Source: Candidatus Babeliales bacterium
Lineage (GTDB): Bacteria; Babelota; Babeliae; Babelales; JBFXEV01
Length of the DNA stretch: 64,000 nucleotides
Direction: 5' to 3'
Assembly (NCBI GenBank): GCA_050179755.1
Contig: JBFXEV010000001.1
Span: 1,321,994 to 1,385,993 of the forward strand
Part shown: piece after piece, positions 1-64,000 of the stretch
How positions within the stretch are numbered: position 1 is the stretch's first letter
How the letters are laid out: every line of letters begins with the position of its first letter
Position numbers and translations under genes: made by a program
Notes under the pieces: model-generated
Told to the model about the DNA's origin: nothing
What the model saw: the letters and a program-made list of their open reading frames with translations, nothing else
Databases searched by the model: none

Positions 1-262
1 AATTACCTTTATCTACGCAATTTTAAATGCGTTTGCCCTGGAAAATCAGGGAAAATACGATACTGTGTTTGATTTGATTTTTAAACGAAACTTTTTCGAA
101 TTAATGACCTCAATCCTAAGGTAGGCAAAAACATATAAAAAGGCAAACGCCTTCATATATGTTATGTGAGCATTCACAAAAGATTACGTGTTACAAAATT
201 TGGAAAAGAAGCAAAAAAAAGAGTCACTATCAAAATTGATAATGCCTCTAATAAAATCAATG

Positions 263-337
263 TGGCTGGGGCGGAAGGGATCGAACCTCCGAATGTCCGG
301 ACCAAAACCGGATGCCTTACCACTTGGCTACGCCCCA
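263..337 (-). tRNA. tRNA-Gln(TTG)
   Basis: Reverse complement reads TGGGGCGTAGCCAAGTGGTAAGGCA-TCCGG-TTTTGGT-CCGGA-CATTCGGAGGTTCGATCCCTTCCGCCCCAGCCA; anticodon TTG, CCA end. Confidence 0.95.
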
Positions 338-359
338 ACAAAATTTTTCAAGATGCTTA

Positions 360-647
360 TTACTTACTCGGGGCTTTTTCTAACTTATCAAATTCCTCTA
401 CCACCATTTTTTCAATAAGCGTACGGGTTTCTGCGTTTAACGGATGTACAATATCACGGAATGAACCATCTTGCTTTTTGCGGGAAGGCATCGATATAAA
501 TAAGCCTTTTTCTCCCTCAATAATTTTCACATCGCGTACAATAATCCGAAGATTTGGTTCCCCGCTACTGCCAATTACAAACGTTGCATAGCCTTTAAGC
601 CTTCCAGTATCGCGTACCGGGTAGACCTTTACTTCAGTTATTTCCAT
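360..647 (-). CDS. spoVG: SpoVG family nucleic-acid-binding regulator
   Basis: MEITEVKV..LKGYATF..IIVRDVKIIEGEKGLFISMPSRKKQDGSFRDIVHPLN. Confidence 0.92.
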   Translation of the reverse strand: MEITEVKVYPVRDTGRLKGYATFVIGSSGEPNLRIIVRDVKIIEGEKGLFISMPSRKKQDGSFRDIVHPLNAETRTLIEKMVVEEFDKLEKAPSK

Positions 648-785
648 GACTGCTACCTTTGGCTTTAGTTCCTACTCTGACCATCCAAGAATTTACTACG
701 TCAAATCGGGATGAGCGGGAATATTAAAATCCCCCCTCTTTCGCCATTTAATGTACTAATTGAAAAAGGGTTTGTCAAACTTTTT

Positions 786-1694
786 TTAAGGTTTAATCTT
801 TTCAATCGCCCGTAATTTAGCTGACCGCGAGCTGGGGTTTTCTGCAAGCTCTTTTTCCCCTGCCACCACCACGCGCTCAGTCAAGACCACAAACTCTGAA
901 TTTTGCTCTTTTTCTCTCTCTCTAAAGTACTGTTTTACCAGCCTATCTTCAAGTGAATGAAAGCTAATGCACACGAGCCTGCCTCCAGGGGCAAGTAACC
1001 GAAGTGCAGCAGGCAAAAGAGCCTCAATTTGTTCAAGCTCATGATTAACCGCGATCCGCAGCGCCTGAAAAATTTTAGTAGCCGGGTGAATTTTACGCCC
1101 TGCCCGTGGCGTAATTTTCTCAAGCAAGTCTGCAAGCTGCTTGGTTGTTTTAAACGGCTTTTTTACTCGTTCTTTCAAAATAGCATCTACTATATGCCTT
1201 GATTTATATTCTTCGCCATACACGGTAAATATATGTTGCAATTCTTTTTCACTCGCATGATTTATTATCATAGCAGCAGTAGTCTTCTGGTGAGAAGGCG
1301 ACATGCGCATATCAAGCGGCGTGTCTATTGAAAATGAAAATCCTGGCCTGCTTTTAATTTGATACTGTGAAGTGCCAAAATCTGCCAAAATACCATCAAT
1401 ATGCGGCAATGCCAACGGTTTTAATTTTTGCTCAATCTGTGCAAAATTACTCCACACAAATTCCAGCCTATCTCCAAACTCTTCTTGCAGTTGTTCTCCA
1501 TTTAATTCAAATGCTTTCAAATCCCAATCCATTGCAATTACTCTGCAGGTTGGCTCTTTTAGAAGGATCGCGCGCGTGTGCCCGCCACCACCAAACGTAC
1601 AGTCTACATATATACCATTGGGTTGAGGATTAAGATAGGTAAGTACTTCTTCTACTAAAACGGGAATGTGATAGGTTTGTGCTGATGTATTCAT
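786..1694 (-). CDS. rsmH: 16S rRNA m4C1402 methyltransferase
   Basis: HIPVL, DCTFGGGGH, PLDMRM, HPATKIFQALRIAVN, ISFHSLEDRLVK, SRSAKLR. Confidence 0.97.
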   Translation of the reverse strand: MNTSAQTYHIPVLVEEVLTYLNPQPNGIYVDCTFGGGGHTRAILLKEPTCRVIAMDWDLKAFELNGEQLQEEFGDRLEFVWSNFAQIEQKLKPLALPHIDGILADFGTSQYQIKSRPGFSFSIDTPLDMRMSPSHQKTTAAMIINHASEKELQHIFTVYGEEYKSRHIVDAILKERVKKPFKTTKQLADLLEKITPRAGRKIHPATKIFQALRIAVNHELEQIEALLPAALRLLAPGGRLVCISFHSLEDRLVKQYFREREKEQNSEFVVLTERVVVAGEKELAENPSSRSAKLRAIEKIKP

Positions 1695-1760
1695 ATTTTT
1701 TAGTGTACCAGAGAAGCATAAAAAGGCGAGGATTCTTGTTCAAGAACCCTCCCGAACTAT

Positions 1761-1930
1761 CCGCTCGATATACCTTTCGATACATTCTTCTTCGCCTCGA
1801 GGCTCGAAGAACACTCAAGGCGAGCGGTTCTAAGACGTTTTTAATTCCGCTCACCCCTAGTGGTTCTCCCCCCGCTCGTCCTGAGCTTGTCGAAGGATAG
1901 TAAAGTAGGATTGTATTGAAGTCTTGAGCG
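1761..1930. repeat. REP-like palindromic repeat cluster (family A nested in family B)
   Basis: CCGCTCGTCCTGAGCTTGTCGAAGGA core; similar copies at about 10499-10527, 10600-10670 and 18591-18666. Confidence 0.8.
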
Positions 1931-1937
1931 ACTCAAT

Positions 1938-3368
1938 TTACTTATTTAAACCCACCTGCGTGTCTTTGCTTACTCCGGCGGACAGGCAAACTTCTTTTAC
2001 AAGCTGATCCAACTCAATAGCGCGTGAGCCTTTAACCAGCACTAACGAATTACCGTCAAGCTGCTTTAAAAGAACCTGCTTTGCTTCTTGCCAATTAGGC
2101 ACAAGCTCCACGTTCACACCAACTGGTATTGTTTTTTTGGTCCAAGCAACTTGCGTACCCACCAAAACTACTGATTGAAGTGATGGTATTTTGCGCAAGA
2201 ATCTGCCAAGTTGACGGTGCCAAAAGGGGCTAGTTGCTCCAAGCTCTGTCATATCACCTAATACTGCAATTTTTGTAGCAAGCGTGTCATAGCGTTCAAA
2301 GGCAAGCAATGCAGCCTTCATGCTTTCAGGGCTTGCATTATAAGAATCATTAATCATCATGCCTTTGTTGCCTATAAGCGGGCATGGATCAAAACGACCA
2401 GAAATAGAAATGTTTTCTTGAATACCTTGTACAATAATAGGTGCTGGAATATTAAGCAAATATGCACAAGCAGTTGCTGCAAGCGCATTATCTACCACAC
2501 CCTTAAGATGTGACGTTAATTTTACCTGATATTTCTCTTTATATAATTTAAGCACAAAATTAATATGCTGGCCGCTTTGATTTACTTTACGAGCTTGCAC
2601 TTGATTAGTTGTTTTTTGGCCAAACTTAATTACTGGATGATTATATGCTACATGTGAAAGCAATTTCTGATCACCATTCACTATGCCAATATTGTGCTCT
2701 TTAAAGAATGCAAATATTTCACGCTTTTCAGACGCAATATCAGAAAGAGAACCAAGGCCTTCCATATGACAGTGGCCTATAGCAGTAATTACCGCAATTG
2801 TTGGTTGTGCAATGGCAACAAGACGCCGCATTTCACCACGTTTATTAATACCAAGCTCAAAAACGGCAACTTCATGCTCAGAGCGCATACGTAATATATT
2901 TAATGAAACACCGATAACTGTATTTTGATTACCATAGGAAGCAAGATAATTTTTACCAGCAAGTGAAAGAATATGCGCAACACGTTCTTTTACCGATGTT
3001 TTACCAAACGATCCCGTAATACAAACTACTGGAATGTTAAATTGCGCACGCCATGCAGTTGCCAGAGCAAGTAATGCTTCTAGCGTATTTGGCACCACCA
3101 TAACACATAATTTTTTTAAGATGCTTGCATCAATTTTTTTTAAACAATCTTTTTTTGATTGCTCAATCATTAGGCCAGCCGCACCCTGCGCAATAGCTTG
3201 CTCAATAAAATCATGGCCATCAACCTTTGCACCTTTAAGTGCAATAAAAATTTCTCCCGCACTTATTTTACGGGAATCTACGCCAAATGTTTTTAAAATT
3301 GGAACTGGTTGATACAAAAAATTTATACCCGGTACCGCTTTAACAATAAATTCCTCATTCAAATGCAT
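1938..3368 (-). CDS. murF: UDP-MurNAc-tripeptide--D-Ala-D-Ala ligase
   Basis: DSRKI, ITGSFGKTSVKE, GNQNTVIG, NDSYNASPESM, LGDMTELG, VKGSR. Confidence 0.96.
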   Translation of the reverse strand: MHLNEEFIVKAVPGINFLYQPVPILKTFGVDSRKISAGEIFIALKGAKVDGHDFIEQAIAQGAAGLMIEQSKKDCLKKIDASILKKLCVMVVPNTLEALLALATAWRAQFNIPVVCITGSFGKTSVKERVAHILSLAGKNYLASYGNQNTVIGVSLNILRMRSEHEVAVFELGINKRGEMRRLVAIAQPTIAVITAIGHCHMEGLGSLSDIASEKREIFAFFKEHNIGIVNGDQKLLSHVAYNHPVIKFGQKTTNQVQARKVNQSGQHINFVLKLYKEKYQVKLTSHLKGVVDNALAATACAYLLNIPAPIIVQGIQENISISGRFDPCPLIGNKGMMINDSYNASPESMKAALLAFERYDTLATKIAVLGDMTELGATSPFWHRQLGRFLRKIPSLQSVVLVGTQVAWTKKTIPVGVNVELVPNWQEAKQVLLKQLDGNSLVLVKGSRAIELDQLVKEVCLSAGVSKDTQVGLNK

Positions 3369-3408
3369 GCATGTTCCCTAATGTTTTTGTGCTAGCTTAT
3401 ATCTTTAA

Positions 3409-5751
3409 TTAATTCTTAATAACTTTTCTCATTTTAGAGCCATCAGAAGGCATAATAAGGCCATCGGCTTCTAAAGTTTCCATAATGCGTGCTGATCTAT
3501 TATATCCTATTCTAAAGCGTCGCTGAAGTAAGGATATAGAAATCTGATCTGTTGATTTTACAAAACCAAGCACTTCTTCGTATAATGCATCATCTGCTTC
3601 AAGAAGCGAGCCTTTTTTTAATGGGAGCTCTTCTTGAATATCAAGATAGTGTGCAGGTTGTTGCGCACGAATATACTCAACTAATTTACTTACCTCTGCA
3701 TGGCCCACATATGCGCCATGTACACGCATAAGTGATGACGATGCGCTCAAAAATAGCATATCACCTTTTCCAAGTAACTTTTCAGCGCCTACGCAATCTA
3801 AAATAGTTCGCGAGTCAACTTTGGATATCACGCGAAATGAAATTCTACTCGGGAAATTAACTTTAATCAACCCTGTAATAACGTCTACCGATGGTCGTTG
3901 AGTTGCCACTATCATATGAATTCCCGCTGCACGTGCCATTTGTGCAATGCGTGCAATAAGCGCTTCAACTTCTTTTCCTGCAGTCATCATTAAGTCAGAA
4001 AGCTCATCAATCATTACTACAATATAGGGCATTGGTTCAAGATCATCTTGCATGGTACATAATTTTTGATAGGCAAGATGATTGCGCACGCCCACGCTCG
4101 CCATAATTTCATAGCGATCTTCCATAGTACGCACTACCCATTGCAAAACGGGACTTGCTGTTCTTGGGTCAGTAACTATGGGGAAAATAAGATGGCCAAT
4201 GTCTGCGTATGATGCAAATTCTAAACGTTTAGGATCAATTAATATCAATCGTAACTGCTGCGGCGTACACCGAAACAGCAAACTCATGAGCATAGTGTTT
4301 AATGCTACTGATTTACCAGAGCCCGTTGATCCTGCAACAAGCAAATGGGGCATATCAGCAAGATCAACAATTACCGGATTGCCCACTATGCCGTGACCAA
4401 GAATGAGTGGCAAATGACCGGCAAATTGTGCGTATGCTTTAGATTGTGTAATGGCAGACATGTGCACGGTTGCTCGATCTTTATTGGCAACTTCAAAACC
4501 TACCACAGATCTTCCTGGAATGGGTGCAATAATACGAATACTAACTGCCTCAAGCGCCATGGCAAGATCATCTTCAAGCGCCAAAATTTTACTTACTTTA
4601 GAATCTATATCCGGCTCATATTCAAACAATGTAATTACCGGACCGGGTTTAATAGCAACCACGTGCCCCGTAATGCCAAAGCGTGCTAATTTTTGTTCGA
4701 GCATGCGCGCACGGTGCTCGTGGAGCGCTTCATCATCTGCCGATTGCTTTTCTTGCTTTGAAGTGCCAAAATGCACAGGATTTGGCATAATATATTTTGT
4801 TTGTTCTTGATGCTGCACTTTTGTATCTCGCGCAATATGCACCAAGGGCGTTTGAATTTCTTTTCTTAGTTCTTTAAGCGCGGGCATTGCAGGCGGAATA
4901 ATCGCTCGCTCAAAAAGTTCAGTTTGCTCATCATAAGGTTGCCCTTGCACCGTGCGCCAAAATTGATTATCGGTGGTATCATTCACCACGTGCTCTACAA
5001 GCTCGCCAAATTCAAGTGGCACCGTATCGCGTTGTTCATCAATAAGTTTTCCTGAGAGCATGCTGCCTATGCGCTGCAAACATTTTCTAATTGCTGCGCA
5101 GCAACCGCTCAAACACGCAAATAAAAAACGCACAACCCGCGCGCAATACTGCTCGGCATATCCTACTGTTGTATCGTTAACCACATAACTTAACGCATGG
5201 CCTACTTTACGTAGTGGCCCCACCCATGCAAGGCGCGAAAGCAATACGCAACTTATGAATATAAACACATGTAACGAAAGAAAAACAATTGTAGGATCAG
5301 CAATCAGCAAAAATAATTTATAAGACATTCTGCCACAAATACCACCTGGCGCTACTACATAGAAAGGATCAAGTGCATAACTATGAAGCAATGCGCTAGT
5401 ACAAACAAGCAACATGCCCGCGGCAACAAAGCGATCAAATTCTGTACGCCAGGCAACGCTCGTTAAAAAAAAATACGCAACAAAACAAAAAACGAAAGGG
5501 ATAAGAAAAGAAGCAGAGCCAAAAAAATACATTAAAAGAGCGGCAAGTTGTGCACCAAACGCACCAAGCATATTATGTCGCTGAGTGACTTGAGAACGCA
5601 CAAAAAACCAAGAGGCGTCTTTGCTATCATATGAAAATAATGACAACGCAATAATAATTGCTGCACATAACAATGTTCCTGCTATCAAAAGCGCACTAAG
5701 CGAGTAACTTGCAATACGTATAGAACTATTTTGTTTTTCATATAACTTCAT
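3409..5751 (-). CDS. ftsK: DNA translocase FtsK/SpoIIIE with N-terminal TM domain
   Basis: MPHLLVAGSTGSGKS, IDPKRLE, ATQRPSVDVITG, gamma domain SLLQRRFRIGYNRSARI. Confidence 0.97.
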   Translation of the reverse strand: MKLYEKQNSSIRIASYSLSALLIAGTLLCAAIIIALSLFSYDSKDASWFFVRSQVTQRHNMLGAFGAQLAALLMYFFGSASFLIPFVFCFVAYFFLTSVAWRTEFDRFVAAGMLLVCTSALLHSYALDPFYVVAPGGICGRMSYKLFLLIADPTIVFLSLHVFIFISCVLLSRLAWVGPLRKVGHALSYVVNDTTVGYAEQYCARVVRFLFACLSGCCAAIRKCLQRIGSMLSGKLIDEQRDTVPLEFGELVEHVVNDTTDNQFWRTVQGQPYDEQTELFERAIIPPAMPALKELRKEIQTPLVHIARDTKVQHQEQTKYIMPNPVHFGTSKQEKQSADDEALHEHRARMLEQKLARFGITGHVVAIKPGPVITLFEYEPDIDSKVSKILALEDDLAMALEAVSIRIIAPIPGRSVVGFEVANKDRATVHMSAITQSKAYAQFAGHLPLILGHGIVGNPVIVDLADMPHLLVAGSTGSGKSVALNTMLMSLLFRCTPQQLRLILIDPKRLEFASYADIGHLIFPIVTDPRTASPVLQWVVRTMEDRYEIMASVGVRNHLAYQKLCTMQDDLEPMPYIVVMIDELSDLMMTAGKEVEALIARIAQMARAAGIHMIVATQRPSVDVITGLIKVNFPSRISFRVISKVDSRTILDCVGAEKLLGKGDMLFLSASSSLMRVHGAYVGHAEVSKLVEYIRAQQPAHYLDIQEELPLKKGSLLEADDALYEEVLGFVKSTDQISISLLQRRFRIGYNRSARIMETLEADGLIMPSDGSKMRKVIKN

Positions 5752-5870
5752 GTATGTACCTCATGACACTATTTTTACTACCACTCACACTTTTTTTAAT
5801 AGTATTATTTAGTATATCGATATCACAGAAAAAATGAATGCAATCATTGCAAGGCACATGGTATACCACT

Positions 5871-5939
5871 CGCCGTCGCTCTCAAAAAGAGAGCTATGGC
5901 GTAGTGTCACGCCGTAGTCCTATTAAGGCGAAGCCGGAC
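5871..5939. repeat. REP-like double hairpin (family C)
   Basis: CGCCGTCGCTCTC-AAAAA-GAGAGCTATGGCG..CGCCGTAG..GCGAAGCCGG; similar to 43465-43556. Confidence 0.6.
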
Positions 5940-5940
5940 T

Positions 5941-6735
5941 TCAAAAAAACGCAACAATACTCAAAGCTAAAGCGTACCACCCAAGCATCCACACACGATC
6001 TGTTCTCACCAAATACTGCATTAACCATAACCCAAAAAAGCCAACTATGCTTGCAATAATCATAAGAGAGCTATCACCTATTGTTATCATGCGCATGCCA
6101 TCTGATTTTTGCAAATCATAGAATCCTTTTATAAAACCTGCAACGCTAATAGGCCATTCAATTAAAAATGAAAGCTCAAATGCTTTTTGTGGCCGCATAC
6201 CAAGCCATCGTGCAGTGGTATACGTAATGCCAAGACGTGAAATACCAGGAAGTAATGCAAGCCCTTGCACAAAACCAAGTGCTGGCGCGGTGGTAATTGA
6301 CCACCCGCCCATATAATTACGTGGTGCATACCGCAAAGAAAATAATAATGCCGTAGTAATTGCATAACCAAGCCATAGCGGAAACCATGCAGTGCCTAGC
6401 GCACTCACTAAAAAATAAAGAACTGCAGTAACGCTCACCGTGATAAAACCAAGAAATAACATTTTAAAAAATTGCTTCCACAAACGTGTAATGTGCGTAA
6501 GCAAATACCACCAACGTGGCAAAAAAAATAATGCAACAAGTAGTGCTATGGGCAAATGCACTACGTGATCCAATGCTGCAGGTACAGTTTCTACAAAAGA
6601 TACGTTACATACTTTTTGTAAAATCGCTGCACATAACAACACGTGACCAGAGCTACTGACAGGCAAACCTTCGAGCGCAATTGGTAGTACCGTAGCACAT
6701 ATTCGATAAAATGATAACATCAAAAGCATCTCCAT
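5941..6735 (-). CDS. uppP: Undecaprenyl-diphosphate phosphatase (BacA family); start uncertain
   Basis: EGLPVSSSGH, QGLALLPGISRLG, AFELSFL, multiple TM segments. Confidence 0.9.
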   Translation of the reverse strand: MEMLLMLSFYRICATVLPIALEGLPVSSSGHVLLCAAILQKVCNVSFVETVPAALDHVVHLPIALLVALFFLPRWWYLLTHITRLWKQFFKMLFLGFITVSVTAVLYFLVSALGTAWFPLWLGYAITTALLFSLRYAPRNYMGGWSITTAPALGFVQGLALLPGISRLGITYTTARWLGMRPQKAFELSFLIEWPISVAGFIKGFYDLQKSDGMRMITIGDSSLMIIASIVGFFGLWLMQYLVRTDRVWMLGWYALALSIVAFF

Positions 6736-7002
6736 ACTTAATAATTTTCTTGAACTTTCTACGTAGCATAACAAAAACAAAACTAATGCGCGAGCAGTTT
6801 AAAATATTCCAAAAGATACTTTACAAGTAAGCTAAGACCTGGTAAAACTTTACAACGTGCCTTGAGCAGAAAGATGCAAAAAATGCACTCAACTTATTAG
6901 TACAACGAAAGGAGCAACAAGCACACACTTGCCATGATCATGGCTTACAACATCAATCATATTCATAATATTAATATAAGTTTTTGTGATCAGGAGTACC
7001 AC

Positions 7003-8688
7003 ATGAAACAATTTTTAAAACAGCTGTTAAGCATTGCGCTTGTAACAAGCGTATTTGCAATGCACGCAATGGATACCACAAATAGGCGCATATACGGACA
7101 CCCTTATTTTCAAGGTCGTTCACAAGGCGAAAACTTAGCGCGTAGATTAGTAGGCAACGCGCACGAACTCTATCGCTGCGATTTTGATTGCATTAACGGT
7201 GTGCTTGCAATTATTCCAGAATGGAGCCAAACCTCTAATCGTGATGAGCTGGGAGAATTTTTCTCATTCCGCGTACCAACAGTTCCTAATGCAAATAGCA
7301 TGAGTTTTCGTGGCAGCTTAGCTACCAATCCGCCATATGCACCCGCCAATACCGATGTGCTTGCAGAAAACTTTTTACTGCCAAGTACGTTTGATGGCAT
7401 AGCAACGCTCAAACCTCAAAAACAAGACTTTATTGCAGATATTAACTTTCGCCTTAACTTAGACGAATGGCTGTGTGGTCTTTATTTTGAAATAGATATT
7501 CCTATAAACTGGACGCGCTGGAATATGCATTTAGAAGAACGCCCTACAGCGCCACAACCAGGCGATATAGAGATTGTCGCTTCATTTACTGTTACCCCAG
7601 TAGCCCCATTTGTAGCGGAAGCACCAGTAGAAACAATTATTGAGGCATGGAGAGGCAACACAAACGGGCAATTAAGCTTTTTATCTTCTACAACCACCCT
7701 TGCTCCCAATCCAATAAGTATTACCATTCAAGAGATGATCTATGGTAAACTTGATGGATCACAAAGTAAGGCTGGTGTTGCTGATTTAAACTTTATTCTT
7801 GGCTACAACTTTTTCTGCAACGACTGCTACCACTTTGGTGCAAATCTACGCGCCACTGCGCCTACCGGAACACGGCCAGACGCCAAGTATTTATTTGAAC
7901 CAATAGTTGGTAACGGGCGGCACACAACGCTGGGCTTAGGATTAAACGGTCATGCAATCTTATGGGAAAATGGATGTGACCAATCGTTTAGCTTATGGTT
8001 TGACAGTGCGGTATATCATTTATTTAATGCAAAACAAACGCGTACGTTTGATTTAATTGGCAATGGTGTTGGTAGCAGATATTTGCTCTTTAAACGCTTT
8101 GCGCCAGATGAAGATGATGTGCCACAATTCACAGGAACCTTGGTGCCTGGACCAAATGTTACCACTATTGAAACCAAAGTAAAAATAAATGTTGCTGGTG
8201 AAGCAGTATTAATGTTTGATTATCAACGCTGTGGCTTTACCTTTGATGTGGGTTACGGCATTTGGGGAAGATCAAAAGAAAAGATCACGGCAACAAGCAG
8301 TATCGAACCAAGAACATTTGGTCTTCTTGGCGGCACCCCAATTGATAATGACGTTCCTAATTCAGACGATCCAAATCCAAATTTACCGGCAAATCGCACC
8401 AACAGTACGGTAAGAATCAATGGGCAAAATGCTTCAGCAGTTGGCGATGGACCAGCAGATGCTCCAGCAGTACCAGTATTTATATCTGTTGCAGATCTTG
8501 ATCTTGCGCGCGGTGCTGCACCATCAGCTCTTTCTCACAAAGTATTTACCCACCTTGGTTATACGTGGGAAGGCTGTGATTACTCGCCATTCTTTGGTGT
8601 AGGTGGTGAAGTTGAATTCTCTGGTAAACACAACAGTGCATTCAATCAGTGGGGCGTGTGGGCTAAAGGTGGCTTTGCATTCTCATAA
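7003..8688 (+). CDS. Putative outer-membrane beta-barrel protein, paralog 1
   Basis: AGGAG RBS before ATG 7003, signal peptide, RSQG..GNGRH..GSRYLLFKRF motifs, C-terminal WGVWAKGGFAFS beta-signal-like end. Confidence 0.75.
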   Translation: MKQFLKQLLSIALVTSVFAMHAMDTTNRRIYGHPYFQGRSQGENLARRLVGNAHELYRCDFDCINGVLAIIPEWSQTSNRDELGEFFSFRVPTVPNANSMSFRGSLATNPPYAPANTDVLAENFLLPSTFDGIATLKPQKQDFIADINFRLNLDEWLCGLYFEIDIPINWTRWNMHLEERPTAPQPGDIEIVASFTVTPVAPFVAEAPVETIIEAWRGNTNGQLSFLSSTTTLAPNPISITIQEMIYGKLDGSQSKAGVADLNFILGYNFFCNDCYHFGANLRATAPTGTRPDAKYLFEPIVGNGRHTTLGLGLNGHAILWENGCDQSFSLWFDSAVYHLFNAKQTRTFDLIGNGVGSRYLLFKRFAPDEDDVPQFTGTLVPGPNVTTIETKVKINVAGEAVLMFDYQRCGFTFDVGYGIWGRSKEKITATSSIEPRTFGLLGGTPIDNDVPNSDDPNPNLPANRTNSTVRINGQNASAVGDGPADAPAVPVFISVADLDLARGAAPSALSHKVFTHLGYTWEGCDYSPFFGVGGEVEFSGKHNSAFNQWGVWAKGGFAFS

Positions 8689-8739
8689 TAGTTACTTAAT
8701 GCATTTGTATTCTTTATAAAAGAAAACAAATGAAAAACC

Positions 8740-8785
8740 AGAAGGGGCTTTGTCATCTTTAAAGAAATGACAGGCCCCTTCTTCT
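8740..8785 (+). terminator. Stem-loop, likely terminator or attenuator after paralog 1
   Basis: AGAAGGGGCTTTGTCAT...ATGACAGGCCCCTTCT inverted repeat. Confidence 0.6.
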
Positions 8786-8850
8786 AAAGAAATATTTACG
8801 GTACAATAAAGTGAGAATTAAAAAACTAGTAAGAAAGCAACGCGAACAAC

Positions 8851-10482
8851 ATGAAACAAAATAGAGTATTAATGTGTGGCATTTTCTCACTCTATGCCAT
8901 TCTTTTTCATGTACCACAGACAATTAAATGTACTACTGTTGGTAAACCATTTTTAGCAACGCGCTCTCAAGGCAATAATTTAGTGCGCCGTCTTGTAGGT
9001 GAAATTCATGAATTGCTGCATTGTGGTAACACATGCAGGAATGGCATCATTTCTATAACTCCTGAATGGAGCCAAAATTTTAATACAAATGGATTAGGAA
9101 CTTATTTTTCTTTACGACCGAGCGCAAGAAATCAGGCAAACAGCATGAACTTTCGCGGCAGCCGAGCAGAAAATCCGCCATTCAGCCCAGAAAACACCAA
9201 CGTACTCGCTGAATACTTTTTGCTTGCAAGTAATTTTTCTGGCAATGTAACGTTGCACCCACATATTGAAAATTTTGTTACCGATATTAACATGCGCTTG
9301 AATCTCTATAATAGATTACCAGGTCTCTATTTTGAAATTGGCGTTCCTATCACCTGGACTCGCGCACACGTTGAACTTAAAGAAACGCCACCGGCAAATC
9401 CTGGAACCAATTTAGCAATACTTGCATCTAACAACCCTATCAACGCACCATTTGAAACACCTGCTCCTTTTTTTACCATAACAGAAGCATATAATGGAAT
9501 TCATGAACAACAAGAATTCATCTTCACAAGCCCTGGCGTTGATCCAATAACAATCACCATAGAAAATTTAAACTTTGCACGCATTAACGACAAACAAACT
9601 AAAAGTGGTGTTGCAGACGTTGAACTTGTGGCAGGATATAACCTACTTTGCAAAGAAAAATATCATTTTGCAGTCAACGCACGCTTGACGGTGCCAACCG
9701 GAAATCGTCCCGAAGCAGTATACGTATTTGAACCAATACTGGGAAATGGTCATCATCTACAAATCGGTGGCGGCATAAATGCACACGCAGTTGTGTGGCA
9801 TAATGGTTGTGATAGATCATGGCGCATTTGGTTTGATAGCGCCCTTTACTATGCATGCAGCACACGCCAAAAACGCACATTTGATATACAAGGCAGCGGC
9901 ATTGGTAGCAGATATTTATTATTGAAACGATTTGATGCTGCCGGCAATTTTGATAATGCTTTTATGCCAGGTCCAAATATTACCACGCTTGATGCAGACG
10001 TGAAAATAGGATTAACTGGCCAAGCAGTACTTTTGGCAGATTACCAACGTGGAGGGCTTACTGTAGACTTTGGCTACAGCATTTGGGGTAGAGAAAAAGA
10101 AAAAATTACCCTTGCACAAAATATTGTGCAAGGCACGTACGGCATTTGGGGTGGCACGCCCATTGATAATTTAATACCAGATGCAGCAAATCGCACAAAT
10201 AGCCAAACAACTATTAATGGTGTTAATTTTGTGACGGCCACTAATCCCGTATTTGATATGCCAAGTCCGCACACACTCTCTAATGCAAGCATTGATATTG
10301 CAAGCGCAGAATCTCCTGCAGCATGTTCCCATATTCTTTTTGCACATGTTTCATATGCATGGCGAAAACGCCATATTACACCGCTTATTGGCGTTGGTGG
10401 ACAAGTTGAGCTTTCTGGAAAACAAAACAATGCATTGAATATGTGGAGCGTGTGGATGAAAATGGGGTTAGCATGGTTTTAG
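8851..10482 (+). CDS. Putative outer-membrane beta-barrel protein, paralog 2
   Basis: Same motifs (RSQGNNLVRRLVG, FEPILGNGHH, GSRYLLLKRF, GGTPIDN); ends KMGLAWF. Confidence 0.75.
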   Translation: MKQNRVLMCGIFSLYAILFHVPQTIKCTTVGKPFLATRSQGNNLVRRLVGEIHELLHCGNTCRNGIISITPEWSQNFNTNGLGTYFSLRPSARNQANSMNFRGSRAENPPFSPENTNVLAEYFLLASNFSGNVTLHPHIENFVTDINMRLNLYNRLPGLYFEIGVPITWTRAHVELKETPPANPGTNLAILASNNPINAPFETPAPFFTITEAYNGIHEQQEFIFTSPGVDPITITIENLNFARINDKQTKSGVADVELVAGYNLLCKEKYHFAVNARLTVPTGNRPEAVYVFEPILGNGHHLQIGGGINAHAVVWHNGCDRSWRIWFDSALYYACSTRQKRTFDIQGSGIGSRYLLLKRFDAAGNFDNAFMPGPNITTLDADVKIGLTGQAVLLADYQRGGLTVDFGYSIWGREKEKITLAQNIVQGTYGIWGGTPIDNLIPDAANRTNSQTTINGVNFVTATNPVFDMPSPHTLSNASIDIASAESPAACSHILFAHVSYAWRKRHITPLIGVGGQVELSGKQNNALNMWSVWMKMGLAWF

Positions 10483-10498
10483 TCTATTTATCGCTCAT

Positions 10499-10670
10499 AT
10501 CCTTCGACAGGCTCAGGAAGAGCGGGATAAAGCAATTTACATTGAGTATGATCAATGAGAATAAACAGACCGCTTACGCCTATGCCAAGGCTCCGGCGCA
10601 CAAGCATCTTGATTGTTCTTCGCCCGCTCATCCTGAGCTTGTCGAAGGATGGCTAAGAAGAATGTATCGA
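10499..10670. repeat. REP-like repeat cluster: inverted family A pair, family C and family B
   Basis: ATCCTTCGACAGGCTCAGGAAGAGCGG ... CCGCTCATCCTGAGCTTGTCGAAGGAT...AGAATGTATCGAAA. Confidence 0.75.
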
Positions 10671-10704
10671 AATATAAAGCGAGCCAATAATAAAGGATAA
10701 CAAC

Positions 10705-12426
10705 GTGAATAAACTATTAAAACAACTTCTTACACTTGCGCTCATTGCGAATGTAATGAGCATTTACTCAAGTCCCTTTAATAAAAGAGATACGTATGGC
10801 AAACCTTTTTTTGCAGCAAGATCACAAGGTGATAATTTAGCACGTAGATTAGTTGGTGAAGTAAATGAATTAGTGCCTTGTTTTTGCGGCATGAATGGCG
10901 TACTTTCAATTACCGCAGAATATACTGAAACCTTTCATGACAATGCTATTGGCAGGTATTTTTCATTCCGTCCACCTATCCCTGAACTTTGCCCATGCGA
11001 TGATCTTTGCGCACCCGACAGCACGTCTAGAAACAGTACAAGCATTGAGCAGCCTGATACTAATAGAATGTTTTTTAGAGGATTGTTTACCGATCCTGAG
11101 CCCTCGCCAGAAAATACCGATGTAATTGCAGAAAACTTTCTACTAGCAAGTACATTTAACGGCGAAGTCATACTAAAACCTAAAGTAACCAACGTCATTT
11201 TAGATTTTAATTGGCGCATGAATTTAGAAGGTCTTCGTGAAGGATTATATATAGATGTGGGTGTTCCAGTTGTATGGACACGATGGAATATGCACCTTGA
11301 AGAAATCACGGGCCCACAACCAGGTAATATAATAATACCCGCTTCGGCCGTTTTAGTAGAACCGTTTGAGGCGCCTGCTCCTGTGACAACTATAATTGAT
11401 GCGTGGCGAGGCCAAACTGATACCACTCTCACATTTGAAAGTACCACAGCAGGTCAAGCCCCCATTGATATCACCATAGAGCCAATGCTCTTTGCAAGAA
11501 TAAACGGGCGCCAGAAAAAACGTGGGATTGCTGACGTACATTTTGCTCTGGGCAGAAATTTTGTATGCACCGAATATAGCCATATGGCAGTAGACTTACG
11601 TGTAATTGCACCTACTGGCACAAGACCAGAAGGCAGATTTGTATTTGAACCAATTGTTGGTAACGGCCATCATGTGGGTGTTGGTGGTGGTATGTCTGCA
11701 CACACTACTTTATGGCAACGGGATTGCCCAGATCGTGCTATGAACATTTGGCTTGAAGGCGTCATTTATCATCTTTTTAAAACAAAACAACGCCGAACTT
11801 TTGATCTAAGACCGCGTGAAGGCATGTGTGACCCGCTGAATGAGCAAACTCGCAATATTGGCAGCAGATATTTACTCCTCAAGCGATTTAATCCCGATGG
11901 TACATTTGCCAACGCGTTTGTTCCTGGCCCCAACGCAACCACTCTTAATGCAGATGTAGCTATTAACGTTATGGGCGAATTTGTGGTGCTCTTTGATTAT
12001 CAATGGTCAAACGTATCATTTGATATTGGCTATAACCTCTGGGGTAGAAGCCAAGAAAGTATTACCATCACTGACGAAATCCCCGAAAACACGTTTGGCA
12101 TATTGGGCGGCACACCAATTGATAACAATGTTCCAGGTGCTGCAAATCGAACAAATAGTGAAGCAAGGATCAATGGCATAGGCTACTCGACTTCTGGTGA
12201 TGTCCCAGATCCAGTTTTTCTGCGTACATGCGATCTTGATTCAAGAGCTGCTCAAGCGCCAGCTGCACTCACCAACAAAATATTTGCTCATTTAGGATAC
12301 ACCTTTGAAGGTTGTTATTATGCAGTATTTATGGGAATAGGTGGCGAGGTAGAATTTTCAGGCATAAGAAATAATGCGTTTAATCAATGGGGCGTTTGGG
12401 GTAAATTAGGCTTTGCGTTTATGTAG
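10705..12426 (+). CDS. Putative outer-membrane beta-barrel protein, paralog 3 (GTG start)
   Basis: Same motif series; ends WGVWGKLGFAFM. Confidence 0.75.
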   Translation: MNKLLKQLLTLALIANVMSIYSSPFNKRDTYGKPFFAARSQGDNLARRLVGEVNELVPCFCGMNGVLSITAEYTETFHDNAIGRYFSFRPPIPELCPCDDLCAPDSTSRNSTSIEQPDTNRMFFRGLFTDPEPSPENTDVIAENFLLASTFNGEVILKPKVTNVILDFNWRMNLEGLREGLYIDVGVPVVWTRWNMHLEEITGPQPGNIIIPASAVLVEPFEAPAPVTTIIDAWRGQTDTTLTFESTTAGQAPIDITIEPMLFARINGRQKKRGIADVHFALGRNFVCTEYSHMAVDLRVIAPTGTRPEGRFVFEPIVGNGHHVGVGGGMSAHTTLWQRDCPDRAMNIWLEGVIYHLFKTKQRRTFDLRPREGMCDPLNEQTRNIGSRYLLLKRFNPDGTFANAFVPGPNATTLNADVAINVMGEFVVLFDYQWSNVSFDIGYNLWGRSQESITITDEIPENTFGILGGTPIDNNVPGAANRTNSEARINGIGYSTSGDVPDPVFLRTCDLDSRAAQAPAALTNKIFAHLGYTFEGCYYAVFMGIGGEVEFSGIRNNAFNQWGVWGKLGFAFM

Positions 12427-12507
12427 TCTACTGACAAACCTAAGTAATTATGGTACAACATTAAAAAGATAAATAATTGTAATGCAGCATAAGGAGATTA
12501 GTAACTC

Positions 12508-14019
12508 ATGATAGCCCAACCCATTCGCATACTCACCTTGTTGAGCATTACCTGCTTATTGTCAACAACGCTCTTGGCAGTAACTGGTCGTTCTCAATTT
12601 ACCATTCGTTCACAAGGCATGAATATGCCACGCAACATGGTAGGCATGGAACCTTATGATTATTGCCTAAAGGACGGATTTCCTTGTTTCTATTTTGGCA
12701 TAACACCCGCATTCTCTCAATCATTCTCCGATGATAATCTTGAACAATATCTTTTCTTTAACGGCACTAATACCATGACGTTTGGACCATTAGGCGATCG
12801 CGAGACAGACGTTTTTGCACGTAACTTTTTATTGAATGATGACTTTCGCGGCAATGTGACCATTAAGCCTGATATACAAAGCATGGTGCTTGATCTGCAG
12901 TTTCGCATAAGCCTTAATAAAATAGCATGCGGCCTTTATTTAGAAACATATATTCCTGTAACATGGTCCCAATGGGATTTGCATATGGAAGAACGTGTGC
13001 GTTCTTCAGGAACTTTTGTTGAAGCAAATAAACTCGGCAATGCTACTCGAGAAAATTCATTCTTAAAAACTATTATTCGTGCATGGCAAGGTGACACCAT
13101 AGATGTAAACACGTTCCCTGCCGTACGAAACGACATGGACTTTGCCACCGTCAATGGAAAAAGATCAGAAATAGCGCTGGCAGATGTTTATTTAGGATTA
13201 GGTTACACGATAATAAAAAAACCAGATTGGCAAGTTGATTTGCAACTTCTGTATATAGCGCCTGCTGGCAAACGACCAGAACCGCGCTATTTTTTTAATG
13301 CACAAGTAGGTAATGGCAAGCATAATGCTATTGGTGGCGCGCTGCATACGTATCATAACGTATTTACCGGCGACGATACTGCTCTCACCGGTGTTTTTGA
13401 TATTCGCGCATATCACTTTTTTGGCGCAAGCCAACGCAGAACCTTTGATTTAAATGCCAACGGGATTGGCAGTAGATACTTATTATTCAAACGCTTCAAC
13501 CCAGACACTGGCACTCCTACGGGAGAAATTGTTTTTGGACCAAACGTAACCACCCTTGATTGTAATGTGAGCGTAGGCGCCGTTGCAGAAGCTACCATGA
13601 TGGCAACCTATGATTGGTACAAATGGCAATTTAATGTTGGGGCCAATGCATGGATACAATCAAAAGAACACATCACCCTCAAACAAGACATTCCTGCTCG
13701 TACGTTCGGCATTCAAGGCAATACCAATAGCAACGCCAATCAAACAGCCAGCCAAACGCTCATCAACGGGCAAAATGCAAATATGTTTGATCCTTTAGGG
13801 TTTCCTGTTTTTATAGGAACTGCCAGCATTAATCTTGATTCGGCCAAAACACCCACTGCAACCTCATATATGCTTTTTGCACATGCATCCCGAACCTGGA
13901 AAAACAATCCTCTTGAGCCGTTTGTGGGCATTGGAGGCGAGCTTGAACTATCGGCGTTCTCCAATAAGGCACTTGAACAGTTTAGTATATGGTTTAAAGC
14001 CGGATTTAGTTACGCGTAA
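12508..14019 (+). CDS. Putative outer-membrane beta-barrel protein, paralog 4
   Basis: AAGGAG RBS; RSQG, GNGKH, GSRYLLFKRF, GPNVTT; ends WFKAGFSYA. Confidence 0.75.
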   Translation: MIAQPIRILTLLSITCLLSTTLLAVTGRSQFTIRSQGMNMPRNMVGMEPYDYCLKDGFPCFYFGITPAFSQSFSDDNLEQYLFFNGTNTMTFGPLGDRETDVFARNFLLNDDFRGNVTIKPDIQSMVLDLQFRISLNKIACGLYLETYIPVTWSQWDLHMEERVRSSGTFVEANKLGNATRENSFLKTIIRAWQGDTIDVNTFPAVRNDMDFATVNGKRSEIALADVYLGLGYTIIKKPDWQVDLQLLYIAPAGKRPEPRYFFNAQVGNGKHNAIGGALHTYHNVFTGDDTALTGVFDIRAYHFFGASQRRTFDLNANGIGSRYLLFKRFNPDTGTPTGEIVFGPNVTTLDCNVSVGAVAEATMMATYDWYKWQFNVGANAWIQSKEHITLKQDIPARTFGIQGNTNSNANQTASQTLINGQNANMFDPLGFPVFIGTASINLDSAKTPTATSYMLFAHASRTWKNNPLEPFVGIGGELELSAFSNKALEQFSIWFKAGFSYA

Positions 14020-14277
14020 CGTAACAGACAGGGAACACAACCTGTTATTCTACAAAGCCACAGGGGGCCTTATTCAAAAACAACCCTATCTGTAATATAA
14101 AATTCATAAAAAACAATACGCTTCCATGCATAGCAAAAACATGATCCAGTGCGGTTTTATGAAAAAACAAGGTTAAACCCTTGATATTTAATTACTATTT
14201 GTGCGATATTGATAGTGAACATGAGCGCCATGATCAATGTAAGGAAATAGTAATAACAATAATCAAAAGGAGAAGCC

Positions 14278-14628
14278 ATGAAAAAGCTTTTATCTCTTGT
14301 AGCAGTTTTAGCATTACTTGCATCTTTTGATGCTTTCGGTGGTCGCTGCGGTCGTCGTTCATGTGCTCCAGCATGTGAAACACGTTGTGCAGCTCCATGT
14401 GAGACAGTATGTGCTCCAGCTTGCGAAACTCAAGTTTTAGAAACAGTAAGACAATGTGAACCTAAACCGGTTTGTCGTACTATCGTTTGTTCAGAACCTA
14501 AACAGGTTTGCACAGAGCAAAAGATTGTTCGCTGCCACTGGGTTTGCCCACCTAACTGTCAAGAATTTGCATCTGAAGAAGCAGCATCAGCTGCTAACCG
14601 CGGCTTGGAAGGCACAAAAGGCTACTAA
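14278..14628 (+). CDS. Small exported cysteine-rich protein (14 Cys, CAPACET repeats)
   Basis: Strong RBS AAAGGAG, signal peptide MKKLLSLVAVLALLASFDAFG, downstream hairpin. Confidence 0.85.
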   Translation: MKKLLSLVAVLALLASFDAFGGRCGRRSCAPACETRCAAPCETVCAPACETQVLETVRQCEPKPVCRTIVCSEPKQVCTEQKIVRCHWVCPPNCQEFASEEAASAANRGLEGTKGY

Positions 14629-14652
14629 TCCCGGTTTCGATCTAGACTTATG

Positions 14653-14690
14653 TTGTTCCCCCGAACTTATTGCAAGTTCTGGGGAACAAT
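14653..14690. terminator. Hairpin between convergent genes (likely bidirectional terminator)
   Basis: TTGTTCCCCCGAACTT-ATTGC-AAGTTCTGGGGAACAA. Confidence 0.7.
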
Positions 14691-14696
14691 GTTTAT

Positions 14697-14939
14697 TTAC
14701 TTAACTTTCATTAATGCATCAGCCGCCTGATTGACCGTATCAATATTCATGGTCGCCTGTTCAGGAATGGTAATATCAAATGCATCTTCAACCTTCATTA
14801 ATATCTCCATCAAATCAAGAGAATCTGCGCCCATAGCTTTAAATGATGCGTCAGGATTTATATTGTGAGCATCAACTTTAAGCACTTCGGCAACAAGTGC
14901 GCGTATTTTATCGGTGGTTTCTTGACGTGAAAGACCCAT
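14697..14939 (-). CDS. acpP: Acyl carrier protein
   Basis: GADSLDLMEILMKVEDAFDITIP with the phosphopantetheine Ser. Confidence 0.93.
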   Translation of the reverse strand: MGLSRQETTDKIRALVAEVLKVDAHNINPDASFKAMGADSLDLMEILMKVEDAFDITIPEQATMNIDTVNQAADALMKVK

Positions 14940-15900
14940 ATGTTTCCTTTAATTTCTCAGGTTGTTGCGCCAAAACAATGATCGCAAGTTCATCAATATC
15001 GTCTTGTTTATTAATAGTGTATATTTGTTTGTGTGGCCATACAGCCTTGATTAAATGAGTAAGTGTACTGCCAGGGCCTATTTCAAGCACCACGTCCCAG
15101 AGCGCAACATGCACCATAAGTTTATCCCAACGCACAGGGCTTGTTATTTGATCGAATAGGGCAGAAGCCAATAAATCACCTTTCACGCGAGCAACGCCGT
15201 CAACGCAAGAAATAAGCGGTATCTGTGCATCTTTAATATCAACTTTTTCACCATACATTTCAAGCGTATCAGTAATTGGTTGCATAATTGCCGAATGCAT
15301 GCCACCATCAAGAGCGCGGTCAGTTACTTTTGCGCCAGCTTCTTTTGCAAGCATACCAACAGCATCAACTGCTATTTTATGCCCTGCAATGATTGCTGCA
15401 GTAGGACTTATATATGCGGTTATGTTTGCTTGCTGCTTGCCAGATGATGCTTCTTTGCAGTATTGCTTAAGTGAGCGAACATCACCGTGCTCTACATAGA
15501 TACAGCGTAATGTATGCGTATTCAAGATCGATTGATAGAGCTGCGCATATTTAGTAAGAAAATAAAGGCCATCTGGAAAACTAAGACTCCCTGCATATTG
15601 AAGTGCAGCAAATTCGCCCAGACCAAATCCTGCAACAGCTACTGGCTTGATTCCTTGCTGCCTGACAAGCGATCCAATAGCAGAACTCATAAGGAATAGC
15701 GAAGCATAAGCATGCTCTATACGTGCAAGTTCATGATCAGAAGAGGCAAAACATAATTTTACAAAATTGGTATTAAGACAGTGAGACGCTTCTTCAAAAT
15801 ACTCTTGCATGAGCCGTGAACTATCATATAATTCCTTGCCCATCCCCACGTGTTGACTGCCGAACTCCGGAAATAATAATCCTACTTTCATGATGCTCAT
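14908..15900 (-). CDS. fabD: FabD-like ACP S-malonyltransferase homolog with degenerate active site
   Basis: FPEFGSQHVGMG, GFGLGE in place of GHSLGE, GMHS, QITSPVRW, EIGPG. Confidence 0.85.
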   Translation of the reverse strand: MSIMKVGLLFPEFGSQHVGMGKELYDSSRLMQEYFEEASHCLNTNFVKLCFASSDHELARIEHAYASLFLMSSAIGSLVRQQGIKPVAVAGFGLGEFAALQYAGSLSFPDGLYFLTKYAQLYQSILNTHTLRCIYVEHGDVRSLKQYCKEASSGKQQANITAYISPTAAIIAGHKIAVDAVGMLAKEAGAKVTDRALDGGMHSAIMQPITDTLEMYGEKVDIKDAQIPLISCVDGVARVKGDLLASALFDQITSPVRWDKLMVHVALWDVVLEIGPGSTLTHLIKAVWPHKQIYTINKQDDIDELAIIVLAQQPEKLKETYGSFTSRNHR

Positions 15901-15926
15901 CTCTCTTTTCTTTTGGCTTTACCAAC

Positions 15927-17333
15927 CTATAACGATGACGCAAACTCTTGTATTCGCTTAATTGAAGTTTCTTTACCTAAAACACTCAATAAGTCAAAAA
16001 CGCCTGGACTTTGTGTTTTACCCAAAAGAGCTAGCCTTATGGGTTGCGCAATTTCAGGCATTTTTACATCTGCCTCTTTTGCAAGCTGTTTACAAATACT
16101 TTGTACATGCTGTGCATCAAAAATTGCACTTGCTTTTATTTCATCTATAAATTGAGAAAGTACTAGTGCCGTTTTTGGCGTAATATACTGCGCGCGATCA
16201 ACATCAGTAAGCGGCAACGGCCCCTGTGCAAGCAATATGATCTCATCAACTAAAGCTCGCAGCGTTGAAGCACGCTCTTTATAAAGACCAATAAGCACTA
16301 CAAGTTGTTGTTTGGTCCAAGGAACACGATCAAAAAGATCTTTTTGAATGTACTGCACTATATAGGCAAGCAGCAATTCATTATCAGCAGCGCGCATATA
16401 AATGCCATTAATAGAATCTAATTTTTCCGGATCAAAAACAGCTGCGCTTTTGCCAATACCTTTAATACTAAATAACTCTATAAGCTCTTGCCTGGTGAAT
16501 ATTTCTTGGTTACCATGAGACCAACCAAGTCGCGCCAAATAATTGCATAACGCCTCAGGTAAATAACCATTGGTTTGATAATCAAGCACCGATGTTGCAG
16601 CATCACGCTTACTCAATCTACCACCAGATGCTCCCATAATAAGCGGCAAATGAGCAAACTGAGGAGGTTGCCATCCAAACGCTTGATACAGCACTATCTG
16701 TTTTGGGGTATTTGAGATGTGATCCTCTCCGCGAATAATATGCGTAATTTCCATATCATGATCATCAACAACTACCACAAAATTATACACGGGCGCTCCA
16801 TCAGATCGCGCGATAATAAAATCATCAAGCTGCTCAAGAGAAATGGTGATCGGCCCACGAATAAGATCTTCAAACGTAATCGCTTCTTGATGCTCAATTG
16901 GCAATTTAATGCGTACCACATACGGCTTACCCGTGACATCAAAAGTAAATTTCTGAGCTCGGCAAGCGCCATCATATTTCATATACGTTTCTTTAGAAGC
17001 ACCAAGACCTATAGAGCAATAGCAACGATACGCTTTACCTCGTTCTACAAGATCATTAATCATTTTTTGATGATGCTTAATACGCTCAGATTGAATAACT
17101 ACTGGCTCGTCGGGCGTTATATCTGTCCAACGCAATGCTTCTAAAATTGCATCTGTATATTCTTTACGTGAACGCTCAAGATCAGTATCTTCAATACGAA
17201 GCAAAAACTGACCATTATTATGACGTGCAAATAAGAAATTAAACAATGCAGTCCGCAAGCCCCCAATGTGTAAATGCCCCGTTGGTGATGGTGCAAAACG
17301 CACACGGATAGAAGATTGTGGTAAAGATGACAT
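15927..17333 (-). CDS. gltX: Glutamate--tRNA ligase
   Basis: RFAPSPTGHLHIGG, RIEDTD, IRGEDH, RLSKR. Confidence 0.97.
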   Translation of the reverse strand: MSSLPQSSIRVRFAPSPTGHLHIGGLRTALFNFLFARHNNGQFLLRIEDTDLERSRKEYTDAILEALRWTDITPDEPVVIQSERIKHHQKMINDLVERGKAYRCYCSIGLGASKETYMKYDGACRAQKFTFDVTGKPYVVRIKLPIEHQEAITFEDLIRGPITISLEQLDDFIIARSDGAPVYNFVVVVDDHDMEITHIIRGEDHISNTPKQIVLYQAFGWQPPQFAHLPLIMGASGGRLSKRDAATSVLDYQTNGYLPEALCNYLARLGWSHGNQEIFTRQELIELFSIKGIGKSAAVFDPEKLDSINGIYMRAADNELLLAYIVQYIQKDLFDRVPWTKQQLVVLIGLYKERASTLRALVDEIILLAQGPLPLTDVDRAQYITPKTALVLSQFIDEIKASAIFDAQHVQSICKQLAKEADVKMPEIAQPIRLALLGKTQSPGVFDLLSVLGKETSIKRIQEFASSL

Positions 17334-17359
17334 TTGTTTGCAACCTTTATGATAGTATA

Positions 17360-18037
17360 TTAAGCAAGACGATCAATTTGTTCTTGAGCAAGACCTGCCC
17401 ACACCGACTGCGCTACCGGCTCTTTGCTTTCTTTATAGGTAGTAACTAATTGATCAAATACTTTACGCGCTTGATCGGTTTTACGTTCTTGCGCATATGC
17501 TTTACCTAGACGATATAATGCTTCATCATGCACTAATGATTTTGAATCTTGAGCCAATTTTTCAAGTGATGCAAGGCCTTCTTTGCGAATAGCGTCATCT
17601 TGCGTATTTAACTCTAAGCGAGCAAGTTTAAGAGCATAAAAATCAGTGAGCGGTGCTTTTTTAGGCATGCTTGCCAACGCATTCTTTAATTGCTCTCTAC
17701 CTTGATCAATTTTACCTTGCTCAATAAATGCGCCTGCTTCAATTGCCAAAAAATAAGGAGCAAGATCTGAACTGCTGTGTTGGTGGTATGCCGTGCGCGC
17801 AGCTACCTCTACGTCTTGCCATGCTTCTGGCCTTGTTCCAGCGCGGGTGACCTCTGCAAGCACTTCTGTAAGCGTAGTATGCGCTCTTGCATCTTGTTCA
17901 ACACGGTAAACGCGCACATAATAATATGCGCCAATAAGTATTGCACCAACAAGAGCTGCTGCTACCAATGATTTCATATTACGCTCAAGAATATCTTGAA
18001 TGTGGTCTAGTGAAAAATTTTGATCAATGCCTGTCAT
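17360..18037 (-). CDS. Membrane-anchored TPR protein (YfgM-like)
   Basis: Single N-terminal TM helix, then TPR-like helices (EALYRLGKAY..ARKVFDQL). Confidence 0.7.
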   Translation of the reverse strand: MTGIDQNFSLDHIQDILERNMKSLVAAALVGAILIGAYYYVRVYRVEQDARAHTTLTEVLAEVTRAGTRPEAWQDVEVAARTAYHQHSSSDLAPYFLAIEAGAFIEQGKIDQGREQLKNALASMPKKAPLTDFYALKLARLELNTQDDAIRKEGLASLEKLAQDSKSLVHDEALYRLGKAYAQERKTDQARKVFDQLVTTYKESKEPVAQSVWAGLAQEQIDRLA

Positions 18038-18204
18038 GAGAAACTCCGTAGTCCTTTATTTACATTTGATTAACAGATACTGAAGGAAAGGTACCATAGC
18101 TTAACAATTTGCGCAAGAAAAAAAATACTAAAAAAGTATGCCACCACAGTATAAAGCCGTAGTGGCATTTTTCATTTTTCAAACGCAACTGCACGCTCAA
18201 AGAT

Positions 18205-18468
18205 TTACTCTGATGCGTCAGCTTCTGGCGATTGTGCAGCTTGTCTTTGTGCAAGTGCAGATTGTGCTACTTGTCGAACCGCACCACGATCGGTTTTAGT
18301 TCTAATAACTTTTGCACCTTTATAAAAGCCACAGTTTTTACATGCAGTATGCGGCGCTACAGCTTGGCTGCATTCGCCACACGTTGCAAATGAAGTAACT
18401 TCAAGGCCCCAATTTGCATGTCTTGAGTCTCTACGCGCCCGGGAGCGCTTCCGTTTAGGTACTGGCAT
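18205..18468 (-). CDS. rpmF: 50S ribosomal protein L32 with C-terminal extension
   Basis: MPVPKRKRSRARRDSR..CGEC..PHTACKNCGFYKG. Confidence 0.95.
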   Translation of the reverse strand: MPVPKRKRSRARRDSRHANWGLEVTSFATCGECSQAVAPHTACKNCGFYKGAKVIRTKTDRGAVRQVAQSALAQRQAAQSPEADASE

Positions 18469-18590
18469 AGTAAATAATCTCCGAAATTCAGTAAAAATAC
18501 GTATTTTCTTAAGTTTTTATACCCGTTTAGTATAGCATGGAGAGGGCATATGAGCAACGATTTTTTACATAAAAAGCTAGGTCCTGCCGT

Positions 18591-18666
18591 CCCTCGATAC
18601 AATTCTACTTGGCTATCCTTCGACAAGCTCAGGACGAACGGAGGGAGAACCACTCAGGATGAGCGG
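18591..18666. repeat. REP-like repeat (family A nested in family B)
   Basis: Reverse complement closely matches 1847-1921. Confidence 0.8.
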
Positions 18667-18682
18667 TGAAATGAAGCTTAAT

Positions 18683-19804
18683 CTATATATGCCATAATCC
18701 AGCGTAGTTTTGCTGCACCCGCCCGGCCATTTGCAACTCAAAGAGCCTTGTTTGAACCTCAAATATATCAATTGAGAGTTTATGAGAAAGCTCGTCAACT
18801 GAAACTGGCTTGGCACATAATGCCACCAAACTATCTGTTTGCGGGTCAGCTTTTTTTACCGGCATGGCCAGGAGGCCTTCCTCTTGAGCCATTTGAGCGT
18901 CAATAGTCATTTGAGTAGGCGCATAGCTAAATATTGGCAACACGTTCAAAATATCCTCATGCGATTCCACAAGCGTTGCACCCTGGCGCAACAAGTTATT
19001 GCACCCTGCAGACAGTAAATCATCAATAGGCCCAGGAATTGCAAAAACCTCTCTGCCCTGCTCCAAGGCATAATTTGCCGTGATAAGCGCACCGCTCTTT
19101 TTGGCAGCTTGCACCACCAACGTGCCTTGCGCAAGGCCCGAAATTATACGATTTCGTGCCGGAAAATGCCCTGCATTAGCGTTCATGAGCAAGGGATATA
19201 CGCTCACAATAGCCCCGCCCGTGCGTACAATATGGGGAAACAATTCAATATTATCTTGGCGCGTTATGCGCAATAACCCGCAACCCATAACGGCAATGGT
19301 AGGAGTAGTACACGCAACAGCAGCATTATGCGCCATTGTGTCCACGCCACGCGCACCGCCACTCACAATTACCATGCCCCGCTCACAAAGCGGAGGAATC
19401 ACGCGGTCAATCACGCGTTGTGCATACTTATGCCCATCCCGTGAACCCACTACAGCAAGCGATGAAGGCATAGTTGGTAAGGTGCCACGCACATAGAGCC
19501 CAATAGGCGGCAAATGAATTTCTTTAAGATGTTCAGGAAAATGGGGATGCACAAATGACACCCAAGATATGTTATTATCTTTTAAAAGTTGTAATTCACG
19601 CTCAAGCACAGCATGAACTGATAACCCTTCTACAAGGCGCTGTGCTGTTTGTTCACTAAAAGCACAGCGCTCTTTAAAATCATGCGCAGTATATGTATAT
19701 ATTTCTTGAAGTTTATCTGGCCCCAAGCACGCAATCAAGCGCTTTGCTATAGCAGGGCCTAGACCATCAATGAGATTAAGATGAAGTAAAATTGACTCGG
19801 GCAT
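18683..19804 (-). CDS. dprA: DNA-processing protein DprA
   Basis: AVVGSR, IVSGGARGVD, FPARNRIISGL, SGALITA, GREVFAIPG. Confidence 0.96.
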   Translation of the reverse strand: MPESILLHLNLIDGLGPAIAKRLIACLGPDKLQEIYTYTAHDFKERCAFSEQTAQRLVEGLSVHAVLERELQLLKDNNISWVSFVHPHFPEHLKEIHLPPIGLYVRGTLPTMPSSLAVVGSRDGHKYAQRVIDRVIPPLCERGMVIVSGGARGVDTMAHNAAVACTTPTIAVMGCGLLRITRQDNIELFPHIVRTGGAIVSVYPLLMNANAGHFPARNRIISGLAQGTLVVQAAKKSGALITANYALEQGREVFAIPGPIDDLLSAGCNNLLRQGATLVESHEDILNVLPIFSYAPTQMTIDAQMAQEEGLLAMPVKKADPQTDSLVALCAKPVSVDELSHKLSIDIFEVQTRLFELQMAGRVQQNYAGLWHI

Positions 19805-19812
19805 ATGGCGCC

Positions 19813-22509
19813 TTAGAACACCATAGTATCATCATCTTCTAGTACATCGTCTTCAACTTCTTCTTCCTCAGCCTCTTCATCTTCATCGTCATAATCATCA
19901 TCATAACCTGGTTCATCAAAGACAACTTTAATATCATCTTCACGCACCGGATCAAGTTCCAGTGGCTGCACCGAGTCATCAACAGCATCTGCTTTTACTG
20001 CACCGGTAACATGCTTGGTGCCAGAACCGTCATGTTGATCATTATTTTCATTATCATGATTAGGCGCTTCTTCTTCAAATGCCACAATTGCTGCAAGCTT
20101 TTGATCTTTATCAAGTTTAATTAAGCGAACACCTTTTGCTTGACGGCCCATCGTGCGAATTTCTGCTGGTGATAAACGAATCATCTTACCAGCTTCATCA
20201 ATGAGCAATATATTTGATTCTTCTGAAACTGCAGCAAGCCCAATCACCAGGCCGTTACGCGTATCCGTTGGAATAGTACGCACGCCATAACCACCACGAT
20301 GCGCTACGCGGAAATCTTCTGGTTTTACACGCTTACCATAACCACCAGACGTTGCAAATAAAATATCACGCGTATCATCTGCAGGAATAATTTGCATACC
20401 AATAACATAGTCATCTTTACGCAAACGAATACCTCGCACGCCGGCAGCTTGCCTGCCCATAACACGCACTTCATCTTCTTTAAAGCGAATACCTGCTCCT
20501 TTAGCGGTAGCAATCACAATAGTATCCGTACCAGAGCTTAATGCACAGAATACTAATTCATCACCTTCTTTAAGCGAACAAGCGCGAATTCCGGTAGTTC
20601 TAATTTTTTCAAATTGATCTGCTTCAGTACGCTTAATCACGCCATTTTTAGAAAGCATTACCAAGCTCTTGCCAGCAAGATCACGCGCACGCAATAACTT
20701 AACTACTTGCTCACCTTCTTGAAGCGGCAATAAGTTAACAATTGCACGGCCTTTTGCCATACGGGATGCTTCTGGCACTTCAAATACGCGCAAGTTATAT
20801 ACACGGCCCAAGTTAGTGAAGAACAAAAGATCATCATGAGTCAATGCAACAAACACATCAAGCACCATGTCATCGCCTTCATCAAGCGCTGTCATTGCCA
20901 TCTTGCCTTTGCCACCACGATGTTGCACGCCATAAGTGCTTAACTGCACGCGTTTGATATATCCTTTACGTGTGAGTGTTACCACCACGTCTTCTTCTGG
21001 AATCAAGTCAGCTTCAGTAAGAATATCAATTGGACCTTCAATACGCGTTCTGCGCTCATCGCCATAAAGCTCACGCACTTCGTTTAATTCTTTTTTAACT
21101 TCACCAATTAATACTGCTTTATCTTGAATGATAGAATTTAAGAACGCAATTTGTACTTTAATTTCACCAAGTTCACTACGTATCTTTTCTTGCTCAAGGC
21201 CAGTAAGGCGTTGCAATCTCATTTCAAGAATTGCTTTGGCTTGCTCTGTACTAAGTTTAAACCGCATATTCATTGCTTCAATAGCAATTTCAGGCGATTC
21301 AGATTTTTTAATAAGAGCCACTAACTCATCAATATTATCAAGCGCTATCACAAAACCGTGCAATATATGCTCACGTTGCTTTGCTTTTTCAAGATCATAA
21401 ATAGTGCGCTTATATACTACTTCCTGACGATGATACACAAACTCACGAATAAGCTCTCTGAGTGAAAATATAATAGGCTTATTGTCAAGCAGGCCAAGCA
21501 TCAAAATAGTAACGTTTTGTTGCAAAGTAGTAAATTTATACAGCTGATTTAAGGTAACTTGAGGAATCTCACCACGCTTTAGTTCAATCACTAAGCGCAT
21601 ACCTTTTTTATCAGATTCGTCTCGAAGGTTAGAAATACCTTCTATAACTTTATTTTTAACAAGATCAGCAATTTTTATTATAAGTTCGGCTTTATTTACT
21701 TGAAACGGAAGCTCCGTAATAACAATTGCAGAACCTTTTTTAGTTTCTTCAGTTTGGGCAACACCACGCAAGGTTAATGAACCTCGCCCTGTTTTATAGG
21801 CCTTTACAATGCCCGCACGCCCACAAATAATGCCACCCGTAGGAAAGTCTGGGGCTTGCACAATTCTTAATATTTCATCATCAGACACATCTTCATTTTC
21901 AAGGAACGCCAAACAGGCATCAATAATTTCCCGTAAATTATGAGGAGGAATAGAGGTTGCCATACCCACTGCAATACCAGTAGTACCGTTGACCAACAAG
22001 TTTGGCAAACGGCTTGGCAAAATAACCGGCTCAACCGTTGACTCATCAAAGTTAGGTACAAACGGCACAGTCGCTTTATCTAAATCGGCCAAAATTTCTT
22101 GGGAAATTTTTTGCATGCGGATTTCCGTATAACGCATGGCAGCTGGACTGTCTCCATCTACCGAACCCCAGTTACCTTGCCCATCAAGCAATGGATAGCG
22201 TTTTGAGAAATCTTGGACCATACCTACCATAGAGTTATAAACAGCACTATCACCATGGGGATGATACTTACCAAGCACGTCACCCACAATACGCACCGAT
22301 TTATGATAAGGTCTATTATAATGAAACCCAGATTGGTTCATGGAATAGAGAATCCGGCGGTGTACTGGCTTTAAACCATCTCGCACGTCCGGGAGCGCAC
22401 GACTCACAATAACCGACATAGCATAGTCTAAAAACGAATTCTTTAATTCATCTTCAATAAGTATTGGTTCTACCCGCTTATTGTTTATTTGATCTTTGGT
22501 CGCCGACAT
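19813..22509 (-). CDS. gyrA: DNA gyrase subunit A
   Basis: [30 protein letters not shown], GyrA-box QHRGGKG, acidic tail. Confidence 0.98.
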
Positions 22510-22714
22510 GGTTTTTATTCCTTTAAAATTGCAATTTTAAGATGCTCTTAGTATACCTAAATTTACTTATTTTCACAAGCTGCATAGTCAAACATATCAT
22601 CCACCTACCTTGCAAAATATAAGCACTGCCGACACTCAGATGAGGCACAACACTAAGGGGTTGCAAAGATAACGGTAGGCTGGCATAGTGATAATGATCA
22701 AACAAGGAATTACC

Positions 22715-23017
22715 ATGATAAAAAACTATCTATTCATTATGCTAGGCGCAACTACCTTTACCGCACAAGCCATGAATCGCACTGAGATACAAGCACTTGA
22801 GGAACATATTGTTTATTTAAAAAGAGAACATCATTATCGTCAATCTACAGCCAATAGATTATCTACAGAAATTCTTGCGTGTTATAACGAGCGAGTTCAA
22901 GTAGATATAAACGACTTAAAAGAGCAACGTACCGATCATCAAGCTATAGCCAACCGATTATCACAAGAAATTCTTGCTGCCGCTGCACAGCTTGAAAAGA
23001 GAAAGCAAAAAAAATAA
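22715..23017 (+). CDS. Small secreted helical hypothetical protein
   Basis: AAGGA RBS; signal peptide ending AQA-MN; internal repeat ANRLS(T/Q)EILA. Confidence 0.7.
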   Translation: MIKNYLFIMLGATTFTAQAMNRTEIQALEEHIVYLKREHHYRQSTANRLSTEILACYNERVQVDINDLKEQRTDHQAIANRLSQEILAAAAQLEKRKQKK

Positions 23018-23406
23018 TGAAAGCACCTATCTATATAGTAATCTATGCTGCTACGAGCTTCTTATGCAACATCAATGCTATGGAAAAGGAATTTGCACTA
23101 GCAGATATCTTTTCTCTTGTAAAACAAAAGCAAACACACCAACCTTTTATCGAAACTTTTTTTGGTCATCAATTACCCAGAGAGAAACCTCTAAGAGAGA
23201 AACGATTCATCGAATTACAAAATCAAATACATACTGAAGCTGGCGTACTGGAAGTACCAGAACTTGCAAAAATGAGCGTATTACATCATCTCTGGCTTGC
23301 TAACGCCAAAGCAGAACTCGAATATCTTAATGCTGCAAAAAATGAATGTACTGCAAAAATTCAGTCATTCACTACCTTCTTGCAAGGCGCAAAGGAAAAC
23401 ACGTAA
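23017..23406 (+). CDS. Small secreted hypothetical protein
   Basis: TAATG overlap with upstream gene; signal peptide ending INA-ME. Confidence 0.7.
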   Translation: MKAPIYIVIYAATSFLCNINAMEKEFALADIFSLVKQKQTHQPFIETFFGHQLPREKPLREKRFIELQNQIHTEAGVLEVPELAKMSVLHHLWLANAKAELEYLNAAKNECTAKIQSFTTFLQGAKENT

Positions 23407-23411
23407 GTTAC

Positions 23412-23519
23412 TTAGTAAGATATGCCCATGACTAATTCTGTATGTTCCTGCTTTTTAAGAATTGGGCCAATAACATGACGAACAAAACAAAGTAACAACA
23501 ACAAATAAATCATATACAT
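23412..23519 (-). CDS. Possible 35-aa hydrophobic small ORF (not in ORF track)
   Basis: AGAGG 6 nt upstream of ATG; MYMIYLLLLLCFVRHVIGPILKKQEHTELVMGISY*. Confidence 0.35.
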   Translation of the reverse strand: MYMIYLLLLLCFVRHVIGPILKKQEHTELVMGISY

Positions 23520-23552
23520 ATACTGCCTCTTACATTTAAGTTTCTATTAAAT

Positions 23553-24410
23553 TTATTTTTTTTTAGAACTTTTATACATAATAGCCCATGTAACAAGCGC
23601 TCTGTGCTCAGGCCTTTCAAGAGAATAACCAAACTGATGAAACGCCAGAGTTAATTCTTTTACATACACAAGCAGGGCCCACTGCAAAATTCTCCCACAA
23701 GATTCACATGGACCTTTTTCCGTATGTTCATTTTCGCAACAAATATCCATAAGAGACTCTCTTACAAATGTTTTCACGTTTGCTTTGCAGCCACCGCACA
23801 TTATATTGTTTGAGAAACATGCATTATTACGAGAACATGCATGACAAGAATCCGGAGTTATCGGTAATGCTACAAATTTTTTGTGTTTCATTGAAATATT
23901 TACGGGGAGCGCTTTAACTTTAAATAAACAAGCCGTTAACGCCCAATCTTCATCTGACATATCATGCGGCGTCAATTTATCAATACGCACCTTACATTCG
24001 CCAAGACATTGCCATACAGATAAAGGGTTGGTCAGGCAATTATTATGTCGAAAAAATAACGCCATGTTTAATAGTTTATTTATTAACCTTGGTTTTCCTA
24101 AAATGGTTTGCTGCTGTATAGAAGTAAATGTTTGCGCAAGCACATCTCCAAAAAACTTGTGTTGCTGTTCAATTGATCCTTTATTCAACACACTAGTTGC
24201 TCGTTTTAGTAACCCATCCCAAGATCGATTCTGATCGGCTTGCGAATGAAGACCTTCATTTTGCACCATGGCATCAACCGAACGTGCTAAAACCCCAACG
24301 TTACGTGAAGTTGTTGCAACTCCATTACAAGATGCGCTCATGCCAACTCTATCCATGGCAACAAGATTGCTTAGAGTAATTATCAAAACAAAAACCATTT
24401 TTTTAAACAT
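23553..24410 (-). CDS. Secreted Cys-rich hypothetical protein (paralog of next gene)
   Basis: Signal peptide ending LVA-MD; CHAC, CGGC, CESC; C-terminal ALVTWAIMY. Confidence 0.75.
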   Translation of the reverse strand: MFKKMVFVLIITLSNLVAMDRVGMSASCNGVATTSRNVGVLARSVDAMVQNEGLHSQADQNRSWDGLLKRATSVLNKGSIEQQHKFFGDVLAQTFTSIQQQTILGKPRLINKLLNMALFFRHNNCLTNPLSVWQCLGECKVRIDKLTPHDMSDEDWALTACLFKVKALPVNISMKHKKFVALPITPDSCHACSRNNACFSNNIMCGGCKANVKTFVRESLMDICCENEHTEKGPCESCGRILQWALLVYVKELTLAFHQFGYSLERPEHRALVTWAIMYKSSKKK

Positions 24411-24423
24411 AGATAATCTTTTT

Positions 24424-25191
24424 TTATTTATTATTCGATTTATTATTGCCATAAAAAATTGCCCATTTTAAAAGTGCTTTTTCTTCTTGTGTTTGTGGGG
24501 TTATTGCGTTTTCACCTAAACCGATTGCAATCTGCTTTAACTGTACGTAAAGATGATCGCGTAATTTTGTGGTGCAACAGTCACACGCATGCCCGACATG
24601 TTCAGGAGTTGCACAAAAAACGGTATCTTTGCAGCAACGCTCTAATATGCCATTTGTGACTCTTATTTCTATAAGCCTCTTACAGCTTCGGCATATTCCT
24701 GAGGCGATAAGGCATTGTTGGCCTTGATGAGTTGCCCCCACTGCAAGATCTTTAGACAGAGCATACACGTGCTCAATATTTTGGCTTGTGATAGAGCTAC
24801 CTTGCAACGTATCAACATTTTTCTTCATTTCAGCAAGAACTTGCCACAAGGTTACTGATCTTCGACTACTTTCTACAAGCGTATTATCCGTTTGACAAAA
24901 AAGCGCTAATTTAAACAAGCGTTGAGCACGATAATCATCAATACAACCTACATTGCTAATAACATCAACAGTAATCTTTTCAAGAAAAGTCAACGTTTCT
25001 TCAGGCTGCCCTTTAAAAGAGCGCGGGGCTTCACGCACCCAGCCCTGCCACAGTTGTGCGCGGGCCTCATCTTTTTCTTTTTGTGATGCAAGCACCTTTT
25101 TTGCTGAAAAAACATGGCGCGAACTACGATCCATGGCTTGCATAGAAATAGCACTAAGCATCAACATACATATACTTTTTTTGAATGACAT
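24424..25191 (-). CDS. Secreted Cys-rich hypothetical protein
   Basis: Signal peptide ending MQA-MD; CRSC, CC, CDCC; C-terminal ALLKWAIFY. Confidence 0.75.
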   Translation of the reverse strand: MSFKKSICMLMLSAISMQAMDRSSRHVFSAKKVLASQKEKDEARAQLWQGWVREAPRSFKGQPEETLTFLEKITVDVISNVGCIDDYRAQRLFKLALFCQTDNTLVESSRRSVTLWQVLAEMKKNVDTLQGSSITSQNIEHVYALSKDLAVGATHQGQQCLIASGICRSCKRLIEIRVTNGILERCCKDTVFCATPEHVGHACDCCTTKLRDHLYVQLKQIAIGLGENAITPQTQEEKALLKWAIFYGNNKSNNK

Positions 25192-25346
25192 ATTAATTTC
25201 CCTAAAGTAACAATAGCGCTGCAGAGTTCTAGTATAACATGGCATGCTGTCGCTTGAATAGGGCATTTCTAGCATTGCATTGGACTATTTACCTTAATTT
25301 GCTAGACTTAAACCATACCATTTGACGAAAGGCAGCATTGAGCATT

Positions 25347-27170
25347 ATGGATCCCAAACAGCTGGATTTAAAACAATTTACTCCTGATAAAATACGCAAT
25401 TTTTCTATAGTTGCACACATAGACCATGGTAAATCTACGCTTTCTGATAGATTACTTGAATTTACTGGCACATTATCAGATAGAACAAAAAAAGATCAAT
25501 TTTTGGATAAACTCCAAGTTGAGCAAGAGCGCGGCATTACCGTAAAAGCTCAAACTGCATCAATGGTGTATACCTACAAGGGGCAACAGTATTTATTGAA
25601 TCTCATTGACACCCCAGGCCACGTAGACTTTAGTTATGAAGTTTCTCGTTCACTCTACGCTTGCCAAGGAGCCCTTCTGTTAGTAGATGCTGGCCAAGGC
25701 GTGCAAGCCCAAACAATGGCAAATTTCTATTTAGCTTTTGAACAAGATCTTAGCATTGTACCCGTTATTAATAAAATTGACCTTCCCACTGCACAAGTCG
25801 AGCGTGTTTCCAAGGAAATGTTCCAGATCTTTGACTTTGAAAAAAAAGAACTTATTATGGCTTCTGCCAAAAAAGGGATTGGCATAACCGAAATTTTAGA
25901 TGCAATCATTGAACGCATGCCTGCCCCCAAAAGTACTAACGATACGCCGCTCAAAGCCCTTCTTTTTGACTCATGGTATGACGAATATAAAGGAGTTATT
26001 TGTTTAGTAGCGGTGCACAACGGCTCACTTGCAAAAGGCGACATGATTGAACTTGCGCATACCGGTAACGAGTATGAAGTGCTTGAATGCGGCCTTATGT
26101 ACCCAGATCAAGTTCCTATGCAAGCTCTCTATGCAGGTCAAGTAGGTTATGTAATCACCGGTATGAAAACGGTCAAAGAAGCACAAGTTGGTGATACCAT
26201 ATTCCATCGCAAGCAAAAAGGAACGCCGTTTCCTGGCTTTAAAAAAGCAAAACCCATGGTCTTTGCAGGTATTTACCCTGTTGAAAGTTCTGAGTTTGAA
26301 TTATTGCGTGATGCTATTGAAAAATTAACACTGAATGATGCTAGCGTGACCGTTGAAAAAAAATCATCTACAGCGCTTGGCATTGGCTTTCGCTGCGGTT
26401 TTTTGGGTCTTTTGCATATGGACGTATTTAAGCAGCGGCTTGAGCAAGAATATAATATTTCATGCATATCCACCGCGCCAAGTGTATTATATAAAGTTAC
26501 TTTAAAAAGTGGGGAAGTGCTTAACATTGAAAGCCCGTCAGACTTTCCTGATGCTGGGCGCATTGAATTTGTGGAAGAACCTATTATTAATGCTACCATT
26601 ATTGTACCGCAACAATATCTTGGTCTCATTTTAACGCTGTGCAAAGAAAAACGTGGCGAACAAATAGAAATGAGTTATCTTTCTGAAGAGCGGCTCATTT
26701 TGAAATATCGGCTACCGCTTAATGAAGTGGCCTCAGATTTTTATGACGAACTAAAATCGCTTAGCTCTGGCTATGCAAGCTTTGACTATGAAGAAGCAGG
26801 GTTTCAAATTGCTGATTTGGTTAAACTTGATATCTTGCTCAATGGCCAGCCCGTTGATGCGCTTTCTACTATTGTGCATGATGATAAAGCCTATTATATG
26901 GGCCGAGAGCTCACACAGCGTTTGCGCAAAGTTATCCCCCGCCAATTATTTGAAGTGGCAATTCAGGCTGCCATTGGCGCAAAAGTTATTGCACGTGAAT
27001 CAATCAGCGCCTTGCGCAAAGACGTTATTGCAAAATGCTATGGTGGTGATATTACACGTAAACGTAAATTACTAGAAAAACAAAAAGAAGGTAAAAAGAA
27101 AATGAAGCAAGTGGGTACGGTTCGCGTGCCACAAGAAGCGTTCATGGCAATTCTTAAAAAAGGTGAATAA
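25347..27170 (+). CDS. lepA: Elongation factor 4
   Basis: [49 protein letters not shown]. Confidence 0.98.
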
Positions 27171-27183
27171 AGGAGCACAAACC

Positions 27184-28275
27184 ATGAGTCAAGAAACAAA
27201 TAAATTAACACCTCAACTGCATGTTTTTGAGGGGAATATTTATATTTTTTATGCTTTTGACGTTGGTGATGAAATTAATTTAGCGGCGGTTGAGAAATTG
27301 GAACCAATTTTTACCCGCCCCCTCAATATAGCAAAATATTTTAAGAATTATCATTTACCACTTTCCATTGAATTACCTCACCCTCATTCAAGCGGCAAAT
27401 GCATAAGTGTAAATCTTCATACGTTTGGTGTAATTTCACTTATGTATAAAATTCCATTTGAAGATACCTTGGAAAATCTAAAAAACGAACTTTTGGAAAT
27501 CGATCATGATTATCAAGAACAAAGCGTGGAAGATGCACAAGCTGTTTTTAAAGTAATTAAAAAATACGTTAAACAACCTAACTTTTTCAACTTAAGAACG
27601 TCATATGTGGTCATTCAAGTTGATCAACAGCCAAACACGCTTGACGTTTCACAATTAAAAGAAAAGTTTGGTGGCGTAATTGCCTCACTGTTACGATTTG
27701 AAAAAGAATCACTTTCTGAATATCAAAAGAATGATATTTTAGAAGGTGCTCATGGGTATTACCGCGGTGATCTTTCAGTCATCGATACTGAAGCTGCTTT
27801 TATTTATGATGAAGAATATGAAGAATTACTACCACTCTTTGAATTTGTAAATATACAACAACTTCAATTGCAATACTTTGACCGTGTGCTTGATAACCAA
27901 TTATATTCAGCATATCAACAAGAAGTGCGCAAAACACCGCTCAAAACATATTTACCAATTATTGGTACTGCAATGAAAGACCCCGTCTCTCAACTTGCCA
28001 TGCTCAAAGTTGATATTTCAGCAATCATTGAGCGCTTAGAAAGCAGTATTAAGCTTGCTGGTGAAACGTATATTTCTGAAACGTATTCGATGCTTAATAC
28101 CAAGCTAGAACTTGATAGCTGGCGCGCTTCCATCAATAGTAAACTAAGCATTATTGAAGATATTCACATGATCTACCGGCATAAAACCGATGCCGTGCGC
28201 GAGGATATCTTAACGGTGCTTATTATTATATTGATTACCATAGAAGTGGTTGTTGCTCTTATGGGGCAACGGTAA
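27184..28275 (+). CDS. Conserved protein with C-terminal TM helix, RMD1/DUF155-like
   Basis: YAFDVGDEINL, QLQYFDRVLD, C-terminal LTVLIIILITIEV. Confidence 0.6.
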   Translation: MSQETNKLTPQLHVFEGNIYIFYAFDVGDEINLAAVEKLEPIFTRPLNIAKYFKNYHLPLSIELPHPHSSGKCISVNLHTFGVISLMYKIPFEDTLENLKNELLEIDHDYQEQSVEDAQAVFKVIKKYVKQPNFFNLRTSYVVIQVDQQPNTLDVSQLKEKFGGVIASLLRFEKESLSEYQKNDILEGAHGYYRGDLSVIDTEAAFIYDEEYEELLPLFEFVNIQQLQLQYFDRVLDNQLYSAYQQEVRKTPLKTYLPIIGTAMKDPVSQLAMLKVDISAIIERLESSIKLAGETYISETYSMLNTKLELDSWRASINSKLSIIEDIHMIYRHKTDAVREDILTVLIIILITIEVVVALMGQR

Positions 28276-28280
28276 ATAAC

Positions 28281-29393
28281 CTACTTCAACTTAGCCTTTG
28301 CTTCTGCTTTGTCAAAACTTGTTGCAGCACGAAGTTTTGCTTTTTTGGCAAGCACATTGGTTGATTCTATTGGATGAGATTGCATATGGTGTAATGCTAG
28401 TTGTGCAAATAAAGCCGATATGCTGCGTTCTGTAACATCTTCCTCTAGAGTAAGCATATGCTCACAAGAGTCGTGAGGGCAGATTACATTTTTGCGCTGG
28501 TTGTTAATTTGCACCATCATTTGCTTGAGCAGCTCATCCTGCATTCTTAATAATTGCCCTTGCGCTTGCACATCAGCACACTCAGGTGTTAAATGTGGAA
28601 TCTTTGTAGAAAGATACAGTGCAACCACTTCTTCTCTTGATTCAGATCTAAATAGCGTTGCCATATTAGAATTTTCAGGATGCGGTGAAACAATATACCA
28701 TGCTCGTGCAGGCTCATGTTGCACACCCTGTGTTTGCCGTGCGTTATTTTCATGTACTGCAGAAACTGCTTGAGGCAAGGGCACCACAGCAGCTTGAGGC
28801 AACTGATATTTATCAAAAAGCTTACGCGCTGTTTCTTTACTTCTTGCAATAAGTTTGGTCATATGTTCATATAATAATGGTTGGTGTTTTGCGCCTAAAA
28901 ACCAATGCTTAAACATATTACTCAAAAGCTTTTTTTCACTGACTTCACTTTGAAGCACCACGTCACAATCGGGGCATTGCATACAATAAGGCATTAAGTC
29001 AGTTTTGCGTTCACGCAATGCATCATTATCCTGCGCTTGCATTAACGCTTTAATTTCAGCAGCGACAGTGGGAAGTGTAACCCCACGACTTCGTACTAGT
29101 TGACTCATATACGTTAACATAAAAGCTGTGCGGTCAACTGAAGCATTTATTGTGGTACTGTCTATAGGATTTACTGCATAGTACATATTTTTTTGTACAC
29201 TGTTTTGAGTCATAACTCTAGAATATTTAGGGCCATCTTCATCAGCTGAGGCAGCTGATTGTTCAACAGGGCTTATCGGACGGCCTCTTTTGCCACCAAG
29301 AATATATTCTTCATCACCATCACTATCCATCGCATGACAATAAGGAACCACAAGCAACAACAACAACAACAATGTACATAAATATTTAATCAT
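28281..29393 (-). CDS. Secreted protein with two C2H2-like Zn fingers (array gene 4)
   Basis: Signal peptide ending CHA-MD; CPDC-x19-H-x6-H and CPHDSC-x24-H-x4-H. Confidence 0.75.
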   Translation of the reverse strand: MIKYLCTLLLLLLLVVPYCHAMDSDGDEEYILGGKRGRPISPVEQSAASADEDGPKYSRVMTQNSVQKNMYYAVNPIDSTTINASVDRTAFMLTYMSQLVRSRGVTLPTVAAEIKALMQAQDNDALRERKTDLMPYCMQCPDCDVVLQSEVSEKKLLSNMFKHWFLGAKHQPLLYEHMTKLIARSKETARKLFDKYQLPQAAVVPLPQAVSAVHENNARQTQGVQHEPARAWYIVSPHPENSNMATLFRSESREEVVALYLSTKIPHLTPECADVQAQGQLLRMQDELLKQMMVQINNQRKNVICPHDSCEHMLTLEEDVTERSISALFAQLALHHMQSHPIESTNVLAKKAKLRAATSFDKAEAKAKLK

Positions 29394-29394
29394 G

Positions 29395-30408
29395 CTAGTT
29401 TCCTTGTTCAATTTTTTTGCGCGCTTGTTCAAAATCGGGTGCAATCGAACCAACCAGAGTTTGAAGGCAGGGGCTATCTTGTTTATGAAATGCTGCATAA
29501 TGCACGAGTAATTCTTGCACTATGCTCTCAAAATTCGGTGCACCTACTTGATACATACAACCTTGCGCTGGGCACACCAAGCTTGTAATTATACTCCCTT
29601 GGACCATGCATTGTTTTTTTGTTTTTAAAACTAAATCTTCTTCTATTGGTTTAAAAGCGTCTAAGTGGCCTTCTATTTTTTTACTGTTTAAATATGCTTG
29701 TAGCACTTCTTCACGAGAGTCTGCAAAATAAAAATCATATATACCCTCTTTTAGAGGAGGCGTTACAATAAAGCAACGTTCAGGTGACGCTTTTAATTTT
29801 GCGCGAACATTTCTTGTTGGTTCTTCTGATTGCAAATGCTCCGACTCTTCTATTTCTTCATCTTCATTATCTGCTACATTGCGATCACGCTTTTTCTCAA
29901 ATAACAAAGGCTCTTGCTTTTCAGATTCTTCATGATCACTTGGAAATGAAACAACCTTAAACGATTTTCTCTCTTTATGCTTACGCTTGGCTTCAGCATG
30001 GGTTTCTGCCAATAATGCCGTTGCATATGCATGAAGATCTGGCTGATGTCTAGCTGTAGTATACCAATGCGCCAGAAGGGTGGATGTTAACCCTTGCTTT
30101 TTATTTTTTCCAGATGTTAATTTTGAAGTACATTGAGAATCAGGGCAAGTAATAAGCCATTTACTTGCCGCTATACTTTGCCTTCCATGCTTGTTACAAT
30201 ATTTTTGAATTTTTGCCCTCTCACTATCAACATCTAATTCAGAAGCGTGCAATACTGTATTCAACATGACTTTTTGCAATAATGCACCTTTGTATCCGTA
30301 TGTAATAATCTCTGTAGAATCTTCTGGATCAACTGCATGCCACATGCTAAAAGCTGAAATTGGAACCATACAAAAAATTAACCATATTCTTAAGATTTTG
30401 TTTGACAT
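29395..30408 (-). CDS. Secreted protein with two C2H2-like Zn fingers (array gene 3)
   Basis: Signal peptide ending AFS-MW; CPDSQC-x20-H-x6-H and CPAQGC-x18-H-x4-H. Confidence 0.75.
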   Translation of the reverse strand: MSNKILRIWLIFCMVPISAFSMWHAVDPEDSTEIITYGYKGALLQKVMLNTVLHASELDVDSERAKIQKYCNKHGRQSIAASKWLITCPDSQCTSKLTSGKNKKQGLTSTLLAHWYTTARHQPDLHAYATALLAETHAEAKRKHKERKSFKVVSFPSDHEESEKQEPLLFEKKRDRNVADNEDEEIEESEHLQSEEPTRNVRAKLKASPERCFIVTPPLKEGIYDFYFADSREEVLQAYLNSKKIEGHLDAFKPIEEDLVLKTKKQCMVQGSIITSLVCPAQGCMYQVGAPNFESIVQELLVHYAAFHKQDSPCLQTLVGSIAPDFEQARKKIEQGN

Positions 30409-30444
30409 GCATCATCCTTGCTCTTTAGTAAAGCATCAAATAAA

Positions 30445-31227
30445 TTATTTTAAGGCTTGTAATTTTGCCAAAGCTTCCTCAAAACTAGCTGCAATACGTT
30501 TTTCAATTTGTTGATAGTAATCAGAGTCTTGCGCATGCTCTATTAACTGATGCAATACTATTTTAACGCGTAATTGCGTAACTGACAATTGCAATTCCAC
30601 ATGATTACAATGTGGGCAATTTATACTATATTCATTACCGTTTTGTACTATATGTTCATTCACTACTGTTTCACTTTTTGCACGTAAAGTTGCATATTCT
30701 TGTGAAGTGGCATTATCTACCACGTATGATAGATATTTTGCAATAAGCGCTGCACGAGAATAATCAATAAAAGCCAAGTGCCTGTGCAGTTTTGGCTCAA
30801 AACACACTAGATATAAAGGTTGATTGCTGATTTGTGCATGCCACTCCGCAAGCAAAGCATCTAGCTTAGGATCATCAAGTCCAAGCGCATCTAACTCCTT
30901 ATCAAATGAACTTCTTACTAAAGGTAGACCAATGCCATTTGAGGATGCTGCAGCATTAGTAAGTTCGTCTTGTGGGCTGAGCTCAGGCATTACAAGAACG
31001 GGAGGTGGCTCAGGAAGCCTATAGATGGGTTGAAAAACATTACTTGCCTTTACAAATGGCGCCATTGGCGCAACTGTTTGCTGGCATTTTTTTGCTGCCT
31101 CCCACGGTATACGCAGAATTAATCTTTTTTGTGCTGGCTCGATAGATGCGTTACAATCTCTCTGCATGCAAAATAAATGCGTATGTACATTAAAAAAAAG
31201 CACTACTGCCGTTGTTCTCTTATACAT
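30445..31227 (-). CDS. Secreted protein with one C2H2-like Zn finger (array gene 2)
   Basis: Signal-like N-terminus ending LFC-MQ; CPHC-x18-H-x4-H. Confidence 0.75.
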   Translation of the reverse strand: MYKRTTAVVLFFNVHTHLFCMQRDCNASIEPAQKRLILRIPWEAAKKCQQTVAPMAPFVKASNVFQPIYRLPEPPPVLVMPELSPQDELTNAAASSNGIGLPLVRSSFDKELDALGLDDPKLDALLAEWHAQISNQPLYLVCFEPKLHRHLAFIDYSRAALIAKYLSYVVDNATSQEYATLRAKSETVVNEHIVQNGNEYSINCPHCNHVELQLSVTQLRVKIVLHQLIEHAQDSDYYQQIEKRIAASFEEALAKLQALK

Positions 31228-31255
31228 GCGAAAGTCTCATACCTCTCAATAAAAA

Positions 31256-32149
31256 TTATGTTATTCCGTATAATTTCTTTAAAGCTTCTTCAGGTGACGT
31301 GCAAATGCCTGCAGATACGTTTTGATACCACTCTGAATTTTTGCAATGCGTTACCACAAAATGTGCAAATAACTGAACTATCAAATCTTTTGCACATGGT
31401 GCAACTTCAGTATGGCTACATAACAAGCCACCCGCGCTACATTTAATTGCATACTCGGTTCCCTGCATAAATAGAGGTAGCGTATTTACTTTTTTATGCA
31501 AATGAGCCTGCGCATGGCGCCAAGTTTCTGCATTTACTTCATTAATACAATAAATAAGAATATTTTTTAGCAAGTCAGGCTTGCTATCTGCAGAGAATAT
31601 ACGCACATTTTTAGTCATATAATTATATGCTGCCATACAGTAAATTGAAGGAAGTGCGGGTGGCGCAGCAGATAATTGATCATTATAAGAAGGAGTATCC
31701 AATAACTGAAGCCCTTCCCAATCTAAATACCCTCGGTTCCAAAAATCATCGTCAAAAGCAAATTCAGTTTGAGACGCCACTGCTTGAGGCACTGGTTGTG
31801 GTAAGCCTCCCGCTGTAATTCTAAAACAATCAGGTGGCATCGGAGCATCACTCGCTGCAAGAATCGCATCCACTTTATTTTTTTTCTGAGTTGGTTGCTG
31901 AGCCTCTGGTTCTTCAACAGCTGACTTAAGTTGAGCAAAATATTTTTCTCCGTCAATAATGCCTGCTTCTTGCAGCGCCTGGCATCTCGGCTTTTCGCTG
32001 CCCGTAAGATCAAGAATAGGCAAATGTGCTGTATACCGTGCACTAAAAGAGCGATGATCGACTGGCTCTGGTTTGCGAAATGAGTCCATGCATAATACGG
32101 TGCTCATCAAGCCAATAAGAAAAATGAAACTCAAGAATCGCTTTTGCAT
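31256..32149 (-). CDS. Secreted protein with one C2H2-like Zn finger (array gene 1); start may be 32158
   Basis: Signal peptide ending VLC-MD; CSAGGLLC-x18-H-x4-H. Confidence 0.75.
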   Translation of the reverse strand: MQKRFLSFIFLIGLMSTVLCMDSFRKPEPVDHRSFSARYTAHLPILDLTGSEKPRCQALQEAGIIDGEKYFAQLKSAVEEPEAQQPTQKKNKVDAILAASDAPMPPDCFRITAGGLPQPVPQAVASQTEFAFDDDFWNRGYLDWEGLQLLDTPSYNDQLSAAPPALPSIYCMAAYNYMTKNVRIFSADSKPDLLKNILIYCINEVNAETWRHAQAHLHKKVNTLPLFMQGTEYAIKCSAGGLLCSHTEVAPCAKDLIVQLFAHFVVTHCKNSEWYQNVSAGICTSPEEALKKLYGIT

Positions 32150-32223
32150 CAACTCCACTCCCTACCATAGTGCATAAAGCATACACAAAAGAAATGGGGA
32201 ATGGCAACTGGTAGTTAGAAAAA

Positions 32224-32718
32224 CTATTGAGCAACTGCCACCTTTGCAGGTCGCAATACTTCATTACCAATATAATACCCTTTTTGTAATACTTCTATAA
32301 TGTCACCAGAAGTATGCTTATCTGAGGGCACATGTGCTACTGCTTCATGAAATAAAGGATCAAAATGCTTAATATCTGTCATTTCCTTTACGTTATGTGA
32401 TTGCAATAGTGATGATAATTGTTTATGCAGCACTTGCAGTGCTTGTTGAGGATCTGCTTTTGCTGAAGTTGCGCGGTCGACGTCATCAAGTAATGAGAGT
32501 ACGTCTTGAAGCACTTTGCCGGTAATTAATTGTTGCCATTGAATGCGTTCTTTGGCGGTTCGTTTTTTAAAATTGTCATAATCTGCTGCAAGGCGTAGGC
32601 ATTTATCTTTCCATTCATCACGCTCTTGAGTGACTTTTTGAAGCTCGGTTTGTTCTTCTTGTAATTCGCTTGCTGCTTGCTCTTCTAGTTCTTGATTTAA
32701 TTTAGTTTCGTCTGACAT
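32224..32718 (-). CDS. grpE: Nucleotide exchange factor GrpE
   Basis: LRLAADYDNFKKR, FDPLFHEAV, LQKGY..VLRPAKVAV. Confidence 0.95.
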   Translation of the reverse strand: MSDETKLNQELEEQAASELQEEQTELQKVTQERDEWKDKCLRLAADYDNFKKRTAKERIQWQQLITGKVLQDVLSLLDDVDRATSAKADPQQALQVLHKQLSSLLQSHNVKEMTDIKHFDPLFHEAVAHVPSDKHTSGDIIEVLQKGYYIGNEVLRPAKVAVAQ

Positions 32719-32830
32719 AAAGATCCTTAAAATTTGTGAGTATTGCTTAAAATACGGTATTTTTAGTATAGCAGAGGTTTGGCATGCTACAAAATTAAGT
32801 GTCCTAAAAAATATATTTTTCAATTAAGTT

Positions 32831-33327
32831 TATGTAGAAATTCCACTGATTTTATATCTTAAAAATCCCTGGTGCCCTTACGCAGGGCGGCGCATGCCTT
32901 TTTTTGTGCAAAAAAAGGACGCAAAAAAGCACCAGCGTGCCGCTGGACCATTCCGCGTGAGCGCTGAGCGCTATACTTCACGCGTTTCACGACCAGTATG
33001 CACACAGCGCGCATAGGAACCACATTTAAAAATTATAAAATAGCTCCTTGACCGTTTAGCCCGGACTTTTAGCACTTTTTTGCGTTCCGAAAAAGTGCGC
33101 AGGAGGAGGATCTAAACGCCGGATTTTTAAGGACGGCCGTCCTTAATATGCCCTTTTGGTCAAACTGTTTTGGGGCAAGCAAAATAGTTTGTTCTCGCCG
33201 ACGCAAGCCCGACGTAGCTTGCCGAGCCCTGAAGGCCCGGATAAGCGAAGGCGGGACAGGCGCTCGTGATATAAGATAAGAATATGAGTGAGCGGCTTTG
33301 AAATAAAAACAATACAATTTCTACATA
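32831..33327. mobile_element. Structured non-coding element, copy 1, bounded by 12-bp inverted repeat TATGTAGAAATT/AATTTCTACATA
   Basis: Left ~190 nt is highly similar to 38311-38495 and 59576-59760; multiple hairpins; no ORF. Confidence 0.7.
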
Positions 33328-33418
33328 TGCTAGTCATAATTTTAAACCTACGCTTTCTATCTTTTTTTACTAAAATCCGCTATAACTAAGAAGGTTAATT
33401 TGAAAGAAAAGGAACTCG

Positions 33419-34684
33419 TTGAAGTACCGTTTATATAGAAAAATAGTATATATCATCATCTTATTCTGCATGCCACGCACCCACTTTGCATGGGACAACG
33501 CACATTTTTATCGCTCTCCCTATTTCTGGGGTGAACCACGCTATGAACGTAGTAAGCTTTCAACGTGGCAAGCATATTTTGGTTGGTCATTTGCAAAAAA
33601 CGGTAGAAACAGCGATGGCAAAAAAACGAATATTCTTAATATTTACGGCCCCTATAATATGCATAATGTGGGCAGCAATGTAAGCACCCTTGATCCGCAA
33701 AATCCCCTTGACCGTATAGTCATAGACCTGAATAATGTTACCAATGTTTCGCCAACATTTGGCGTATTTAGTTTTGAAGGGAAATTTCATTCATTTGAAA
33801 TATTATTAGAAGCGTATCAAAACATAGTCAGTGGTTTCTTTTTGCACCTCATGCTGCCCATACGAAAACTAAAAATAAACAGTATTCGCTCAAAAGATTT
33901 AACCCCGCGTCGTGAAGAAAATATACCAGTATGGCAAGAATTTAAGCGAAACTTTTCTGCAATTCTTGAACGGCAAAATATAAGTATTGCGCCTTTTAAT
34001 AAAATGGGCCTTGGCGATTTTACCTTTACTGCAGGCTGGGCACGAAATTATGAAAATACTGAAACGTTAGATTTTATAGACATTGATGCGCGGGTTGGTG
34101 TACTTTTCCCCACCGGCGCTCCAAAAAATGAAAATCGAGTATTCAGTTTACCGCTTGGCTATAATAAACATTGGGGTGTACCACTCACGTTTAATGCATC
34201 GCTTGGTATATGGGATTGGTTAACTGCAGGGTTCCATATAAGTGCTTTATTTTTGGTTGATAAAAATATTGATATTCGTATTAAAACCGATACGGTGCAA
34301 AGCGGCCTTATTCGCTTTGCGCTTGAAAATGCTAAAGTTGATCCTGGATCATTGTTAAATCTGCAGCTTTATGCAAAAGCAGATCATGTGACCAATGGTA
34401 TTTCTGCATATCTTGTCTATCACTTTAATTATCGCGAACCAACATCAATCGCTCTTAGAAATGGTTCAACAATTGATAGTGGTGCTGTACGCAGCGATCT
34501 TTCTTACCATAGCTGGCGCATGCATAGTATGCAATTTGGCCTAGAATACGATCATGCAGCGCAATTATCTGATATTGGTCCACGTCTTGGCATATTCTAT
34601 AATCATGTGTTTAAAGGAAAACGCATTTTTGATGCTGATCTTAAATACTCGTATATCGGATTTGATGCTGCATGGTGTTACTGA
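33419..34684 (+). CDS. Putative outer-membrane beta-barrel protein, distant relative of the 7-14 kb array
   Basis: Signal peptide; GLGDF, VLFPTG, LPLGYNKH parallel to GVAD, APTG, PIVGNGRH; aromatic C-terminal GFDAAWCY. Confidence 0.6.
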   Translation: MKYRLYRKIVYIIILFCMPRTHFAWDNAHFYRSPYFWGEPRYERSKLSTWQAYFGWSFAKNGRNSDGKKTNILNIYGPYNMHNVGSNVSTLDPQNPLDRIVIDLNNVTNVSPTFGVFSFEGKFHSFEILLEAYQNIVSGFFLHLMLPIRKLKINSIRSKDLTPRREENIPVWQEFKRNFSAILERQNISIAPFNKMGLGDFTFTAGWARNYENTETLDFIDIDARVGVLFPTGAPKNENRVFSLPLGYNKHWGVPLTFNASLGIWDWLTAGFHISALFLVDKNIDIRIKTDTVQSGLIRFALENAKVDPGSLLNLQLYAKADHVTNGISAYLVYHFNYREPTSIALRNGSTIDSGAVRSDLSYHSWRMHSMQFGLEYDHAAQLSDIGPRLGIFYNHVFKGKRIFDADLKYSYIGFDAAWCY

Positions 34685-34685
34685 T

Positions 34686-34704
34686 AAGAGCGTATAACGC
34701 TCTT
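34686..34704. terminator. Hairpin between convergent genes
   Basis: AAGAGCGT-ATA-ACGCTCTT. Confidence 0.5.
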
Positions 34705-34707
34705 CTT

Positions 34708-35160
34708 CTATAAGAGGTCTATTACTTGGCTCGTGGCTGTGCGCAGATGCTGCATAAAAGCGCCAAAACTGGCATCGTTATATTGAATATGATCATACTC
34801 AGCACCAATAAGCTGCCACATATTCATAATATATTCACGCATATCATCTTTAATCAAACTTGCATGGGATCCATTATGTAATAAGCCATAGGTCTGCTGA
34901 TCACGCGCAAGCTCTGCACAGGCGTTATATAAATCTAGCCATACGTGCCGTGCCATATCAGCTTCAAACTGCTGCGATTCTAAATCTGTAGAAAGTGACC
35001 ATGCTGAGCGTAATGCATTGAGCGCACGAGAAAGAGATGTTCTGGGGTATAAATTATCAAATGAGAAAGAGATTATGTTTGCTTGCTCTGATGCACAGAA
35101 TACATTCTGAGCATGTATCAAAACTACTACAAATAAGACGTGCTTTATAGAAACTATCAC
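34708..35160 (-). CDS. Secreted hypothetical protein
   Basis: GGGAG RBS, GTG start, hydrophobic N-terminus. Confidence 0.65.
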   Translation of the reverse strand: MIVSIKHVLFVVVLIHAQNVFCASEQANIISFSFDNLYPRTSLSRALNALRSAWSLSTDLESQQFEADMARHVWLDLYNACAELARDQQTYGLLHNGSHASLIKDDMREYIMNMWQLIGAEYDHIQYNDASFGAFMQHLRTATSQVIDLL

Positions 35161-35295
35161 GGCAATCTCCCTTTATTCCCTATTTTAACGATACAGGTTT
35201 TATATTCAGATTGTCAATGATTCAGGTTTTGTTCCAGCAAAAAGCCCCAATCACTGCATAAAGCATTAATTGGGGCACAATATCTTTAATGTAAG

Positions 35296-35829
35296 CTAGA
35301 ATGGAAGATCATCTTGGAACGGCGGCTCATCTTGAAAACTCAATTCACCTGCTGATGGCGCTTGATCATAATTATCAACATTTATCTTAGGAGCAACTTT
35401 TCGTGCTCGAGGCGCTGCAGCCTCTGGCGCCACAGCAACTTTACGTGCAGCAGGAGCTGGGCGAGATTCTTCTTGCGCATCTTCAGATGCTTCACCTTGC
35501 GATGATAAAAACACCACGCGATCTGCTACAATACTATGTTTGCTGCGCGTTTGGCCTTCTGCTGTTTCCCACGTATCAAATTTTAAACGACCTTCAATAA
35601 GTACAGAGCGCCCTTTTTGCAAGTACTGGCGGCAACTTTCTGCTTGTGGTCCAAATACGTCAATATCAATAAAACATACTTCTTGCACCATTGCGCCTGA
35701 TTGTTTATTGCGATATTGACGGTTTGTTGCCAAACCCAAACGAGCAACTGCTTGCCCTGAAGGCAACTGCTTATACTCAGGATCACGAGTTAAATTACCA
35801 ATCATTACTATTCTATTATATCCAGCCAC
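35296..35829 (-). CDS. ssb: Single-stranded DNA-binding protein
   Basis: NRIVMIGNLTRDPE, KGRSVLIEGRL, C-terminal DDLPF. Confidence 0.97.
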   Translation of the reverse strand: MAGYNRIVMIGNLTRDPEYKQLPSGQAVARLGLATNRQYRNKQSGAMVQEVCFIDIDVFGPQAESCRQYLQKGRSVLIEGRLKFDTWETAEGQTRSKHSIVADRVVFLSSQGEASEDAQEESRPAPAARKVAVAPEAAAPRARKVAPKINVDNYDQAPSAGELSFQDEPPFQDDLPF

Positions 35830-35858
35830 AACGAGCCCTTTCTCTATAAAATTTTTTA

Positions 35859-36230
35859 TTAATATTGTTGTTTAATAACTTCTGTATGATGCGCCAGCCG
35901 CTTGCCCATTGCTGCCAAATCACATTCAATAACTTTTAATGCATCAATTGTTTTATCAAGAGCAAGACGATCTGCATTTGTTAATTTTGACGTTGCTTGC
36001 TGCTCCATAAGCGCTGCCATCATCTGCATAAGTTCTTTTTGCAGTTTGCCCATACCCTCAACAAGTGTTGTTGAATACAATAAGCTATCACCTAGAAGTT
36101 CACCAACCTCTTCTTTAAGCCGCGCTACCGAAACCTTTTTTGGTCGCTTTTCTTTAATAAATTCATTACCTAACATGGTGCCCGCTACCAAACAAATAGA
36201 CAGCACGCTCCAACGCATATAATTGTTCAT
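35859..36230 (-). CDS. Small exported helical hypothetical protein
   Basis: ATGA overlap with pgsA stop, AGGAG RBS, signal-like N-terminus. Confidence 0.7.
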   Translation of the reverse strand: MNNYMRWSVLSICLVAGTMLGNEFIKEKRPKKVSVARLKEEVGELLGDSLLYSTTLVEGMGKLQKELMQMMAALMEQQATSKLTNADRLALDKTIDALKVIECDLAAMGKRLAHHTEVIKQQY

Positions 36231-36829
36231 GTTGCTCCTTTCAAAAATTTAAAACCAATCGTGCCATAATGTATAAAAGTCGCAAGAACTAGCATAAATA
36301 ATATACTCAGCATCAGAGAATATGTTTTTACTGGCATCCAATGGAAAAAGTAACAAGTAAATAACCAAAGAATAAAGCACATTTGCACTACAGTGGTCAA
36401 TTTGCCAAGAATGGTAGGCCGAATTTCTAAATTACCTTTAAACTTGTATATAGCAATCGCGCCAAAAACTTGTAATAATTCTTTTGCTAATACAAACCAA
36501 CAAAACCAACGCGGAATGCTAAATAATGGCGTATGCACAAATGCTAACGTAAAAAACACAGAAAGTATAAGTACTTTATCGGCAATCGGATCAAGACATG
36601 CACCAAAGAATGTTCGTTGGTTCCAACGGCGTGCCAAGAAACCATCTAACAAATCGGTAATAGATGCCACCAAAAATAAACCAAATGCTGCACCCCATAA
36701 TTGAAAAGCCATAGCAACAACTATAAAAGGTGTAAGCACTAATCTGAGTATCGTTAATGCAGTAGGGAATGTTATGCGGAATCGCTCTCGCGAGAGCTTG
36801 CGGAGTAATTGAGAAACTGTTTTAGGCAT
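36227..36829 (-). CDS. pgsA: CDP-alcohol phosphatidyltransferase (PgsA-like)
   Basis: PTALTILR, TDLLDGFLARR..FGACLDPIADK. Confidence 0.85.
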   Translation of the reverse strand: MPKTVSQLLRKLSRERFRITFPTALTILRLVLTPFIVVAMAFQLWGAAFGLFLVASITDLLDGFLARRWNQRTFFGACLDPIADKVLILSVFFTLAFVHTPLFSIPRWFCWFVLAKELLQVFGAIAIYKFKGNLEIRPTILGKLTTVVQMCFILWLFTCYFFHWMPVKTYSLMLSILFMLVLATFIHYGTIGFKFLKGAT

Positions 36830-36963
36830 AGTTCACTATCAATGTAATGGGTCATTCACAATAGAGAATACTATATACGGGGAAATTGATTATTGCAAGA
36901 ATAGTACAAAAATATTTTTATAGGTACAACTCATATAACCCGCACACAAAATTTTTTAAAATT

Positions 36964-38025
36964 TTATGTGATTATTCCACCACCCAAACATTGATCACCA
37001 TTATAGAGCACCGCAAATTGCCCTGCGGCAATTCCTTGATCACGTTCTTTGAGTGTAATGAGTGCTGCATTGTCATTATGCACAGAAATTACACATGCAT
37101 GGCGATTTGCGCCATGGCGAAGTTTTATTTCTAGATTATCAAAAGAATTTGGTTTTCCAGAAAGCCAGTTAATATCAACAATCTCAAAATTATTGCGCTC
37201 TTTTTCTTCTGAATAGTATTTAGCCGATATATAGACAATATTCTTTTGGGTATCTTTTGCCACCACATACCAAGGACCATGGGATAAACCTATGCCTTGG
37301 CGTTGGCCAATAGTATAATACCAAAAGCCGTTATGCTTGCCCCATACTTTGCCCGTTTCATATTCCACCAAATCACCAGGAACATCACCCATGTGATGGC
37401 GCACAAAGTCAGCAAATTTAATTTTGCCCAAAAAGCAAATACCTTGGCTATCCTTGCGATCTTTATTGGGCAACTCATACTTTTGGGCAAGTTCACGCAC
37501 TTGAGACTTATTTAAATTACCCAAAGGAAACGTAAGCAGTTTTAATTGTTCTTGCGATAGTCCTGATAAAAAGTAGGTTTGGTCTTTTATATCGTCCGGC
37601 GCTGCATGGAGAGTCACCCTACCATCTTTTTCTTCCACGCGGGCATAATGACCGGTAGCAATTTTATCAAACTTAATGGGATGATTTGCAATAGCTTCAA
37701 AAAAAGCTCCGAACTTTACTCGTTTATTGCACATAATATCAGGGTTTGGCGTTCTGCCGGCTTTAATTTCGGCAATAGTGTAGCTTACCACGCGAGACCA
37801 ATAAGCATCTTGCAAAGATACCACTTCAAGCGGCACCCCTGCTTGCTCACAAACTGCGCGCACAAAGGCCAGATCTTCTTGCCAAGGGCAGTGCCCTAGG
37901 TACGAAAGCTCGTCTTCTAGCCAGATTTTAAGATAAAAGGCAGTGACATTATGCCCCGAATCCTTGAGAAGCCTCAAGGCAACTGAGCTATCTACGCCCC
38001 CAGAAACCAGTACTGCAATATTCAT
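36964..38025 (-). CDS. mnmA: tRNA 2-thiouridylase
   Basis: SGGVDSSVA, TPNPDIMCN, ATGHYA, KDQTYFL, DSQGICF. Confidence 0.97.
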   Translation of the reverse strand: MNIAVLVSGGVDSSVALRLLKDSGHNVTAFYLKIWLEDELSYLGHCPWQEDLAFVRAVCEQAGVPLEVVSLQDAYWSRVVSYTIAEIKAGRTPNPDIMCNKRVKFGAFFEAIANHPIKFDKIATGHYARVEEKDGRVTLHAAPDDIKDQTYFLSGLSQEQLKLLTFPLGNLNKSQVRELAQKYELPNKDRKDSQGICFLGKIKFADFVRHHMGDVPGDLVEYETGKVWGKHNGFWYYTIGQRQGIGLSHGPWYVVAKDTQKNIVYISAKYYSEEKERNNFEIVDINWLSGKPNSFDNLEIKLRHGANRHACVISVHNDNAALITLKERDQGIAAGQFAVLYNGDQCLGGGIIT

Positions 38026-38310
38026 GTTCTATCCCTAACTCACTTACTATTAACCCCGAGTGAATCGCGTAGCGATTAATATCGAGGGGCTCATTATTCA
38101 TATTTTATAATAGCAAATTATTAATTTATTGCCAAAAGTGCATATATAAAGGCTCCATTTTCTTATTGCAACAAATAAAAAATTTACCTATACTAGATAT
38201 GTCTCGTTAAGCCTTGGGTTCATTCTTCATACGATTCGCAACAAAACAAGGCTTTCGAGCATTCCTATCATCTCTGAATGATTTCAATTCCCTACCATTA
38301 TTAAGCTTAT

Positions 38311-38745
38311 GTAGAAGTGCCACTGACTTTCTGCCTTCATTATCCCTGGTGCCACTGCGCGTGGCGGCGCATGCCTTTTTCATGCGAAAAAGGACGCAAA
38401 AAGCACCAACGTGCCGCTGGACCATTCCGCTCGATCGCTGAGCGCTATACTTCACGTCGTTTCACGACGAAGTATGCACGCAGCGCGTAGGAACCATTCA
38501 TAATTTTGTTGTGAGCCAGTTGATATCCATCCACCCACACAACAATACACATAGAAGAATAACAATATGCGACGGCTAGAATTAACCCTGTGGATATTAT
38601 AAGCTGGATGATAAGGTATGGGGATCATTAAGGGATAGCATGCCCTTAATTGGTTTTTGCACCCTTTTTGCCACCAAAAAGGCGTGCGCCGCCACGCGGA
38701 GTGGCACCAGTGGTGAAGCATGTAAATTTTCTGTGGAACTTCTAC
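38311..38745. mobile_element. Structured non-coding element, copy 2, with two inverted arms
   Basis: GTAGAAGTGCCACTGA...TCTGTGGAACTTCTAC; right arm 38655-38745 is an inverted copy of the first ~95 nt. Confidence 0.75.
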
Positions 38746-38871
38746 TTTATTTATAATTATCACAAAATAAGAATATGAGTATGTTACTGCGATGTAAACT
38801 ACTCTTTTCCATATCTTTTGTTACACTTTACCTATACATATGTAAAACTTTAAGCCTAGAAAATTATTCTC

Positions 38872-40518
38872 ATGCAGATAAACCAATTACAAGAAGCCCT
38901 TTTAGCCTTTATTACCGAAGCTTTTTCTGTAACTCCCGAGCAAGGGGCTGGCATTGACTTTACTCTTAACACCGACGAATCAAAACAAGTCTTTGGTGAT
39001 ATAAGTTGCAACGCTGCCATGATCCTTGCAAAACCTCTTGGCAAATCACCGCGCGATATTGCGCAACACATTGCCGCCAATTTCAAGAATGAAAACATTG
39101 CAAAACTCGAAATTGCTGGGCCTGGTTTTTTAAATGTGTTTCTTACCAAAAAAGCATTTGCGTCTATCGCACAAGAACTATTCATCAAAAAAGAAGAATG
39201 CTTTAAACCGATACATTTCACAAAACACCATTATAATTTAGAATTTGTCAGCGCAAACCCTACAGGCCCTTTGCATTTAGGCCACGGGCGAGGCGGCATT
39301 ATTGGTGACGTGCTCGGCAACATTTTGCGCTTTGTAGGTCATTCAGTAACCAAAGAATATTATATTAATGATGCAGGCAATCAAATGGAGCGCTTAGGCC
39401 AATCATTTAAAATTCGTTGCTTACAAGTAATGGGTGAGCAAATGGATATTCCAGAAGACGGCTACCGCGGTGACTATCTTATTGATTTAGCACAAGAATG
39501 TTACACCAAATACGGCACGGCATTGCGCACTGAGCCAGATACCTTTTTTTCTCGATACGCAGAAAAACACATGCTCGAACAGATTAAGCAAACACTTGCT
39601 GCTTACGGCATTTCCTTTGACGTATGGTTTTCTGAACGATCACTCCATGAAGATGGCGCTATAACAAAAGCTATGCAAGTACTGACTGATAACGGTTTTA
39701 CCTATGAACAAGATGGTGCCGTATGGTTCACTTCCCAACAGTTTGGTGATGATAAAGACCGCGTACTCAAAAAATCAGATGGTTCTCTTACCTATGTGGC
39801 AGCAGACATTGCCTACATGCAAAATAAACTTTCTCGTGGTGCTGATAAACTTATTTTAGTTCTTGGCCAAGATCACCACAGCTATGTAGTGCGCTTAAAA
39901 GGCATTTTGCAAGCACTTGGCTATAATGCAAATGATCTTGATGTAATTCTCTATCAACTGGTTACCATCAAGCAAGATGGCGAGCAACTCAGGATGTCCA
40001 AGCGTGCAGGAACTGGCGTAACGCTCCAAGATATTATTGATACGGTTGGTTCAGACGTTGCGCGATTTTTTTATTTAAATCGTAAAGCAGATGCGCATTT
40101 GGATTTTGATCTTGGGCTTGCGCTCAAAAAAACAGAAGAAAACCCCGTTTACTATATTCAATACGCTTATGTGAGAACAAATAGTATTTTGGATAAATCA
40201 CAAGAAGTTGTGGCATTGCGTAACATTACTGCCGATGATGCACACTATCTTGATGATTCAGAACAATTGCTTCTTAAAAAGATACTTTCATTGCAATCGC
40301 TACTTGCTGCAATTGCTGCAAATAATCAAACACATTTGCTCACGTATTATGTGCATGAACTTGCGCAATTATTCCACAAGTATTATGCAAAGAATAAAGT
40401 GATTGATGCTGAAAACATCCCCGCAAGCCGCGGCAGATTGCTGATGGTAAAGCTCGTGCATGATACTATGCATACGTGTTTGACTTTACTTGGCCTCAAT
40501 TTGCCTGAACGGATGTAA
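38872..40518 (+). CDS. argS: Arginine--tRNA ligase
   Basis: EFVSANPTGPLHLGHGR, EYYINDAGNQ, MSKRAG, NPVYYIQYAY, LPERM. Confidence 0.98.
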   Translation: MQINQLQEALLAFITEAFSVTPEQGAGIDFTLNTDESKQVFGDISCNAAMILAKPLGKSPRDIAQHIAANFKNENIAKLEIAGPGFLNVFLTKKAFASIAQELFIKKEECFKPIHFTKHHYNLEFVSANPTGPLHLGHGRGGIIGDVLGNILRFVGHSVTKEYYINDAGNQMERLGQSFKIRCLQVMGEQMDIPEDGYRGDYLIDLAQECYTKYGTALRTEPDTFFSRYAEKHMLEQIKQTLAAYGISFDVWFSERSLHEDGAITKAMQVLTDNGFTYEQDGAVWFTSQQFGDDKDRVLKKSDGSLTYVAADIAYMQNKLSRGADKLILVLGQDHHSYVVRLKGILQALGYNANDLDVILYQLVTIKQDGEQLRMSKRAGTGVTLQDIIDTVGSDVARFFYLNRKADAHLDFDLGLALKKTEENPVYYIQYAYVRTNSILDKSQEVVALRNITADDAHYLDDSEQLLLKKILSLQSLLAAIAANNQTHLLTYYVHELAQLFHKYYAKNKVIDAENIPASRGRLLMVKLVHDTMHTCLTLLGLNLPERM

Positions 40519-40698
40519 CTCTAAATTGCCTGCCTGTTCTACGCCCTTCAACGCATTGCGTTTGCTCAGGGCTTAAACCTGTCTTGAGAAAGGCTGCATC
40601 TTGAGCGAGCTTTACAAGACGAAAGGTCAGGATGAACGAGCAACGACATGTAGTAGTGAAAGAATGTACAAGCAACAACACTTGCACCAAATAAACAT

Positions 40699-41352
40699 TT
40701 ACTCACTCGAAGAAAAAGAATATTCTTCAGATGACCCTGAAACAATATCATCTGCCATAATGAACTCTGGATCAGGTAGCTTTACGCACCAGGCAGTAAC
40801 TGCAGATCTTACAGGAAGCAGTGCACATAATTCGCGTGCCGAATGAAAATCATCTTCAGCATTATGCGCATTCAGCACACGCGCAGCCGCTTCTCGTTTT
40901 TTATTATAAAAAGCACTCAAAAATGCCCCTAGTGAGCGGCCTGAAATTTCATGATCAGAACCAAGAGCTTGAAACCACTTAATATAACTTTGTGTAGTGG
41001 CTTCCAATTCTTGTTCAACATCTTCTTCTCTTTGTGGAGAATACGAGTGATACATATGAGAAACAAGATCTAGCAGCTCAATATATTCATCCAGATAGCC
41101 AGCAAGCTTTTGCCGGTCAATATCAATAATCAGTTTATTCCGATCATAGTCAATGCACAAATCAATCTGCGCAGCGTGGTCTCTTGCATCAGACTGCACG
41201 GTAATATGCTCATTATATACATATCTGCCAGCTGTCAAAATTAACCTTAACTTATTCCCAAGCCGTTCATGGTGCTGCTCCATACCGCATACAATACCCG
41301 GAAGCAGTATGAAGATCGCCATTAATATTCTTTTCATATCGTCCTTATGCAC
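40699..41352 (-). CDS. Secreted hypothetical protein (paralog of next gene)
   Basis: Signal peptide ending VCG-ME; LTAGRYVY..H...SDA; AVTAW..LP. Confidence 0.75.
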   Translation of the reverse strand: MHKDDMKRILMAIFILLPGIVCGMEQHHERLGNKLRLILTAGRYVYNEHITVQSDARDHAAQIDLCIDYDRNKLIIDIDRQKLAGYLDEYIELLDLVSHMYHSYSPQREEDVEQELEATTQSYIKWFQALGSDHEISGRSLGAFLSAFYNKKREAAARVLNAHNAEDDFHSARELCALLPVRSAVTAWCVKLPDPEFIMADDIVSGSSEEYSFSSSE

Positions 41353-41373
41353 TCATTTTATCAGATAATGATA

Positions 41374-41970
41374 TTAATCTTTAGTCAATGGTGGCAAGTA
41401 TATATACCATGCAATAACCGCAGGCGTTAAAGGCAAACGTTCATCCTTCTGTTCGTTTCTCTCAAATCTTTCTTGCGTATGGACAGCATCTTGTTTATTT
41501 TTTTCTGCAAAATCTTTTTTATGTGTAAGGTGGGCTGCAAAAACATTCCATCTTAGCGGGTCTATTTCTTGATTACTTTGTAGCAATGCTACCCATGTTG
41601 CACATGATGCACATGACTGTTCTAATTGGCACCGAGTATCTTCATCAACAGGACTTACCTCTTGTTTGTAAAGCTCTTTTACACTCTCCAAAAGCGCTTG
41701 CCATTCAGCCATCTTTTGTGCAATAGCAGCTCTTGGCGCTCCACCTACTTTACGTGACCCTTCAAGCTCCCAGAGAGTTAATATCTCCTTTGATCTTCTT
41801 TTGGCATCACTATGAATGGCCACATGATGACCATATACATATTTACCAGCAGTAAGCACCTGCTTTAAATTAAAAAGGGCCTCCTTTTTTGCGCGAGTTG
41901 GGGGATCTTGCTTTACCATACACCACCCTGCGGTGGGCAACAACAACATTATAAGTGCATAGTGGTTCAT
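41374..41970 (-). CDS. Secreted hypothetical protein
   Basis: AAGGAG RBS; signal peptide ending GWC-MV; LTAGKYVY..H...SDA; AVIAW..LP. Confidence 0.75.
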   Translation of the reverse strand: MNHYALIMLLLPTAGWCMVKQDPPTRAKKEALFNLKQVLTAGKYVYGHHVAIHSDAKRRSKEILTLWELEGSRKVGGAPRAAIAQKMAEWQALLESVKELYKQEVSPVDEDTRCQLEQSCASCATWVALLQSNQEIDPLRWNVFAAHLTHKKDFAEKNKQDAVHTQERFERNEQKDERLPLTPAVIAWYIYLPPLTKD

Positions 41971-42123
41971 AAAATCTCCTTCTAAAATTAATAAGCTCAG
42001 TTATAACTTAACTATACTGAATTCCCGACAGCACTTGCAAGAATGAATGCCCACTTATTGCTAAAACAACGGTTTTCTTTAAACTAATAGCTTAAGATCC
42101 TGATTATATACAACGGAGAATTC

Positions 42124-42720
42124 ATGGAAAAAATCGATATTAAACTGATTCAAGAACTACGCACCCGTACCGGCCTTGGTATGATGGACTGCAAAAAAGC
42201 CTTAGAAGAAACAGGTGGCAACATAGAAGAAGCCATTACTATTTTGCGTAAAAAAGGCGCTGCAGTGGCTGCAAAACGCGCGGACAAAGAAACCGGCGAA
42301 GGTGTGGTGCACGCTTATATTCACCCTGGCAACCGTATTGGCGTGCTTATTGAGATTAACTGCGAAACAGACTTTGTAGCTCGCACAGACGATATTAAAA
42401 ACCTCGCGCAAGATCTTTGCCTCCATATTACGGCAATGAAACCTCTGTATTTAAAGCCAGAGGATGTGGCTCCTGAATTTCTTGAGCACGAACGCTCTAT
42501 TATTAAAGAGCAATTAAAAAATTCAGGTAAACCTGAAAAAATGATTGATCAAATTGCAGAAGCAAAAATCAATAAACTATATGAAGATATCTGCCTTTTG
42601 AACCAGACGTATGTAAAAAATGATCAACAAACAGTACAGCAAGTCATTGAAGATTTAATGGCAAAAACTGGTGAAAAGATCAAAATTAGACGATTTAGCC
42701 GCTACGAGCTTGGCAATTAA
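42124..42720 (+). CDS. tsf: Elongation factor Ts (short form)
   Basis: LRTRTGLGMMDCKKAL, EINCETDFVAR, IRRFSRYELG. Confidence 0.97.
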   Translation: MEKIDIKLIQELRTRTGLGMMDCKKALEETGGNIEEAITILRKKGAAVAAKRADKETGEGVVHAYIHPGNRIGVLIEINCETDFVARTDDIKNLAQDLCLHITAMKPLYLKPEDVAPEFLEHERSIIKEQLKNSGKPEKMIDQIAEAKINKLYEDICLLNQTYVKNDQQTVQQVIEDLMAKTGEKIKIRRFSRYELGN

Positions 42721-42750
42721 ATAAAGGCTTTGGCAAATAAGGAAATTGGC

Positions 42751-43341
42751 ATGACCGTAAAACTTATGTTTAATGATAATAACATCAAAGAATTTGAAAA
42801 ATCCATGTCGGGCGAACTGGACAAGGTAATTAAACATTTTGAAAGTGAATTACTTACTATCCGTACCGGCCGAGCGCACCCTGCCCTTGTGGAATCAATA
42901 AAAATTGCATGCTACGGTGGCGCAAACACTATGCCATTGCGCCAAGTGGCAACCATTGCCTCCCCAGAATCACACCTTTTAACCATTGATCCTTGGGATA
43001 AAGCAATTGTTAATGATATTGTTAAAGCGCTGGGCTCATCTGAACTTGGTGTTAACCCAGAAACTGATGGGGCAGTAATTTTTGTAAGACTTCCTCAAAT
43101 GTCTTCTGAGCGCCGTGACGAACTGGTGAAAATTCTTGGCAAAAAGGCTGAAGATTCTCGCATTGCAGTGCGCAATGTGCGCAAAGATTTCCATAACATG
43201 ACGCGCGACGCGCAGAAAAATAAAGAAATATCAGAAGACCATGCACGGCGTTTAAACGATATTTTGCAAAAAATTACTGATAAATATATTGCAGATATTG
43301 ATGCCAAATTAAAGACTAAAGAAAAAGATCTTAAGGGTTAA
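42751..43341 (+). CDS. frr: Ribosome recycling factor
   Basis: IRTGRAHPAL, PQMSSERRDELVK, RIAVRNVR, ISED. Confidence 0.96.
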   Translation: MTVKLMFNDNNIKEFEKSMSGELDKVIKHFESELLTIRTGRAHPALVESIKIACYGGANTMPLRQVATIASPESHLLTIDPWDKAIVNDIVKALGSSELGVNPETDGAVIFVRLPQMSSERRDELVKILGKKAEDSRIAVRNVRKDFHNMTRDAQKNKEISEDHARRLNDILQKITDKYIADIDAKLKTKEKDLKG

Positions 43342-43347
43342 TCCTAC

Positions 43348-43375
43348 TTGAACAGCGTGAGCTTTCTGGTATAGT
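43348..43375 (+). promoter_or_regulatory. Sigma70-type promoter for tRNA-Lys
   Basis: TTGAAC-16nt-TATAGT with TGn extended -10, 12 nt upstream of the tRNA. Confidence 0.55.
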
Positions 43376-43387
43376 AAATGGAGATTA

Positions 43388-43463
43388 GGGCCGTTAACTC
43401 AATTGGTAGAGTAGCAGACTCTTAATCTGAATGTTATAGGTTCGATTCCTATACGGCCCACCA
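43388..43463 (+). tRNA. tRNA-Lys(CTT)
   Basis: GGGCCGTTAACTCAATTGGTAGAGTAGCAGA-CTCTTAA-TCTG..GGTTCGATTCC..CGGCCCACCA. Confidence 0.95.
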
Positions 43464-43464
43464 T

Positions 43465-43556
43465 CCGCCGTCGCGCGAAGCGCTATGGCGTGATGAAGCA
43501 AGCCCGAAGTCAGCTGAAGCTGACGGAGTTACGCCGTAGCTTAAAAAGCGAAGGCG
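43465..43556. repeat. REP-like hairpin cluster (family C)
   Basis: CCGCCGTCGCGCGAAGCGCTATGGCG..GTCAGCTGAAGCTGAC..CGCCGTAGCTT..AAGCGAAGGCG. Confidence 0.65.
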
Positions 43557-43658
43557 AAAGTTTCTTTCCCCAACTTTTTGACATCCTCAAGCCAAAAACA
43601 ACTATCATATCGTTGCCAAATATGATATGATAGACTCAGAGTAATAGAAGAGCATAAT

Positions 43659-43743
43659 GCAAGAGTGGCGAAATTGGCAGACGCGCTGGACTTAGGATCC
43701 AGTCCCGAAAGGGGTGTGGGTTCAACTCCCTCCTCTTGCACCA
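43659..43743 (+). tRNA. tRNA-Leu(TAG)
   Basis: GCAAGAGTGGCGAAATTGGCAGACGCG-CTGGA-CTTAGGA-TCCAG, long variable arm, CCA end. Confidence 0.95.
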
Positions 43744-43759
43744 AAAAAAGGAGCATTCT

Positions 43760-45064
43760 ATGAGTAGTATAACAAGCCAATTAATAGGCTTTAATTTAAA
43801 GCAAATCCAACCGCATATTCACCAAGCCTTAATCACAATCCCCTCAAAACTAGTAGACCCCGTGTTTATTGAAGTATCTCGCTGCCAAAAGGGTTTTTTA
43901 GATACCTATGGATTTGCCAAAGGTACCACGCCAATGGAATATATTGTAAAACACTATAAAACCGACATTGCAGAGCAAAGCAAAGAATTTATTTTCAAGT
44001 ACATGGTGCTCCATTGTTTGCTTAATAAAATTCAAGAAAAAAAATTGCCAGTTGCAGGCGAACCACGCTTACGCGATATTGAACTTGAACCGGGCAAAGG
44101 CGCCAAGTTTGTGTTTGATCTTTCGCTTGTGCCACCCATTACGTTTAAAGAATGGAAAGTCTTTGCTTTTAAAGCACCAAAGCGCAAGAAATATAAAGAT
44201 ATTGATCGCCAAGTTATCACGCTTATGCAAGATGAGCAGGCTGCTGAAGACAAACATACTAATAAAAGTATTTCTATAGGTGACTGGGTGTGCTTTGACA
44301 TAACCCCAGTTGATGAAAAACAAATGCCACTTTTCAAACAAATAGTTGAAACATTATGGATAAAAATTGGCACTGAAGAAGCAGACATACCAGCACAAGA
44401 AGCCTTTGTAGGCAAAAACCTTGGCCAAACGTTTGTAGCAAGCCAAATATGTTTCCAAGATTATTTTTGCACACATCTTGATACAGCATTTTCATTTGAA
44501 GTCACCATAAAAGATATTCTGTATGAAGCGTTTTTTGATCTTGAATTATTTAAACGGCATTTCCGTATTAAAACTAATCGTGATATGCAAAAAAAACTCA
44601 TTGAAGTTTTCTCATTCAGAAACGATATATCACAACGCAGAGTTATGGCAGAAGAAGCGCTCGCACTTTTAATTTCAAAGCATCCGTTGCAAGTGCCGCG
44701 CCATATTTTGCTACGCCAACTTGAGCAAGTACTCAGTGAAGTGCAGGACAACCCCGATTACCAAGTATATCGTGCAGAAAATTCGTTCAATGATTATCTT
44801 GAATCACTTGCCAATAAACAAGCGCAAGAACAAATCTTAATTGATCAACTATGCCATAGAGAACGCATTGTAGTAACCCCTAAAGATGTAAAATCTTATA
44901 TTAATTTATTACAACGGCCTCGCATGAAAGAATTTATCTATTTCACGCCACCTGTTACCAAGCAGCGTGGCCAAGAAGTACCCATTTCCAACGCACTCAT
45001 GCGCAAGCATTGTTTACGCGAAAAAACATTAAATCATATTATTTATCATTTAACTAAAAAGTAG
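43760..45064 (+). CDS. tig: Trigger factor (divergent)
   Basis: Typical length, located after tRNA-Leu; YGFAKG(TT)P ribosome-binding-like motif, FKBP-like ISIGDWVCFD..FVGKNLG..FEVTIKDI. Confidence 0.75.
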   Translation: MSSITSQLIGFNLKQIQPHIHQALITIPSKLVDPVFIEVSRCQKGFLDTYGFAKGTTPMEYIVKHYKTDIAEQSKEFIFKYMVLHCLLNKIQEKKLPVAGEPRLRDIELEPGKGAKFVFDLSLVPPITFKEWKVFAFKAPKRKKYKDIDRQVITLMQDEQAAEDKHTNKSISIGDWVCFDITPVDEKQMPLFKQIVETLWIKIGTEEADIPAQEAFVGKNLGQTFVASQICFQDYFCTHLDTAFSFEVTIKDILYEAFFDLELFKRHFRIKTNRDMQKKLIEVFSFRNDISQRRVMAEEALALLISKHPLQVPRHILLRQLEQVLSEVQDNPDYQVYRAENSFNDYLESLANKQAQEQILIDQLCHRERIVVTPKDVKSYINLLQRPRMKEFIYFTPPVTKQRGQEVPISNALMRKHCLREKTLNHIIYHLTKK

Positions 45065-45076
45065 AAAGCATCTTGC

Positions 45077-46009
45077 ATGGCAAAAATACATAAGCTACTT
45101 ATTATTGGCTCCGGCCCTGCTGGCCTTACTGCAGGCATATATTCTTCACGCGCTAATTTAGAACCAACCATTATTGAAGGCACGAAGCCCGGTGGTCAAC
45201 TTATGGGAACTACCAAAGTAGAAAACTGGCCCGGTGAAACTTCAATTCTTGGACCACAATTAATGCAAAATATGCGAGAACACGCAAAAAAAGCAGGCTG
45301 CACGTTCCAAACAGGTGATATTGCGTCAGTCGATTTTTCTCAGAAACCTTTTACACTCACCACCAATAAAAATGAACAACTCCAAGCCCATGCCGTAATT
45401 ATTGCAACAGGCGCTACGCCTAAGCGGCTTGGCGTGCCCGGCGAAGATCAGTATTGGGGCAAAGGAGTGACCACGTGCACGGTATGCGACGGTGCATTTT
45501 TTCAAAATCAACCAGTGGTGATTGTGGGTGGTGGCGATTCTGCAATGGAGGGAGCTTCTTTTATGCTCAACTTCACCAAACAAATTACCATCATTCAAAT
45601 TCATGATAAACTCAGTGCTTCTGTTGCCATGCAAGAACGTGTGATCAATAACCCTAACATTAAGATTATCTATCAAAGTTCTGTCACCGAAATTAAAGGT
45701 GACGCTCAGAAACCCACGCACGTTGTGGTGAAAAACAATAAAACTGGTGATACACAAGAACTGCGCACCGATGCCGTGTTCGTCTCTATTGGCTTAACGC
45801 CAAACACTCAAGCCTTTAAAGATCATATTGAACTTCTTAAATCTGGCCACATTAAACTGTTTGGCAAAACTAAAACATCCGTTGAAGGCGTGTTCGCTGC
45901 AGGCGACGTGGCAGATTATACGTACCGCCAAGCAATAACAAGCGCTGGTGATGGCTGCATGGCGGCACTTGATGCCGAGCGTTATCTTAAGTCGATTGGT
46001 ATTGAATAA
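45077..46009 (+). CDS. trxB: Thioredoxin reductase
   Basis: IIGSGPAGLTA, GGQL..T..VENWPG, CTVCDG, GGGDSA, FAAGDV..YRQAITSAG. Confidence 0.97.
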   Translation: MAKIHKLLIIGSGPAGLTAGIYSSRANLEPTIIEGTKPGGQLMGTTKVENWPGETSILGPQLMQNMREHAKKAGCTFQTGDIASVDFSQKPFTLTTNKNEQLQAHAVIIATGATPKRLGVPGEDQYWGKGVTTCTVCDGAFFQNQPVVIVGGGDSAMEGASFMLNFTKQITIIQIHDKLSASVAMQERVINNPNIKIIYQSSVTEIKGDAQKPTHVVVKNNKTGDTQELRTDAVFVSIGLTPNTQAFKDHIELLKSGHIKLFGKTKTSVEGVFAAGDVADYTYRQAITSAGDGCMAALDAERYLKSIGIE

Positions 46010-46371
46010 TTGACTTTGACTGACTTCATACCATAGCTTAAGCTGGAACGAGCCTAAAGTTATATGTATCATCAATATAAAGCCTTATTATTTTTGGTTT
46101 ATTGAGAATTATTAATTTCCATTGCCGGATTAAATCAAGGAATTTATCAAATGGTGGTAGCGCAGGTCGCAGCCTGCTTCCTTTATTGTATTTGTTAAGT
46201 TATAGACTAATATTCTCTCTTCGATAACTTCTAATGGATATTCTTCATCATAGTACTCATAAGGTGCAATTTTTTAAAATTGCTAACAAACTTGATAAAC
46301 GCGGTACCCCCATTTGTATATATCAGATTTATATTGTTCATTGTATATTGTCAAATCTCTTTTTTACCCGA

Positions 46372-46653
46372 TTAACTTGTTATAATATTATATACTTGAG
46401 GGAAAGAATTGCCTGAGCGATGAAATTTTCTCAAATAATATAAGACGTGAAAATATTCTCTATGTTTTTTCAAATAATAAGGATCCGTATTATTTTCATC
46501 ATAGATTAATGTTTCAGTTTCTTTATCAAAAATACCTATTGCTTTGACAAATATATGATTAATGGACTTGGATGATTCATCTAATATTTCTGTTTCTAGT
46601 AAGTAGGTAACAGTCGTATCATTCTCTGAAAGTTTATTAAATTTTATATACAT
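46372..46653 (-). CDS. Putative immunity protein
   Basis: 93 aa, starts 1 nt after the toxin-like gene stop, very AT-rich. Confidence 0.6.
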   Translation of the reverse strand: MYIKFNKLSENDTTVTYLLETEILDESSKSINHIFVKAIGIFDKETETLIYDENNTDPYYLKKHREYFHVLYYLRKFHRSGNSFPQVYNIITS

Positions 46654-46654
46654 T

Positions 46655-47638
46655 TTATTCTTTAAAGTTAGGATTATACCAGTACCACGTCTTATTAATT
46701 ATATCATGAGCTCTTTGATAATCGATTTTAAATTTTTTTTCAAAAAGAGCTTCTGCAAGTTCATGACGTAATAATTTTATATCATTTTTTATATAATCAC
46801 CCTTGAATAATCGATCCCACGCAGCAGCTATTTCTTCATCGGGTGCAAACCGATCGACTACATTGTCTGGTAAAATATGTTCATTTATAAATAAATGTTC
46901 TTTTATTAGTTTAATCTTTCTTAATGGCCAGCCAGTGTTTTTTGCAATGACATCAATATCATTAGTGCAGGATCTTATTTTATCATATTCCTCGAGTGTC
47001 CAATCGACCGCTTTATAGTCACATCTCGGTCTTACTATTCTGCATTGTTCTCTGGTATCAACAACGGTTTTATAAATATCTTTTGGTTCAGGTTTAAATT
47101 GGGCAAGAAATTCTAATTCTTCAGCTGTAAATTGCGTCGAAGATAATTCTGGCTCATTAGATATTCCTTTTTTTGCTATCTCTGAACCTTCTCCTTGCAT
47201 TACTAATTTGATGCATTCTTGCTTGGCAATTTGACCACGTTCTTTAGTCAAATTAATATTTTCATCGCTTATAAATTGCAACTTCTTCTTAGCCTCTGCA
47301 ACTTTATTTGAAGCTGAATCTTTAGTTCTACCTATTAGTGATTGTTGGTGTTCGCCACTTTTAGTTGGCTTGGTAGGAATGGTATTTGCAGATCCACTAA
47401 AATTCTCATGAGGCAATATAACTTCAATTACTTCCCCAGTATCTGTAGCAACTTGGACTGTTTCTCTTGGTCTTGCAAGTTGCGGGGCATGATCATGCGC
47501 TAATGAAGAAGCTTCTTCATGACTAAACTGACCGTAATAGTTATGGGCAAAATGTGTAGTATTAAAAAGCATAACTAATAAAAAGAAACTGAGATGAGAA
47601 AAAGATACTGTTTGATTGCCAGCTCGGATGAATGCCAT
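46655..47638 (-). CDS. Secreted protein with C-terminal polymorphic-toxin-type zincin-like domain
   Basis: AGGAG RBS, signal-like N-terminus; YDKIR..DI..IAKNTGW..IKEHLF..RF.PD..IA.AW.RL..DIKLLRHELAE..Y..AH. Confidence 0.7.
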   Translation of the reverse strand: MAFIRAGNQTVSFSHLSFFLLVMLFNTTHFAHNYYGQFSHEEASSLAHDHAPQLARPRETVQVATDTGEVIEVILPHENFSGSANTIPTKPTKSGEHQQSLIGRTKDSASNKVAEAKKKLQFISDENINLTKERGQIAKQECIKLVMQGEGSEIAKKGISNEPELSSTQFTAEELEFLAQFKPEPKDIYKTVVDTREQCRIVRPRCDYKAVDWTLEEYDKIRSCTNDIDVIAKNTGWPLRKIKLIKEHLFINEHILPDNVVDRFAPDEEIAAAWDRLFKGDYIKNDIKLLRHELAEALFEKKFKIDYQRAHDIINKTWYWYNPNFKE

Positions 47639-48043
47639 GATGTACTCCTTGTATGCAATAAAAAGTCTGTATAGTTATACTACAAACTCTCGCTGTTTGC
47701 AATTAACTGTTTTTCCCCTAACTCCCTACAGCGTTTTATTATGACTGATCTCGCCTGGCAGCTTATTTTTACCTAAATAAATCATGTTAAAGCAAATAAT
47801 AATTTCCTATAATTTGCAAAGTAAAAACTTCCGGTTCTAGGGTATGCTGATTATAAAAACAAAAACAAACTCCTAACAATAACAAGCGCTGGCGATGGCT
47901 GCATGGCGGCGCTTGATGCCGAGCGTTATCTTAAGTCGATTGGTATAGACTAAAGCTTTATTATCAGACTCAAATTGACAAATAGCTCAATTTGGCTACT
48001 ATTTAAATCTGATATTATTATTATTTCTATTTATTGGGATTTC

Positions 48044-48508
48044 ATGAAAAATTACGCATCGATCTTTACGGCATTGTCTCTCTTAATACTCACACCTTAC
48101 CTAACAGCTTGCCCACAAGAACAAAGTACTTCGCAAGAGCATACTGAACGTTATAAAAGTATGTTTGCAGAGGCGCTTAGAGAAAGTGACATATGGATAC
48201 ATCTTACTCAAAGTGAGATGGAAGGCACAAGCAAAAACTATGTTATTCCTGAGCACGACAAAGCTTCTGCATTCACTATTAAAGAAACACAACTCTATAA
48301 AACTCTAATAAAGGATGTAGCGTTACTTGAAATGCTGATCTTTCAATGCACGCAAGGAACTATTTCCCCAGCCAATAAGGCACAATGCGACGTTAAAGAC
48401 CTTTATCATGAGTTAGTACAAAAAAAAATGGCTCTATTATATCTCAATGAAGGGCAGCGAGCCCATGAAGAGACATTGAAACAATTGCATCGTTACTTGT
48501 TCAATTGA
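48044..48508 (+). CDS. Putative lipoprotein (paralog of next gene)
   Basis: Lipobox-like LTA-C; CTQGTISPA....C. Confidence 0.7.
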   Translation: MKNYASIFTALSLLILTPYLTACPQEQSTSQEHTERYKSMFAEALRESDIWIHLTQSEMEGTSKNYVIPEHDKASAFTIKETQLYKTLIKDVALLEMLIFQCTQGTISPANKAQCDVKDLYHELVQKKMALLYLNEGQRAHEETLKQLHRYLFN

Positions 48509-48574
48509 CTCATAATGGTATTTGCCATACTATAAAACAATAATTTGTACTAAAATATTTCCTTGAGGAGCCTC

Positions 48575-48967
48575 ATGAAAACTTCTATATTCACTCTAAA
48601 AAAACAGGCATTGCTTTTAATTGCGTGTACAGCTATTTCTTGCCCTGCCTTCAGCCAAATAACCCCCGAACAATATCAAAAATTATATCAACAAGCGCAA
48701 GTAGAAGTGCTCAAGCAAAAAACTGCAATTATCACTTTATTTGACGCCCAAGCATTGACGGTGGAAGAATTAGAAACCGCCAAAACTGAGCTTAGCGCAC
48801 AAATACACCACATAAAAACTAATCTTACAAATTGCAAAAACGGCAGCATAGCCCCAGCTCTTGCTCCTGGATGTGAGAATATCCAGAATTATCTACAATT
48901 GCATGGTTTAAAAATGCTGCTTGCCCACATTGAACAAAAAATCGAAGCTCAAAGTCAACCAAAATAA
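48575..48967 (+). CDS. Secreted hypothetical protein
   Basis: GAGGAG RBS; signal peptide ending AFS; CKNGSIAPA....C. Confidence 0.7.
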   Translation: MKTSIFTLKKQALLLIACTAISCPAFSQITPEQYQKLYQQAQVEVLKQKTAIITLFDAQALTVEELETAKTELSAQIHHIKTNLTNCKNGSIAPALAPGCENIQNYLQLHGLKMLLAHIEQKIEAQSQPK

Positions 48968-49113
48968 TATTTGAAAAAACCCTGGATCTGCCCTATACTA
49001 GAAGAACTAAAGGCTCTTAATCCTCCTATGCTTATCCGGGTTTTCAACTGGGCGAGCTCCGGCGGGCAAGGAAGCCACAACATAGATAAAATCTAGATTT
49101 TGAAGGAGGCATT

Positions 49114-49248
49114 ATGTCAATAACCTATAAACCAAGTAGAATTAAACGTAGCCGTAAACATGGTTTTCGCGCTCGTATGGCAACTCGTGCAGGCCGCGAT
49201 GTGATCAAGCGCCGCAGAGCTAAAGGCCGCAAACGCCTTACCGTATAA
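49114..49248 (+). CDS. rpmH: 50S ribosomal protein L34 (absent from ORF track)
   Basis: [54 protein letters not shown]. Confidence 0.97.
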
Positions 49249-49258
49249 TGGAAAACCC

Positions 49259-49606
49259 ATGGCCAGTGTATTCCACGCCATGACCAGTTTTAGGCAAAAT
49301 GAGGTAGATGCGCTATTTAAGGCCACTATCGCACGTTATAAAATTCAGGGGCTAGAGATTCGTCTGGCCCCTAAATTTTTGCCCTTGGCACGGCTTTTAA
49401 TCATCACCCCCCGCGCATGCGGCAATGCCCCTAAACGGAACCGCATTAGGCGCCGGCTTAAATCAATCTTTTATGAGCATAAATACTATGAGCAGCCTTT
49501 TGACTGGATTATAATGGTCAAAAAGGAAGGGATTGAACTGAATTTTGATGATCTTAAAGGGATCATGGCTCAGGCTTTATCAGAAACAAGCGCTAAAAAT
49601 GCTTAA
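49259..49606 (+). CDS. rnpA: RNase P protein component
   Basis: GNAPKRNRIRRRLK RNR motif; directly after rpmH. Confidence 0.9.
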   Translation: MASVFHAMTSFRQNEVDALFKATIARYKIQGLEIRLAPKFLPLARLLIITPRACGNAPKRNRIRRRLKSIFYEHKYYEQPFDWIIMVKKEGIELNFDDLKGIMAQALSETSAKNA

Positions 49607-49802
49607 TTTTCTTTTTGCCTCCTTACTTACTCTTCTACGCCCTCTTTTGGGCCCTGCCGAATGCAAATATGGTTTATCTTGCATGCCTTTTGCACGCAAG
49701 CAACTCAAAGAACTGCCACTCCATAAAGCCCTTTGGCGTATTCTACGCCGCGTTATTTCATGCGCACCCGGCGCGCGCACACGCGAAGACTTAATGATCT
49801 AA
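49599..49802 (+). CDS. yidD: Membrane protein insertion efficiency factor
   Basis: PLLGPAECKYGLSC..A...RVISCAP three-Cys pattern; rpmH-rnpA-yidD synteny. Confidence 0.8.
   Translation: MLNFLFASLLTLLRPLLGPAECKYGLSCMPFARKQLKELPLHKALWRILRRVISCAPGARTREDLMI

Positions 49803-64000: not shown

Follow-up and report, generated by a model that had tools for sequence, protein, structure and literature searches.

Paralogous signal-peptide proteins with a CCHH module encoded by a tandem gene array in Babeliales: candidate host-nucleus effectors

Four neighboring genes in the genome of a Candidatus Babeliales bacterium bear on how Babeliales manipulate their protist hosts: could secreted proteins with a zinc-finger-like module act in the host nucleus? 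Cultured members of Babeliales are parasites of protists. We consider it somewhat probable that the signal-peptide CCHH proteins of this array are host-nucleus effectors, exported to the protist and acting on transcription. The array and its relatives are specific, cheaply testable candidates for host-nucleus control in a phylum-wide parasitic lineage.

The gene array and its module

ORF finding in the window, i.e. the whole stretch of 64,000 nucleotides analysed, confirmed what the earlier note had claimed, namely four co-oriented genes (D, C, B and A, on the minus strand) with six copies of a module in total, at the coordinates listed in Table 1. These paralogues stand in tandem in a Babeliales (Dependentiae) genome, closely behind grpE on the same strand. 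The ORF finder prolonged gene A to 29498; the ATG at 29393 was used instead, as this start was favored by a Shine-Dalgarno-like site and by the orthologues. Gene D probably starts at the ATG at 32149. The array was syntenic in the sole congeneric genome, and the identity to the orthologues in genome G001 was 47% for A, 40% for B, 40% for C and 46% for D. No fifth family copy was found in the genome by six-frame search; a candidate of 73 aa at G000 364261 was rejected, as it lies within a long glycosyltransferase-like gene but in a different frame. Searches for DNA repeats, promoters and terminators gave no notable signal above shuffles, and an Rfam scan of the window returned only three tRNAs.

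Table 1 Coordinates of the genes, modules and motifs of the array, counted along the window
Feature	Position	Strand	Residues and description
Gene D	31256..32158	-	300-aa ORF; one module after a signal peptide and a long disordered region
D predicted Sec signal peptide, then Met	32090..32149	-	called from sequence, own heuristic and orthologues
D motif KKNKVD, NLS-like	31868..31885	-	aa 92-97
D acidic-aromatic, activation-domain-like stretch	31679..31768	-	aa 131-160
D module	31259..31642	-	aa 173-300; ligand positions C240 C247 H266 H271
Gene C	30445..31227	-	260 aa; one module after a signal peptide (aa 1-20) and a disordered region rich in Pro and acidic residues
C motif PAQKRLILRIP	31105..31137	-	aa 31-41; alternating hydrophobic/basic, resembles ET-domain-binding motifs
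C acidic Leu/Trp stretch	30841..30909	-	aa 107-129
C module	30448..30816	-	aa 138-260; ligand positions C204 C207 H226 H231
Gene B	29395..30408	-	337 aa; signal peptide aa 1-21, two modules with a disordered linker between
B N-terminal module	29968..30345	-	aa 22-147; ligand positions C88 C93 H114 H121; HW-x5-H subtype
B linker motif KKRDR, NLS-like	29881..29895	-	aa 172-176; in 3/5 B-type clusters
B C-terminal module	29398..29775	-	aa 212-337; ligand positions C279 C284 H303 H308
Gene A	28281..29393	-	370 aa; two modules after a signal peptide (aa 1-21) and a short disordered region
A motif GKRGRP, NLS-like	29277..29294	-	aa 34-39
A N-terminal module	28806..29183	-	aa 71-196; ligand positions C140 C143 H163 H170
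A C-terminal module	28284..28700	-	aa 232-370; ligand positions C305 C310 H335 H340

Six motifs of the form C-x2-6-C-x18-24-H-x4-6-H were present across A, B, C and D. The Cys/His pattern alone did not exceed chance: when the genome was translated in six frames, a similar regular expression gave 45 matches in 3,823 ORFs. When an HMM was built from five modules and applied to the sixth, every held-out module was recovered with an i-E of 1.3e-5 to 4.5e-12, the top unrelated ORF reaching only 0.0095; this bore out the claims of mutual homology and of a duplicated, diverged family. In the pairwise comparison of modules, 10 of the 15 pairs were each matched by no more than 4 of 500 shuffles, whereas five pairs were not significant. 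The module length was 125-140 aa instead of the approximately 110 aa previously given, and the SREE..YL and S/DFEEA motifs ascribed to it stood in four of the six modules; the first modules of A and of B have diverged versions. The putative zinc ligands were kept in all of 50 full modules as C, C, H and then H or C (47 CCHH and 3 CCHC, the latter by a His-to-Cys exchange at the fourth position), and the second Cys and the first His were separated by 18-25 residues in 49 modules and by 12 in one.

Predicted fold and similarity to known fingers

The confident model of the C module (pLDDT 95.7, pTM 0.86) joined a ligand-free beta-beta-alpha unit to a CCHH unit, with two helices closing the module. 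Two beta-beta-alpha units were predicted per module, with ligands in the second unit only, and in the predicted topology a beta-hairpin knuckle carried the two Cys, the helix after it the two His. With all four ligand positions conserved and a beta-beta-alpha model, the module was indeed zinc-finger-like, as first described, and the site would hold one Zn ion in a structural role. Homology between the first unit and the finger was weak (probability 17, E 0.0015).

As modeled, the CCHH module is an undescribed pair of zinc-finger domains. A Pfam scan of the four proteins, 30 search matches and 9 relatives gave nothing at the cut-off, the full-module profile had no matches at E 10 in a PDB sequence search, and Foldseek against PDB and BFVD found none at E 0.001. 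The top Z values of VIA-align were 4.9 and 5.2; the absence of a match does not show a new fold. The top PDB sequence matches of the finger profile were eukaryotic C2H2 proteins (YY1, E 2.6e-4), and a finger profile made from family-only rows gave ZNF410 and YY1 at E 0.06-0.07. The CPxxGC knuckle, the beta-beta-alpha topology and the two helix His are shared with classical C2H2 fingers (PF00096; YY1, Zif268, ZNF410), whereas the spacing is 12 in the classical fingers and 18-25 in the family, which also has a longer helix, two closing helices and a mostly neutral charge. No Pfam score of the family against PF00096 was above the cut-off. The kinship to DUF1059 (PF06348), whose long Cys-to-His spacing is similar to that of the family, was not sustained, as the PF06348 profile stayed below 21.1 bits and was absent from 41 Babeliales genomes, including the genome studied here. 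DUF1059 and zf-Di19 (PF05605), which are small stand-alone prokaryotic CCHH proteins, appeared as weak Atlas and Pfam leads, with a top E of 0.11 among the aligned fingers and 0.027 for a relative in genome G130, both under the cut-off; the Atlas search gave weak leads only.

The variant C2H2 finger of SERRATE/ARS2, sharing a three-stranded sheet and a helix with the module, recurred among the weak structural matches. It suggests an alternative in which the proteins are nuclear effectors acting on RNA and not on transcription, the three-stranded finger binding structured RNA or RNA-processing factors in the manner of the SERRATE/ARS2 finger or of dsRNA-binding domains. The beta-beta-beta-alpha part aligned weakly to dsRBDs, to SERRATE (3ax1, Z 3.7, rmsd 2.9, 43 residues; for B, Z 4.3, rmsd 4.5, 61 residues, rank 3) and to ARS2 (6f7j, Z 3.5), and the NLS evidence described below fits equally. 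We nevertheless regard action on RNA as quite improbable: the SERRATE/ARS2 matches (Z 3.5-4.3, 7-9% identity) were not above background, all Z values being 5.2 or less and within the background, where HicB-like proteins and adenylyl cyclases scored equally, and the arms resembling activation domains and ET motifs favor transcription. No DNA-binding fold was matched in the structure searches, and no BED finger appeared in the lists of structural matches.

Export signals and basic motifs

The gene content supported a host-dependent Babeliales with a putative export route; the genome encodes two secretins, two T2SS/pilus ATPases and three ATP/ADP translocase loci, and DsbB was not found in it (96% complete). 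Signal peptides were called by eye and by our own heuristic, which missed C, and leaders were present in 21 of 21 full-length family members examined. The heuristic assigned leaders to 525 of 1345 crude genes of the genome; in Chromulinavorax 44% of CDS carry a signal peptide, which is the norm in the phylum (PMC6561590). The Sec system together with a type II system or vesicles would carry the mature proteins, beginning with Met, to the host cytosol. A Sec leader accounts for periplasmic delivery only, no further translocation signal being known, and together with the position of the array close behind grpE on the same strand it would also suit envelope proteins of the bacterium itself, located in the periplasm or at the surface, whose site would be structural or buffer metal and which would not act inside the host cell. 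This seems to us quite improbable. The Met after the leader, which the family shares, was found in 22 of 33 ankyrin-like proteins versus 207 of 608 other leader proteins, and a lipobox-like string was present in only 1 of 21 family members. The long disordered arms with eukaryote-type motifs, and the occurrence of the family, with its duplications, fusions and chimaeras, in one lineage only, likewise argue against an envelope role.

For effectors acting in the nucleus, host importin-alpha would read the basic motifs. The monopartite consensus K(K/R)x(K/R) was scored as NLS-like, and it was detected in the non-module (disordered) regions of 21 of 32 family proteins, compared with a shuffle mean of 3.3 and with none of 1000 shuffles reaching this count; orthologues are not independent in such counts, and shuffling breaks the charge clustering common in disordered regions. 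The motif density was 7.2 per 1000 residues versus 0.84-1.03 in the genome, and the first 120 mature residues of 33 signal-peptide ankyrin-like proteins contained no such motif. The NLS-like patches seen earlier were accordingly enriched far above shuffles, the genome and the ankyrin-like controls, the short motifs having been picked after the sequences were seen. In at least one stramenopile, NLSs of the monopartite type function poorly (PMC5288373).

Three of the four proteins in the window carry K(K/R)x(K/R), and the C protein is without it. In D orthologues, KKxK just ahead of PPDCFR was found in four of five D-type clusters (shuffle mean 0.2), at one fixed place within an otherwise variable region. 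The consensus was present in 9 of 10 A-type clusters, and no NLS-like motif was seen in the examined stretch of the B linker of G001. Three basic patches of the earlier note were reinterpreted. The RGRP core, proposed as an AT-hook, occurred in only 1 of 38 family or near-family proteins and was missing from the G001 orthologue; the AT-hook is therefore not conserved. KRKHKERK, taken for a linker patch, overlaps the last helix of the first module of B, and PAQKR lies outside K(K/R)X(K/R).

Charge, disordered arms and relatives

The fingers of the family were neutral (mean charge -0.3, 17/50 positive) when compared with those of the intact relatives described below (+2.4, 32/42 positive). The K+R fraction of the helix was 0.18 in A1/B1, 0.11 in the other modules and 0.24 in the intact relatives. 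The N-terminal module of A carried a net positive charge in all 10 A-type clusters, and the finger helix was hydrophobic and neutral in the C-terminal modules and in those of C and D. Direct DNA binding is doubtful because most modules are not basic, except for binding by the N-terminal modules of A and B. The near-neutral charge of the modules and the hydrophobic finger helices point as well to host-delivered protein-interaction adaptors in the cytosol or at the vacuole, for which the zinc module would be a docking unit and the charged patches ordinary linker features. This alternative, unlikely in our judgment, is also in line with the lack of a matched DNA-binding fold, with a C protein without consensus NLS, and with the known effector candidates of Babeliales, which are interaction and ubiquitin-system proteins (PMC4378268). 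It is opposed by NLS motifs at about seven times the genome density and absent from the 33 secreted ankyrin-like proteins, by the kept position of the motif in D, and by the relatives having intact basic fingers along with NLS motifs.

The arms were evaluated by the rule of Kotha and Staller (eq. 3; a 39-aa tile with a charge of -13 to -8 and W+F+L of at least 6), the precision of which is 0.2-0.7 even in human factors. The top tile of D (charge -7, W+F+L 9) was just outside the rule and that of C (charge -6, W+F+L 8) was also outside, so the activation domains suggested for the window's own proteins missed it by one or two charges. Tiles within the rule were found in 4 of 13 C/D clusters (2/8 C and 2/5 D), in the C protein of G001, in 46 of 1144 genome proteins, and in none of 10 A-type N-terminal regions. 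Acidic-aromatic tiles made up 8-11% of the disordered tiles of the C, D and E types versus 0.7% genome-wide. The ET motif was defined as hydrophobic-x-hydrophobic-basic-hydrophobic(-basic-hydrophobic) in a disordered region, with the binding consensus taken from PMC7442819 and PMC6375729. Of the 8 C-type clusters, 6 had its short form (shuffle mean 1.36, 1/2000), the pattern being chosen post hoc, and 2 had the full Taf14 consensus; the C protein of the window has the short form only.

In the favored reading of host-nucleus effectors, labor would be divided. The basic modules at the N-termini of A and B would make contact with chromatin or nucleic acid, while the neutral ones would have host or sibling proteins as partners; in C and D, the disordered arms would recruit co-activators via the acidic-aromatic stretches and the ET-binding-like motif. 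Our confidence falls from the zinc site through delivery, importin-alpha and the division of labor to the ancestry by site loss considered below. A bolder version, which we put forward only tentatively as possible but rather doubtful, is that Babeliales own exported zinc-finger transcription factors, with long-spaced finger pairs, NLSs and activation arms, that reprogram the genome of the protist host, one factor being split over A-D in this lineage. The four co-expressed proteins would then come together on the chromatin of the host, where A and B would read DNA and where C and D would recruit Mediator and BET/YEATS-type co-activators. If DNA binding were true, they would be counterparts in bacteria to the C2H2 transcription factors of eukaryotes, conceptually like TAL effectors, and if they were transcription factors, a new source of zinc-finger DNA-binding modules.

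No precedent for a bacterial C2H2 transcription-factor effector family was found in the literature searched, and no nuclear effector was among the Babeliales candidates reported there (ankyrin, ubiquitin-system and hydrolase proteins). TAL effectors (AvrBs3) and Pantoea HsvG/HsvB share with the family an export signal, an NLS, an activation-like region, a binding domain and paralogous expansion (PMC7819608). They are type III effectors in plant hosts with non-zinc DNA-binding domains and demonstrated activity, whereas the family has a Sec-type leader, a presumed protist host, the CCHH module and a predicted activity. Three other systems are similar in part. Listeria LntA is a Sec-secreted, NLS-bearing nucleomodulin acting in the nucleus via a host partner (PMC7232420), but is all-helical, comes from a single-membrane bacterium and has no zinc finger. 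Magnaporthe MoHTR3 is a secreted C2H2 effector with a signal peptide and host-nucleus localization (PMC10189765); it is fungal, whereas the family is bacterial and has x18-25 spacing and a ligand-free partner unit. Theileria TashAT is an intracellular parasite's gene cluster for candidate host-nucleus DNA-binding proteins (PMC10241358), but the parasite is eukaryotic and the proteins AT-hook based, the AT-hook of the family not being conserved.

Among 261 genomes of the phylum only one other full-module match was found, which was marginal. A word-indexed search, as weak evidence, gave no fused forms of 516-2000 aa, the same type of search with the multi-finger proteins of G130 and G244 returned only themselves, and a JGI metagenome scan with the B profile yielded 352 pattern matches, none of them confirmed. 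P0018 and P0040 were rejected as members, being repeat-rich chance matches. The module would derive from finger pairs that are basic and fully liganded, as in other secreted proteins of Babeliales, the first zinc site of the ancestral pair having presumably been lost. Intact multi-finger relatives with signal peptides were identified in three other Babeliales (G130, G241 and G244), and the finger profiles of the family and these relatives matched with a probability of 93.6 (E 2e-7). The relatives have tandem intact basic fingers; of 12 such proteins, seven carry an NLS motif outside the fingers and three have activation-domain tiles.

The gene array and its relatives by descent

The four minus-strand genes A, B, C and D lay in the transcription order D, C, B, A with intergenic gaps of 28, 36 and 1 nt, and each probable start was preceded by a Shine-Dalgarno-like site. 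The array was flanked on one side by a presumed grpE and on the other by a convergent gene after a presumed lepA. All four co-oriented genes and six CCHH motifs described in the earlier note were present in the window, A and B having two modules each and C and D one each. The bare CCHH pattern was common (45 matches in 3,823 ORFs of the genome); the claimed mutual homology of the modules was confirmed by HMMs of five modules, which recovered each held-out sixth (i-E 1.3e-5 to 4.5e-12). Ten of the 15 module pairs were significant alone, and five were not. No fifth module-protein copy was found in this genome.

The only congeneric genome (G001; recorded as Candidatus Babeliales, phylum Dependentiae) showed synteny, with four matching genes, six modules and the same flanks, at 40-47% protein identity. 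Across 261 genomes of the phylum, the full-module profile matched only these two and, marginally, the Babeliales genome G130. Searching 1.84 billion representatives yielded 40 matches. Of these, 36 were family clusters, the window's four among them, two were divergent proteins and two were chance matches; all 20 clusters looked up were singletons, the one with a name being a 'hypothetical protein'. Judging by longest contigs of identical length, the A, B, C and D types appear to lie on common contigs in five further assemblies.

The 50-module tree split into three clades, with support of 99/99 for the A/B N-terminal modules, 96/91 for the A/B C-terminal modules and 98/93 for the C/D modules. 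This argues that A and B would descend from a gene with two modules, and C and D from a gene with one. In this tree, one protein carried two C/D-clade modules and three fused a C/D-clade module with a B-type C-terminal module.

Ligands, predicted fold and intact-finger proteins

Ligands were tallied in 50 of 59 module rows, nine being dropped as divergent proteins, duplicates or truncated modules. Cys, Cys and His were invariant, and the fourth ligand was always present, as His at +4 (31/50), His at +6 (16/50) or Cys at +3 (3/50); His/Cys exchange is tolerated by metal sites. The Cys-His gap was 18-25 residues in 49 modules. In the AlphaFold2 prediction for module C (pLDDT 95.7), a beta-beta-alpha-alpha part precedes a beta-beta-beta-alpha-alpha-alpha part; the Cys pair lies at the knuckle, and the His pair at the end of the helix. 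B was modelled as two domains that fold independently, joined by a disordered linker.

The proposal of a zinc-finger-like module thus held for the ligand positions and the predicted knuckle and helix placement, but no known family or fold was matched: no Pfam family reached the cut-off, Foldseek gave nothing at E 0.001, and the best VIA-align Z was 4.9-5.2, with dsRBD-, HicB- and SERRATE-like proteins among the rows. Nuclear RNA binding, set beside the dsRBD- and SERRATE-like rows and their Z values, is considered improbable. Membership of DUF1059 was not supported, as the module failed that profile test; for the classical C2H2 class it failed on spacing as well as on profile.

The first beta-beta-alpha unit of the module aligned weakly with the second, ligand-bearing unit (probability 17, E 0.0015; equalled by 0/40 column shuffles) and carried the finger pattern in only 2/50 rows. 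That unit 1 is a former finger minus its zinc is plausible, not proven.

Tracing from the divergent match P0033 and the marginal G130 match led to proteins with a leader (predicted signal peptide) plus Met and tandem intact fingers, similar in spacing to the family and often encoded in tandem, in the Babeliales genomes G130, G241 and G244. Finger profiles matched 5/261 genomes, partly by construction, the independent matches being G130:C11 (E 4.6e-5) and G244 (E 5.7e-8). The family finger aligned with the second finger of intact pairs (probability 93.6), and global alignment placed unit 1 on the first at low probability. The 42 relative fingers were basic (mean +2.4), whereas the 50 family fingers were neutral (mean -0.3). 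Among PDB sequences, the finger profiles ranked YY1, Zif268 and ZNF410 at the top via the CPxxGC knuckle, weakly with family rows alone; possible sources of the module are DUF1059-like proteins and eukaryotic fingers, neither being favoured over the other. The G244 trio is the clearest transcription-factor-like architecture seen.

Putative nuclear signals, activation-like arms and proposed role

We lean towards host-nucleus effectors acting on transcription, whose module site would hold zinc and which would reach the host, enter its nucleus in an importin-dependent manner and act on transcription there. The monopartite NLS consensus K(K/R)X(K/R), as given in PMC5288373, was enriched in the non-module regions of the family (21/32 proteins; shuffle mean 3.3, maximum 11 in 1000; eight of the 40 matches left out as chance, divergent or fragments), at about 7 times the genomic density. 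Leader proteins of the window's genome showed no excess (55/252 vs 48 in shuffles), and 0/33 leader-bearing ankyrin-like proteins had the motif early in the mature chain. It occurred in 9/10 A, 3/5 B, 4/8 C, 4/5 D and 1/4 chimaeric proteins, and outside the fingers in 7/12 relatives. In the window, A, B and D had the motif and C lacked it. The AT-hook read in A (GKRGRP) was not conserved in the family. Because orthologues are non-independent and disordered regions cluster charge, the enrichment supports nuclear entry without proving it.

Met directly followed the leader in 21/21 full-length family members examined, 22/33 ankyrin-like and 207/608 other leader proteins; this Met may be a mark of cargo destined for the host and may recreate an N-terminus of eukaryotic type.

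The finger-helix K+R fraction was 0.18 in A/B N-terminal modules, 0.11 in other modules and 0.24 in intact relatives. Since the family's finger helix is fairly basic only there, the A/B N-terminal modules would be the candidate nucleic-acid contacts, the others more likely binding protein. A cytosolic adaptor role, weighed with modules that may bind protein and against the NLS-motif enrichment, is rather unlikely.

The acidic stretches, earlier likened to activation domains, were examined with a rule taken from PMC10550315. It was passed by 4/13 C/D clusters and G001's C (genome rate 46/1144), but narrowly missed by the C protein (charge -6, W+F+L 8) and the D protein (charge -7, W+F+L 9) of the window; no A-type N-terminal region passed (0/10), and 3/12 relatives had activation-domain tiles. 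An alternating hydrophobic/basic motif, a putative binding motif picked after the sequences were seen, occurred in 6/8 C-type clusters vs 1.36 in shuffles (1 of 2000), and BRD4 ET motifs resemble it (PMC6375729). The full Taf14 consensus (PMC7442819) was found in 2/8 C-type clusters (genome rate 5/1144).

The proposed mode of action would resemble that of TAL effectors and HsvG (PMC7819608), LntA (PMC7232420) and fungal MoHTR3 (PMC10189765), although the family is a member of none of these groups. No account of secreted zinc-finger effectors in Dependentiae was found in the part of the literature searched. The domain family is real and undescribed, and its proteins are candidates for a functional class that is already known.

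Genomic setting and neighbouring loci

The window's genome is a single contig of 1.525 Mb (39% GC) with three ATP/ADP-translocase loci, two secretins and two T2SS/pilus ATPases. Protists are the hosts of cultured phylum members (PMC12172432), type II is the sole secretion system reported for Babela (PMC4378268; PMC4776705), and 44% of Chromulinavorax CDS have signal peptides (PMC6561590). An envelope role for A-D seems unlikely.

Features of the window and of related loci
Locus	Coordinates (strand)	Observation
Window	28770-28800, ~29945-29965 (-)	VVP(F/L)P-like motif, kept after first module of A- and B-type proteins
Window	33419-34684 (+)	421-aa leader protein, aromatic-rich strands, kept in G001, no Pfam match; possibly an outer-membrane barrel
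Window	23553-24452, 24424-25275 (-)	Tandem leader-plus-Met pair across lepA from the array; C-terminal halves Cys-rich (several CxxC, one CC); no Pfam match at cut-off; possibly a further secreted metal-binding family
G001 L013	17242-18105, 18299-19114	Genes resembling the Cys-rich pair, equivalent position
G001 L013	15421-17140	lepA in two pieces (intact in window), probably an assembly frameshift
G244 L064	5690-10462	Three tandem leader proteins (952, 391, 167 aa) with intact basic fingers numbering 6, 4 and 1; two carry NLS-like motifs; acidic-aromatic region in largest
G130 L065, L035	5177-7883 (L065), 73-2415 (L035)	Three tandem leader proteins, five fingers each; basic motifs directly after leader; downstream of T2SS/pilus ATPase genes
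G241 L027, L028		Small leader proteins, encoded in clusters, bearing finger pairs or strong basic motifs
G241 L027	~1400-1900	One frame apparently broken from upstream leader ORF

Follow-up and report, generated by a model that had tools for sequence, protein, structure and literature searches.

In this Candidatus Babeliales genome, the last 77 nt of trxB, the gene for thioredoxin-disulfide reductase, are duplicated, and a predicted antibacterial toxin gene and a predicted immunity gene lie between the two copies. This islet is probably, if only just, the scar of a one-sided recombination with the DNA of a close relative, anchored by homology in trxB and closed at its far end by an illegitimate join inside the same gene. 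Coordinates refer to the window, that is, the whole 64,000-nt stretch that was analysed, except where a genome or locus is named.

The trxB locus and its islet

The trxB gene (45077..46009, + strand) is intact and encodes 310 aa (TIGR01292, 371.5 bits against a cut-off of 343.45). The duplication of its 3′ end, described in the first-pass annotation, was recovered by blastn (E = 1.5e-29) and by alignment. The two near-identical 77-nt copies, at 45933..46009 and 47877..47953 (both + strand), are spaced by 1,867 nt. They differ at 45949 (T/C), 45967 (A/G), 46003 (T/A) and 46006 (A/C). Each of these sites is the third base of its codon, so that three of the changes are silent and the fourth is E/D. 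The same TAA stop closes both tails, resulting in ..YLKSIGIE* upstream and ..YLKSIGID* downstream. Blastn found no third copy in the 1.525-Mb genome. The interval between the tails has 32.1% GC compared with 39.1% for the genome, and about 1% of 3,047 windows of the same size were equally low. The AT-rich insert of about 1.87 kb with two genes was thus found as first described, with two intact ORFs, except that a third, frameshifted gene remnant had been missed.

Short-read unitigs reproduced the islet without mismatch over 45973-47941 in all three matching runs, which come from a single study, are possibly the source of the assembly, and are the only runs that contain this DNA. The depth of the islet unitig was 0.86-0.97 times that of the next unitig downstream, with no excess over the flanks in the three runs. 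The unitigs stop at a 35-nt core that is identical in the two tails (45968-46002). Read support for the junctions was therefore partial: the islet with parts of both tails was exact in every run, the trxB-islet join was not bridged, and the integrated order depends on the single-contig assembly. A mis-assembly that fused two strains is highly improbable. The absence of a trxB-islet bridge among the short-read contigs listed, and the possible identity of the runs with the source of the assembly, would allow it. Against it, the islet unitig carries the allele-specific bases of both tails in three runs at near-flank depth, while the unitig of a 183-nt repeat at alr (described below) had about twice the flank depth in the same number of runs.

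In a genome of the same genus (G001), the trxB locus is empty: small secreted-type genes come directly next, with no toxin and no repeat. A 13-nt flank containing TTGACA stands directly behind trxB there. In the window it is found at 47974..47986 (+ strand, with a promoter-like match at 47975), behind the downstream tail and not behind the upstream one, which is followed by islet DNA. Because of this flank, the downstream orphan copy is likely the displaced original. We infer that the upstream working tail is the incoming allele. These observations bear out the earlier proposal of a replacement 3′ end with a displaced original tail. Both tails encode a C-terminal SIGI extension that is absent from G001 trxB, so both derive from close kin. 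Neither a donor nor a conspecific empty allele was present among the genomes compared, and neither recombination step was seen in them; the closest trxB in the genome collection was at 81%, and no relative in the metagenomes was above 71%. Comparison across relatives, suggested in the first-pass annotation, thus gave the empty site in G001 and no trxB orthologue with other cargo behind a stranded tail.

The larger islet gene (46655..47638, − strand) encodes a predicted secreted polymorphic toxin of 327 aa. It consists of a hydrophobic N-terminal stretch (hydrophobic window at residues 11-28), a unique middle and a C-terminal toxin-like domain (46658-47122). A predicted immunity protein of 93 aa (46372..46653, − strand) begins 1 nt past the toxin stop. 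It had no family match in Pfam or NCBIfam. It has three paralogues in this genome (32-40% identity), two of which stand behind a paralogous toxin gene of 600 aa. The alr islet of this genome has a predicted immunity gene of 266 aa, and the frameshifted remnant (46050..46264, − strand) belongs to its family (tblastn E = 3e-15 at 43-57% identity, split over two frames; also tblastx). The predicted cargo thus comprises a polymorphic toxin gene, its immunity partner and the broken remains of an immunity gene.

The toxin-like domain, the last 155 residues of the protein, is widespread, with 1,384 relatives at E ≤ 0.001 and occurrence in 25 of the 261 genomes of the phylum, yet it has no Pfam family or solved fold. 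There was no match in NCBIfam, PHROG or PDB either, and a single-protein query did not find it in viral contigs. Nearly all of the best 150 of the 1,384 relatives, which measure 121-5,865 aa, had it as their C-terminal part. LXG, PT-TG, RHS, MuF/minor-capsid or LysM domains were present on 11 of 42 scanned carriers, and an ORF of about 95-130 aa followed the domain in 17 of the 20 ORFs listed. Thus one C-terminal domain is borne on different delivery N-termini, with a tightly linked small gene downstream and with orphan modules, as in polymorphic toxins. The predicted model of the domain had a pLDDT of 87. In fold searches its best VIA Z score was 3.4 (rmsd 4.0, 70 aligned residues), and Foldseek gave no match at E ≤ 0.001. 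Conserved H, E and D residues, among them H120, E121, E124 and H139 of the domain, which are invariant, suggest a metal-binding enzyme.

An extended -10-like 11-mer in the toxin leader (47674..47684, − strand) occurs four times in the genome. Two of the copies are ahead of this toxin gene and the 600-aa paralogue, and we take the motif to be a putative promoter. A 27-nt match was found upstream of a toxin-like gene in G001. Promoter and terminator counts were at chance level, including a terminator-like hairpin with a T run in the trxB direction (46162..46177, + strand; one found against 1.1 expected in shuffles).

The 600-aa toxin-like paralogue (L032:11074-13898, genome ~1.496-1.499 Mb) has 56% identity over the domain. 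Behind it are three immunity-like genes, including the cognate small gene, and a toxin fragment. Other small genes occupy the orthologous position in G001.

Duplicated gene ends in this genome and its relatives

Self-comparison of the genome revealed four gene-tail duplications: trxB (77 nt), alr (192 nt), msrAB (163 nt) and an S1-domain gene (234 nt). In three of the four, toxin-immunity-like pairs lie between the copies. The alr tails are 98% identical, with one change in the first 180 nt, and enclose a 5.5-kb islet (L072, genome 1074145-1080071) with three genes, of 1,307, 266 and 106 aa, the second of them AT-rich. The msrAB tails are 86.5% identical, with a central identical patch between divergent sides, and enclose a 2.8-kb islet (L073, genome 1028750-1031895) with a PT-HINT protein gene and two AT-rich small genes. 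This three-gene unit forms a tandem array at a different location in G001. Each of these two islets holds large-plus-small gene pairs. G001 is empty at both sites, and the ancestral neighbour adjoins the orphan copy; the G001 alleles did not settle the polarity of the msrAB copies. The fourth repeat belongs to a stand-alone gene with two S1 domains. Its tails are 96% identical and enclose a 4.5-kb islet (L074, genome 338900-343902) with a glycosyltransferase and a methyltransferase gene. The S1 orphan is fused with a patch of 21 nt taken from farther upstream in the S1 gene and has its own hairpin behind the stop. Here the G001-like flank is behind the upstream copy and not behind the orphan. 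Differences in the alr and S1 repeats are mostly non-synonymous. A strict 40-nt tail scan covering 986 of 1,282 ORFs detected only trxB and the S1 gene, missing alr and msrAB, and gave zero mid-gene and zero upstream cases.

Dispersed intergenic repeats of about 200-230 nt with 80-92% identity are also present in the genome (for example, at genome 700165-700361 and 740942-741152, and in the window at ~38300-38500).

Among relatives, tail duplications were found 6 times in 20 toxin-centred 20-kb loci and never in 18 control loci of the same genomes (one-sided Fisher p = 0.014; p = 0.027 when an ftsW event shared by two genomes was counted once; kin are not independent). The control loci were unmatched for variability, and the enrichment of toxin loci may reflect variable regions in general. 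The six affected genes were ftsK, ftsW (twice), tyrS, orn and a gene of 121 aa. The toxin lay between the copies in just three of them (ftsK and ftsW twice), two of which are one event. This ftsW duplication is common to G258 and G259 (L100 and L101), with the same orphan junction and with two extra cargo genes in G259. At one site, the orphan in each of these genomes matches the working copy of its own genome, which hints weakly at gene conversion. The tyrS repeat is 100% identical.

Gene starts were duplicated as well. Around toxin and immunity-like arrays, the upstream region and first codons of glyA and of a DUF4143 gene were repeated (L082:5524-12617 and L094:7805-11795), the mirror image of a tail duplication. 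Across all cases the repeats measured 27-545 nt. One end coincided, exactly or nearly, with a gene boundary, and the position of the other within the gene varied from case to case. The 31 metagenome loci contained one upstream-orphan case, of 29 nt. The polarity of the orphans was dropped as evidence, since geometry alone produces it.

The first-pass annotation had regarded trxB as an attB-like site or a recombination hotspot. In the data at hand, none of them conspecific, trxB does not look like a hotspot. A trxB motif scan of the phylum gave matches in 171 of 261 genomes (33 match rows were unlisted), 12 of which had two matches, and no stranded tail of a trxB orthologue was found beyond the one in this genome. 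The second matches in G042-G045, G051, G200 and G206, judged from the listing, were distant paralogue-type motifs. Those in G210, G228 and G180 were full-length tandem trxB paralogues (sequences inspected for G210 and G228), that in G187 was again a full-length copy, and a 55-nt trxB repeat in G192 was a scaffold gap of Ns. The tandem full-length paralogues of G228 and G210 are at L120 and L121, respectively. The 54 trxB-family 3′ ends (28 from genomes, 26 from metagenomes), 35 of which had at least 3 kb downstream, many contigs being short, yielded only chance-level matches of 18-24 nt. A phage or integrase element with an orphan trxB tail did not appear in viral contigs: a 44-nt pattern had no match, and a 31-nt pattern matched seven contigs, all with a full-length trxB. 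A related case was seen in G039, where a trxB-family paralogue, a TrxB-thioredoxin-like fusion gene, has its 545-nt tail duplicated at 91% identity (L034:1310-6631), with an ankyrin gene and part of an adjacent gene between the copies. A literature search, with most subscription journals outside it, returned no paper on integration at trxB or on polymorphic toxins of Dependentiae.

Origin of the islet

If one-sided recombination formed the islet, a donor strain would have carried the cassette directly behind the trxB stop codon. A linear fragment of its DNA would have entered the recipient, likely by transformation, and paired with the recipient trxB. The non-homologous far end would have joined the recipient strand within trxB, 77 nt ahead of the stop, with nothing deleted. 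The donor tail would then complete trxB and the recipient tail would be stranded downstream. A need for immunity could select against loss of the islet through recombination between the repeats, and trxB would be one of many possible anchors.

The repeats fit one-sided recombination with an illegitimate far join because they have a fixed end at the gene boundary and a variable inner end and occur at unrelated targets. They fit it also because no integrase was recognised among the islet ORFs, no dif-like site stood above background at the four junctions of this genome and no extra recombinase was shared. The islet pairs a homologous anchor with a non-homologous join at its opposite end, as in homology-facilitated illegitimate recombination (HFIR); this pairing is equally expected under Campbell integration. 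Capture by homology, which had been offered as an alternative, was the best fit. This genome has comEC, dprA and a T2SSE-family ATPase gene, and the dprA reported in the window was confirmed (TIGR00732, above cut-off). The comEC gene was present in 10 of 14 control genomes, and its presence is no proof of competence. Against one-sided recombination, the flank polarity at S1 is reversed, the alr and S1 differences are mostly non-synonymous, and only three of the six tail duplications at toxin loci have the toxin between the copies. HFIR in the laboratory usually yields insertion-deletions, not duplications.

The same anatomy would result if a circle of trxB tail and cassette, closed through Ku/LigD end-joining or looped out between repeats already in place, had integrated through one RecA crossover inside that tail. 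We consider such a Campbell-type insertion-duplication unlikely. This genome has Ku, the LigD phosphoesterase and an ATP-dependent ligase, a circle is compatible with the unitig graph, and the central identical patch of the msrAB repeat also agrees with it. Yet two genomes with tail duplications, G258 and G208 (95% and 97% complete), gave no Ku match, the islet depth does not exceed that of the flanks, and some repeats are just 27-36 nt, a length at which repeats are poor RecA substrates. The end-joining set itself is split over three places, with the LigD phosphoesterase, Ku and the ATP-dependent ligase at window 55413-56012, genome 1019481 and L033:10482-11477, respectively.

Integrative elements that target gene ends classically carry a replacement 3′ end with synonymous changes, which is the anatomy seen at trxB. 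The first-pass annotation had considered a satellite or remnant of such an element, and its report that the islet lacks an integrase was correct, as there are just two ORFs and the remnant. It is quite unlikely that the islet is a satellite or the remains of a site-specific element at the trxB 3′ end, with attL and attR at its borders and an integrase that has been lost or works in trans. Direct repeats on both sides do restore trxB, and the islet encodes no integrase; none was recognised among the ORFs of the islets inspected (trxB, other gene tails and relatives). The same layout at many unrelated genes, with repeats of variable length, speaks against descent from one integrase system, whether as satellite or as remnant. 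The genome encodes three tyrosine recombinases, one of them not XerC/D-like, which might have served in trans. This third recombinase (L075:15710-16645) is 88% identical in G001, but it has no orthologue in four other genomes with tail duplications (G188, G258, G208 and G045). No serine resolvase family match was obtained. Dif-like scores at the four junctions of this genome were 9-11 of 15, within background (scored against a consensus dif). The lack of an orphan trxB tail in viral contigs and of a second case at a trxB orthologue also counts against such an element.

A break near the trxB end might also have been repaired with a long target-site duplication, so that the copies were identical at first and diverged later. 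This is improbable, although the fully identical tyrS repeat, the single change in the first 180 nt of the alr repeat and the illegitimate join of the S1 orphan to its 21-nt patch agree with it. Differences pooled over the repeats fell at third codon positions in 27 of 49 cases (p = 0.0014 against one third), which favours one-sided recombination and rejects a purely neutral copy. With orphan decay from identical copies, the third-position bias did not reject such a duplication (p = 0.15), and the deficit at second positions gave p = 0.012, or 0.23 without msrAB, all with rough weights. The four third-position differences out of four at trxB had p ~0.05 under this model. Also against it, repeats stop at stop codons and not at random places, and the hairpin after the stop of the S1 orphan is expected of a former gene end.

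If the one-sided recombination reading is right, a lineage with a small genome and a likely host-dependent life gains toxin-immunity pairs without integrases and without loss of flanking DNA, and the duplicated tail is a countable scar of rare one-sided recombination in nature. It would also warn that a replacement gene tail alone is no evidence of an att site. A broader proposal, which we regard as rather improbable, is that the Babeliota (Dependentiae) have a dedicated, sequence-independent route, with no integrase, by which toxin-immunity cassettes are lodged behind essential gene ends. At every insertion a kin allele would repair the gene, and the tail left behind could act as a reusable recombination handle. 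Such a general gene-end capture pathway would provide a toxin domain that is not yet described and with which intracellular bacteria compete.

Comparison with known systems

Integrative elements such as e14 in icd and SCCmec in rlmH enter the end of a protein-coding gene and rebuild it. The islet is like these elements in its intact target with a replacement tail, its displaced original tail and its foreign AT-rich cargo. It is unlike them in that no integrase was recognised, neither target nor junction is fixed, and the repeats range over 27-545 nt. After Campbell integration of circular DNA, the homologous segment flanks the insert as a direct repeat. A direct repeat of this kind is present here, whereas there was no sign of a circle, replicon or vector, and the shortest repeats are very short indeed. 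A study of small variable segments reports that 10-18% of the segments have flanking direct repeats, mostly shorter than 30 bp (PMC2884548).

As described (PMC3482391), polymorphic toxin systems resemble the islet cargo in a variable N-terminus, a C-terminal domain shared by LXG, RHS and MuF carriers, a small gene behind the toxin gene, and orphan immunity genes or fragments. The cargo differs from them in that its domain matches nothing in Pfam, NCBIfam, PHROG or PDB, its toxicity is a prediction, and its N-terminus resembles a signal peptide and has no known delivery domain.

An HFIR-like mechanism has been proposed for the T6SS effector-immunity arrays of Vibrio cholerae (PMC5361080). These arrays share with the islet a conserved upstream anchor, a non-homologous toxin-immunity module behind it, an old 3′ end shifted downstream and the lack of an integrase. 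In contrast, the anchor there is the toxin locus and the effector is displaced, whereas here the anchors are unrelated housekeeping genes that stay intact with a duplicated tail.
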